From: Salpingoeca rosetta
Taxonomy: Eukaryota > Protista > Choanoflagellata
Assembly (NCBI GenBank): GCA_033442325.1
Contig: JAWQFM010000008.1
Location: 1,895,309-1,959,308, forward strand
Reading direction: 5' to 3'
Length of the DNA stretch: 64,000 nucleotides
In this document: positions 1 to 64,000 of the stretch, one piece after another
Position numbering within the stretch: the first letter of the stretch is position 1
How the letters are laid out: each line of letters starts with the position of its first letter
Notes under the pieces: generated by a model
The model's database searches: none
Seen by the model: only the letters and a program-made list of their open reading frames with translations
Told to the model about the DNA's origin: nothing
Position numbers and translations under genes: made by a program

Positions 1-262
1 CACCACCACCGCCATCGCCACTGGTATCCATGACTTCTTGTCACGTTCCCTCCTTTTCCAACGCGCTGCTGCGTTGTCCTTGCACTGATCCCCACAGTGA
101 AGTCAGCCCAGCGCCTTCCGAATGCCGCTGTCTCCTCGCTCGCAACCAGCAACCAGCTTCGCTCGCAACCAGACAGCCAGACAGCACCGTCCTCCTTCGC
201 CTGCGTTTTCCCTCTTTTTTGCTTTTGCTTTGCTTCTTTCTTTTCGCTGTTTGTGTTTGGTG

Positions 263-278
263 TGCCGCGAATTTCAAA
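263..278. promoter_or_regulatory. CDE/CHR-like tandem element
   Basis: TGCCGC-GAAT-TTCAAA: a GC-rich hexamer, a 4-nt spacer and TTYRAA. Confidence 0.35.
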
Positions 279-387
279 ACAGCTCTGATGCTCCGCAAAA
301 TTGGCGAACGGTGCAATTTGCAACACAGTCTCACACAAAATCCTGCAAACGCCAGGTAAAAAACTCCCGGGGAAATTCGGGTTCGAG

Positions 388-401
388 GTTTCACTGGCAA
401 C
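388..401. promoter_or_regulatory. RFX X-box-like element
   Basis: GTTTCACTGGCAAC is an imperfect palindrome resembling GTTNCCATGGNAAC. It lies upstream of the SSxYG-repeat gene. Confidence 0.45.
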
Positions 402-1188
402 ATGTCAGATTTTCGGCTGCGCTCCAGTGCCTTCGCTTCCCCCCTGTGTGTGCGAGCGAGCGGTGAGTTGCTTCTTGTGCCTTTGCGTGACCCCCATCTG
501 CTTTGCTTCTTCGCGGCCGTTGTGGCAGCACTGAGACTCAGGGTGAGCACACGAGCCCCATCTGCCGCTCGCTGCTTGATCGAGTGCATGGGTGGAATGC
601 GGCTTGGGCTTGCGGCCTTGCCTGTGGATGAGCAGCTGCGGGTGCTTGAGAACAAAGGGGAGGAGGAAGGGTTGAAGAGAAGAGGACGATGAAGGCTTTT
701 TTTTTTTTGTCGGTGTGGAGCTCCCACTGAACAGCAGCACAAAACAGCGCGGTGGTGTGGTGTGATGACAGAATGGATGGGGGACGATGTGCATGCGTGT
801 GTGTGTTTGTGTGTGTGTGCGTGTGTGTAGTGCGTGGTGCGTGTGAGTTGGCTGCGATCACTGCATGCAGTGCTCAAATGCCGCTCTTATGCCAGCAACA
901 CCCGCAACGGCAACAGCTCCTTCCGTGCCCACTCGCCCCAACCGCCAGCACCATCGTCGGCATTTGTTGTTGTGTGGGGTCACGTCATCAGCACCCCGTG
1001 TACTGCTTCATTTCCAGCACAACTGAGCTTACTTGCAAGCCCTTGTTGATTTGTCGCTCACAATCCTTGGCCGCCGCTCTCCTCCTTGGTTTGCCACATG
1101 CAGTTGAAACAGGCACCGAACGCACTCCGTTCCAAGAAAACCACTGTTTCCCCTCCTATCAATCAATCGACAACCAGCCACAGCAATC

Positions 1189-2390
1189 ATGACGGTCAGT
1201 CGCTGCTGCCCGCCCTGCCCTACTGACCACCATCACTGGGGCAACTGACACTGCAGTTGCAGTGCCCTTTGACGAGTGCAGCTACACGGCGCTCACACCG
1301 CATTTTCGCAGTTGTCCAGTACACGCCAACAGCACTGGTCACACAACCGACAACAACAACAGCAACAACAACAGCAGCGCTCAGACACCACTGAACATGC
1401 AGCAATCCACGCACACGAGCTGACTCACGCACGCACGCACCCACACACGCACTCACATTCGCTTACTCTCTCTCTCTGTCTCCCACCAACGCGTACACAA
1501 ACACACCTTCTCATACACACCTCCTCACGCACACACACAAACGCCTGCACACACGTGTTCGCAAGCAGGACCGTGAGAGCTCGTGGGCGTTGGCACCTGA
1601 GCGTGGCCTGGACCAGCTTGAACGGGAGGAGCCCAACGAGTGGGACGGCATCTACAACGAGGTCCCCACCTTTGAGCCAGACCTCATGTCCTCGCCAGAG
1701 CTGCGCACGCGTGCACGGTCCTCCGGCTACGGCAAGAGCGTGCCTGTGGTGAAGCGCGTTGTGCTCGAGCCCAACGACCTTCGTCCCTGGGAGGAGGTGC
1801 CCACCTTCAAGCCCGAGCTGCAGGAGAGCCCCATCCGCAAGAGTGCCCCATCGTCCAACTACGGCCGCGCCATCCCCACCAGGAAGGAGGTGGCCCCCGA
1901 GATTCCCAAATTCAAACCAGAGATCCAGCGCTCCCCGTCTGCTCAGCGACAGTTCTCGACCGTCAAGTCGTCTGGCTACGGCCGCGTGTCCGCCGCTGTC
2001 TCCCGCCCCTCCTCTGCGCCCTCGCTCAAGTTCCGCCCACAAATGCCCAAGAGCAAGCTGCGGCAGTCGGTCAAATCGTCTGGGTACGGGCGCGTGCTGC
2101 CTGACGCAAAGCGGCCCTCGTCTGCGCCCCGGCGCTCCAACAGCATGGACACGTCCACGACGCCGAGCAAGTTTGTGCCGCGCTACTCGCTGCTCATGGA
2201 CAGATCAGACAAGGAGGCTGCAGAGGACGCGAAGAACAAGGAGACGGAGGAGGGCGAGTTTGTGCTTGACGGCCTCTCCTCAGTCAACTCGCGGTCAAAA
2301 CTCGAGCTCAGCTTCGGCCTCCCTCCAAACCACACCCCATCCCCAAAACAAAAGTCAGTCATGTCACTCCGCACGACGCTGTCGTTGTCG

Positions 2391-2453
<63 letters not shown>

Positions 2454-2456
2454 CAG

Positions 2457-2545
<89 letters not shown>

Positions 2546-4309
2546 GCTCTGCGCTGCTGATTGTGGAACAACGTCCAACATTTCCTTTTGAATGAAGCCT
2601 CACCATCACCCGCTCACCATCCCCCCTTCCACCAATTGCGTGTCCCCACCACCTCTCGATTGCGTCAGGGCGCTGCGGGACTCTGCGTCGTCGAGCAAGT
2701 ACGGGCTTGCGTCGCCGCCGGTTGCGCCCCGCCAATACAAGGAGCGTGGCCCCGTTGACTTCTCCTTTGACAAGTCCTCGTCCGTGCTCGACCAGCCCCT
2801 GGAGCCCTTTGCCACAAAGACGCCACTCGCAGACAAGGTGCAGTGTCGCACCCGCGCGTGTGTGCACATCGTTTCTTGTGGTGCTGTTGTGTATGGGAGT
2901 TGTAGCCTCGTTTTCTCGCGAGCTTCGTTGTGTGCTGGCCGGTTAAGGTTGAATTGCAAGTGCACTGATGAATACGCTTTTTGTCTTCTCGCCGATGCCG
3001 CCACCAAACCACTCGTCTCACCTATTTCGCACGTCCTGCCATGGGACGTTCCCCCGCTTCTCTCAACAGGTGCGCTCGTCGCAGTACGGCAAGGCGCCGC
3101 CACCACGCGGGGAGAAGCCAGCGCCCAAGCAGCCCGAGCCGCGGTGGTCGCTCACCTTCAAGGGCGAGGTCCCACGCGACCCGCCAGCAGCGCCCCGCAA
3201 CCAGCTCACAGAGAAGGTGCATGCATGGATCGTGCGCTGCTGTCCTCACAGTGCTTGTGTGTGTATGTGTGGTTGTTTGTGTGTGAGTGTGTGGTTATTT
3301 GTGTGTGTTTGTGTGGTTGTTTGTGTGTTTGTATGTGTCCCCCCCCCTTTTTTTTTGTGTGTGTGTGGTTGTTTGTGTATGTGTGTGTGTGGCTCAAGTG
3401 TGTTTGTATCCGCGTGCCTAAGCTGCTGGGCCACCGGTTCACGCCCGTCGTTGTTACTTCATGTGCGTGCTGCGTTGCTCACGTTCTGCGTATTGCTTTC
3501 CTTCCATGATTGGCGTCACGTTGGTTCAGGTTGCCTCCCACGGCTACGGCCAGGTTTCGCCCGAGAAGGGCCCTCGCTTCGAGATGGAGGTGCCCCCACT
3601 TTGGATCCCTTCCAACAACCCCCGCGTCAAGCTGTCAGAGCCAACGCCAGTGCCACGCTCCCGTCTCAACGACTCGGTATGTGTGCGTGTGTGTGTGTGT
3701 GTGTGAAGTGAGCGTGAGATGCGTGTATGCGTGTATGCGGGGGTGATGCTTGCGAGTGAGGCGTGCGCGTGTGTGATTATGTGGGGAGGGTTGTCATTTG
3801 CATCGACACGTTTCGCTATCATTTATGCGTTCCATGCTTCCGCGCTTGTGCCCCCCCCGCAGGTTCGCAGTCACTACGGCACAGACTATGACCCAACTTC
3901 CCTGTACGCTTTGTAAGTCAAGCACCTGCTGCTTGTCGTGGTGGTGGTAGTGGTGGTCGTTGCTTCTCACGTGACTCAGTGCTGCTCTTGCTTTGCCATG
4001 GCATTCCAATGCGTGTGTGTACATCGTATCCTGCCTGCTTGTCCTCTCGCTTTCCTGCACGCTTTCTCATTTCCTTTCCTGCCACCACCACCACCACCCC
4101 TGCTGTTGCTGCCCTGTGTGTTGTGAACGCCAAACAGCAACGGGGAGGACGAGTTTGATGACGAGGCTGAGGAGGGCATTGACGGGCCGTTTGTGCAGGA
4201 GGGCGAGGAGCACGCGCAGGAGAACGGGGACGAAGTTGTTGTGGACGAGGGAGACGAGGAGGAACAGGAGGAGGAGGAGGAGGAACAGGAGGAGTTTGAG
4301 GAGTACTAG
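1189..4309 (+). CDS. Uncharacterised SSxYG-repeat protein with acidic C-terminal EEY tail (491 aa), putative microtubule-associated protein
   Basis: Phase-consistent GT-AG exons 1189-1194, 1569-2353, 2669-2837, 3070-3216, 3530-3676, 3863-3912, 4138-4309 (1476 nt). Eight SSxYG-like repeats. Ends ...EEQEEFEEY*. Confidence 0.8.
2384..2546. repeat. (TTG)n intronic microsatellite
   Basis: About 160 nt of TTG with one interruption. Confidence 0.95.
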
Positions 4310-5005
4310 CCAGCCTGTGCCATTTGCTTTGGTTATCGCCACCCACCGCCGTCACCGGTCGCCACCCATCAAATCACCTGAACCCACATCATCATCATCG
4401 ACATCATCATCGACATCATCATCGACATCAACATTATCGCTTCACCGGCGCCGACAAGCGCAACTTGTGTGCAAACTGGGTGGAAGCGGGAATGGGATGG
4501 CTCTTGTTCTGCGTCGTGTGCGTGGCGTTGTGTTGTGTAGTGTCTCTTTGGTGTCCTGTTTTTTTTTTTCTTTTCTCTTGGACTGCTTCTTGTCGTTGTT
4601 GATGTTGTTCGTTTTTTTCTCTTTGTGACTGCTACGTATGCCTCACTTGGTGGGCCTGCCTCCCTCCATCGTCGTCTTGTTCCATCCATGCCTGTTGTTG
4701 CTTGTGTCATGTGTTGTTCGAGCACAACATGTGGCTTTGACAATGAAGGATTGAACCTTTTGACATATGGATGGAGACAACTCTGTGTGTGTGTGTGTCT
4801 GTGTGTGTGTGTGTGAGTGTGAGTGTGTGTGTGTGTGTGTGTGAGTGTGACATGATGTGACAACGCTTGCACGACAACAACGACAAAGACACCACCACCA
4901 CACACACTACCAACCAAGTGGCAACGAAAATTCATGGATAATTTTAGCAAACTATCACTAATCCACCCTCCTGCGACCACGCTGGGAAGAGAGACGAGCA
5001 CGACG

Positions 5006-7602
<2,597 letters not shown>

Positions 7603-8589
7603 AGCTGCGGCTTGTGGCGCTAGCTGATGAAGCATGCGTTCGTGTGTGATTGGTGTGTGTGTGTGTGAGTGTGTGTGTGAGTGTGTGTGTGATTGGTGTG
7701 TGTGTGTGGGGGGGGGGATTCGTGCGTGAGTGATTGTATGCGCAAACACGCGCGCGCGTGTGCGAATAGTGCCGTTGTTGTTGAAGAGATGTGTGTTTCT
7801 TTGGATTGATGTTTTGTCGTGTGCTCAATGTTGTTTGTAAGACTAAAGAGCTTCGAAGACTCTGGTCCCATCACATCAAAGATGTCAGCCAGCACCAATT
7901 GAACCAAACACACACACACTGGCTTGCTTGCTTGTGCTATCATGTGTCGACAAAATGCCATTTATTCCAACAAACGTACACCAACAACACTGCACAAATC
8001 AAGAAGCAAAGACGGGTCAGGGAATTGTTTTCTGGACATGTGTGCATGTGAATGCATGCTGAGGTGCACAGGAGGGAGCAGACTGAAACAAACAAACAAA
8101 CAAACAAACAAACAAACAAACAAACAAACAAACAAACAAATAGCCGCGAACACACAACAGAGAAGAAATAGACAAACGGCGTGCACACGCACACAATGCA
8201 CGTGAAGGCAAAACAAAAAGGACAAAGACGACACTGAAACGGGTACAGCACGCAACGTCAAAGTCATGCTGCACGCAATCGCACCGTGTGCATACAGCAA
8301 CACACTCAACTGACACGAGAGAGGAAATGACACACAGCGAAAGCGTGTGTGGGTGCTTGGGGGGGGGGGAGGAGAAGGAGGAGGAAAGGACTTGGTAGTG
8401 ATTGGGGCCAACGACAAAAGCCGACAACAACAACAACAACAAGGCGCGAGACAAATGAAGAAAGACGGCGGTGGCAGGTTAAGAGCGTCACGAGGAGGGA
8501 GGAGGTAGTGTGTGGAAGCGTGGGTGAGTATGCGTGGGACAACAGGGAGCCTGCGGCTGTCGCAGTTGGTGGGAATGGAGCAGCGGCGT

Positions 8590-10831
8590 TCACTTGAGAA
8601 GCAGCTTCTCCACAAAGCGGCGCGTCTGCACACACGCACGCACGCACGCGAGTGTGGTGTGGTGTGAATTGGTGTAAGGTGGTGTGAGGTGGTGTGAGGT
8701 GATGGCGGGTGGTGGAGGAGGCAGTGCTTTGCGGTGTTGTCGTTGCACAGTCAACAACAGACAGCACCCAATTAAGGGGCATAGGCGACTGACCGACTCT
8801 GTGACGGGGCGGGCGATACCACGAGCCTTGAGGGCAGCAGCAACCTCCTGGTTGGACATGCGGGCCACCTCGTCCTTGTTGTACACGCGGCGGCTCGGCG
8901 ACACAGGGGTCGAGGACTTCAGAAAGGCGGAGAGCGGAAGGTTGGTGGGTGGGAAGGAGGAGGAGCGAAAGAAGCGAGGAAGTGAGCAAGTGTGAGATTC
9001 GTTTCAAGAGCACGATGCTTGGGGTTGGCAACAACACATACACACGCCTACACACAAACACTTACACACCTACACAAACACTTACACACCTACACACACG
9101 CGCGCACACACACACACTCATGTTGCGCACCTCTGCTGCTGCTGCTGCTGCTGCGCGTGTCTTTCTGCTTGAGGAGCGGGCTGGCTTCGAGGCCGACGAA
9201 CGCGTGGCGGCGCGGGTGGCGGACCGGGTGCGCTGGGGACGCGTGCGGGTGGTGCGCTGTGGCAGGCGGCGTGGCTGCACCTCCTCCTGCACCTCCCGCT
9301 GCTGCTGGACAGGCACAGAGGGCTCCTCGTCATCGGAGAGCAGCGACTCCGAGGGCTCCTGGCTGCTGGCGGCACGGGTGATGTAGCGGCGCGTGCGCAC
9401 CTGGCGAACACGCACCTCGCCCGTCTCCTCGTCCTCATCAATGTCAACCTCATCGTCAGAGACAAGCGCGGCAAACTCCGGCACGCGCTGCTGCTCCGGC
9501 GACGCAACGGCAGAGGCGCCGGTCGTGGCGGTGGTGGTGGTCGCTGTGGCGGTCATGGTGTACTCCTGCTCCTGCACGTCCTCGGCCTGCTTGCCTTCAT
9601 CGGCAGCGGCGGTGGCGGGGCCGTTGAACAGCGTGGGCCATGCAGAGACAACAAAGGCGAGCATGCCAATGACCCACCCGGCCTCAATGTCCTGGCAGCT
9701 TGTCTGGATGACGATGAGCGCAACGAGCTGCAGGGCAATCTGCACATACCGGCGCAGGTCCTCGGGCTGGCCCGTGGCCTCCAGTTGCGTGTATCCGAGC
9801 ACGGAGAGCAGCAGCAGGGCGCCGCCGACGGCAGTGAGGCCAAACTGCTCCTCCACGCGCTGCACGAGCTCAACCACGGCCCGCTGCAGGGTGAAGGTGG
9901 CAATGACGCCGAGCGCGGCAACAAAGGTGAGGCGGCTGGGGCGGGAGTCGCGCGTGACGGCGGAGACAGGGTACACGACCGCGCTGACAAGGAACATGAC
10001 GGGACGCAGGACGGCCGGCACGGCGACCAGGGCGGGCGCCAGGATCATCACGGCAATGCCGCCCAGCACACCAGACATGCGGCACGCGTCAATCTCTGAT
10101 GAGACGCAGCGTGAGATGCATTGTAGTGTGTGTGTGTGTGTGTGTTGTGAGTGTGAGGGGAAGGAAAAGGGGAAGGGGGCGTGAGCGAGTGAGAGAGGAG
10201 TGAGTGCGCACGCGCGCGCGTGTGCGCACGAGTCAGGAGAGTGAGACGTTGAAGATGTGAGTCCACGATCACATTGGGCGCATAAACACCAACCAACACC
10301 ACCCACCCACACACCCACACACACAGACACTCACACACCACATACTCTCACGCGCGCGCACACACACACATATACACACACACGCACATACTCACACACA
10401 TCTCGTACGTAAGCACGCGCGCACAAAACATGCTGCGCCTTGTTCAGTGGGGACAACCAACCTGTGTGGATGTCCACGTTGGCGCCCTTGCTGAAGGAAA
10501 GGGTGGCGTTGGTGAATGGGGAGAAGGAGACTTGGGTGTCAGTGACATCGTTGCGTCCAGGGATCTTGACGGTGACCTTGCACTCGTTGTCGGAGGTGCC
10601 AACAATGTGCTCGGAGACGAGGAGGAGCGGGTTGCGCATGACGTTCTGGGGGTCGATGAGGGGCTGGGGCTCCGTCTCGTAGTAGTATGACTTGCCGCTG
10701 AGGACGCGTGCGCCGCTCTCTGGGAGGGAACCGCGCAGCTTGTGAGCAACGGTGTGCACGTCACTGTCGCCACTGGCGGCCACACGCGCAGTGACCATCA
10801 TCAGGCAGGCCACTGCTGCCACCAGCATCAT
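8590..10831 (-). CDS. NEMP (TMEM194)-like multi-pass nuclear envelope protein with C-terminal LEM domain (497 aa)
   Basis: Exons 10831-10462, 10095-9131, 8916-8794, 8625-8590 (1494 nt). Signal peptide, luminal domain containing FSPF, about 5 hydrophobic segments including the NEMP-like YVQIALQLVALIVIQTSCQ, an acidic then Arg-rich linker, and terminal EVARMSNQEVAAALKARGIARPVTESTRRFVEKLLLK. Confidence 0.72.
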
Positions 10832-11093
10832 CTTCCCAGCGTGTCTGTGCAGGAAAATGGGAGGGGGGTGCGTCAATGTGAGTGAGTGTGTGTCAATGTG
10901 AGTGAGTGTGTGCATGTGATTGAGTGTGTGTGTGCATGTGATTGCGAGTGTGTGCATGTGAGTGTGGATGGGTTGTGGCAGCAGAGATGAGGTGCCGTTT
11001 CACTGTGCCACACACATCACTGGCTCACAAGCGCAAGCGCTCACACACAAAAACCATCACCGGCAGTGGTGTTGGTGCTGCTTCTCCAAATCC

Positions 11094-11164
<71 letters not shown>

Positions 11165-11241
11165 TGTTGCCATCATCGTCGTTGTGGTTGTTGTCGGAAG
11201 CGAGCGGTGCAGTCTGTAGCCGTTGCGTGAAGCGTGCGGTT

Positions 11242-11257
11242 GGCGGGAAGTTTTGAA
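11242..11257. promoter_or_regulatory. E2F(CDE)/CHR-like tandem element
   Basis: GGCGGG-AAGT-TTTGAA in the divergent intergenic region between the NEMP-like and p25alpha genes. Confidence 0.45.
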
Positions 11258-11804
11258 AAACCGTCAACGTGTGTGCGGTTTTTTGGATGTGCGAGTTGTA
11301 GAGCACTCTTGCCTATCCACCGGTGCGCACGCGACACTTGCGGTTGTTTTGGTTGCCGTCCGACAGCACAAAATCAAGGCGACCACAACCACAACAAAAA
11401 ACCAAAAACAAGCCAAGCTGCACGCCATCCATCGCCAACACACTCCACCCCTCACGACCTGGTGCGCGGTCGTTGGAAGAGCTGTCGTGGGCGCTGCTGT
11501 GGTGTTGTGTGTTGTGTGTTGTGTGTTGTGTGTTGTGTGTTGTGTTGTGTGGTGTGTGAGCGCGCTTGGAACTGTGGTTATGAGATGAGTTGCTGTGTGA
11601 ACGCTGAGTGCTTTTCCTGCTTGCTCGCACATCCTGCTTGGTTGATGGCTGGCGCGCGTTTTGGCTACACGATCCCCTTCTCCGTCCCTCGCTTCCTCTC
11701 ACTGCACTTTCCTCTCCTATTCCCCCCCCCCGCTTGCCTGTCTCGTCCACACCGCCTCCCCCCCCCCTCCGAATCCCCACTGCAGCACAGGTCAACAGCG
11801 AACC

Positions 11805-14800
11805 ATGTTTCCCCGCCGCGACGTGTACGGCACGACACAGCTGCACAAGCCGTTTCGTGCACACGAGCCAGACCCACGCACCATCGAGGCGGTGCACCAG
11901 GTTCCACGCGAGTCAAACGTTCGCTTGACAGCCTCATCGAAAGTCTTTGTGAGTTCCGACCAAGGGCGGTGCCGTCCTGATCCGTGCGCTCATTCTAACT
12001 CGCTCGCGCATGACTCCTGCACCAGCTCATGCTCACTCACACACACACTCACACACAATCACAATCACAATCACACTCACACACAATCACACACACACAC
12101 ACTCTCTCACACACACACACACACACACACGCACACACACACTCTCTCTCACACACACCTTGCATTTACTCATGTGCACTCTATCCCATCTGCTACATCC
12201 TATGCACGCGCGTACAATGATCAGGAGGGGAAAGGCAACCTGCAAGGACACAACCCCCACAAAATCACAGCGAGCCAGCCCTACTCAGCAAAGTCCCCGC
12301 GCAAGCGCCGCCAGCTGCCACCGACGCCATCGACTGAGGCGCTGTCCAGCCGCATCCACACCCACAAGGTCCCCGTGTACGACAAGAAGGGCCCCATCGC
12401 CAATTCCACCACACACACCAGCACCTTCGAGGCGCCAAGAGGTGCGTTGCTCCAGGCTTGTTGAGGCGAAGTTGAAGATGGTGCACGCAGTGTCATGCAG
12501 CTGCGTGCAGTTGCTCGACCAGTTTGTCCTGCACAGCAATATGTGCTGGGGCCTCTTCCTCTCTGCCATCCCCTCCCTGCTAACCTCGTTCCTGCTTGTC
12601 TGTTTGTGTAGTGTTGCCGCACGTCGAGATCAGCGACCGCACCATCCGGCCTCTCTCCCAAAACGTCCAGCGCTCCTCCTTCAGAGACGTGCGTACACGC
12701 GAACCAGGGGACATGTGTGTGTGTGTGCACGAACCGAGTGACAAGTGGATACATTTCAGATGCATGTTGCGCTGCACTGCACATCGCACATGTACGCGCG
12801 CACACACACACACACACACACACTGTTCTTCACTGCGTTTTCGTCGGCTGACGTGCCTTCCCCAGTTCCACCTCACTGCTGGCTGCGCTGTTGTCTGGTT
12901 GGTGCCATCTACTTGTTGTCTGGTTGGTGCCATCTACTTGTTGGTGCGCAGGACCCCGTTGAGCGGTCCGGTGATACGCAGGGAAGGTGGAACACCGACC
13001 ACGGTTACAGCGAACGCGACAACATTGGCCAGCTCCCACTGTATGTTGTTGCACCCGCTGCCCAACTAGTGCTTGCCTGCATGCTGTGAGGTGTCGTCGG
13101 TGTGTGTGTATGAATGCGTGTGTGCATTCGTGTGTATGCGTGTAGGTCCGAATGCGTGTGTGTGGATTTGTGCTTGTGCGTGCCAATGGTACACTGACTT
13201 TGATGCACGTGTGATGTGTGTGTGTGTGTGTTTTTAGGACGGTCGTTGGTGAGGACAGCGAGCAGATCAGCGCGTGGCGGCGGTCGCAGGATCTGATCAA
13301 GAGTCTCCGCGTCTCGGACGCAAAGGCCGAGGACCCATGGTGCGACGGAGTTGGTGTTAATCGTGTGGATGTTGGCAGTTGTGGTGGTCATGGGGAAGCA
13401 TCACATAGGACACACACAACACAACACAACACAACACAACACACACACGCGCACAACACAACACAACACACGCACACACAACACAACACAACACACACAC
13501 ACATACACAGGTGCTCAACCTGCACTGCATGCATATGGTGACATGTTCATTCTGTTACTCTCTCACTCCCATACACTCACTCACGTATCATCATCACCAC
13601 CACCACCACCACTAACATCACATTACGTTTGCGTGTTTGGTTGCATCAGGTGGACACCTCGCTCAACGCAGCCCGAGAGCCGCCACGATCGCGCCACAAC
13701 AGAGACAGACGACCTCCCCGATGTGTTTGTTCGGCTGACCGACCACAAGCGGTGCGAGTCGTCGTTCGTGGTCTTGTGATCAGAGATGGGAGGCAGCAGT
13801 ACAAGAGGGCATGGGAGACAAGCAGTGTACGGCTGTGTTGATTGCCATGTATCCACTTTTTTGATGTGCGCGCATGTGACATACACACCAGTACTCTGCT
13901 TCCACACTTTCTCACATCCACAATATCTTGCTGTTCCCCCCCCCCCACACACACACACACTTCTTCTTCTTTCTCCTCCTCGTCTGCCCTCGCCAGGTAC
14001 AACGGGACACACAAGCACCGCTTTTCGCAGGACGGCGTTGGGCTCGGGCTTGAGGGGCGGCGGGAGGATGACCACCATCGCCACGTGCTCGCTGGCGAAG
14101 CGAAGATCACACGCGACCTTGATGTGGTGCGTACACGTGTTGGTGCATGTGGTGATGGTGATGATGATGATGGTGTTGGAAATGGCTGTCGTGACAAGGC
14201 TGCGTTGCTGTTGCTCATGCCCTCCATACCTGGATCTGTGATCGTGCCCCCGTCTGGCTGCGCTCACACGACTGCTGTCCTCTGCGTCTGCACTGCACAC
14301 TGCTGTCTTTAGGAAATGGACGCACCGAACAAGCCAACACTGCCATGGGAAACCCCAAAGACAAGGTTCGTAGCAGCTGGCGCACCATGTCACTATTCCT
14401 GCGTGTATGAATCTGGGCCTGCGTTTCTACGTGTCTGCGTGCATGTGTGTGTGTGTGTGTTAGCGTGCTCATCCCCATACTGTGCTGGCACGTGTGCTTG
14501 TGTGTACATGTGTGTGTGTTATTGCATCGTGCAGTCGGCCCGTCAGTCGCTCCAGCACGAGCCGCAGCCGCAGCCCTTCGAAGGAATCTGTCTTTGAACG
14601 CCTCTCAAAGCCAACAAAACGCAAGGTTGGCTTGTTTGTTTGTTTGCTTGCTTGCTTGCTTGTTTGCGTGTGTGTGCATGTGTGCGTGTGTACGTGTGTC
14701 TGTGAGTGTCGTCGCTTGCTGATCGCTTCCGTTCATGTTCACCTGTGTGTGTGTGTGTATGTGTGCGTGCAGCAGGACCTCCCTGATGGCGACTATGAGA

Positions 14801-14871
14801 TCAAGATGAAGGTGATGAACGACTTTGGTGTGAACAAAGACCTCGTTGCCAAGTGGCAGGCGGCAGTCTAG
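11805..14871 (+). CDS. TPPP-like protein with partial p25alpha domain
   Basis: Exons 13650-13751 and 13997-14126 splice to DVFVRLTDHKRYNGTHKHRFSQDGVGLGLEGRRED, matching the p25alpha C-terminal motif with GxGxGxxGR. A later SVFERLSKP motif is present. The upstream exon structure is less certain. Confidence 0.78.
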
Positions 14872-15308
14872 ACGCAAACAACAACAACAACAATTGCATA
14901 GAAGCACGCTTTTTTTTTTTGGCTGCACAAGCAAGCTCGCATTATGTGGTTTGTCACCCTTTCTCTCTCCTTCTCTCTGTGTGCTTGTGTCTTGATCAAA
15001 GTCAAGTCTGTGGTTGAGAGGTTGCTTTTTGTTTGTTAAACTTAACCAAATACAATGAGCAGCAGCACCACTGGTTGATCAAGACAAGCAACGCGTGTCA
15101 TGCAACAACAAAAAAGAAGGAGAAAACACGAAAGATCAGAAGGACACATGCAGGTGAAAAGAGCTTTCGAACACACACATAGGACGAAATTGAGGCCAGT
15201 GGTCGCGGAAATGACAGACAGACACACGCACACACACAGACACCGCGAGGAAACAAAACAGAACACACACACACACATAATTGTGATGGTAATGGCGAAG
15301 GCAAGCGC

Positions 15309-15534
15309 TTACAGACTAATGTGTTCGTATGTGGAGAGGGAAGAGAGAAGAATGTACATCAGCCAGAGCGTGAGAAACAGTGCAGCAGTTGGCTTGGCGT
15401 ACGCACCGCCAAGCTCAGCGCCTGATGAAGTCATGTGTGTGTGTGTGTGGTTGATACTGGATGGTGAGGTAATGATACGGTGGGTTAACACAAGGTCGTG
15501 ACGTGACACGTGCATACGGCTTCCAAGATGCACA

Positions 15535-15631
<97 letters not shown>

Positions 15632-16788
15632 GGACGCACCGACGGTGTATCTGCGAACGACGAGTGTGCCCAGACAGATGATGCAGCAGAGGGAGAAGAT
15701 GATGACACTGAAAGCAAGGTCGCCAGAGGGAACCCAGAACACTGCATTGGAGTACTTGGCGTTGATGCACGGGGGAACCTGATTGTGGTCGCGTTAAGAG
15801 GTGAAGGCACAAATGAGGGACATTTGGAAGCATTGGTCAAATTATTCAATTCATTCGCGCACACACACACACTATTACACAAGGCAACACACACACACAC
15901 ACTATCTCTTTGCATAAATGTGGTTGGTTCTCGTGCGTGTGTGCTCTTACGGTTGCAATCCATTCGTCAGTCTTGCCGACGACGGGCCAGTAGATGGCGG
16001 CGATGATCCACGAGAGGCCAAGACCCAGGAACACATTCACAGAGTTGCTGCCCGTCACGTTGGTGATGGCTGCGTCTGCACGGATGGACGAGGCAAGGAG
16101 CGGGGGATTGTGGCATGAACACAGGAAGCAAGGAGGTGAGTAGAAGCGCACATGTCTGGCTGGTTGTGGAACGAACACTCGTCTGCACAAGCTATGCAAC
16201 TCAGCGTCCCTCATATCCATCGACACACACACACACACACATGCATGCGAACCTGCTGTGTCTGATGCAATTGTGGCGGACATGCTTGCGAATGTGTCGG
16301 GGAGCGACGTGCCGAGGGCAACAAACGTGATGGCTGTCACCGCATCCTGACAAGATGAAGCAGCAGCAGCAGCAGCGAGTGGTGATTGTGGCGGAAGTGG
16401 CAGGGTGAGTGGGCGAGTGGGCGGTGCGCAACCATCACGATGCCTGGCAGAAACCTCCATCGCAGCGAGCAAAAGAAAGCAGTGCGTGCGTGCATCTCCG
16501 CACCTCAAGGCCCATTGCGCAGCCCATGAGAGAGGCAAGGTCGCCAATTGTCGCCGTGACAATGCCAATCATGATCAGCGCTGACCCAAACGTCACCCAG
16601 CCATTCAGGAACCTGCAAACAAGCAAGGCAGCGGCCACGGTGTTGGGTGTGTTGGTGAACGCATGTGAAGGTGAAGCGGTGCGACGTGCAAGATGCACAT
16701 TGTGTGTGTGTGTGTGTGCGTGTGTGTGAGTGTGTGTGCGTGCGTGCGTGCGTGCGTGTGTGTGAGTGTGTGAGTGTGTATGTGTGAG

Positions 16789-16834
<46 letters not shown>

Positions 16835-18817
16835 TGCGTGCGCGTTGCCATTGCGCCAGTTCAGACTACGACTTAAACCGTACAAGGTGGGCGGAAGGCA
16901 GGCGGCAATGATCTTCCAGGGGATGTTGATGAGGTGCATCACAATGGCAAACGTGCCAGAGCCCTGAGAAGCAACAGCGAGGAGGGCGTCGTGGTGGTGG
17001 TGGTGGTGGTGGTGGTGGTGGTGGTAGTGGTGGTGGTGAGAAAATGTTTGTGGGGTACAAGACGAATTGAAGGAAGTAAATGCGAATTCTTTGTCTGGCT
17101 GTCAAGAAGAGGATTAGAAGCAGCACGAACATGATCCACTGCCAATCGCCACCACGACGATGGTGCCCACACCTCCTCCGGCCATGCGAGCGCGTCGACA
17201 AACTGCGACTTCCAGTCCGTGCCGCCGATGCGGAATTTGTCGAGATTGAGATTCAGCAGCGCCGTCACCTGCAGGCGTCGTGGCCGCGGTGGTGATGAAG
17301 GCGAGCCGTGAATGGCGCATTGTGAATAGTGGTGGATGGTGGTGAGCGACGTGTTGGGCGGTTGCTGTGGTGCTGAAGAAGGAAGGGCGACACGCGAGCA
17401 CGCAGGGAGCAAAACACAAAACCGAAACCGATCTAAAGAACAGTAAAAGCGGAGACGACACTAGCATACAGTGTGCTGAGAGAACAAGCAACGAAGTGCA
17501 AACCTTGTCAGCGAGCGTGGTGACTTCATCATCGTTGAGGATGGTGATCTTGCACTTGGTCACCTCGCCAAAGGTGACATCCTCGCTCTGTGGCAGCAGC
17601 AGCAACAGCAGCAGCAGCAGCGGCGGCGGCGGCGGTGGTGGTGGTGGTTGGAAGCAATGAATTCATGTGAATGACACATACGAACGGCGAACATGCGAGG
17701 CACAAGCGGGCAACACATGCTCACAACCGAAGGAAAACGAGCAACGGACAGCACAGCGCGCCCAATACAACGGCTGCGCCGCTCACCAACAGGATCAAGT
17801 CAACAGCAGCGCAAGCAACATCAGTCGCAGCAGCCGCAGCAGAAACATTATTGCGTCATATGAACATGGACGAACCTCTTCGAGGGTGAGGAAGAAGTGC
17901 TCGTCAAGCTCGTATTCCTCGTCGTCAACAATGTTGATGGCAATCACCTTCTCCGTCTCGCCATCCTCAAACACGAGCGTGCCCTTTGTTTCCTCGTAGT
18001 CGTGGGGGGCGTGTGCCGTGCCGTCCTGTGTTGCGTAATTCACCTTCAGCTCCCCCTTGGATCCGTTCTGCCGCAGAACAGACAGGAAGATTGTTCCGAC
18101 GTTCTCCAAACAGCTGAACTTGGACAGCTCAAGTGACACAACACCTAAACGTGGGACAAGAAAGGGGGGTGGGGAATTGATGAGTGTGGTGAGTGCACAT
18201 GCGTCACAAAGTGTACGTGTGTATGTGCGCGGGCGGGTATGTGAGTGTGTGTGCGTGTACATGATCTTCGTGCATTCGTGTATGTTGCCCTGGGTACGAG
18301 TGTGTGCATGTGGCGCGGTGATGACCTGGGTGGTCGTCGTCGATGATGGTGATGCGTGCGCGGTTGCGGCCGGGCACAATGAGATACTGCTCTGGGGACG
18401 GGTTCTTGATGTAGAAGTAGAAATGCTCATCGTCCTCCTCCTCGTCATCGTCGATAATCTGAAACACCGCCACACATGCACACAGGTGAGCAATTGCACA
18501 AAATGAATAAACACATGCGCACGCACGCAAGCATGTTTGTGAACGTATCTGCATGAGTCTGCATGTGTGTTTGCATGTGTGTGTGTGTGTATCTTGTGCA
18601 CAACCATGCGCACGCGTGTGCCCATGTGTGTATACCTTGATTGGGATGACTTTCTCTTCTTCTCCAGCAGAAAATTCGGCCACGCCTTTCGTCTCCTCAA
18701 AATCCTGCACACACACACACACACACGCAGTAAAGTGGCTTGACGTGTGAGTGCCATGTGCTTCACGAAACAGATCATCCAGACATGCGCACACGTATCC
18801 ATCCACGCGAGCATGTA

Positions 18818-18850
<33 letters not shown>

Positions 18851-19149
18851 CACAAGTGTGAGGTGATTGCATGCAACTGACCACGCCCATGGTTGCCGTG
18901 TCGCCCTCGGTGTAGTACTCAATGGTCAGCGGCAGTGACAAGTCGCCCGTCCGAAGAATCTTCACATTCACGTGGCCGTCGCCTGCCCACGCACGCACGC
19001 ACGCACACACACACATACAAGCATGTCAGGCATGAGCGTATGCTGAACGCAGAGAAAGAACACCACCACCACCACCACCATCAATCACTACTAATACCCC
19101 TGCTGTAACCATGACTGACATGCATTGTGACAACGCGGTACGTACACGT

Positions 19150-19208
<59 letters not shown>

Positions 19209-19436
19209 CGTGTGTGCGAGTGTGTGTGTGTGTGTGTGTTGCTGACCTTCGCCGATGGAGTATTGGAGCGACTCGAGGCCAACAAAGTTCTTCTTCGCCA
19301 ACTTCGTCTTGTGCGCCTCAAAGAAGTCGTCCCGCTGCCAACACATGCCCACATGGGGGTGAGAGTGCGTGTGTGCATGTTCGGGTGCGTGTGTATGTGT
19401 TCGGGTGCGAGTGTGTTCGGTGTTGTGTGTGTGTGT

Positions 19437-19478
<42 letters not shown>

Positions 19479-19627
19479 TGTGGATGTCGACAGCTTACGA
19501 GTAGGGCCTCCTGCAACTTGGCCTTGTTGTAGTCTGGGAGAATGCCGCCAGAGCCGACGAGCTTTCGCGTCGCGTCAATCCGGAACTGCGCACGCGACAC
19601 TCGCTCGCCCTGATGACGGTGATGGTT

Positions 19628-19717
<90 letters not shown>

Positions 19718-19719
19718 GG

Positions 19720-19755
<36 letters not shown>

Positions 19756-20660
19756 CGTCGTCGTGAGGAGAAGAGGCAACCCATAGGGTGAGTGCAAGGC
19801 GCGGCCATGTACATGAAACGGCGACATTGGGGAGAACAAAGGAAAAGGAGTCAAGGCGCACGGGTGCACCTTGAGTTTCTTTGCGAGGGCGAGGTTGACC
19901 TTATCCTCCATTGTCATCGAGTTGGAGCGCTGGAGCATTCAAGTGCACACGCACACACACATATACGCATGAGAGAAAGTGAGCGTATGTGACCGTGCAT
20001 GCGTGTCTTCAGTGCAAAGCGCACGTGAACGCATGTGTGAATGTACATGTGTGCGTGCGTGCGTGTGTGTGCGTGTGCGCACCGCGATTCGCTTGATGAT
20101 GGTGTCTGCCTCGTATGGGTCGTGGAACTGGTGCCCGTGCTCAACGTCGTTGTCAATGCGCAGCACATTGTCAACAGAAGCCGGGTGCCTGCCGTGACAA
20201 CCAAAGCCGTGGCGACGATGGTCGTGGTGATGACGTGATGGTGGTGTGAGGTAGTCGTGGTGGCGGCGGGAGGGTGTGGATAGAGGGTGTGATGGATGAC
20301 AGGCTTTCGTGAGGTATTGAGCAGCACGTTCAAGGTGTTGGCAAAACGCAATAGCAAAGGGGCGTCGTGAAAACTGAGAGGCACAAGGCAAGGTAAGGGG
20401 AGCACACGTGGACGGTGCATTTGTGAGTGGCGCACCGCTTTCCAAAGTCGAAGTATCCACGATCGGCCATGAAGCTGAGGCCCAACAGCATTGGGAAGAA
20501 CAGCAGCGTCAGCACACCCTGGTGCACATTGCATCATCACATTACGCAAGCGCAGGTGTCTAGATGAGTTGCATTGCTTGGGGAAGAGATACAAGTCACC
20601 AACAGAAGCTGAGGTGCATTTCCGGAACGCACACACCACCAGCACCACCAGCACCACCAG

Positions 20661-20692
<32 letters not shown>

Positions 20693-21113
20693 CCAGCAGC
20701 AGCAGCGCACCTCCCAGACTTCGACGACGTTTGGCGAGGAGACAACGAGGATGATGATGAGCCAGACATATGCAAACACAGAGAAGATGGCGGTGACGAT
20801 GAACACGCCGTACTGCTCCAGCCGCCGAACCTCGCCCTGGTGAACGCCGCAAAGTGAAAGGGAGGGGGGAGGGGTGCTCACGTGTGAAGGCCGTCCGCGA
20901 GCAAAAGGCGGGCAGAGTGGAGAGAGCAAGGAGCAGCGGTTGGAAAAACCACCAAGAGAAAGAGGGGTGGGAGGAACACGAAGAGGCGTCGGATGCGCGG
21001 AAGCACACTCATACACGCGCACAAATGTACGCAACCATGTACATACACACAGACACACAGACACACAAACAAACACAAACACACATACACACACTCTCTC
21101 GTTCTCTCTCTTT

Positions 21114-21189
<76 letters not shown>

Positions 21190-21703
21190 CGAACGCGCAC
21201 ACGCGTGCACGATTACACTGTGGGCTGCGGTGATAACCAACCTGTGGCACTGCGAGGGAGCAGACAGCGAAGATGACGAGCAGGTTGAAGGCGGCGGATC
21301 CAACAATGGTGGACGGGCCAAGGGCGCCGGCAAAGAAGTTTCCCGCCACAACCTCAATCACGGAGAGGATAATCTCGGGAGCCGAGGAGCCCAGTGCCAT
21401 CAGCGACAGGTTGGCAATGGTGGGGTTCCAGACCTGATTTGGTGGGGGAGGGGGAAGGGGAAGAGAAGGAGACACATCAATGTGTAGCAACGGCAGCAAT
21501 CGTGATGGTGGTGGTGAGTTTGAGCTCAAAGACGAGGTTTTGTGCACAATGATGTGCGTGCAGGAGAGGAAGACGGGAGGGAAAGTGATAGCCAGAGACA
21601 CAAAGGCACACAGAGGGACAGGTAAAGAGACAGATAGAGACAACACCCCCACACCCAAACGCATCTGCACCCCCCTCCCAACACACTCACACTCACACTC
21701 ACG

Positions 21704-21750
<47 letters not shown>

Positions 21751-22125
21751 CACCCACACCCACACACACTGGTTGCTGCTGCTGACCTGAACGTGCACGA
21801 CGCGTCCGTCCTTCAGTTTGACCTCCTTTTCCTTACTGGTGATGACCTCGATGGCCTCCATAAAGACATCGGTGATGATGCCAATGCCGGAGAAGGTCCA
21901 GAGGAGCCCGGCAAGGTACAGGAAGATCTTCAGGCCATCCGACCAGTTGTCCTCGCCGTAGGCGTTGAAGGCGGGCAAGAACGTGCCGGATCCGCCTTTG
22001 CAGATTGGCTTTTCTGTGTTGTTGACAATGCGGTCACCGCATGGCTCGCCGTGGACTCCAGCCACGAGCGACAGCGACACAATGACGGTGGTGGCAACCA
22101 GTGCCAGCGACAGCCCACGAACCAT
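15309..22125 (-). CDS. NCX: Sodium/calcium exchanger (SLC8/NCX family) with two Calx-beta domains
   Basis: Signal peptide; [24 protein letters not shown] (alpha-1 repeat); Calx-beta segments ([31 protein letters not shown]); [16 protein letters not shown] and [15 protein letters not shown] (alpha-2 repeat); terminal GAELGG...[11 protein letters not shown]. Confidence 0.95.
19628..19755. repeat. (TTG/CAA)n intronic microsatellite in NCX
   Basis: Read directly from the sequence. Confidence 0.95.
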
Positions 22126-22475
22126 GCTCGCAGCCCGCAAGGAACAGAGGCAAAAGAACGGTTGGCAGTGGTACACAGGTCGGCTCAAGAAGAGTATGAA
22201 AGGCGTCAAAGGCCAGCGCCACACAGAAAGATGCCGATGGCAGTGGTTGATGTGTGTGTGTGGTGTGTGTGTGTGTGTGTGTGTGTTTGCGTGTGGTTGA
22301 AGGTGTGGTGGGAGGGGTTGATAAGTGGGTGTGTTGTGTTGTTTGGGAGCGACGGCATGCCAGATTGGCGGGCGTGTTTATATGAAGCATGCCAGATTGG
22401 GCGGGCGTGTCAACATCGTTTGTCCGCTGATTCGCCCACCCTCGTTTGTCCTCTGACGACCACATCACAACACTG

Positions 22476-22575
22476 NNNNNNNNNNNNNNNNNNNNNNNNN
22501 NNNNNNNNNNNNNNNNNNNNNNNNNNNNNNNNNNNNNNNNNNNNNNNNNNNNNNNNNNNNNNNNNNNNNNNNNNN
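22476..22575. other. Assembly gap (100 N)
   Basis: N run. Equivalent gaps lie at 34694-34793, 35526-35625 and 62887-62986. Confidence 1.
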
Positions 22576-22739
22576 GTTTTGTTGCTTGTTTTGTGCCTGC
22601 CGCTTTCATTGCGGTTCTTCGCGTATCCCCTTCTTTTTTATCCCCTCACTCCTGACACATCCCCTACCCTTTTTTTATTTCTTCCTCAAGAGTCGTCTAC
22701 CTGACATTTATTGGTTGTTTTGTAGGACACTTTTGGTCA

Positions 22740-22863
<124 letters not shown>

Positions 22864-22884
22864 CTCGCTCACTCGGCCTTTGTC

Positions 22885-24970
22885 ATGAGTGAGGAGAAGA
22901 AGAAGCTGTCGTCCTTCCTGACGGCGATTGAGAAGGTGAAGGAAGAGGATAGTGTGTGGACAAGCGATAAGCAGATTGATCGCTTGCTGAGGCCAGGCGC
23001 CAAGTACAGAAATCTCAACCCTTACGAGGTGCGTGTGTGAGTGTTGATGTGTGGGTGTATGTGTGTGTGAGTGTTGATGTGTGTGTGTGCGTGTGCGTGT
23101 GCGTGTGCGTGTGCGTGTGCGTGTGCGTGTGCGTGTGCGTGTGCGTGTGCGTGTGCGTGTGCGTGTGCGTGTGCGTGCTCCTTAAACGTTGTTCTTGTAT
23201 GTGCATGGGTGCTTTAGTTCCTCCTCTGCAAAGGCCGTGTTGCTCACTCGCTCACTGGGTTGAACATGTTGTCTCCTTTCGTAGGTGTTGCAAGTCAGCC
23301 CTGATGATGACGAGAAGAAGATCAAACGGCAGTTTCGAAAGGTAGGATGGAGATTGAGGCATGCTGCTTGGTTTTTGGACGCATTTGCGGTGGTGTCATG
23401 GCTGCTCTTTTTGCGCCTCCATATGCCCATATGCCCATCTACAGTCCTAAACTCATTCGCTCACTCACTGACACACACACACACCCTCTCTCTCGTTCGC
23501 ACACACACACACAAACACAAACGTACGCACTCACTCACTCACACACACACACTCACGCACTCACTCACTTACTCACTCACCCGAACAGCTGTCGTTTCTA
23601 GTGCATCCGGACAAGAACCCGGAGAAGGTGGACCAAGCAAAACTCGCCTTCGATGGTGTGTGCATGTGTATCACTGCCACAGGCATCCTTCTTCAAAGCG
23701 GATGGGTGAAAACTCATTTGGCACGTGAGGTTGTCATTCATCTGTTCACCTCATGTTTTCTGGATGTTGTGCCTGCGTTTATGGCTTGGGCAGTCGTCAA
23801 CACCGCATATCAGACCCTGCAGGATGAGGAGAAGATGGACTGGGTTCATCTCATTTACCGCGAGGCCGAAGAAGAGTTCCCCCACATGGTATGTTTCACC
23901 TGCACATCTGCCTGAACGTAGCTCTTGTAAACGCATGTGTGAGTGAGTGGGAGCGTGTGAGTGTGTGAGAGCGTGTGAGTGAGTGCGTGAGTGTGTGTGT
24001 GTGTGTGAGTGTGTGTGTGTGTGTGTGTTGGCGGGTGTGCGTGTGTCCATGCTTAAGTCGTTGGTGTAGCATTATCGTTCTTGGTGAAGGCCTCTCATCT
24101 CATTTCACGGTACGGGTGCACATGCACATGCGTTGAACGGCCAACATGGAATTCCATTCATTTCGTGCAGTTGGAGCAGCGGCGCAAGGAAGCAAAAAAG
24201 AAGAAAGAAACAATCCCTGAAGACACGAGCGAAGAGCAGGTCTGTCTTCTTGCGCAACACACACACACACACACGCTCACTCACTCACTCACTCACATAA
24301 AGGCTGGCATCTTCCCCCTCCCCCCTAACCCTCTTTGTCTTATCTTATGTGCGTGTGTGTGTGTGCGTATGTGTGCAGCACAAGGAGTCGTTCCGGCGCT
24401 TTCTGATGAAGAAGTTTGCGGATATGGAGATTGAGAAGCAGAAGATCCTGTCCCGCGACTACAAGCAAGCGTATGTCGCTCAGCTGTTGTGGTTGCAGCG
24501 GTGCCACTGTTGGCTGTCGTGGTGGCCGCTGCGGTGGCAGTGAAGGCGATAGTGTTGGCGGCTGTGTTTGCAGTGGAGCTGTTGTTGTGATGGTGGCGCA
24601 TGGGGTGCTGCCGTTGATATGCACCTTGCTTCCTTGCGTACATGTAGATGTTGACTTGCTTGTCGCTGTTCTTGATGTTTGAATGACCTCATGTTCCATC
24701 TCGCACGCGTGGTGTTCTGCGGCTGGGTGCGTTGCCTGCAGGCAAAAGGAGCGGCAGGCCAAAGAGGAGGAGATTGCAAAGGCAAAAGCAGAGAAGGAGG
24801 CGAGAAAGGAATGGGAGGTACGTGTGCATGTGTGCGGGTGTTGCTTGTGCTTGCACGTCTGCTTGTACAAGTGTTTGCGTTCGTATGTGCACACGTGTAT
24901 GCAGTCATTGACGGGTGTGGGCCTTGTCATGCACTGCCATTGCGAATACTCTCCCCTGCTCACTCATTCT

Positions 24971-25026
<56 letters not shown>

Positions 25027-25046
25027 ACAACAACAACAACAACAAC

Positions 25047-25080
<34 letters not shown>

Positions 25081-25100
25081 ACAACAACAACAACAACAAC

Positions 25101-25139
<39 letters not shown>

Positions 25140-25309
25140 AAACAACACACACGTACGCACATACGCATCAGGCTGGGCGGGAGGAGCGTGTGACGTCGTG
25201 GATGAAGTTTGCAGAGGCGAAGAAGAAGACCAAGAAGAAGAAGAAGAAAACCAAAGGCTTTACCGGCGGCTTGCGACCCCCAAAACTCAAGACAGAGAAG
25301 CGCTCGTAA
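22885..25309 (+). CDS. DNAJC8: DnaJ homolog subfamily C member 8 (splicing-associated J protein)
   Basis: DSVWTSDKQIDRLLRPGAKYRNLNPYEVL, J-domain VHPDKNP, KEWEAGREERVTSWMKF, and C-terminal LRPPKLKTEKR. Confidence 0.93.
23087..23177. repeat. (GTGCGT)n hexanucleotide microsatellite in DNAJC8 intron 1
   Basis: Read directly from the sequence. Confidence 0.9.
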
Positions 25310-25812
25310 CTGTAGCATTAAGCATCCCTGCCTCACACACACACACACACACACATGCAGTCGTTGTTGCTGAGTAAATTCTTATCTGGACTTGGGCTAG
25401 CTGCTTTGTCAAGTACAGTCTCAAGCACACGCGGTTTATTGTCGTCTTCTGACACGAAGGGGTGGTTCATTACTCAGAGCAGGACACGCGGGCCGTTTCG
25501 CAATGAGCTGCACCTGCACTCGACAAAAGCAAAGTCGAAACAAAGCGCAAGCGCAACACACCGCGTTCACACCACGTTCTGCAAAGCAACAGAACGGATG
25601 AGTCAACTATAGGCCAGCGTGTGACTGCAACGAGGAGTTGAATTATGAATGCACACAACCAAACACAACGACAGCGATGACGACACCGACGACGGCATTG
25701 ACGGGAAGGCAAGAAGACAACAGGCAAGGAGCGAGGGCACAAAGGGTTCGTTACCACGACGACTTCAACACAGACTGCACCGACGCCGCAGGGGGCGGCA
25801 GGTGTTGCTGGC

Positions 25813-26509
25813 TTAGTCGAAGAGGGAGAAGCCATCCATGTCGTCGTCGGACTCCTCCTCTTCCTCGGGCTCGGGCGCGGCCTCCTCTGCAGCAGGGGCA
25901 CCAGCATCGCCAGAGGCGCCGGCAACGGCAGCGCCGCCAACAGGGGCGCCACCAAGCTGGCACACAAAGACGCTGGACTTTGGGGTCACCATGGTGTGGG
26001 AGATCTGCACGGCACCAGAGTAGCTGGCGTGCTCGAGAACGGTCTGTGAAGCGAGGCGAGGCGCAGCGAGGGAGCGGCAGGCAAAGGGGCAGCACGAGGC
26101 GAAAACGACACGAGGGACAAGGTGAGCGCGAGCAACGAGTCACGAGGGCAAGAGGGAGGAACAGGAGGTGTGTGGACGCAAGCCGTGCAGCACAGCGTGA
26201 GAGCAGGCGAGTGCAACAAACAAGGAGCTGTGGAGCTATCGGTTCATGCGCCCCCCCCCCGCCAACTCTTTAATCACACACAACACACCCACACACGGGC
26301 GTAAAAAAAAAAAAACACACAAAACACAGACACACACACACACACACACAAATGCACAGACACACACAACAGCCCCGGCGCACCTGCTTGAGCGCCTTCT
26401 CGACGGCGAAGAAGTCCTCGCCCTCGGCGGTGAGGTCGGCGGCGGTCTCGCCACGGCCCTTGGCAGTCCACTTGCCGCCCTCGTTCTTGCAGATGAAAAC
26501 GTACACCAT
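25813..26509 (-). CDS. RPP3: 60S acidic ribosomal stalk protein, P3-type (118 aa)
   Basis: Two exons, 26509-26384 and 26043-25813. N-terminus MVYVFICKNEGGKWTAK...GAVQISHTMVTPKSSVFVCQLGG, then an Ala/Gly hinge and the stalk tail EEEESDDDMDGFSLFD. Confidence 0.85.
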
Positions 26510-27159
26510 TGTTGTTGTTATGGGTTGTCTAACTTGGCTCACAAACTAGATATTGTGGGTGTGAGTGTGTGAGTGCGTGAGTGTGAGCATAATATATGCG
26601 TGGGCATGCATACACGGTGGTGTGGTGTGCATTACGACCATGAACAGCATCCGTCGCGTCCACACAGACACACACACAGACACACACACACAGGCACACA
26701 CACACACACACTCACGACAACGCCACAGCTGCCCACCTGGTTGGTTGGTCTTCGTCTTGTTGGCACACGAGCGAGAGGACGAGAGAAAAAGGCACGGCGA
26801 ATCCTGTTGATGCCATGCACGGTTTTTCGCGCCTCGTGGTGTATGTTTCGCACAAGGCGGAGAGGAGAAGTGCATGCGGTGGATAGCATCATCCTCTGCC
26901 CGCACAAAGCAAACGCACAAGAGACAGCCAGTGCCGCTTTCGAGTCGACTGGTGAGACAGGAGGAGATTGGAAAAAGAGGGGAACGACACAAGTGCACCA
27001 CCATCACCACCCACCCAGTCACATACACGCGCAGGCACAGGGCCTTGAGAGTCGCCAACACGCGCCCTAAGGTTGTTCTCCTCATCCCCTTGATTGCTCT
27101 CTGTCTCTCTTTGTGTGTTTTTGGAAAGCACAGGCCCGTGACAGAAACACACCGCCGCC

Positions 27160-29049
27160 ATGTCTCTGAACTGCGCAAGTACGTGCGAACGTTACGCAGT
27201 GGACCAGTGATCTTTGGGCGGGGTCGTGTGCTCGCTGCATTGGCGACAGTAGTGCTGGTGCTAGTTCTGGCGCCAGCGTTGCTGTTGTTGCTGTTGTTGC
27301 TGCTGTTGCTGTTGTTGCTGCTGTTGTTGCTGCTGTCATGCGCGGATTCCTTGCTGACCTGCCCTCCTGTCCAACTTTTGCTCGCACGCTAACGTGCTTC
27401 ATGGGATGGCAGTTTCTGGTGCCGTGCCAGAGCACCCCGTGGTGTCCCCAAAGTCTGGCGCCGTGTTTGAGCGGCGTGTGATTGAGAAGCATCTCCGCGA
27501 CAACCAGACAGACCCCGTCTCTGGCGATCCCCTTGAGGTCGACGAGCTGATCGATGTCAAAGGTACGGGAGTCAATGCATATGTGCGTGAGTGTACATCT
27601 GCACGTCTGTGTTTCCGTGTGTCTGTGTGTCTGTATCTGCCTGTGTTTCGATGCCTGTATCTGCCTGTGTGTATGCGTGCACGTGCGGGTCCATGCGTGT
27701 CTTGTCGGTCTGCTTGCCCCGAAAAGGCTGCATGCCCACAGTCAAAGCGTGCACCCATTGATCTGCAACACCAATTGCCCTCGCCTATGCTGTGACCCCG
27801 CCAGGAGGCGATGTCGTCCAGCCTCGTGCACCAAACGCAACCAGTATCCCATCTCTGCTCAAGACGTTCCAGGATGAATGGGTCAGCTCCAGCGCAATTG
27901 TTGCTGTTTAGTTTGTGTTCTTGCAGGGTGTATGTTTGTCTGCGTGTGTGCTTCTTGTGTGTGTGTGTGTGTCTGTGTGTGTGCGTGTGCGTGTGTGTGT
28001 CTGTGTGTGTGCGTGTGTGTATGTGTGCGAGTACGCGGGTGCGAGACGCCTTGGGTCTCTGTGTTTGTGCAAATGGACGTGCTCATGCCTGTGTGCGCTT
28101 TGTTCTGTGGCGGCCTTTCACGCCTTGCACACGCGCTCAAGCTCACCCCACCACCATTTCCGTGAACTCCGCGACTTCTTCACGCGCACCGACCTTAGGA
28201 CGCCGTCATGCTGGAGTCCTTTGAGCTGAAGAAGCACGTCATGGAACTTCGCCAAGGTCCACATCCCTTGCATGCCCATGCACGTGGGAGGAGGTGGACG
28301 GGTGTCGTTTACTTTGACATGTGTTTGTGTCAAGTGGTCGCTATGTGCTCATGCTCGTTCTTATCCAATCGACGCACGCACGTTTTGGTTCCCATGTAGA
28401 GCTGACACACAGTCTGTACCAGCACGACGCATCTTGCCGTTTGATTGCTCGTCTCACCCGCGAACGCGACCAGGCCCGCCAGGTCTGTGTTGCGCTGTGC
28501 ATGTGCGTGTGCGTGTGCATGTGCTGCGCTGTGTGCATGTATGTGTGTGCTGCATGTTACGTGTGCTTGTCGCCGCTCACCCGCCGGCATATGCTCCCCA
28601 AGTCAGCGTTTGAGTTGTTTGTGGCGTGTCTTCTTGCAGCACAACCACATCTAAAACACACACCCACACGCACTCACGCACACTCATTCTCACACGCTCA
28701 CATATGCTCCTCTCTGTGCTTGTGTGCATGTGTGTGCGATACACAGGCGCTGGTTGCGCTTGAGCAGCAGGCGCCGCAGATGGCGCAGCAGGCGGCCGCC
28801 CCTGCCGAGGCCCCCGCTGCAGCCGAGGAGCAAGAAGGTGTGCGCGCCACACGTTGTTGTTCTTGTTGTTGCTGTTGTTCTTGTTTACGCTGCTGGTTGG
28901 TTATGTTGTCAATTCCAATTCTCATTTTTGTTTGTGTGTGCGTGCGTGTGCGTATGCCAGGACCCCTGCCCGCGGAGGTTGTGGCCAGCATCAAGGCAAC
29001 CCACAAAAAGCTCAGCAAGGTTTACCACGTGCCACCTCTACCCACCTCA

Positions 29050-29100
<51 letters not shown>

Positions 29101-29386
29101 ACACACACACAATTTTCCTACCCTTTCACCGCTAAACGTACCTTTGTCCTTCTGGCTGACAGCAACGCAAGAAGCGGTTCAAGGCTGCCGACTTTCCTGC
29201 AGAGGAGAATGTGAACAAGTACACGTGCCAGAAGACGCACAGCGGCATGCACAGCTCCCGCAGCAAGGCCATCAACGACCTTGCCGTGCACCCGACACAG
29301 CCCAACATTGTGCTCACCGCCGGCCAGGATAAGACGGCACTCGTGTACGACCTCAACTCCGAGGAAATCCTGACCACATACAAGGT

Positions 29387-29455
<69 letters not shown>

Positions 29456-29819
29456 AGCGGAGTCAGGGTTGTGCACATGCCTGTTCGTGAGTAACGCTTT
29501 TTGTGTGAAGATGCGCGTTGGCTTGTGTCTGTACAGTTGTGTTTTGCTCACACTATTCCCGACTCGCCGTGCATGTGTTGCAATTGATTATTGCGCAACC
29601 ACACAGGGTCACAGCAAGAAGGTGACAGCGTGCCTGCTGCACCCAACGCAGGATGTTGCCATCACTGCCAGTGCAGACAACACCGTGCACATTTGGACAA
29701 CCGCCGGTGACACCCGCCACATTATCAAGGTGTGCAGGCTTTTCGCGCGTGCGTGGGTGCTTCTTTGCTTGCTGGCTTACCAACGCGTTCATGCACCTCA
29801 ACAGCACCCTCAAGCCGAT

Positions 29820-29882
<63 letters not shown>

Positions 29883-31085
29883 GCGCGCGTGTGTGGATAT
29901 ATGTGACACTCACACATGGTCCCGCTCTCTATCCATCTGTTCCCAACACAAACTGCGCGCGTGTGCGTGTGTATGTGTGTGTGTGTGTGTTGTGTACATG
30001 TGCACATAAATGCCGTGTGCGGTGTTTCAGGCGCACAAGGCGACTGTGGAGGCTCTGAGCCTGCACCCGACCATGGACTACGTGCTGGCTGCGGATGCCA
30101 AGGGCGTTTGGTCGTTTACAGATGTACTGACGGGCGAGACGCTGTCGACACACAAGGACGAGGAGGCTGCGTCGGGCATCACCTGCGCCCAGTGGCACCC
30201 CGATGGCACCCTGTTTGCCGTTGGCACAAAGAAGAAGTTCGTCTCCTTGCCATTGTTTGTGTGTGTATGTGGGGGGGGGGTAGGTGTGCACGCGTGTGTG
30301 TGTACGGTGTGTGTGCGTGTTTGTTTGTTTGCGGATCAGCTGCTGTACGGTGCTCCTGCTGCTTGCCATCGTCCCCTCACTCTCGTTCCTCTGCTTCCTC
30401 ATGCTTTTCCTCTCCCCCCCCCCCTTCTCTCACACTCTCTTCTGTTACGCCCCTGCAGCACGGTGCGTGTTTGGAACATCAACCAGCACCAGATGCTTCA
30501 GTCGTTTGAGGGCCACGCTGCGCCCATCACGGCTATTGCCTTTTCGGAGTCTGGCCTGCACCTTGCCTCTGCCTCGAGCGACGGCGTTGTGAAGCTGTGG
30601 AACCTGCGCACTCTCGAGTGCCTCAACACCCTCGAGCTCGACGCCGGCACCAAGGTAATGCAAACGCAACCTGGGCAGTACAATGGGCACGAAGTGATGG
30701 GTGCTTTGTGCTGTGTGAGGAATGGATGGCGGTGGGAGTGGCACGTTGCTGTTGCACGTTGCTGTCGGTGTGTTTTGTTCTTTTTCTTCATGGCGTGTGC
30801 TCGTTTTCACCTGCTCCGCTCATCATGACGTTGCGCATGTGCGTGTGTGTGTGTGCGTGTTTGTATGATGACTTGCAGGTGAATGCGCTGTGCTTTGATG
30901 ACACGGGCCGCTTCCTTGCGATTGGCGGCAGCGATTTGAGGATAGTGAATGTGTCCAAGTGGGAGACGGTGGCCACCCATCAGGACCACTCGTCCAACAT
31001 CAACGCGCTTGCTTGGACTGCTGGTGACCCCGGCACCCTCCTCTCAGCCGGTGCAGACAACGCCATCTGCGTCTACACCGTCTAG
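27160..31085 (+). CDS. PRPF19: Pre-mRNA-processing factor 19 (U-box, coiled coil, WD40)
   Basis: [32 protein letters not shown]...TDPVSG (U-box), TSIPSLLKTFQDEWDAVMLESF, ELTHSLYQHDASCRLIARL, then WD40 repeats. Confidence 0.96.
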
Positions 31086-31136
31086 TAGCGCGTGCACCCC
31101 TCCCCTTGGCCCTCTGTCTTGTTCCTCTCCGCTGTT

Positions 31137-31186
<50 letters not shown>

Positions 31187-31485
31187 TGTTGCATGCTTGC
31201 CTGTTCCATTGTGCGCTGATGGGTTTGCTTTGCCAGCGTTCTCTCAGTTTTGGTGTGCGCTGCTGTTGTGTCTTGGTGCTGAGTACAGAATGAAGGTGAC
31301 AGACAGGGTGTTTTTGTGGGGCAAGTGAACAGTGCATGTGCCTGCTTTCATTCAGAATTGTCGTTATCATGCGTGGGACACACATCACGACACAGTCAGC
31401 CAACTGAACCGGGAAACAACAGCAGTAGAGAAACACACAGAGGGAGAAACAGGGGGAGAGAAGTCCATGCAATGTGATGCTGCCC

Positions 31486-32936
<1,451 letters not shown>

Positions 32937-33059
32937 CGGTTTTGTTTTGTCCTGAAAATGAATGTGCAGCTACCAATTGTGCTGTTGCGTTTACATTTCC
33001 CCCCCCGTGAGAGCCAACGACTGACAGCAGTGACCGACAGCCGACGACCGAGCGAGACG

Positions 33060-33262
33060 ATGGATGCGTACCTGAAGAAGAAGATTGCCGTGGTGACACA
33101 AGATGGCCACTTTATTGTGGTTAGTTAGACAGTTCATTGGCTCATGTGAATGTGTGTGCGAATGTGTGTGCATGTGCGTGCGTGCGTGCGTGTGTGTGTA
33201 TGTGTATGTGTGTGTGTGAATGTGTGTGCATGTGTGTGTGTGCATGTGTGTGTGTGTGTGTG

Positions 33263-33326
<64 letters not shown>

Positions 33327-33689
33327 CATGGGCTTGTCTTTGTTTTTGTCTTTTTCTCTGGTCCCCTCCCCCTCGCCTCATCCATGTCTCCTGTTTCACT
33401 GCTTGTTTCCATTCCTTGTGTGTTCTTGGATACCAGGGCACGCTGCGCGGCTTTGACCAGGCAACCAACCTCATTCTCACAGACTCTTCCGAGCGAGTAG
33501 TATCGCTGCACGAAGGGGTGGAAGTCGTGCCACTTGGCCTGTACATCATCAGAGGAGACAATGTGTACGTTGTGGGCAGAGAGAGATGGTGTGTGTGTGT
33601 GTGCGATGTGGTTGTGTTCAAGTGTGAGTACCAGAGAGTGTGAGTGCATGCGATTGGATAAATGTAACTGCACTCTTGTGCGTGCGTGC

Positions 33690-33777
<88 letters not shown>

Positions 33778-33977
33778 GCGTGTGTGTGTGTGTGTGGATG
33801 TTGCTGTTGTGATCGTTGCCGTCCTGTACTGACTGCTTACTCTTGTTGAAATTTCGAGCCTACAACGTTGTTTGTCCCTCGTGGTCGTGCATGGCTCTGT
33901 GACTGTAGTCTGCATTGAATGGCACTGTGCATTGCGCGCTTTCGCCTTGTGGGTGCTTAACCGCCTTCTGTAACACT

Positions 33978-34012
<35 letters not shown>

Positions 34013-34023
34013 TCACTCACTCA

Positions 34024-34064
<41 letters not shown>

Positions 34065-34190
34065 TCACTCACTCACTCACTCTCTCACCGATTTGCAGGG
34101 CAATTGGTTGGTGAACTGGATGTGGAGCATGAGGACAGCATCGATCTCGAATCTGTGCAAGCGGAAGCTGTACCTCCGGTCGTCTATTGA
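33060..34190 (+). CDS. LSM8: U6 snRNA-associated Sm-like protein LSm8 (apparent 1-nt insertion in exon 3)
   Basis: IAVVTQDGHFIV|GTLRGFDQATNLILTDSSERV...VVPLGLYIIRGDNV|...GELDVEHEDSIDLESVQAE. Exons 33060-33119, 33437-33564, 34099-34190. Confidence 0.92.
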
Positions 34191-34214
34191 TGTGTAACCA
34201 ACACACGCGCTCTC

Positions 34215-34326
<112 letters not shown>

Positions 34327-34793
34327 TTCGGTGTGCGTACTTGCGCACTGAGTGTGCGCGTGTGTAGTTGTTGCATGCTCAGTGTCCGCGCGTGCGTACT
34401 TTCAGGATGTGCGTCCACATCTATACTCAGCAATCTTCAGTGCTGCCTATAGCTGCGTTTCTGTCTATGTTCACGAGTATCTCTTCACCCGACGTGTGTT
34501 GCCACTGTCTTGCCCCTGCGTTCTTGGTTCCATTCGTTCTACTGTCATAAAAGCTCAAGAGCAACGCCGTTGTGCACAAACCTTGTCTTCTGGCACATTC
34601 CTTGGTGCTGTTTCACGAGTGGTGTCACGAAATCTCAGCAAACCCCAACACTTCACACCCAGCCACGCAAAACACACACACACACACACACACNNNNNNN
34701 NNNNNNNNNNNNNNNNNNNNNNNNNNNNNNNNNNNNNNNNNNNNNNNNNNNNNNNNNNNNNNNNNNNNNNNNNNNNNNNNNNNNNNNNNNNNN

Positions 34794-35338
34794 TTCTTGG
34801 ATACCAGGGCACGCTGCGCGGCTTTGACCAGGCAACCAACCTCATTCTCACAGACTCTTCCGAGCGAGTAGTATCGCTGCACGAAGGGGTGGAAGTCGTG
34901 CCACTTGGCCTGTACATCATCAGAGGAGACAATGTGTACGTTGTGGGCAGAGAGAGATGGTGTGTGTGTGTGTGCGATGTGGTTGTGTTCAAGTGTGAGT
35001 ACCAGAGAGTGTGAGTGCATGCGATTGGATAAATGTAACTGCACTCTTGTGCGTGCGTGCGTGCGTGTGAGTGCATGCGATTGGATAAATGTAACTGCAC
35101 TCTTGTGCGTGCGTGCGTGCGTGCGTGTGTGTGCGTGTGCGTGTGTGTGTGTGTGTGGATGTTGCTGTTGTGATCGTTGCCGTCCTGTACTGACTGCTTA
35201 CTCTTGTTGAAATTTCGAGCCTACAACGTTGTTTGTCCCTCGTGGTCGTGCATGGCTCTGTGACTGTAGTCTGCATTGAATGGCACTGTGCATTGCGCGC
35301 TTTCGCCTTGTGGGTGCTTAACCGCCTTCTGTAACACT

Positions 35339-35373
<35 letters not shown>

Positions 35374-35384
35374 TCACTCACTCA

Positions 35385-35425
<41 letters not shown>

Positions 35426-35525
35426 TCACTCACTCACTCACTCATCGATCTCGAATCTGTGCAAGCGGAAGCTGTACCTCCCGTCGTCTATGATGTGGTA
35501 CCAACACACGCCCTCCCCTGGTTGT
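34794..35525 (+). repeat. Second partial copy of the LSM8 locus between two N gaps (probable assembly or haplotype artefact)
   Basis: Near-identical to about 33423-34220. It has an extra internal 56-nt duplication and lacks the exon 3 acceptor and start. Confidence 0.8.
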
Positions 35526-35625
35526 NNNNNNNNNNNNNNNNNNNNNNNNNNNNNNNNNNNNNNNNNNNNNNNNNNNNNNNNNNNNNNNNNNNNNNNNNNN
35601 NNNNNNNNNNNNNNNNNNNNNNNNN

Positions 35626-35716
<91 letters not shown>

Positions 35717-35774
35717 CCACTATACAGGACCTTACAGACGCGCAAGCGTGGTCTTTTAGCGAGCTTGAGTCGTC

Positions 35775-37244
35775 ATGGCTGCGGTAAGTGACAGAGTGAA
35801 GGGGTGGCTTCAGCCCGTCACACAACAACACTGCTTCAATGGCTCCATGGACGGGAGAACAGAGGCGTTGGCTAAGGATGAGTTTGTCTGTTTGCTGTGG
35901 TTGCGCGCGCAATTCACACAACACACCAGCTACACACACACACGCGCGCGCGCGCGCGCGCCTCCGTTCACGCACGTCAACTCACGCACACGCATCACGC
36001 ACACGTCTTCGTCTTCCACAAAGGGAGGTTTGAGGCTTGCGCTGGTGCTGCTCGGCAGCATCTTCCTGATTCTGGGAATGTTCTCGCTCATGCACTCAAG
36101 CACCACTGCGCAACGTGACCTCAGAGCCATCGAGAGCATCACGCAAGAACAGACACATACACTAGCAGCTCCCACACGCGCGCCAACGGTTGTCACCAAG
36201 GCGCGGCCATCCCACGCCGCGAGCCCAAGACGCAAAACCAGCACCAGCAGCAGCGCAGGCAGTTATGCTAAGCTGGCGGCGGAGGGCGAGCTTCCCATGG
36301 ACCTGAGCCTAACGGGTGACGCAGCCGACTACAGGCAAGGAGAAAGAAACGCAGATGCAGAAACAGCCACGGCCACCAACGGGGCTGACGACCGAGGTAC
36401 GCGCGCCGAAACATCTGCTGCTACGAGCGAAATGGAGCCCACCGCCGAGGCCCAAGACTTGGATGACCCATTGGAGAAGTACAACATCGCCCGCAACAAG
36501 GACTACCCGCCGCCCAAACTGAAGGGCGTGGAGGAGCTCATCGACATGGGCTACGAGATCCCCAGGCTGAGCTTCGACTACGACGACTCTGCAGAAGCAC
36601 GCGCGGCGCGGGCAAAGGAGAAGGTGTCCGAGCTGGTGAAGGAAGGGATGCCGGATAGCGTGGCACGCCTGCGGGCGCAGCTCTTTGAGCGAGAGCTTGC
36701 GGACCGCAAGGCGCGCGCAGAGCACACGCGGAACCGGGCCGTCGTGCGGCTGCGGCAGGAGGCCAAGCTGCAGAAGGATGCAGAGGAGCGGGAGGCGCGG
36801 TTGGCGCTCATGCAGGAGAAGCAGAAGCTTGTGGCGGAGATGCTTGAGCGAGGACGGCAGCAGCGGGACGAGGAGGAGCGGCGGCGGGACGAGCGGCGGC
36901 GGGAACTCGAAGAGCGCACACAGAAGCAGAAGGAGGAGGCGGAACGCGTGCGGCTGATGAAGGAGGAGATGCGGCTGGCAGAGCTGCGACGGCAGCAGAA
37001 GGCAAACGAGCAGCGCAGGATGGAGGAGAAGGAGGAAAAGGAGAAGGAGCGAAAGATGCGGGAGCAGAAGCTTGAGGAGGAGCGGGAGGAGAAGCGACGA
37101 CTGGTGGAGGAGTTTCAGGCACTGAGGCAGCAGCAGATGGAGGAGAACAAGAGGCGCGCGCGAGAGGAGCGCCTGAGGGAGATGGAGGACTCGGCAAAGA
37201 TGCGGGAGCAGCACAAGCAGCGGGTCGGGTTGGTACCCCGGTAA
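35775..37244 (+). CDS. Predicted type II membrane (or secreted) protein with long E/R/K-rich helical C-terminus
   Basis: ATG GCT GCG|gtaagt micro-exon, an in-frame 240-nt intron at 35784-36023, hydrophobic segment LALVLLGSIFLILGMFSLM, a Thr/Ala-rich stalk, then about 200 aa of alternating EEE/RRR/KQK blocks. Confidence 0.78.
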   Translation: MAAVSDRVKGWLQPVTQQHCFNGSMDGRTEALAKDEFVCLLWLRAQFTQHTSYTHTRARARAPPFTHVNSRTRITHTSSSSTKGGLRLALVLLGSIFLILGMFSLMHSSTTAQRDLRAIESITQEQTHTLAAPTRAPTVVTKARPSHAASPRRKTSTSSSAGSYAKLAAEGELPMDLSLTGDAADYRQGERNADAETATATNGADDRGTRAETSAATSEMEPTAEAQDLDDPLEKYNIARNKDYPPPKLKGVEELIDMGYEIPRLSFDYDDSAEARAARAKEKVSELVKEGMPDSVARLRAQLFERELADRKARAEHTRNRAVVRLRQEAKLQKDAEEREARLALMQEKQKLVAEMLERGRQQRDEEERRRDERRRELEERTQKQKEEAERVRLMKEEMRLAELRRQQKANEQRRMEEKEEKEKERKMREQKLEEEREEKRRLVEEFQALRQQQMEENKRRAREERLREMEDSAKMREQHKQRVGLVPR

Positions 37245-37544
37245 CTAGAAATAGTCAAGCAAGGAAGCAAGCAAGCAGGCTGTGTGTGTATGCGTGTGTG
37301 TATGTGTATGTGTGTGTGTATGTGTGTGTGCGTGTGTGCGTGTGTATGTGTGTGTGTGTGTGCGCGTGTGTGCTCTATCACCACCATTCCATCGTGGCGG
37401 TTCGGGTCATGTCATGGAAGGGGGATGTATTGATTCGTTCACTCAAGCTCAAATAACCAAAGCCCAACTGCAGACCACCATGTATGGAAGGAAACAACAA
37501 GGATAAACCTGTTTTGAGTGCTTCCTGAGCACACACACACACAC

Positions 37545-37582
<38 letters not shown>

Positions 37583-37642
37583 AGAACACCCAGCACCGAC
37601 ACGGCACGACATACACACAACACAACTGTTCGGTTGAGGGGG

Positions 37643-38776
37643 TCAAAGATAGTACTGGGGTTTGACTACTGTCATGTTGTGGTCTGTTAACGCGTGGCTC
37701 AGGTCCTCCATTGTCAGCGTGTTCTCTCGATCCTGAATAACGAAGAGCCGATGCACAGCCATGACAATGAAATGACAAGCACAGGGTGAGCAAACCGAAC
37801 CAAGCACGGCTATACGAGGTCACTCTGGCGCCATACATGATGGTGCTGTGAGTGTCAAACGACACGCTCACAATGCAGTGGTTGTGGATGTGGAACACAC
37901 GCCAGCAATGCAAAGAACAAGCAAATTCACACACACACCCCCACACACGCACACACACCCCACACACACGCACACACACACACACACAGAGCACACACAC
38001 ACACACACACACAAACACACACAGAGCACACGCAACGCAGCACACACACGCAACACAGCACACACACACACCACACACCTTTACAACTGTCTTCTTCTTG
38101 GCATCGTTGAGGCGGTGCTGGTTGTACCGATACGCGTCACGGGCCACATCCGAGACGAACTTCTGGGCTGCCAGCGACACTAGTCTGATCCTGTCATCAC
38201 GTCAACCATCAAAAAAAAAAAAAGCGAGACCAGCAACCATTAGGTTGAATTTGGAAGCAAGTGAGGAGAGGGGGTGAGCAGAAAGAGCAGAGGGTGGGGT
38301 GACTACGGGGGTGCTGCGATGCACGGTAGCAAACAACCTCGCAGAATAAGAGCATCTCCGAGGATGTGTGCGTGTGTTGCCACTCGGGAAGAAAATCAGA
38401 GAGGGGCAGCAAGCGTCGGGGGCGGAAGATCAACAGAACCACAGACGCTTTCACCCAAGCAAACTTGTGCACACCACGACACAAGGTCTCTCTCACAGAC
38501 ACAGACACAGACACACACAGACACACACAGCAACACAACACACACAGGCACCCATGCATACTTATGCACACCCACCCTCACAACGACACAAGGTCTCTCT
38601 CGCAGGCACAGACAGACACAAAACATGGACACCTACACATTCTCGTCGTCGGTTTCCACTCCGGCTGTCGCCAGGCACTGCTTCACAACTTCGTCTGGAA
38701 TCAGCGGAACAAAGTGCTTGATGCTCGACAGCAACGAGGCAAGCTCTGGCTCTGTCACAAACGTGTCGTCGCTCAT
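37643..38776 (-). CDS. TAF10: TFIID/SAGA subunit TAF10 (113 aa)
   Basis: Exons 38776-38637, 38190-38079, 37732-37643: PLIPDEVVKQCLATAGVETDDENVIRLVSLAAQKFVSDVARDA...TLTMEDLSHALTDHNMTVVKPQYYL. Confidence 0.95.
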
Positions 38777-39244
38777 CGTCGTCACTTCTTTTGCTTGATC
38801 TCTGGTCAAAATTCACCTTGTCCAACGTCAGATTTGCCTTGGCGTGGAATCCGCGAAAGTTGCCCACAGCTTTCTGTGGGGGTGGCGCTCGCCTGAACTT
38901 TTGCATCAATGTATGTCAGACAGTGTCCCCCTTAAACCTTCAGTTCACATTGATAACGCCTCGTTTGTCTGGTCTGTTGATCAACGGGCCAACCATTACA
39001 TACACACACACACAGACAGACAGACAGAGCAGACACACACACACACACTCACACACACACACACTCACACACACACACACAGCATTGACGTGCTGGAAGG
39101 AAGCGCACCGGCTGTTGGCTGCAAGTGAGTGAGCACAGGAACAGCATCTCACGCACCACACCGCCTCGATTGGCGCCCCGAGTACGCGCCTCTCGTTCGG
39201 AGTACCACAGCAACAGCTCGCGACCAGCCGGCAGACATTCGGCC

Positions 39245-42200
39245 ATGAAGTTGACGGCGAAGATTGCCGTCCTCTTTGGCGGGCTTTTCGCCCTTGCTTC
39301 ACACACCATCGCCAGCACCCCCTGCGATCCAAGCAGCGATTGCTGCCTCACCGGTTTCGCCCAAGTCACTGTTGAGGACTTTGGCCTGACAACCATCAGC
39401 GCACAGTCCGAGGGAAATTGCTCACAGGCACAGGGTGTGGTCACCATCCTGTGCGTCCGTGACGCCGTCACAGGCAGCTGCCCTCACCCTCTCTACGATG
39501 TCTCGCTGGCCCACGCCTCACTGACAATCGTGGCCCCAGACGGCAGAGCTCAGAATGCCACATGCGTGAGCGGTCCTTGCGATGGGCACCCAGTTAACGT
39601 GACTGGCGTCTATCGCTTCGCTGACCCTGCCGGTAAGAGTGACAGCGTATGTTGAGGAGGAGGGAATTACTTAGACAAGAGAAAGCGTTTGGCTTGCCAC
39701 ATGCATGACAAACAGAGAGGGAGAGATAGCTTGCGTGCGCGTGTATTCGTGCGCGTGTGGCCCACTGCCCCTCTGGCGTTCGCAGTGCACAATATGTCAT
39801 GCACACACTTTTTGTGTGTGTGTGTTTTGTTTCTTTTGCGTGCGTTCGACACGTCCTGTCCATCACGCACGCACATACACACACACGCACACGCACTTCC
39901 CGCGTGCCAATGCATTTCACTTCCCCTGAACCCCTCATGTTCACCACATGCACATGCAATTGTTTGTTTTGGCTGTGTTTGCAGGCTGGCACTACTACGA
40001 GGGGTCAGAATACCTCTTCAAGGACACAAGCGTGGACTTTGACGAGGCGCGCGCATTCTGCCAGAGCCTCGGTGCCGACCTTCCTGTGGTCGACACACGT
40101 CAAGAGAACGAATTCATCGATTCACTCACGCGGGATCTCACAGAGTCCGTGTGGCTCGGTGCACACCTGCTACAGGACCCCTTGCGGGTGACCTGGGTTG
40201 ATGGCAGCGAAGGCATCGCTTTCGAAAACGACACGTTCTACGACGATTGCACCTTCGGCGTTGACTGCCTCTTCCAGAAGAACGAGCCAAACAACTTCAA
40301 CGGCGAAGAGTTTTGTCTGAGCCAGGGGCATCCCACAAAGCCGGGACAATCATCTGGTTGGAACGATGCTGACTGCTCCGTGCGCAAGTCTATCGTCTGC
40401 GAACGCAAAAGTAAGTGCGCCTACCAACCGCGTGGATCACGTTGTTGAAGCTCGTGACACCACATGTGTGTGTGTGTGCAGGTGGAGCTTGCGTGACTCA
40501 TTTAAGGTTTTGGATCGTGCGCTCGTGACAGCGACACACCAGTCAGTTCACGCGCATCAACACACCTCACGCAATATTTGCACGGGGTGTTCTCGGCATT
40601 GTGTATCATTTGCTTGTTATTTGCACAGTCTTGTGCTCCTCCAGGCTTGGCCTTGACGCCATGCTGCAAACGGATTGCGTGCTGCCCGTGCCATCGGGCG
40701 ACCAGTGCAATGCGCGGTGCGAGGCCGGCTTCGAGCCCCAGAACCCAGTCCTGATCACCTGCAGCAACGAGGGCATCCTTGTGGGTGGGCCAACCTGCGA
40801 GCCGGTGGACTGCGGTCCTGTTGTCACCACGTTACCAGCAAACGCCACGGCAGACTGCTCCAGCTTGATTGACACCCGCTACAAGGGACAGGCTTGTGAG
40901 GCGCAATGCGATGTGGGGTTCGAACTACAAGGCGACCCGACGTTTACGTGTGGCACAGACGGGCTCTGGACCGCCAGCATGACGTGCAACCCTGTTGACT
41001 GCGGTCCGACGCCAGACCTGCCAAACAACACCGTCGCAGACTGTTCCGCAAGCACCGTCTATGGCGGACAGCCCTGCCACGCAGCGTGTGCACCAGGGTA
41101 CGAGACAACACAAGAATCAGAGGACGGCATCTACACGTGCACAGCTGACGGAGAGTGGGTCGGCGAAATTTCTTGCACAAGAAAAGATTGTGGCACGACA
41201 ATCGCAGATTTGCCAGTGAACGCCAGCGCAAATGAGTGTGGTGGTGACACGGCTTTCGGTGGCGACGACTGCGAGGCGAGCTGCGATGCCGGGTATGAGC
41301 CTGTGTCTGGCACGTCGACGACGTTTACGTGCGGCACTGATGGCATGTGGCAGGGCGACCTTGCGTGCCAGCCTGTTGACTGCGGGTCGACGATCACTGT
41401 GACGAACGGTGGTGCGACGTGCAGCGGCAGCACGGTGTACACTGGCGACGACTGCGAGGCGAGCTGCGATGCCGGGTATGAGCCTGTGTCTGGCACGTCG
41501 ACGACGTTTACGTGTGGCACTGACGGCATGTGGCAGGGCGACCTTGCGTGCCAGCCTGTTGACTGCGGGTCACTCTCAGATTTCATTTCTGACGCATTTG
41601 CAAGTGTGAACTGCGCGTCGTCGACTTTCACATCCACCTGCTCTGCCACTTGTGTCCCGGGCTACGAGCCCTCACCCGAATCAAATGTGTCATCCACTGA
41701 CTCGGCAGTTGCTGAATTCACCTGTGGTCCGTTTGGATCATGGCAGGGGGCGCTTGACTGTGTGCACATCTCTTGTGGGAGCATCTCCGATGCGCTTGCT
41801 GATGAGTTTGTGACACTTGCCAGCGATAGCGAAGAATGTGCTCTTGACGGCAACCGGTGTCCTGCCGCCAACGTCACTTGTCCACCTGGGTATGAGCTGT
41901 CGACTGGTGGCAGCGTGCACACAATGACGTGCAAGATTGATGGTGCTTGGAGCGAGAGCCCGACGTGCCAGCGCGTCAGCTGCGGGCCGTTCGTGCCTAA
42001 CCTTGATCCCGAGGCCCAGCAGGACGCGTGTCTTGATTTCCGCTTTGGAGACGTATGCGAAATTGGATGCCGGGCGGGCTATGTGTCCAATGGCGATGCA
42101 GATCAGGGCGTCTTTACTTGTGATGAGACTGGCGAGTGGCAAGGCACTTTGACATGCGATCCCGTTGACTGTGGTCCAATGCCGTCTGGGCTGCCGGACA

Positions 42201-43757
42201 ACATTACGTCCCAGTGCTCTAACACCAAGCTTGGCGATACCTGTGAGCTGTCTTGCGACGCACCCTTCTTCACCAAAGGCTCGAACATGTTCAAGTGCAC
42301 GGAGCAAGGGGTATGGATTGGCGGATGCGACCTCGAGTGCCTCGGTACGTTGCGGTGTTTATTTGGCCTTGCTTTGCTTTGGTTTGGTTTGCTTTGCTTC
42401 GATCGAATCGGTTTCTACCTCTATGCCGCTTACATTGGGATGAAAGTCCGTCATGACACGTGCCCTACTGACGCGTACGATGTGCTCTTGGCCCCCTGTC
42501 CATGCTCTTTGACTTGCAGCCTTTGATGTTGCCACTCAGGTTGGCGATTCTGTGTTTGCCTTCATCGAGACTCCCATGACGTTTAGCAAGGCACAGGTCA
42601 ACTGCCTTGAGCTCGGTGGCAACCTGGCGAGCGTCAGCAACGATGCAGAGAATGATGCCATCTTCAACCTCAACCCTGTTATTGAGGCGCGGTGGCTTGG
42701 CGGGTTTGTGCCAGAGGGTGATGAGCACTCTGCTGCTGCGTTCCAGTGGGTGGATGGTTCTTCCTTCAACTATACCAACTGGGCTTCTGGCGAGCCGAAT
42801 GATTACCTGCAGAAGGAAGACTGCACAAGCATGCACACTTTGTCCGGTCGCAATGCCTTGGCTGGAGAGTGGAACGACGTCTCCTGTACTGCCAAGATCC
42901 CATCAGTGTGTGAAATCAATGTGGCATATCACGGTAGGTTGCTGCCTGCTGCGATGATGCTCTTGGTGTTCTTGCTGCTGCGGTGGTGATGGCTGTTGTT
43001 TGTCTGTTTGTTTGCGGCTGTTCGTGTTCGTGTTTGTTTGCGGGCTGTTGTATGTGTGAGCTGCGGTTGATTCTCATGCCGCTTCATCTTGCGATTATGT
43101 GCAGGTGCGGATCCGTACTCCTGCGATGCCCCGTTCGAGTTGGCATTTTCGTCTGAGGGCTTTTTCAACCCTGGCTTCCGGTTCAGCACGGCATTTGAGC
43201 CGTCGGCCCAGGAGTTTGAGGTGACGTACTCGGACACGGACAGCATTACGGCGTACTCTGCTTGCTCCGACCACTGCCTGCAGAATACGGCGTGTGTCGG
43301 TTTCTACCTACAGACGCAAGGAGACTCGTTCCTGTGCATTGGGTTGAATGATCTCGGGTACGCGCAGCAGACGACCGTGACTTCGTCCAGCTACGCCCGC
43401 ACTGGCTATCCTGTGCCTGGCACCACCTCGACCACCACGACGACCACCACGACGACGTCTGCGTATGCATGCACAGAGTATGCGGGCTTCACGATTGAGA
43501 TGGTGGCGAACGCCGACTGCCAGGTCCCCGGTGACGGTGATCTCGTCACCAGCGCTTACTCCAACCCGCTGTTCCACATTGGCACGTACGCTGATGGCGA
43601 AGTTGATCAGTGCGTGAGTGACTGCAGCAGTGACAGCGAATGCCTGCTGTTTGTGGTCGAGTACGTTGATGATGAGGAGCGCTGCACGACGCTGCGGTAT
43701 CTGGGCATCGAAGAGGAGACGGGCCTGCGCGTCGTCACCTACCACAAGCAGCAGTAG
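39245..43757 (+). CDS. Secreted mosaic lectin: signal peptide, Cys-rich domain, C-type lectin, 9 CCP/sushi-like repeats, C-type lectin, two PAN/apple-like domains (1198 aa)
   Basis: Exons 39245-39632, 39985-40410, 40629-42344, 42520-42933, 43105-43757 (3597 nt). Both CTLs have WLG, EPN and WND motifs. Repeats follow C..C..C..CxxG(Y/F)..C..GxW..C. Confidence 0.88.
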
Positions 43758-44123
43758 AGCGCAGCCAGTGCATCAGTACCTGTCCGCTTGACACTGCTCA
43801 CTTGGTTTTGTTGTTTATGTTGTTAGTTTGTTGTCAAAGAAGTGTCTGAAGGTAGTGAGTTATGCTGTGGTTGGTTGTGTGGCTGGCTGCTGACCGTTGC
43901 TTTTCAATTGTATGTTGGGTGCTTGTTCACCTATGACGCACGTTCTTCATGTGCACGTTCAATCTTGCTGTCTCTCGGTGTGTGTGTGCGTGTGCGTGTG
44001 TCTTCTTGTTCGTCTTTGTATTGCGGCAAAGTGCAACGCAATAAATTGTGCCCTTTGCAAATTTGCAAAATCATTTTGCCTGCAGCACGTGGAACAAGAG
44101 AAAGGACACCCACACAGCCACGG

Positions 44124-44159
<36 letters not shown>

Positions 44160-44172
44160 GAGCACCGTCACC

Positions 44173-44746
44173 ATGGGGAAGAAGAGCAAAGGGCGCAAGT
44201 TCATTGACAAGAATGATCCAAACACGTTCACGTTCACGCTGGTGCATCGCAGCCAACATGACCCACGCGCTGCAGACCCCACCGCATCACAGTATGTCCT
44301 GCAGCCGGTGGAATCGAGAAACGCGGCGCGCCGCAAACGCCGCGAGGCCCGCAAAACCCGCCAGCCGGGTCAGGCATCCGCACCCTCGGCAGCATCGTCT
44401 GCAACCTCCCATACACAACTCCCGGAGCTTGGACTCCCCATCCAAGAAGAGCAGGAGCGACCTCAAGGGCGCCCTCGCCTCGGTCGGCAACACCCGCACG
44501 CCTCCAGCCGCGCCGTCTCCAACACACACGTTAACCTTGATGAGGGTGGCCATGCTTCTGACCAGGACGATAATCAACAAGACACGTGAGCTTGGCCCAA
44601 CGTGGCGGCGGCCGTGGGCGTGCTTGCATTTGGAGTGGCGCTTACATTTGGGGTGGCGCGCATATTGATCAGATGCGTTGCTGCGAACTGGTCGCCAGAT
44701 CTGTACTTCTGTGCAGCACTTTGTGTCTCAATCCGCACACATGTGT

Positions 44747-44822
<76 letters not shown>

Positions 44823-47286
44823 TCACTCACTCACACAAGCACACACTCACTCACATGCACATGAACTTATACATGCACACCCCTCACACGCACGCATGCA
44901 CGCATGCATGCTGTTAGGAACTCCAACGAGCGGCCTGAGATGTACGGCATTTACTACGATGACGACTACGACTACTTGCAGCACTTGCGCGAGCCGGGCG
45001 CACCCGGGGCAGACACGTACTTTGTGGACGAGCAATCCAAGTTCGAGTACCTTGCGCGACAGGGCGTGGTGCAGCACGATAAACTGAGCCTGCCGGAGGA
45101 GGTGCTGCCCTCTGTTGGTGAAGAGGAGGTTGGTCTGCTTGCACGCGCAGCGCCACACAGCGGGCCGCGTCTTGACTGGGATCCCGATGTTGTGGAGGCG
45201 CTCGATGATGACACGCTCGCCGTGGACCAAGGGGCCGAGGAAGCCGGCGTATTTGAAGACTACCTCAATGCGGTCCGTGCACTAGCTGTGTTGTGTGCTC
45301 ACATCAGCTCGTACACCTGCTTAGCCCACCCCTCCCATCACGGCCACACACACACACACGCACGCACACACGCACACGCACACACGCACACGCACGCACA
45401 CACATACACACATACACAAACTGTTCTCATCTGCTTGTTGCTGCTGCCATGTCTCCGTCTCCTTCATGCACAACGCTGCTTTCACACCCCATCGCTCACT
45501 GCCCTCTGTAGGTGCTGGCTGGTGACGAAGACAACAAGTACGCCGACGATGATGATGGCGATTACTTTGACGATGATGATGATGATGATGATGATGACTT
45601 GCGCACACCGCACCAGAGCGATGATGAGGATGGCCCACACCTCGCTGTCAGCGATGACGATGGTGAGGATGATGATGCTGAAGATGATGGCAGAGCGAAG
45701 CGCAACGCAGCTGCAGGGTTTTCATCGTACGACGACATCTGGCGGCAGATTGGCCACGGCACACGGCCCGACGCGTCGGCGGCGCGTGCCAAGACGGAGG
45801 TCAAGTCCCGGTTTACGGAGTACAGCATGACATCGTCCGTGTTACCGCGCTCGGAGGTGCTGCAGGACCTTGACGAAGGATTCGAGGTCTTCTTCGAGAA
45901 GGTGCGCTTGCACATGCGCACGTGCTTTGTGGTGGCGGCGGTGGCGGCGGCGGTAGTGGCAACTTCATTGTTCGTGGCGTTTCCATCTGGGGTGGGGTGC
46001 TTCTGAGACGTTCCTTGTGCTGATGCAAGAGTGAGGCGCACACAGCGTGCACACGTGAACACTCACGCACACACACTCACACACACACACACACACATCA
46101 TACACATGCATATGCGTGACGTGTATCTGCACGTACATGCGCGCGCTTCGGTTTGGATTGGGTGTGTTGTGTCATCTTGCTTCGTGTACTTGAAACACAG
46201 TACGACGACGAGAACATTGGCAGCTTGGACGAGATTGCAGACGAGGCCGACATGATGTTTAGCGAAAGCGACGTCAGGGCCCTTGAGGTTCGTGTACGCG
46301 CGCGCGCGCGTGTGTGTTTATGTATGTGTGCGTCTGTGTGTGCATGCGTGTGTCGGAGTGGTTCGTGGTTGTAGCAGCTTGCTGGATATGCATGAACACG
46401 CGCCTTTTGATTCACCCTTACACACACACACACAAACACAAACACACACACACACACGTGCGCAGGAGGAGATGGATGACTTTTGCGACGAGATGAAGAC
46501 GATGGGGCTGATGCGAGACAAGGACGTGTCGTATCGTATTGAGCGCGAGCAAACACGCCGAGCCCGCAAGGAGCAGCGGAGTGCAAGTGCCAAGCAGTCC
46601 ACCACAGCTGCAGCGGAGCACATCAAGTCTGCCGGTGGTGACGATGCGGATGAAACGAGCAGCCAGGGCACGATTGGTGCACGCCCCAACGAAAGCGACG
46701 GCGAGGACTACGAAGATGATGACGAGGAGGAACGCGTTATGGTCGTCGTGGCTGGACAGGCAAGTCTTCGAGTTTGCGTTTAGGTTGAGTTGGGGAGGGT
46801 GGAACAGAGCTGACATGGACGCTCATGTGCAGGGTAGTGTGGCATTTATTCTTGCACACACACATGTGATTGTGTTCGCCTTTGTGGTTGTGGAGCGATG
46901 ACCACGTTTGACACAATCCTCACCTTGTGTGCTGCTCTGCTCCGTGTGTGTGTTTGTAACAACTGTGTACGTGTGTGTATTATGTTCATGTGTTGGCGTG
47001 TTTACGTGTTGACGTGTTGTGTACGTGTACACGTGTTCATATGTGCGTCTTCAGCCCAAATCGCGCCGGGAGTGGGACTGCGAATCCGTGCTGTCCCTGC
47101 GCAGCACGCTGTACAACCACCCAACAGTCATTGACGAGGGCCGGGGACGCCGTCGGCAGCGAGGGCGCGACCGGTCCGCAAACAGCACCGCCGCAAACCC
47201 GTCAAAGCACATCCAGATCGACCCAAAGACTGGCATTCCGGTCTGTTGTGTTGTGCGTTGTGCATTGTGTGTGTGTGTGTGTGTGT

Positions 47287-47323
<37 letters not shown>

Positions 47324-47715
47324 ATCCTCGGACGTTATTTGGCCCAGCCAGCCGTCTGCCGCAATCGTTGCTGCCTCGCCTGTGCAGCGTTGACGTCGAC
47401 ATTATCGCCAAGCTCACTAAAGCGCGCTGCCACTCGTATGTGCATGTGTGTGTATGTGTGTGTGTGTGTGCTGCTTTGCCTCTAGGTTGAAGGGCTTGCG
47501 CTGATTGGGCGGGCGAAGCAGGACGACAACGACTCGGACTCTGACAGTGACGGCCCCGCGCCAAACCTTGGGGAGTCGAGGCCTAAGGTGAGCTGTGATG
47601 CATGCGAGCACGCGGACACGGACGCTCTGCCACATACGCACACAAGCACACACACACACCCACCCACACACGCACACTCGCACAAACACAAACACACGCA
47701 CACACACACACACAC

Positions 47716-47794
<79 letters not shown>

Positions 47795-48011
47795 TGCTTA
47801 CATCCACGGATATACCAACAGCTCACTCACCTCACCCAATGCCGACTCGCCCTCTTGTCCCCCTTTTGTCCAGAACGAATCGAAGGAAGAGAAGAAAGCG
47901 CGCAAGAAGGCGATCAAGGCGCAGCGCCAGGCACGCCGTGCACAGAAGAAGCAGACGAAGCAGGCGTTCAAGGAGGAAATGGCAAAGCAGCAGAAGATGC
48001 GAGCTGCTTGA
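44173..48011 (+). CDS. LTV1: 40S biogenesis factor LTV1
   Basis: KFIDK...FTLVHRSQHDP, YGIYYDDDYDYLQHL, KSRFTEYSMTSSVLPRSE, YDDENIGSLD, WDCESVLS..STLYNHP, ESKEEKKARKKAIK. Confidence 0.95.
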
Positions 48012-48520
48012 AGGCCTCATGTTGACCGCTGTCACTCTGTTTTGTCGTTTCGTTTCGTTGCGATGCGTGAGTGAGTGAGTGTGTATGTGTGAGTGTGTAT
48101 GTGTGTGCTGTTGTCGTTCTCTATCAGCGATATTGTTGTCTTACTGCTTCAACTCTGTGTATGTGTGCATGTGTATGCAAACGTGTGTGTTGTGTTTCCT
48201 CCTCCAAATAAAACAATGTTCCGTCCCCAGCGTGGTGTCACGCACAACACGTCATTGTGATGATGTGTCCGTGCAAAAGTGTTCTGTTGCCACCATGGCC
48301 ATGGGTGTGTGAATGTAAATGTAAATGTAAATGTAAATGTTCGAGACACGGGGCAACGAGCCAGCCCAGAGCAGTTGCAAGACAAGACAGCAACAAGTGC
48401 GCTCATGCACGACACAACACAACAGGCAGGTGAAGGAAGTCAACAACCGAATCAAAAGAAAGAAAGTGGGAGGGGGGACGTGGTGCAGTGAGACACAATG
48501 TGGCTGACTTCAGGCGCGTG

Positions 48521-49804
48521 TCAGAGATCATCAAAGAAAGCTCTTGTTTTGGGCTTGCTTGACTTGCTCTTCTTCTTTGGCCTCAGCTGCTGGTGTTCAA
48601 TGGCCAGGAGATCATCATCATCATCATCATCATTATCATCATCATCGTCGTCCTTGTCATTGTCGTCGTCATTGTTGTCGTCATTGCCTTGATCATTGCC
48701 AGCACTAGTCACCTTGGCGCCCTCTTGTTCCGCACCATCGTCACCATCACCATCACCATCACCACTGTCATCGCCGCCACCAACTGCCTCGTCTGCGTTG
48801 TCGGCTTCGACTTTGTGTTCGTCGTCGTCATCGTCGTTTGTCGCAAACACCTCCTCCCTCTTGGCCACAACTTTGCTCCTGTCCCAGAAACGAACTGTCT
48901 TGTCCTGTGCGCACGACGCAACCCACTTGCGGTCATCTGTAATGCACAATGCATCGAAAATGCGACAGCAAGTGTTGCATGTGTGTATGGAAGAATCGTA
49001 GGGGTGAAAAGCACGCTTGATGGTGATGAAAGAATCATGCGCACACATTGACATCGGCACACAGACACAGACACACAGATACACAAACACAGAGATACAC
49101 AAACACACAGATACACAGACACACAGATGCACACACACCACAACTCCACAGTCCTCTTCCTCCTCCTTTCCCCCCAAAACAAGCGGTTGCATGAGCACAT
49201 ACATGACATTGCAAAGGCCTCGACGGCGTCCTTGTGTGAACCGATGCGCGCCACGACCCTGTTGGGAAACACGCTGACCACGCGCACGCCGCCGTCCAGG
49301 CTGCCAATCAGCACAGCATCGTCGTCGACGCTGATCATGGCATCCACGGAGACGTCTGTCGGGTGTCCAACCACACGGTCACTCATATCGCCCCATCGTC
49401 CAGTCTGCAAGCACGGATTGAGTGTTCGGGAGCAAGGAGGGAAGGGGGGCTGTGAGTTGACCGTTGACAGTTGACAGTTGAAGGCTGAAGGGGAAGGGAA
49501 GGTTGCCAGGGTGGGTTGGTTGCAAGGGCGTGCGTGCGGGCAACCGCATTGGTGTGGGATGAAGGCGAATGCTTGCTTTCGTGCAGGTGCTGGCGTGGGA
49601 TGTCAATCACGTACCGTGTACATTGGCATCGAGCCGTTTTCGGCACCGCATAGAACCTTCGCTCCACCGTGAACGACCGAGAGGCACGTGAGCCCGTACT
49701 CCACTTGATCGGACGTCTGGCGGTGGTCCCGACGGACAGAAGAACGACACGCGATGAGCGGCGGTGCACACGCTGCATGCACATGCGCATGCAGGAGCAC
49801 GAGG

Positions 49805-49857
<53 letters not shown>

Positions 49858-49946
49858 CGTGTGCGTGCGTGGCCAATGGTGTCTGGTGCTTGCTGACCTT
49901 TGTCGTCTTTGCAGAAATGTCGCGTGCGCTCAACCGGCCGTCACCG

Positions 49947-49987
<41 letters not shown>

Positions 49988-51713
49988 TACATACACACAC
50001 ATACATACATACATACATACATACATACACACACATACATACATACATACATACACACATACATACATACATACATACATACATACATACATACATACAT
50101 ACATACATACATAAGTGAGTACGTTTGGGTAACGTCAAATCATGTGTTCGTAGGCATTGTCAGGGTAAATGACTGACTGACCCAGCAGCGAGGAGTGTGT
50201 TGTCGATGGAGGTCATATTAGAGACAAACTGCTCGTGTGCATTGTACGACTGCACCATCTCCCGCGTGCGCCGGTCCCATAACTGCCACGCGTCATATGT
50301 GTTTTGCGCGCGTGTGAGTGTATGCGAGTGTATGTGTGTGAGTGTGAGTGAGTGTGAGTGAGTGAGTGAGTGAGTGAGTGAGTGAGTGAGTGAGTGAGTG
50401 AGTGAGTGAGTGAGTGAGTGAGTGAGTGAGTGAGTGAGTGAGTGAGTGAGTGAGTGAGTGAGTGAGTGAGTGTGTGTGTGTGTGAGTGAGTGAGTGAGTG
50501 AGTGAGTGAGTGAGTGAGTGAGTGAGTGAGTGAGTGAGTGTGTGAGTCAGTGAGTGAGTGAGTGAGTGAGTGTGTGTGTGTGTGAGTGTGTGTGTGTGTG
50601 TGTGAGTGTGTATGCATGGTATTGCCTGCCAAGGACATGTCACAAGCTCACCCTGATGCCGCCGTTGTCGTCGCCAGATGCGAGCACGCCGTTGCTCAAG
50701 AGCGTCAGGCAGTTGATCGGGTGCCTGAATGCAGAATTTGCAGTGTGCGTGTGTGCGAGGGAGACGTCCACGTTTGCGGGGCATGAGCGTAACAAAGGGT
50801 ACACTTAAGCTGTTAGGTTGGCAGCTGTGGCGTTTCAATGTGCAACCACATGCAGGAGCGGAGTGATTAAGCTTACTTGTGGCTCTGCTCCCGGCGGTGC
50901 ACCACGGTTCCAGAAACGACGTCAATTACCTGCAGACTGGCATCGCTGGATGCCGTGAACAGGCCTATGCATTGCCAGTACAGTGGTTGGTGCGTGGCGA
51001 GCGGTGAACATGGAAAACAAAGGGAAGGGGAGAGAGAGGCCAAGACGAGAGCCGGTGCGCATTGCAAGCCAGGCATTTGCACTTCACTCCTTGCTTGCGT
51101 ACATGCACAAGGCGGCATGGACAACGTACTGCGTCCGTCGTGAGAGAAGAGAACGGCGCGGCACGACGATTCGTGTTGTGATTCCATGGGGTGCTCCTCG
51201 TGTCCATCCGCAGAGTATTCGTACCTGTCACGCACCATTGCACGACATGAATGCCAGCATGATACAGTGTGCATGTGTGCGTGTGTGCGTGTGTGTGTGC
51301 GTGTGCGTGTGCATGTGCATGTGTTGTGCGTGTGTCTGTGTATGTGTGTATGTATGTATGTGTGTATGTATGCGTGCATGTGTGTGTGTGCATCTGTGTG
51401 CGTGTTTGTGTTGTGCGCGCGATCAGCACAAAGCGAGTCAACGACATCCAAGCAGCCAGCTCGCTAGCAGCCGGACTTACAGGGAAACTTCGCCCGTGAT
51501 GAGCCCTGTTGCCAACAGGCTGGTTGTGGGGTGGAAATCGATGTCGAAGACAACTTCCTCCAACCTCAGCGGGCTGGGCTTGCCATTCGTGTCAGCCTGT
51601 TAACGAACCCACGCATATGATGCCGCGTGAGTCACCCACCATCACCCACAAGCAACAACAAAGGCAGCAAGCATACAACAACAACGCAACACGTGGGACG
51701 AGTCGCGCACCAT
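48521..51713 (-). CDS. WDR55: WD repeat protein 55 (Jip5-like)
   Basis: ATG-only first exon, then VFDIDFHPTTSLLATGLITGEV, HESSCRAVLFSHDG, LASGDDNGGI, GDMSDRVVGHP, GSLDGGVRVVSVFPNR, an acidic tail and terminal FFDDL. Confidence 0.88.
49983..50112. repeat. (TACA)n microsatellite in a WDR55 intron
   Basis: Read directly from the sequence. Confidence 0.9.
50340..50572. repeat. (TGAG)n microsatellite in a WDR55 intron
   Basis: Read directly from the sequence. Confidence 0.92.
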
Positions 51714-51813
51714 ATCCGTTGTTATGTTGAAACAGCATAAATTGTAGCGAACGCGCACACTCGCAGATACACTCACATCAATCGTCAACCAGCCAACACC
51801 ACCAGCACCAGCC

Positions 51814-57283
<5,470 letters not shown>

Positions 57284-57551
57284 GCCAAGCACCACGGATC
57301 ATGCACACGCAGAACATAGAGCATTTACAGCAAATGCACACGCATTTCACATGTGGTTGTGCAAGCACATACGCGTTGTTTTTGTTGTTGCTGTGGGGTG
57401 TTACACTTTGTAGGGCCGTGGGTTGTATTGGTGGGTGGTGTGGTGTCACGTGTGTACGGTTGACTGTGGGCGAAAACATGCATGTGTGGGTGAATCCTTC
57501 TACTTTTGTGTTGTTGCTGCTGTTGTTGACGACACTGCGTCCTCATGTGGC

Positions 57552-57585
<34 letters not shown>

Positions 57586-57831
57586 GCTGGTTGTGGTGGC
57601 TCTGCTCACTGCTGTCGTATGACTCTGGCTGGGGTGAATGAACGAATGAATGTGCGAGCAAAAACATGCGTGGTGTATGCGAGTGCGGTTGAAGCGTCGT
57701 GGGCTGGCGGCAATAAGCGAGTGGGAACATATGTGGTGTTGTAGTGGTTGTCATTGACAGCATCATCATGATCATCATCACGATCATGATCATCATGATC
57801 ATTATCGTGATCATTTTCGTCATCATGATCA

Positions 57832-60363
57832 TCACGCATCTGTTCCGTCCATGTCCTCCTCGCCATCGCCGTCATCATCATCAAGCCGAAGCTCGTGCAG
57901 ATCAGCAGCAACCACTCCTATCCCCTGCCCATGCTCCGCCTGCGTGCCGTCGTGCTGTGCAGCCTGCACCTCGCCAATCAGCCACGCCGCAGCGTCGACC
58001 GCTGTTGGGAACGTGAGTGTGTCGTCATCTACATCCACGGCAAACGCAGCCTCCCCATGCCCGTCGTTGCGGCGATGGTGCAAGAGCGTGTGGTACACGC
58101 GTCCACCGCTGGTGCAGGAGAGGAGGAGTCTGTCTGGACGCAGTGCCGACGACGACACGAGGAACGATGCCTCTGCACTCTTCTTCAACAGGTCCTCCAC
58201 CTGGGAGCGACTGAAGTTGGACTTGAAGAATGGCTGCATGTGCAGCGGCATGGATGCGTCTGCGGCCATGTGGTGCGCAAGATCGTGGCCGTCGTGGTCG
58301 TCAAATGGCTGCGGGGTCAACACCAGCTTGTCTGTCGGCAGAGACGCTGCCGGCGGGTCTTCCACGGAGAGAAGCACAAACACCTGCGTTCCGTCTTCCA
58401 ACCTGACAATGTCAAACAACAAAATACACGGCGTCGTCACAACGTGTGAGCACAGGAAACAAACCCAAAGCACAGACATAGACACAGGCACAGACGCAGA
58501 CACAGACGCAGACACACAACACAGCACACAATGTCTTTCACACACACAACACAGCACACATCAGCTCTCACACACACACTCTCTCTCACGCTCACTTTCA
58601 CATACGCACACACGCGCGCGCACACGCAGGCACACACCTGTGCTTTGTGAAGCGCTGCTCGAGCTGGTGCTTCGGCGTGTTGCCGGGCGTGCGCATGAAG
58701 ACGACCCCTGGCGTCTCGGGATGCGACTTGAGAAAGTAGAATGCATACTGGAGTGCCGCTTCCTGCACGAACCGAGCGAGCGCGGTTGCATTGACAATAC
58801 CCATGCGATCCTCCCTGCTGCGCGCCACAAGATCCACCACATCCACAGGCTGCCCTTCCTCAATGCAGTCAAATGCCTGGTCCAAGACAATGTAGGCGCC
58901 CGTATGGGACACGCTGTCGTTGCAGTGCACGAGCAGCGGCGTGCGGCGCCGGTCTGTCTTGCGTCGATCTGCTCGCACCGTCAGCATCATCTCCACCAGC
59001 GGCCGCGGGTACATGCGGGCGCCATCTGATGTGGCAGGGACGCCGCCGGGGGCGGGGGGCCAGGCGTGGTACCAGTACAGCACTACCTCGCGCGTAGCAC
59101 CCGAGGCGTGCTCAAAGTCCAGCACAAGCCGGTCGTAGCAGTCCTTGCTGTCATCCACTTCCGCAAGCGTCACAGACATGTCGTCCATATGCATGGTTTG
59201 ATTGACCTGCACGTAATCGAGAGTGAGGTGAGAAGGAGGGGAGGGGGAGGTGAGTTGGTTGCACGTACAGCGGCTGATTGAATGTGTGCTCTGGGGGATA
59301 CGTTGTGCATGTGTTTGTGCCGCACGTGTGCAACTGTTTGTCTGTTTGTTAGTTGTGCAAATGGGCGTAAGCGTCATCATATTGGTTGGAGAGGCGGGTG
59401 AGCCAGGAGAGCACACTCACGTTGCTTGGCCAATACTTTTGACCATGAGGCTGTCCAATTTCGGCCAAGAGCACCATGAAGCCGACGTTGTGGTTCCAAA
59501 TCATTTGCAGGAACGGCCGGAGTGTCGTCAGCGACGGTGTCTAGGAAAAGAACAGAGGGTGCGGTTGCGTTGATGAGAGAGTGCAGTACACGCGCGTGTG
59601 TGGTTGTGTTCGACTGTGAGGCACAACAGAAGTACAGCTATGGCAGCACCCGACAGCCCATGGCAACATGCGGAATACCAACGCAAGCGCAATTGCAGTG
59701 TTTTGCTTGCATGCAAGCAAACAAGCAAGCAAATAAGCAAGGATGAAGATGAACGAACAAGCGAAGCGCACAGCATCACGCACAGTGAGGGTGTGATCTC
59801 ACCTCTGCTGCGATGTATTCGCAGGCCTTGTCTGGAGAGTAGCTGCGGACCCAGCTGGCGTTGACATATGTCATGTCTGAAGGGTGCAGCAGGACCTGGC
59901 TCACGTAGTTGGGGAAGATGTTGCTCCACCGGTTCCAGTCCGGGTGCAGCGCTGCATCTGAAGGGTCTGATGCGCGCAAGGGCAGGTCCACGAACGCGGT
60001 CACATCCAAGGGGCGAATCTCGATGCTGCCCTCCAAGTGCGATGGCAGCGCTGCCAGCTCAGCTTGGCGTTGCTGTTGTGTTGGGGCCAGCCTCTTCAAT
60101 TGGCCATCGCGTTGTTGTTGTTGTTGTTGCTGCCGTTGTTGCTGGTGCTGTTGTTTTGGGTCGTGTCTGGCTGCAACAGAGGAGCGGACAGAGACGACGT
60201 CGTCGTCAGTGTTGTTGGCGTTGAGCACGACGGATGTGCGTGCGCTGCCGACTGTTGGTGCACGGGTGACTTGTTCCCGCGGCCTCCATGTTCCTTGCTG
60301 CCCAATGTTTGCTGGTCCAGACTTGGATGGATCAAACGCATCCCGGCTTGCCCTCTGGCCCAT
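57832..60363 (-). CDS. Predicted catalytically inactive classical PTP with degenerate C-terminal SH2 domain (606 aa)
   Basis: Exons 60363-59803, 59540-59421, 59206-58638, 58402-57832 (1821 nt). PTP motifs NRWSNIFP, YVNASWV, YIAAE-TP, FLQMIW, KYWP, WYHAWPP, PLLVHCNDSVSHTG. SH2-like PFFKSNFSRSQVEDLL...SFLVSSS...LLLS...VYHTLL. Confidence 0.85.
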
Positions 60364-60972
60364 TTTTATAATCTTTCTTTGGTTTAGGGAGGGGGAGGGG
60401 GTGGGGTGCAGGTGCAGGTGAAGGCAGGGGGGGGGAGGAGGTGAGTTGTGCTGTTGTATTTGTATGCGTTGTGGTTGTTTGTTTTATTCTGTTGGCTTGG
60501 GTTGGGCGGTTGGCTGCTGGCTGGCGACGATGCGCGTTGCTTGCGAGCGAAACAAGCGACAGGATAAATTGTGTTCGCATCGCGGTTGCGTTGGTTGGGG
60601 TGGGAATCGTTTCTGTCGTGCCTTCGCCGTGTCCTCCACCACCCGCACAAACACTTACCGCACACGACAGCAGCAGCAGCAAACGAGTTGCTCGTCGCTC
60701 CAGTTAGCCAGGCAGCCCAAATCGCGAGCCACCACACTCAGCGGCAGCTTCAGCAACTTCACCGCACACACACACACACACACGCACACACACGTGCGCG
60801 CTCTCAGTGCTTGTGCACTTGGTTGAGGGAGCGTGTGACACGCGTGCAAACTGCAACGAACCAAACAGCACACAGATACATCACACTTGACACACTCTGG
60901 GTTGCGCACGCATACGGAGTCACACGCATACAACAATACCCCCCCCCCCTTCACACACACATACATACACAC

Positions 60973-61041
<69 letters not shown>

Positions 61042-61101
61042 ACGTGCGCAGCACAAGACAGGGAAAAGACAAGAAGACCAAGAGCACAAAGCAGTGCGGT
61101 C

Positions 61102-61803
61102 ATGGCCTGCCAGCATCTCCAACCATGTGAGCGGCCAAAGGCCATCAACGTGCTCAAGGCTTACGTTCATTTGCTGAAGCCCTCAGTGCAAGCAGCGCAC
61201 GCGGCCAACACACTGGGCAATTCCTCCATCAACGACGACGATGTGATGGCGCGTGCAACCGCCAGCGCCGACTTACACCACCCCACATCGTCGCTGCACC
61301 AGCATGCGCACTCCCCTCCACCGGATTTGCTCGAGCCCGCCTCCTGCCACCTGTTTGGGATTGATGGGCTCAGCGATCTCCTGCCGCCCGCACACAGCGA
61401 GCCCCCGTCCAGGGCCCAGAGCGCCACTCCGCACGCATCCGACATGTCGTCGCTTCTCGCCTTCCGCACGGACAGTAACAGCAACAGCAGAGCCGCCCCC
61501 GCTGCCTTTGGAGGTGGCAGTGGGGGCGGGCGGTCGTGGTCCCCACCGGTCGCCTGTGACACGTGTAACGTCGCAGAACAGCACATGACGTTCATCTGTC
61601 TTGACTGCGTCCACATCACCTGCCTGCACCATTACGCGGACCACATGCATCAGTCTGGCCACAGCTTCTTCCTCGCCCCAGATCACCGCCAGCTCTTCTG
61701 CGCCAGCTGTGCCGATTTCACATACAGCGATATTGTCGCACACGCCATCGAAGTTGCAACGTAAGCCTCTTTGTGATGCCACGTGTACGTGAGTGAGTGA
61801 GCG

Positions 61804-61890
<87 letters not shown>

Positions 61891-62886
61891 TGGCGCTTTT
61901 ACATGTGCATCTTGTCATGAGCGAGGTGACTCTGACACACGCACACACATACACACATACACACACACACACACATATACACACATATACACACACATAC
62001 ACACCCACACACACCCAGGCTGTATTTGGCGAAGGATGTGCCGTACAACCTGTGCGATGACACCGTGTTGCAGACCTGCAGCCGCTACAACTCAGATGGG
62101 TGTGGTCTGCTCCCGTGTCCGCACACGTGGGGCCACCACCGCCCCTGCTCGTCGTCCTCCCACGACAGCAAAGACGGCCTGCGTGTGTTTTGCACAACAA
62201 GCAACGCTGACAGCGGGGCAGGGTCAGATACAAGCGCATCCCTGCACCATCATCATCACCACCATCACCATCACCAGCATCAACAGCACCGTGCTGATGA
62301 GTACGAGGCACCGGTGAATCTTGATGGCTCAACCCCATTCGCCGACGCTGCTGCCATCACGCGCGCAGACAACGCCCACAGCACCACCAACAGCAACAGC
62401 CGCCGCCACAACCCATACTCCCAGCACCACCAGCACCACCACCAGCACCACCAGCACCACCAGCACCACCAGCAAGAAACAAGCAGTGCACCGCCACCGT
62501 CGTCGTCGTCGTCGTTGCCGCACCAGCACAAGCGGGAGCAGTGGCGCAACACATCTGTCTCTCCAGCGTCGCTGTCGTCTGGAAGTCCAAAATCGTACAC
62601 ACCGCCGCCACCGCCACAGGCAAACACCATCCTCTCGTCCCACTCCCACTTTGGTCAGTGCTGTGTCGCGTGTGCGTCATGTGTGTATTGTGTGTGTGTG
62701 TGTGTGCTAGTGTGTGCTAGTGTGTGCTAGTGTGTGTGTATGCGTGTGTGTTCACATGTGTGTGTTGAGTGCGCAAAACCGAGCGCGACATTGTTGCCAC
62801 AATTTGCTGACATCTTCACCACTGCTGGCGTGTGCACATGTGCAGGTCTCGGGTTGCGCGGTCTGAGCAATCTTGGGCAGACCTGT
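61102..62886 (+). CDS. USP22/Ubp8-like deubiquitinase, 5' part (zf-UBP and start of the USP Cys box), truncated by a gap
   Basis: MACQHL, CDTC..ICLDCVHITC..H..DHMHQSGHSF..LFCASCADFTY, then GLRGLSNLGQTC immediately before the N run. Confidence 0.85.
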
Positions 62887-62986
62887 NNNNNNNNNNNNNN
62901 NNNNNNNNNNNNNNNNNNNNNNNNNNNNNNNNNNNNNNNNNNNNNNNNNNNNNNNNNNNNNNNNNNNNNNNNNNNNNNNNNNNNNN

Positions 62987-63293
62987 AGCAGCAGCAGCAA
63001 CGAGTTGCTCGTCGCTCCAGTTAGCCAGGCAGCCCAAATCGCGAGCCACCACACTCAGCGGCAGCTTCAGCAACTTCACCGCACACACACACACACACAC
63101 GCACACACACGTGCGCGCTCTCAGTGCTTGTGCACTTGGTTGAGGGAGCGTGTGACACGCGTGCAAACTGCAACGAACCAAACAGCACACAGATACATCA
63201 CACTTGACACACTCTGGGTTGCGCACGCATACGGAGTCACACGCATACAACAATAACCCCCCCTTCACACACACATACATACATACACACACA

Positions 63294-63333
<40 letters not shown>

Positions 63334-63346
63334 TACATACACACAC

Positions 63347-63377
<31 letters not shown>

Positions 63378-64000
63378 CCACGTGCGCAGCACAAGACAGG
63401 GAAAAGACAAGAAGACCAAGAGCACAAAGCAGTGCGGTCATGGCCTGCCAGCATCTCCAACCATGTGAGCGGCCAAAGGCCATCAACGTGCTCAAGGCTT
63501 ACGTTCATTTGCTGAAGCCCTCAGTGCAAGCAGCGCACGCGGCCAACACACTGGGCAATTCCTCCATCAACGACGACGATGTGATGGCGCGTGCAACCGC
63601 CAGCGCCGACTTACACCACCCCACATCGTCGCTGCACCAGCATGCGCACTCCCCTCCACCGGATTTGCTCGAGCCCGCCTCCTGCCACCTGTTTGGGATT
63701 GATGGGCTCAGCGATCTCCTGCCGCCCGCACACAGCGAGCCCCCGTCCAGGGCCCAGAGCGCCACTCCGCACGCATCCGACATGTCGTCGCTTCTCGCCT
63801 TCCGCACGGACAGTAACAGCAACAGCAGAGCCGCCCCCGCTGCCTTTGGAGGTGGCAGTGGGGGCGGGCGGCCGTGGTCCCCACCCGGTCGCCTGTGACA
63901 CGTGTAACGTCGCAGAACAGCACATGACGTTCATCTGTCTTGACTGCGTCCACATCACCTGCCTGCACCATTACGCGGACCACATGCATCAGTCTGGGCA
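62987..64000 (+). repeat. Near-identical duplicate of about 60670-61660 (promoter and exon 1 of the USP gene) after a gap
   Basis: Same sequence apart from microsatellite length changes, a few substitutions and a 1-nt insertion near 63886 that frameshifts the copy. Confidence 0.85.

What the first reader, a model, noticed from the sequence alone, without database searches (positions are those of the whole stretch)
3863..4309. Alpha-tubulin/EB-like EEY C-terminus on a non-tubulin protein
Seen: splicing 3912 to 4138 (TT|C, in phase) adds a highly acidic exon ending GDEEEQEEEEEEQEEFEEY-stop. Retaining that intron would instead stop at ...SLYAL. Known: terminal EEY/F motifs of alpha-tubulin, EB1 and CLIP-170 bind CAP-Gly domains, and the tubulin tail is a substrate of detyrosination and glutamylation enzymes. 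Inference: a tubulin-tail mimic that could recruit CAP-Gly proteins or tubulin-code enzymes, possibly switched by intron retention.
Basis: partly seen in the sequence, partly recalled or inferred. Interest (0 to 1): 0.75.

Follow-up and report, generated by a model that had tools for sequence, protein, structure and literature searches.

The report
Conserved EEY end on choanoflagellate protein
A single-copy, disordered repeat protein found only in choanoflagellates (PTSG_03445 of Salpingoeca rosetta) does end in the tubulin-like letters Glu-Glu-Tyr, and that acidic-plus-aromatic end has been kept across most of the group, so it is probably a working docking signal, most likely for CAP-Gly domains, though no binding has been shown.

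Summary
The 3912/4138 junction (TT|C = Phe) and the end EEFEEY-stop are exactly those of the public gene model PTSG_03445 (Salpingoeca rosetta, 491 aa, "hypothetical protein"). Transcriptome-derived orthologues run straight through the same junction.

The family has no Pfam domain and no relative with a solved structure. It is predicted to be disordered, is single-copy in this genome, and has so far been found only in choanoflagellates.

- 20 of 43 non-redundant full-length members end in Tyr or Phe, against 4.5% Tyr+Phe in the rest of the tails.
- 9 of 12 named species have this end.
- It occurs in both halves of the family tree.
- Position -2 is Asp or Glu in 17 of the 20, as in EEY, ETF and EEF. 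Meanwhile the tail changes from 56 strongly acidic residues to a few barely acidic ones.

This is the signature of a selected C-terminal short linear motif. The same genome has alpha-tubulin ending EEY, at least 20 CAP-Gly domains, a vasohibin and many TTL-family genes.

Binding is untested. The proposed intron-retention switch has no support. RNA reads could not be consulted. The first stage also noted this gene from an overlapping window. Verdict: new member of a known kind, of moderate interest.

The parts
1189..1194 (+). Exon 1: ATG ACG (Met-Thr), donor GTCAGT
   Evidence: Matches residues 1-2 of P0001; sequence
1569..2353 (+). Exon 2: N-terminal body with four P-x-F-x-P-x-L ... S-S-x-Y-G modules; ends in split codon AA|G, donor GTCAGT
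   Evidence: Residues 3-263 of P0001. This exon was the query that found the family
2669..2837 (+). Exon 3 (acceptor gcgtcAG at 2667-2668): fifth SSxYG module
   Evidence: Residues 265-320 of P0001
3070..3216 (+). Exon 4: sixth module (VRSSQYG...)
   Evidence: Residues 321-369 of P0001
3530..3676 (+). Exon 5: seventh module (VASHGYG...)
   Evidence: Residues 370-418 of P0001
3863..3912 (+). Exon 6: eighth module (VRSHYG...SLYA), ends in split codon TT|
   Evidence: Residues 419-434 of P0001
3913..4137 (+). Last intron, 225 bases, phase 2, GTAAGT...aacAG. If it were retained, the TAA at 3914-3916 would stop translation
   Evidence: Same position and phase in the relative L023
4138..4309 (+). 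Exon 7: acidic disordered tail of 56 residues plus stop
   Evidence: AlphaFold2 pLDDT under 50 for residues 435-451 and 460-491
4298..4309 (+). Terminal motif Glu-Glu-Tyr (GAG GAG TAC) and stop TAG
   Evidence: Conservation of [DE]-x-[YF]-COOH

Best explanation
The gene (window 1189-4309, seven exons) is PTSG_03445 of Salpingoeca rosetta. It is the single-copy member of a protein family seen so far only in choanoflagellates. The protein is intrinsically disordered. Its basic, Pro/Ser-rich body (pI 9.65) carries eight copies of a short module, each a short helix followed by S-S-x-Y-G, and it ends in an acidic tail. The extreme C-terminus is a selected short linear motif, [Asp/Glu]-x-[Tyr/Phe]-COOH (EEY in S. 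rosetta). This is the same class as the ends of alpha-tubulin, EB1 and CLIP-170. Most likely (inferred, not shown) the free carboxylate, the aromatic side chain and the acidic residue at -2 dock into the GKNDG pocket of one or more of the many CAP-Gly domains encoded in this genome. The repeat body would then carry a CAP-Gly partner to wherever the body binds. Shown: the gene model, the disorder, the taxonomic range and the conservation of the end. Inferred: the reader domain. Unknown: what the repeat body binds.
For: The junction and end are identical to the public model. There were 62 phmmer hits in 1.84 billion representatives, and every named one is a choanoflagellate. There is one locus in the genome. 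20 of 43 non-redundant full-length members end in Tyr/Phe, against 4.5% Tyr+Phe in the preceding 40 residues. Position -2 is Asp/Glu in 17 of the 20, while position -1 varies (E, T, A, S, I, V), as in the known ligand ends EEY, ETF and EEF. On a tree built without the last 40 residues, the motif lies in both the Craspedida-type and the Acanthoecida-type halves, with median end branches of 0.78 changes per site. The tails are otherwise unalignable: 56 residues in S. rosetta, 35 in L023, and only a few in P0009 and P0026, yet the end persists. The tail is disordered and therefore accessible. The genome has alpha-tubulin ending GEEY and 33 CAP-Gly matches, at least 20 domains, many with an intact GKNDG/GKNNG motif. 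Precedent: SLAIN2, a basic Ser-rich disordered protein whose conserved last Tyr is needed to bind the CLIP-170 CAP-Gly domains (PMC3115796).
Against: There is no binding evidence of any kind. About half of the members lack the motif: Salpingoeca urceolata ends EEDDD, Stephanoeca diplocostata ends QTLE, and eight Acanthoecidae-type members end EQTTIL. The motif is therefore dispensable in some lineages. Several ends (HEAY, EDAY, DGAY, VGEF) are weaker matches than EEY, and only 13 of 43 fit the stricter acidic pattern that I recall from the ELM resource (the pattern is from memory). [DE]-x-aromatic-COOH also fits a class III PDZ ligand. The family has no conserved SxIP motif and no known microtubule-binding domain, so a link to microtubules rests on the end alone.
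Confidence: 0.45

Rival explanations
1. The conserved end is a C-terminal docking motif for a different reader. One candidate is a class III PDZ domain ([DE]-x-hydrophobic-COOH); another is a reader not yet known.
For: The pattern [DE]-x-[YF]-COOH fits. One clade ends in T-x-L (EQTTIL), which looks like a class I PDZ ligand.
Against: The EQTTIL end is homologous to an internal E-x-T-T-x-L-P-L motif that lies upstream of the DEY end in sister lineages, so it is not a motif that depends on being C-terminal. An aromatic last residue is unusual for PDZ ligands (established knowledge).
Confidence: 0.2
2. The tail is a substrate or decoy of tubulin-code enzymes: the last Tyr is removed by vasohibin, re-added by TTL, or the Glu stretch is polyglutamylated by TTLLs.
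For: The genome has a vasohibin gene and 27 exon matches to the TTL family. The S. rosetta tail is Glu-rich like known non-tubulin TTLL substrates (established knowledge).
Against: TTL recognises the folded tubulin dimer, not a tail alone (established knowledge). The poly-Glu stretch is not conserved in the family, whereas the last 3 residues are. This reading does not exclude the main explanation.
Confidence: 0.1
3. The tail works through charge, for instance by folding back on the basic repeat body as an autoinhibitor. The last Tyr would then be kept for another reason, such as phosphorylation by an acidophilic tyrosine kinase.
For: The body has pI 9.65 and the tail pI 4.05. Acidic residues before a Tyr are typical of many tyrosine-kinase sites, and choanoflagellates are rich in tyrosine kinases (established knowledge).
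Against: Many members keep the [DE]-x-Y end with hardly any acidic tail, for example P0009, P0026, P0067 and P0095. A Tyr at the very last position lacks the +1 to +3 residues that kinases and SH2 domains use (established knowledge). Only the end position is enriched in Tyr/Phe, not the tail as a whole.
Confidence: 0.15
4. Intron retention switches the motif on and off: retaining the last intron would produce a tail-less protein ending SLYAL.
For: The in-frame TAA lies right after the donor. The last intron is kept at the same codon in a relative that lacks three of the other introns.
Against: The stop is an automatic result of a phase-2 GTAAGT donor. In L023 the donor is GTCAGT and there is no immediate stop. 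No retained-intron isoform was seen among the database proteins of transcriptome origin. Reads could not be consulted.
Confidence: 0.05
5. The EEY end is a chance product of an acidic low-complexity tail.
For: Acidic tails are common, and one species alone would prove nothing.
Against: 20 of 43 members end in Tyr/Phe against a 4.5% background. The motif is kept across long branches and in both major clades.
Confidence: 0.03

Closest known systems
EEY/F-motif ligands of CAP-Gly domains (alpha-tubulin, EB1-3, CLIP-170/Bik1)
   Same: A disordered acidic tail whose last residue is Tyr or Phe, with Glu/Asp at -2. Conserved among orthologues. The organism's own alpha-tubulin ends GEEY.
   Different: No tubulin, CH/EBH, CAP-Gly or zinc-knuckle domain. 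The family is restricted to choanoflagellates. Binding has not been tested.
SLAIN1/SLAIN2
   Same: A largely disordered, basic, Ser-rich protein with a conserved terminal Tyr. In SLAIN2 that Tyr is required for CLIP-170 CAP-Gly binding (PMC3115796).
   Different: No detectable sequence relation. No conserved SxIP-like motifs. SLAIN2 uses a Trp near the end instead of acidic residues, whereas this family uses the acidic type.
Repeat-type microtubule-associated proteins (tau/MAP2/MAP4 repeats, MAP6/SAXO Mn modules)
   Same: A disordered basic body with a short motif repeated every 36-51 residues.
   Different: No Pfam match to any of these families, and no match of the family profile to any solved chain, ciliary microtubule inner proteins included. 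A microtubule-binding role for the SSxYG modules is only a guess.

Membership tests
EEY/F-type C-terminal motif (CAP-Gly ligand class) | Aromatic residue (Tyr/Phe) at the extreme C-terminus | tested here: met
   TAC followed by TAG at 4304-4309. 20 of 43 family members end in Tyr/Phe.
EEY/F-type C-terminal motif (CAP-Gly ligand class) | Acidic residues just before the aromatic residue (at least -2) | tested here: met
   S. rosetta has EEFEEY. Position -2 is Asp/Glu in 17 of the 20 members that end in Tyr/Phe.
EEY/F-type C-terminal motif (CAP-Gly ligand class) | Motif conserved among orthologues while the flanking tail drifts | tested here: met
   9 of 12 named species. Present in both halves of the tree, with tails that cannot be aligned.
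EEY/F-type C-terminal motif (CAP-Gly ligand class) | Motif lies in an accessible disordered tail | tested here: met
   AlphaFold2 with the family alignment gives pLDDT under 50 for the tail. The Atlas model has mean pLDDT 0.41.
EEY/F-type C-terminal motif (CAP-Gly ligand class) | Direct binding to a CAP-Gly domain that depends on the terminal aromatic residue | not testable with these tools
   This needs a pull-down or calorimetry with and without the last Tyr.
alpha-tubulin / EB1 / CLIP-170 protein families | Their domains (Tubulin and Tubulin_C; CH and EBH; CAP-Gly and zinc knuckles) | tested here: not met
   No Pfam family in any exon or in any of 37 family members.
SLAIN family | SxIP-like EB-binding motifs in the basic Ser-rich region | tested here: not met
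   No [ST]-x-[IL]-P in the S. rosetta protein, and none conserved in the family.
Tau/MAP2/MAP4 or SAXO repeat proteins | Match to the tubulin-binding repeat or STOP/SAXO profiles | tested here: not met
   No such Pfam hit even at E up to 1 or up to 0.1 over 37 members.
Class III PDZ ligand | [DE]-x-hydrophobic-COOH that binds a PDZ domain | tested here: inconclusive
   The pattern fits. Binding cannot be tested here.

The most novel reading that the evidence does not exclude
Choanoflagellates may run a lineage-specific CAP-Gly/terminal-tyrosine network. In this reading, the genome's unusually many CAP-Gly domains do not (only) read tubulin. Several of them reportedly sit in odd fusions such as receptor phosphatases and Phactr-type PP1 cofactors. 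They would also read this ancient, choanoflagellate-only disordered adaptor, whose [DE]-x-Y end predates the Craspedida/Acanthoecida split. The S. rosetta EB1-like gene seems to lack an aromatic end. If so, this protein could partly take EB1's place as the non-tubulin EEY hub.
Probability: 0.12. Interest if true: 0.75.

Novelty: new member of a known kind. Interest (0 to 1): 0.45.

Why it matters
Only a handful of protein families are known to carry EEY/F ends, namely alpha-tubulin, EBs, CLIP-170 and SLAINs, and these ends organise the microtubule plus-end network. A further conserved carrier, in the closest unicellular relatives of animals and in a family with no other annotation, has three uses:
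- It gives that family a testable handle: delete one residue and look for lost partners.
- It offers a candidate ligand for the many orphan CAP-Gly domains of choanoflagellates.
- It warns that antibodies to tyrosinated tubulin, such as YL1/2, may also detect this protein in S. rosetta. From general knowledge, the YL1/2 epitope is a C-terminal aromatic residue preceded by acidic residues.

Tried and rejected
The junction and the retention idea therefore remain untested at the read level in S. rosetta itself. No tool reported any place as human-like.
- Complex prediction of the tail (P0001 452-491) with the p150Glued/CLIP-like CAP-Gly domain of L001 gave no verdict (score 0.20, under the mark, controls not run). 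This is no evidence either way.
- Pfam on each exon and on 37 members found nothing.
- A family profile against all PDB chains found nothing.
- The ESM Atlas gave no usable look-alike by features, and structure matches were all below TM 0.25.
- A profile search and a search with the C-terminal half for relatives outside choanoflagellates found none. These searches are limited by word sharing and by length.
- A paper search for PTSG_03445 found nothing.
- SxIP motifs: none conserved, so I dropped the idea of an EB-dependent plus-end tracker.
- My first guess for the exon 2/3 junction (donor 2358, acceptor 2598) was wrong. The database model uses donor 2354 and acceptor 2668.
- The joined spliced model was never typed or searched. 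Exons were used by reference, and the identical database protein P0001 stood in for the whole.

Full report
**What is in the sequence.** The window is eukaryotic DNA of about 55% G+C with short GT..AG introns full of (TG)n. On the + strand between 1189 and 4309 lies a seven-exon gene.

Exon 6 (3863-3912) ends in TT and is followed by the consensus donor GTAAGT. The acceptor aacAG ends at 4137. Exon 7 starts with C, which makes Phe, and then encodes 56 residues that end EEFEEY-TAG. Reading into the intron instead gives ...SLYAL-TAA.

**Is the junction real?** A search with the large exon found the NCBI protein PTSG_03445 of Salpingoeca rosetta (P0001, 491 aa, "hypothetical protein") at 100% identity. 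This confirms the organism named in earlier notes of this scan.

I translated each exon on its own and located it in P0001. The seven pieces tile the protein without a gap, and residues 264 (AA|G) and 435 (TT|C) are the split codons. This corrected my first guess for the exon 2/3 junction.

I did not type or search a joined model. The exons were used by reference, and the identical database protein stood for the whole.

Independent support at the mRNA level comes from complete transcriptome ORFs of Microstomoeca roanoka, Hartaetosiga balthica and Salpingoeca infusionum. All three run straight through the junction (Y-A/S-F/Y-N-G/T-acidic-E-F-D).

A Tara Oceans metagenome contig of a 72%-identical relative (L023) has exons 3-6 fused into one. 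It keeps the last intron at the same TT|C codon and again ends EEY.

**What the protein is.**
- No exon and none of 37 family members matches a Pfam family.
- A family profile matches no chain in the PDB.
- The ESM Atlas model has mean pLDDT 0.41.
- AlphaFold2 with the family alignment gives mean pLDDT 54.7 and pTM 0.17. It shows only short helices, four of which sit just before an S-S-x-Y-G motif, and the tail is below 50.
- The body (residues 1-435) is basic (pI 9.65), rich in Pro and Ser, and carries eight S-(S/H)-x-Y-G modules spaced 36-51 residues apart, apart from one 100-residue gap.
- The tail (436-491) has 31 Asp/Glu, no Lys/Arg and pI 4.05.
- The gene is single-copy in the genome.
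- phmmer over 1.84 billion representative proteins found 62 relatives. Every one that carries a name is a choanoflagellate, from both Craspedida and Acanthoecida.
- A profile search and a search with the C-terminal half added nothing outside the group. These searches are limited in reach, so "choanoflagellate-only" is provisional.

Among 43 non-redundant members of 380 residues or more, 18 end in Tyr and 2 in Phe. Tyr+Phe make up 4.5% of the preceding 40 residues.

| Species | C-terminal residues | Acidic + Tyr/Phe end |
|---|---|---|
| S. rosetta | FEEY | yes |
| M. roanoka | LEEY | yes |
| S. infusionum | FEEY | yes |
| H. balthica | IETY | yes |
| Craspedida sp. UC1 | PAEY | yes |
| S. helianthica | HEAY | yes |
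| S. punica | FESY | yes |
| Codosiga hollandica | DETF | yes |
| Didymoeca costata | VGEF | yes |
| S. urceolata | EDDD | no |
| Stephanoeca diplocostata | QTLE | no |
| Acanthoecidae sp. 10tr | TTIL | no |

The table draws.

Position -2 is Asp/Glu in 17 of the 20, and position -1 is free. This is the pattern of the established CAP-Gly ligand ends EEY, EEF and ETF; C. hollandica even ends in the CLIP-170-like DETF.

I built a tree from the sequences with the last 40 residues removed, so that the tail could not influence it. It splits into a Craspedida-type and an Acanthoecida-type half. The motif occurs in both (15 of 24 and 5 of 19 members), with median terminal branches of 0.78 changes per site. 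This was the quick tree, because the careful search did not finish.

The rest of the tail is not conserved. It has 56 strongly acidic residues in S. rosetta, 35 in L023 and 34 in M. roanoka. In some members it shrinks to a few residues with almost no acidic run, for example ...PILYVEEY and ...ISYGDEIY. A motif fixed at the very end of a freely drifting, disordered tail is what a selected C-terminal short linear motif looks like. Chance is excluded for practical purposes.

The motif was probably present in the choanoflagellate ancestor and lost several times. Some "other" ends are gene calls that run into an intron (P0008), so losses are somewhat overcounted.

**A second motif.** Acanthoecida-type members share E-x-T-T-x-L-P-L near the end. 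In the Stephanoecid-type it is followed by an acidic stretch ending DEY or GEF. Eight Acanthoecidae-type members end inside it (EQTTIL), and two end just after it. The TTIL end is therefore a truncation that lost the distal motif, not a swap of one C-terminal ligand for another.

**Context in the same genome.**
- Alpha-tubulin (L013) ends GEEY, and three beta-tubulins end EEYDD or EEYED.
- There are 33 exon matches to CAP-Gly, at least 20 domains, and many have an intact GKNDG/GKNNG/GKHDG motif. These include an N-terminal p150Glued/CLIP-like one (L001) and one followed by a long coiled-coil-like region (L002).
- A vasohibin gene and 27 exon matches to the TTL family are present.
- Earlier notes of this scan report CAP-Gly domains in unusual fusions in this genome. 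I did not check those architectures, only the domain count.
- The EB1-like gene (L019) seems to end ...DDEEQHS with no aromatic residue and no donor before the stop.

**How it most likely works.**
- Shown: a disordered, single-copy, lineage-restricted repeat protein with a conserved [DE]-x-[YF]-COOH end.
- Inferred: the end is read by a domain that needs the free carboxylate and the aromatic ring. The only well-established reader of acidic-aromatic C-termini is the CAP-Gly domain. The structures of p150Glued and CLIP-170 CAP-Gly domains with EB1, CLIP-170, alpha-tubulin and SLAIN2 ends show the same docking of the last aromatic residue, and deleting one Tyr abolishes SLAIN2-CLIP-170 binding (PMC3115796).
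- Working model, at about 45%: the tail recruits a CAP-Gly protein to wherever the repeat body binds.
- Unknown: what the body binds. A microtubule-lattice role is suggested only by its tau-like layout and has no sequence support.

**Rivals.** The alternatives are another reader such as a PDZ domain, use by tubulin-code enzymes, charge-based autoinhibition with a phosphorylatable Tyr, and chance. They are weighed in the rival section.

The intron-retention switch is unsupported. The immediate stop is the automatic result of a phase-2 GTAAGT donor. The relative L023 uses GTCAGT and would read on for about 28 codons.

**What did not help.** The complex prediction of the tail with the L001 CAP-Gly domain stayed under the mark.

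**Verdict.** The protein is already in public databases as a hypothetical protein, and I found no paper that mentions it. I rate it a new member of a known kind, an EEY/F-type terminal motif on an otherwise unannotated family, of moderate interest. A single-residue deletion experiment in a genetically tractable organism would decide the matter.

Noticed in passing
window 2380-2547: Intron 2 of the gene holds a (TTG)n run of about 170 bases with one interruption. Nearly every intron of the gene also carries (TG)n microsatellites.
   Followed up: no
window 4934-6900, + strand: The next gene downstream encodes a Ribosomal_S2 (PF00318) protein in at least three exons. It has a presequence-like N-terminus, so it is probably the mitochondrial uS2.
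   Followed up: partly
L019 (G000:C33, about 622.6 kb): The EB1-like gene of S. rosetta appears to end ...ESDDEEQHS-TGA. It lacks the aromatic EEY end of animal EB1, and no GT donor lies just before the stop. A second, weaker EB1 match (L020) was not examined.
   Followed up: partly
L005, L010, L012 (also L004): A group of paralogous CAP-Gly domains (V-G-K/R-R-V-x-V-Q-G-Y-x-C...) sits at the end of open frames that carry repeated acidic 'QLYDMGD' motifs upstream. This looks like a lineage-specific CAP-Gly expansion.
   Followed up: no
L023 1229-2193: In a Tara Oceans metagenome relative (72% identical), exons 3-6 of the S. rosetta gene form one exon, so three introns are absent there. The last, phase-2 intron is kept at the same codon.
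   Followed up: partly
P0033, P0035, P0048, P0055, P0094, P0038, P0096 and the EQTTIL group (P0010, P0034, P0043, P0047, P0049): A second conserved tail motif, E-x-T-T-x-L-P-L, is specific to Acanthoecida-type members. Several lineages end in it or right after it and have lost the distal acidic-Tyr end.
   Followed up: partly
P0001 residues 45-50, 90-94, 125-133, 165-169: AlphaFold2 places a short helix just before each of the first four S-S-x-Y-G motifs. The repeat unit is P-x-F-x-P-x-L, then the helix, then K/R-S-S-x-Y-G-K/R. Its binding partner is unknown.
   Followed up: no

What the first reader, a model, noticed from the sequence alone, without database searches (positions are those of the whole stretch)
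25813..26509. Plant-type ribosomal stalk protein P3 in a putative choanoflagellate
Seen: a 118-aa protein with the universal P-protein tail (EESDDDMDGFSLFD) and Ala/Gly hinge, but an N-terminal domain unlike P1 or P2: MVYVFICKNEGGKWTAK...GAVQISHTMVTPKSSVFVCQLGG. Known: as I recall it, plant P3 begins MGVF(S/T)FVCKxxGGEWTAK and contains GGVQSSFSxVxPxSAVFQVIxGG, and P3 is generally described as plant-specific. The gene has a native-style TG-rich intron and sits between conserved host genes, which argues against contamination. Inference: P3 is either ancient and lost in animals and fungi, or was acquired horizontally from an alga. Either way it implies a non-canonical ribosomal stalk in a close relative of animals.
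Basis: partly seen in the sequence, partly recalled or inferred. Interest (0 to 1): 0.85.

Follow-up and report, generated by a model that had tools for sequence, protein, structure and literature searches.

The report
Plant-type stalk protein P3 in choanoflagellates
Salpingoeca rosetta, a close unicellular relative of animals, has an expressed native gene for ribosomal stalk protein P3, which papers still call plant-specific, and the protein's anchor domain is predicted to fold quite unlike that of the usual stalk proteins P1 and P2.

Summary
The window is Salpingoeca rosetta. A minus-strand gene (coding exons 26384-26509 and 25813-26043, with a 340-nt GT..AG intron) encodes the 118-aa protein PTSG_03451.

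- **Expression:** RNA-seq shows the intron is spliced. It also shows a second intron in the 5'UTR and abundant minus-strand transcripts.
- **Identity:** Residues 1-75, without the tail, hit plant and green-algal P3 and show no P1/P2 similarity. Pfam PF00428 covers only the acidic tail.
- **Other stalk genes:** The genome has separate P0, P1 and P2 genes. All carry the same unusual tail ending, DDDMDGFS(LFD), as this protein.
- **Native gene:** It is single-copy. Orthologues occur in at least four other choanoflagellates. Monosiga brevicollis shares the intron position and the head-to-head Prp19 neighbour.
- **Fold:** AlphaFold2 predicts a beta-beta-beta-alpha-beta-beta N-domain. It resembles the HicB/UPF0150 fold rather than the helical P1/P2 dimerisation domain.

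Novelty is limited. UniRef already auto-names the S. rosetta and M. brevicollis proteins "P3". Papers up to 2026 still call P3 plant-specific, and none found mentions choanoflagellates.

Two things stay open: the origin (algal transfer or ancient gene with many losses), and whether the protein sits on the ribosome.

The parts
26737..26775 (-). 5' leader exon (non-coding); transcript start near 26775
   Evidence: Read ends pile up at 26775 and the junction 26545|26737 is read in RNA-seq
26546..26736 (-). 5'UTR intron, 191 nt, GT..AG on the minus strand
   Evidence: 222 and 100 junction reads in two stranded RNA-seq runs
26510..26545 (-). 5'UTR part of the first coding exon
   Evidence: RNA-seq depth and assembled transcripts reaching 26547
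26384..26509 (-). Coding exon 1: residues 1-42 (first three strands and most of the helix of the P3 N-domain)
   Evidence: Profile A1 positions 1-44 match here at E 4.5e-15
26044..26383 (-). Phase-0 intron, 340 nt, GT..AG, TG-rich microsatellite; the position is shared with Monosiga brevicollis and with unidentified protist P0008
   Evidence: Junction reads 624+303 and two transcript contigs; intron mapping
25954..26043 (-). Coding exon 2, first part: residues 43-72 (end of the helix and the last beta-hairpin of the N-domain)
   Evidence: AF2 secondary structure with pLDDT 83-91; profile A1 positions 42-75 at E 1.2e-9
25813..25953 (-). Coding exon 2, second part: Ala/Gly/Pro hinge, acidic block, the conserved Ser and the factor-binding tail DDDMDGFSLFD, then the stop codon (25813-25815)
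   Evidence: Pfam PF00428 matches residues 68-117 only (E 1.2e-8); predicted disordered
25570..25812 (-). 3'UTR (at least this far; one transcript contig runs beyond 25500)
   Evidence: Continuous minus-strand RNA depth and contig ends
27409..30947 (+). Context, not part of the gene: Prp19 (U-box, Prp19, WD40), head-to-head with P3; same arrangement in Monosiga brevicollis
   Evidence: Collinear tblastx hits to M. brevicollis locus L010; Pfam U-box, Prp19 and WD40_Prp19; L010 gene table

Best explanation
PTSG_03451 is a native, single-copy, expressed orthologue of the 'plant' acidic ribosomal stalk protein P3, inherited vertically within choanoflagellates. It has three parts: a folded N-domain of about 72 residues, a flexible Ala/Gly hinge, and the universal acidic P-protein tail. 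Shown: the homology, expression, gene structure and domain layout. Inferred: as in plants, where P3 co-purifies with cytosolic ribosomes, it probably adds extra copies of the C-terminal tail that recruits translational GTPases (eEF2, eEF1A and others) beside P0(P1-P2)2. The N-domain is predicted to be an alpha/beta HicB/UPF0150-like domain, not the four-helix P1/P2 dimerisation domain. It therefore probably docks differently from P1/P2, and it may also account for the RNA/protein chaperone activity reported for Arabidopsis P3B.
For: - **Gene model and splicing:**
- **Identity:** 100% match to S. rosetta PTSG_03451, UniRef name 'P3'.
- **N-domain alone, exhaustive search:** phmmer of residues 1-75 against 1.8 billion representatives finds choanoflagellate, green-algal and land-plant P3 (Corylus 'large ribosomal subunit protein P3', E 4.4e-5) and no P1/P2.
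- **Non-circular profile:** a profile built only from non-plant sequences still hits named plant P3 at E 4e-9 to 1e-5. The mixed profile finds 205 hits, almost all named P3.
- **Not P1/P2:** PF00428 covers only the tail. hhalign against the S. rosetta P2 N-domain gives probability 0.3%.
- **Other stalk genes:** separate P0, P1 and P2 genes exist; P1 and P2 read EPEPEEESDDDMDGFSLFD and P0 reads the same up to GFS, where an intron begins; P3 reads EPEEEEESDDDMDGFSLFD.
- **Copy number:** single copy.
- **Vertical inheritance:** phase-0 intron and head-to-head Prp19 neighbour shared with M. brevicollis.
- **Fold:** AF2 N-domain pLDDT 83-91. The best structural matches are HicB/UPF0150 in three searches, and the plant P3 cluster matches at TM 0.87.
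- **Plant P3 background:** ribosomal and chaperone roles in PMC3585428 and PMC5557506.
Against: - No proteomic or structural data place the protein on a choanoflagellate ribosome.
- The way P3 attaches to the ribosome is not described in the plant papers I read.
- The HicB-like fold rests on predictions. Structural matches are middling (VIA Z 5-6.7, Foldseek E 0.1-0.5) and no Pfam HicB model matches.
- A complex prediction of two P3 N-domains with the P0 spine gave no verdict.
Confidence: 0.85

Rival explanations
1. Origin A: the gene entered the choanoflagellate stem lineage once by eukaryote-to-eukaryote transfer from a green alga or another member of the green lineage, and was then inherited vertically.
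For: - The distribution is patchy. Only Viridiplantae, choanoflagellates and a few unidentified protists were found in an exhaustive phmmer search and two profile searches.
- No animal, fungal or other named lineage turned up.
- Algal-derived genes are documented in choanoflagellates (PMC4046809, PMC7971027, PMC3494510).
Against: - Choanoflagellate sequences form one group that joins the green side at an unresolved polytomy, so nesting inside green algae is not shown.
- No intron position is shared with Coccomyxa or Populus.
- The gene is absent from the held supplementary HGT tables for S. rosetta and M. brevicollis, though one file is truncated.
Confidence: 0.5
2. Origin B: P3 is an old eukaryotic stalk component that predates the split of opisthokonts and the green lineage. 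It was lost many times, including in animals and fungi.
For: - The choanoflagellate and green groups are deeply diverged (about 40% identity) with no shared introns, as expected for old separation.
- Unidentified marine protist sequences (P0019, P0020, P0095, P0008) hint at wider, unsampled spread.
Against: - It needs roughly ten or more independent losses.
- The unidentified sequences fall inside the choanoflagellate group and P0008 shares its intron, so they may simply be further choanoflagellates.
- No named non-green, non-choanoflagellate carrier was found.
Confidence: 0.3
3. Function rival: the protein is mainly a free cytosolic factor rather than a stoichiometric stalk subunit. It could be an RNA/protein chaperone, or a soluble tail that competes for or buffers factor binding.
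For: - The N-domain fold differs from the P1/P2 domain that grips the P0 spine.
- One HicB-like structural match, 3kwr, is deposited as a putative RNA-binding protein.
- Arabidopsis P3B is reported as a protein and RNA chaperone (PMC5557506).
Against: - Plant P3 is found in purified ribosomes (PMC3585428).
- The tail has tracked the lineage-specific tail variant of P0, P1 and P2 in the same genome, as expected if it works in the same factor-binding setting.
Confidence: 0.25
4. Artefact rival: contamination by algal or plant DNA, a mis-assembled gene model, or a divergent P1/P2 paralogue that resembles P3 by chance.
For: Only the unexpected taxonomic distribution.
Against: - The gene lies inside a contig on record as about 2 Mb long, and RNA runs from several independent studies hold it.
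- It has a host-style TG-rich intron.
- It shows conserved synteny and a shared intron with Monosiga.
- Orthologues occur in five choanoflagellate species.
- The tail is identical in style to the host P0, P1 and P2.
- The N-domain hits P3 at E down to 1e-9 with a profile free of plant sequences and shows no P2 similarity.
Confidence: 0.02

Closest known systems
Plant acidic ribosomal stalk protein P3 (RPP3A/B of Arabidopsis, maize P3; 'large ribosomal subunit protein P3')
   Same: Same length (about 118-125 aa) and the same three-part layout. The N-domain is 40-45% identical, with invariant F5, W14, A28, P63 and V67. The same fold is predicted (TM 0.87 to the plant P3 cluster). It has the same type of hinge and the Ser-acidic-(M)GFSLFD tail.
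   Different: It is found in a heterotrophic opisthokont. The tail carries the host-specific MDGF variant. The intron sits after LKQ, whereas Populus and Coccomyxa share one at the N-domain/hinge border and Coccomyxa has a further one after DDTY. Ribosome association is untested here.
Eukaryotic stalk proteins P1 and P2 (Pfam PF00428 Ribosomal_60s)
   Same: The hinge and C-terminal factor-binding tail are shared. PF00428 positions 47-88 match, and the tail wording is identical to the S. rosetta P1 and P2 tails.
   Different: The N-domain does not match PF00428 positions 1-46 or the S. rosetta P2 N-domain. It is predicted as five strands plus one helix, not the four-helix dimerisation domain of P1/P2 known from solved structures (established knowledge).
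HicB antitoxin N-domain / UPF0150 family (e.g. PDB 6g1c, 6g1n, 2yzt, 3kwr, 1wv8)
   Same: The predicted beta-beta-beta-alpha-beta core of the P3 N-domain gives its best structural matches here, in Foldseek (probability 0.97-0.99), VIA-align (Z 5.1-6.7, 59-66 residues aligned) and the ESM Atlas (TM 0.60-0.75).
   Different: There is no detectable sequence similarity (8-19% identity in those VIA-align matches; no Pfam HicB or UPF0150 hit). P3 has an extra C-terminal strand, is eukaryotic, has no toxin partner, and is fused to a ribosomal tail. The resemblance is at fold level only and may be a common arrangement.

Membership tests
Ribosomal stalk protein P3 | N-terminal domain homologous to that of plant P3 | tested here: met
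   phmmer of residues 1-75 hits Corylus P3 at E 4.4e-5 and green-algal P3 at 3e-5 to 5e-5 in 1.8 billion representatives. A profile free of plant sequences hits named plant P3 at E 4e-9 to 1e-5. The alignment has invariant F5, W14, A28, P63, V67.
Ribosomal stalk protein P3 | Flexible hinge plus conserved acidic P-protein tail with Ser and a (M)GF(S/D)LFD end | tested here: met
   PF00428 at residues 68-117, E 1.2e-8, above the gathering score. PDB P0, P1 and P2 tails match residues 57-118.
Ribosomal stalk protein P3 | A distinct third 12-kDa P-protein beside separate P0, P1 and P2 genes | tested here: met
   P0 is on contig C3, P1 on C7 and P2 on C13 of the same genome. P3 is single-copy on C8.
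Ribosomal stalk protein P3 | Physically present in cytosolic ribosomes and released with the stalk proteins | not testable with these tools
   Needs ribosome purification and mass spectrometry. Only abundant, correctly spliced mRNA is shown.
Ribosomal stalk protein P3 | Phosphorylation of the tail serine | not testable with these tools
   The Ser within EEESDDD is present in the sequence. Modification cannot be assessed.
P1/P2 stalk proteins | Helical N-terminal dimerisation domain (PF00428 positions 1-46) that binds the P0 spine | tested here: not met
   There is no match to that part of PF00428. hhalign against S. rosetta P2 gives probability 0.3%. The AF2 topology is mostly beta.
HicB / UPF0150 | Sequence membership (Pfam PF15919, PF21748 and relatives) | tested here: not met
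   No such family appears at E up to 1 for any of 11 N-domains.
HicB / UPF0150 | beta-beta-beta-alpha-beta fold | tested here: inconclusive
   The best matches in three structure searches are HicB/UPF0150, but Z is 5-6.7 and Foldseek E is 0.1-0.5. Both sides of the Atlas comparison are predictions.

The most novel reading that the evidence does not exclude
P3 is not a plant invention but an old eukaryotic accessory stalk protein. Its anchor is a HicB-like alpha/beta domain unrelated to P1/P2. It survives in the green lineage and in choanoflagellates and was lost on the animal stem. Choanoflagellate ribosomes would then carry a third kind of P-protein that docks in a new way.
Probability: 0.25. 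Interest if true: 0.75.

Novelty: new member of a known kind. Interest (0 to 1): 0.55.

Why it matters
P3 is repeatedly described as the one plant-specific cytosolic ribosomal protein family (PMC3585428 in 2013, PMC5557506 in 2017, PMC7075923 in 2020, and a 2026 preprint that excludes it from cross-kingdom analyses for that reason).

Native, expressed orthologues across choanoflagellates show that statement is wrong. They raise a clear evolutionary question: an algal transfer of a ribosome-associated protein into the sister group of animals, or an ancient stalk component lost in animals and fungi.

S. rosetta can be grown and, as far as I know, genetically edited. It would give a simple single-copy system for asking what P3 does, which is hard in plants with paralogous copies.

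The predicted non-P1/P2 fold of the anchor domain applies to plant P3 too. It reopens the question of how P3 attaches to the ribosome.

Tried and rejected
- **Complex prediction:** two P3 N-domains with the S. rosetta P0 spine segment (L001:1417-1647) scored 0.02 against a mark of 0.34. That is no verdict and no evidence either way.
- **Large repeat proteins in the phmmer list** (P0003, P0004, P0007, P0010, P0015, P0016, P0022): inspection shows bacterial surface repeats, ankyrin and BNR-like repeats whose scores are inflated by repetition. I rejected them as relatives.
- **Weak Pfam hits:** DUF1828 and E1_dh (E 0.07-0.12) are not recurrent across the family and were rejected.
- **Low-complexity hits:** the own-genome PF00428 matches on C33 and C30 are poly-Ala/poly-Ser frames, not stalk genes.
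- **Tree:** choanoflagellates plus unidentified protists separate from the green lineage (98/99). The attachment point on the green side is a polytomy, so the tree cannot tell transfer from ancient origin.
- **Non-plant profile search:** it found no new named lineage, but its word prefilter limits its reach.
- **Paper searches:** P3 with choanoflagellates, and PTSG_03451, each returned nothing. The original P3 paper (PMC19351) is not held.
- **Unidentified sequences:** the source organisms of P0008, P0009, P0019, P0020 and P0095 could not be named.

Full report
**1. What is in the sequence**

The gene lies on the minus strand.
- Coding exon 1 is 26384-26509 and coding exon 2 is 25813-26043, including the stop codon.
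- They are joined across a 340-nt GT..AG intron rich in TG repeats.
- The product is 118 aa. It starts MVYVFICKNEGGKWTAK and ends EEESDDDMDGFSLFD.
- It is identical to protein PTSG_03451 of Salpingoeca rosetta, so the window is choanoflagellate DNA: contig C8 of the assembly, positions 1895309-1959308.

**2. Expression and transcript structure**

- Two stranded RNA-seq runs carry the 26043|26384 junction in 624 and 303 reads. Transcript contigs from two older, independent studies carry it too.
- The reads reveal a second intron of 191 nt in the 5'UTR (26546-26736; 222 and 100 reads).
- The transcript starts near 26775, and the 3'UTR reaches at least 25570.
- Read orientation fits an RNA made from the minus strand.
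- Exon depth is several hundred-fold against about 15-fold in the intron.

**3. What the protein is**

- *Pfam:* PF00428 (Ribosomal_60s) matches only residues 68-117, at model positions 47-88. This is the hinge and tail. Nothing in Pfam matches residues 1-75.
- *Solved structures:* P0, P1 and P2 chains match only the tail.
The real hits are small P-proteins from:
  - choanoflagellates: Microstomoeca roanoka, Monosiga brevicollis and Salpingoeca urceolata, with Hartaetosiga gracilis added;
  - green algae: Coccomyxa and Flechtneria, with Chromochloris added;
  - land plants, for example Corylus "large ribosomal subunit protein P3" at E 4.4e-5;
  - a few unidentified protists.
- *Profiles:* A profile of 11 N-domains finds 205 proteins, and nearly all named ones are called P3. 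A profile built only from non-plant sequences still hits named plant P3 at E 4e-9 to 1e-5, so the link is not circular.
- *Alignment:* 36 aligned sequences show invariant F5, W14, A28, P63 and V67.
- *Comparison with P2:* The P3 N-domain profile has no similarity to the S. rosetta P2 N-domain (hhalign probability 0.3%).

**4. The rest of the stalk**

The same genome encodes P0 (contig C3), P1 (C7) and P2 (C13). All three end with the unusual wording EPEPEEESDDDMDGFS(LFD). It has an extra Asp before GF compared with the usual DDDMGFGLFD. In P0, an intron splits the final codons. P3 ends EPEEEEESDDDMDGFSLFD.

So the P3 tail has followed the lineage-specific variant of the genuine stalk proteins. 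This argues that it is under the same selection and meets the same binding partners. The P3 N-domain occurs only once in the genome.

**5. Native gene, inherited within choanoflagellates**

- The M. brevicollis orthologue (XP_001750203) has its intron at the same phase-0 site, after LK(E/Q). The unidentified sequence P0008 has a 42-nt in-frame GT..AG intron there, which its gene caller read through.
- In both S. rosetta and M. brevicollis, P3 lies head-to-head with the Prp19 gene (U-box, Prp19 and WD40 domains). In the window this gene is at about 27409-30947 on the plus strand.
- Together with five choanoflagellate species carrying the gene, this excludes contamination and recent transfer.

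**6. Predicted structure**

AlphaFold2 with the 36-sequence alignment gives a confident N-domain (pLDDT 83-91 over residues 1-72) and a disordered hinge and tail. The elements are strands 2-10, 13-19 and 27-30, helix 33-48, then strands 54-62 and 65-72.

Three searches agree on the nearest folds:

| Search | Best matches | Scores |
|---|---|---|
| Foldseek on PDB | HicB N-domains and a UPF0150-type "putative RNA-binding protein" (3kwr, 6g1c, 3k6q) | probability 0.97-0.99, E 0.13-0.47 |
| VIA-align over 48,161 chains | 2yzt, 6g1n, 3kwr, 6g1c, 4p78, 5yrz, 1wv8 fill the top seven rows | Z 5.1-6.7 |
| ESM Atlas structure search | plant P3 cluster first, then HicB-family clusters | TM 0.87, then 0.60-0.75 |

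These scores are middling. I read this as a fold-level resemblance, not proven homology. The robust point is that the P3 anchor domain is alpha/beta. It is not the four-helix dimerisation domain of P1/P2 known from solved structures (established knowledge). This holds for plant P3 as well.

**7. How it most likely works**

- *Shown:* a folded N-domain, a flexible hinge and a canonical P-protein tail, made from an abundant mRNA.
- *Established for the family:* the tail of P-proteins recruits translational GTPases to the ribosome's GTPase-associated centre.
- *From plant papers:* P3 is found in purified cytosolic ribosomes (PMC3585428). Arabidopsis P3B also acts as a protein and RNA chaperone (PMC5557506).
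- *Inferred:* choanoflagellate P3 adds extra tails at or near the stalk. It is anchored by a domain that must dock differently from P1/P2.

A complex prediction of two N-domains with the P0 spine gave no verdict.

**8. Origin**

The maximum-likelihood tree of 31 N-domains separates two groups with 98/99 support. One holds the choanoflagellates plus P0008, P0019, P0020 and P0095. The other holds the green algae, land plants and P0009. The branch joins the green side at a polytomy, so nesting inside green algae is neither shown nor excluded.

Introns are not shared between the two groups. Coccomyxa and Populus share one at the N-domain/hinge border instead.

No animal, fungal or other named lineage appeared in any search. 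Sensitivity is limited, since plants themselves score only about 1e-5 with the single sequence.

Algal genes in choanoflagellates have precedent (PMC4046809, PMC7971027, PMC3494510). This gene is not in the held supplementary HGT lists, although one file is truncated. I put a single old transfer at about 0.5 and an ancient origin with many losses at about 0.3.

**9. Novelty**

UniRef already names both the S. rosetta and M. brevicollis proteins "60S acidic ribosomal protein P3", so databases have made the assignment automatically.

Papers have not followed:
- P3 is called plant-specific in 2013, 2017, 2020 and a 2026 preprint.
- No paper pairs P3 with choanoflagellates or cites PTSG_03451.

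I class it as a new member of a known kind. The predicted non-P1/P2 fold is an added point of interest.

Noticed in passing
window 26546-26736 and 26737-26775 (minus strand): The P3 transcript has an unpredicted 191-nt intron in its 5'UTR and a short leader exon. About 600 bp separate its start from the divergent Prp19 gene, so the two probably share a bidirectional promoter.
   Followed up: partly
window 27409-30947 (+) and L010:2547-5555: The Prp19 splicing-factor gene lies head-to-head with P3 in both S. rosetta and Monosiga brevicollis. This is conserved microsynteny across two choanoflagellate genera.
   Followed up: yes
L010:6001-7129 (Monosiga brevicollis XP_001750203): The database model of 164 aa has a 47-residue N-terminal extension with no counterpart in any other P3. 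The true start is probably the Met of MVHIFILK (residue 48).
   Followed up: partly
L008:301-696 (Logan contig from SRR23274492): An unidentified protist P3 (P0008) has a 42-nt in-frame GT..AG intron that the gene caller read through. It sits at exactly the choanoflagellate intron position. The organism has very short introns and could not be named.
   Followed up: partly
L001 near 1740-1765 (S. rosetta P0, contig C3): The P0 gene has an intron after ...DDDMDGFS, inside the last few codons of the conserved tail. A (GTT)n repeat follows directly.
   Followed up: no
proteins P0019, P0020, P0095: Three unidentified sequences form a tight group with the signature FICTE(A/D)(G/D)GxW(S/T)AKQxND(E/D)K and (A/D)FDLFD tails. 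P0095 comes from a sea-plankton RNA catalogue (as I understand the source tag), P0020 from an ENA assembly, and P0019 is an unnamed EukProt entry. In the tree they fall within the choanoflagellate side. Their organisms are unknown.
   Followed up: partly
proteins P0003 and P0004: Bacterial-type surface proteins carry tandem repeats of about 50 aa (NICSDEEYTWSVNG...TIEGEDCAADQRLVL). They score against the P3 N-domain only because the repeats add up. They are not relatives.
   Followed up: yes
window 26275-26364 and 26657-26725: Long (CA)n/(TG)n microsatellites lie inside both P3 introns. The read tool skipped them as repeats.
   Followed up: no
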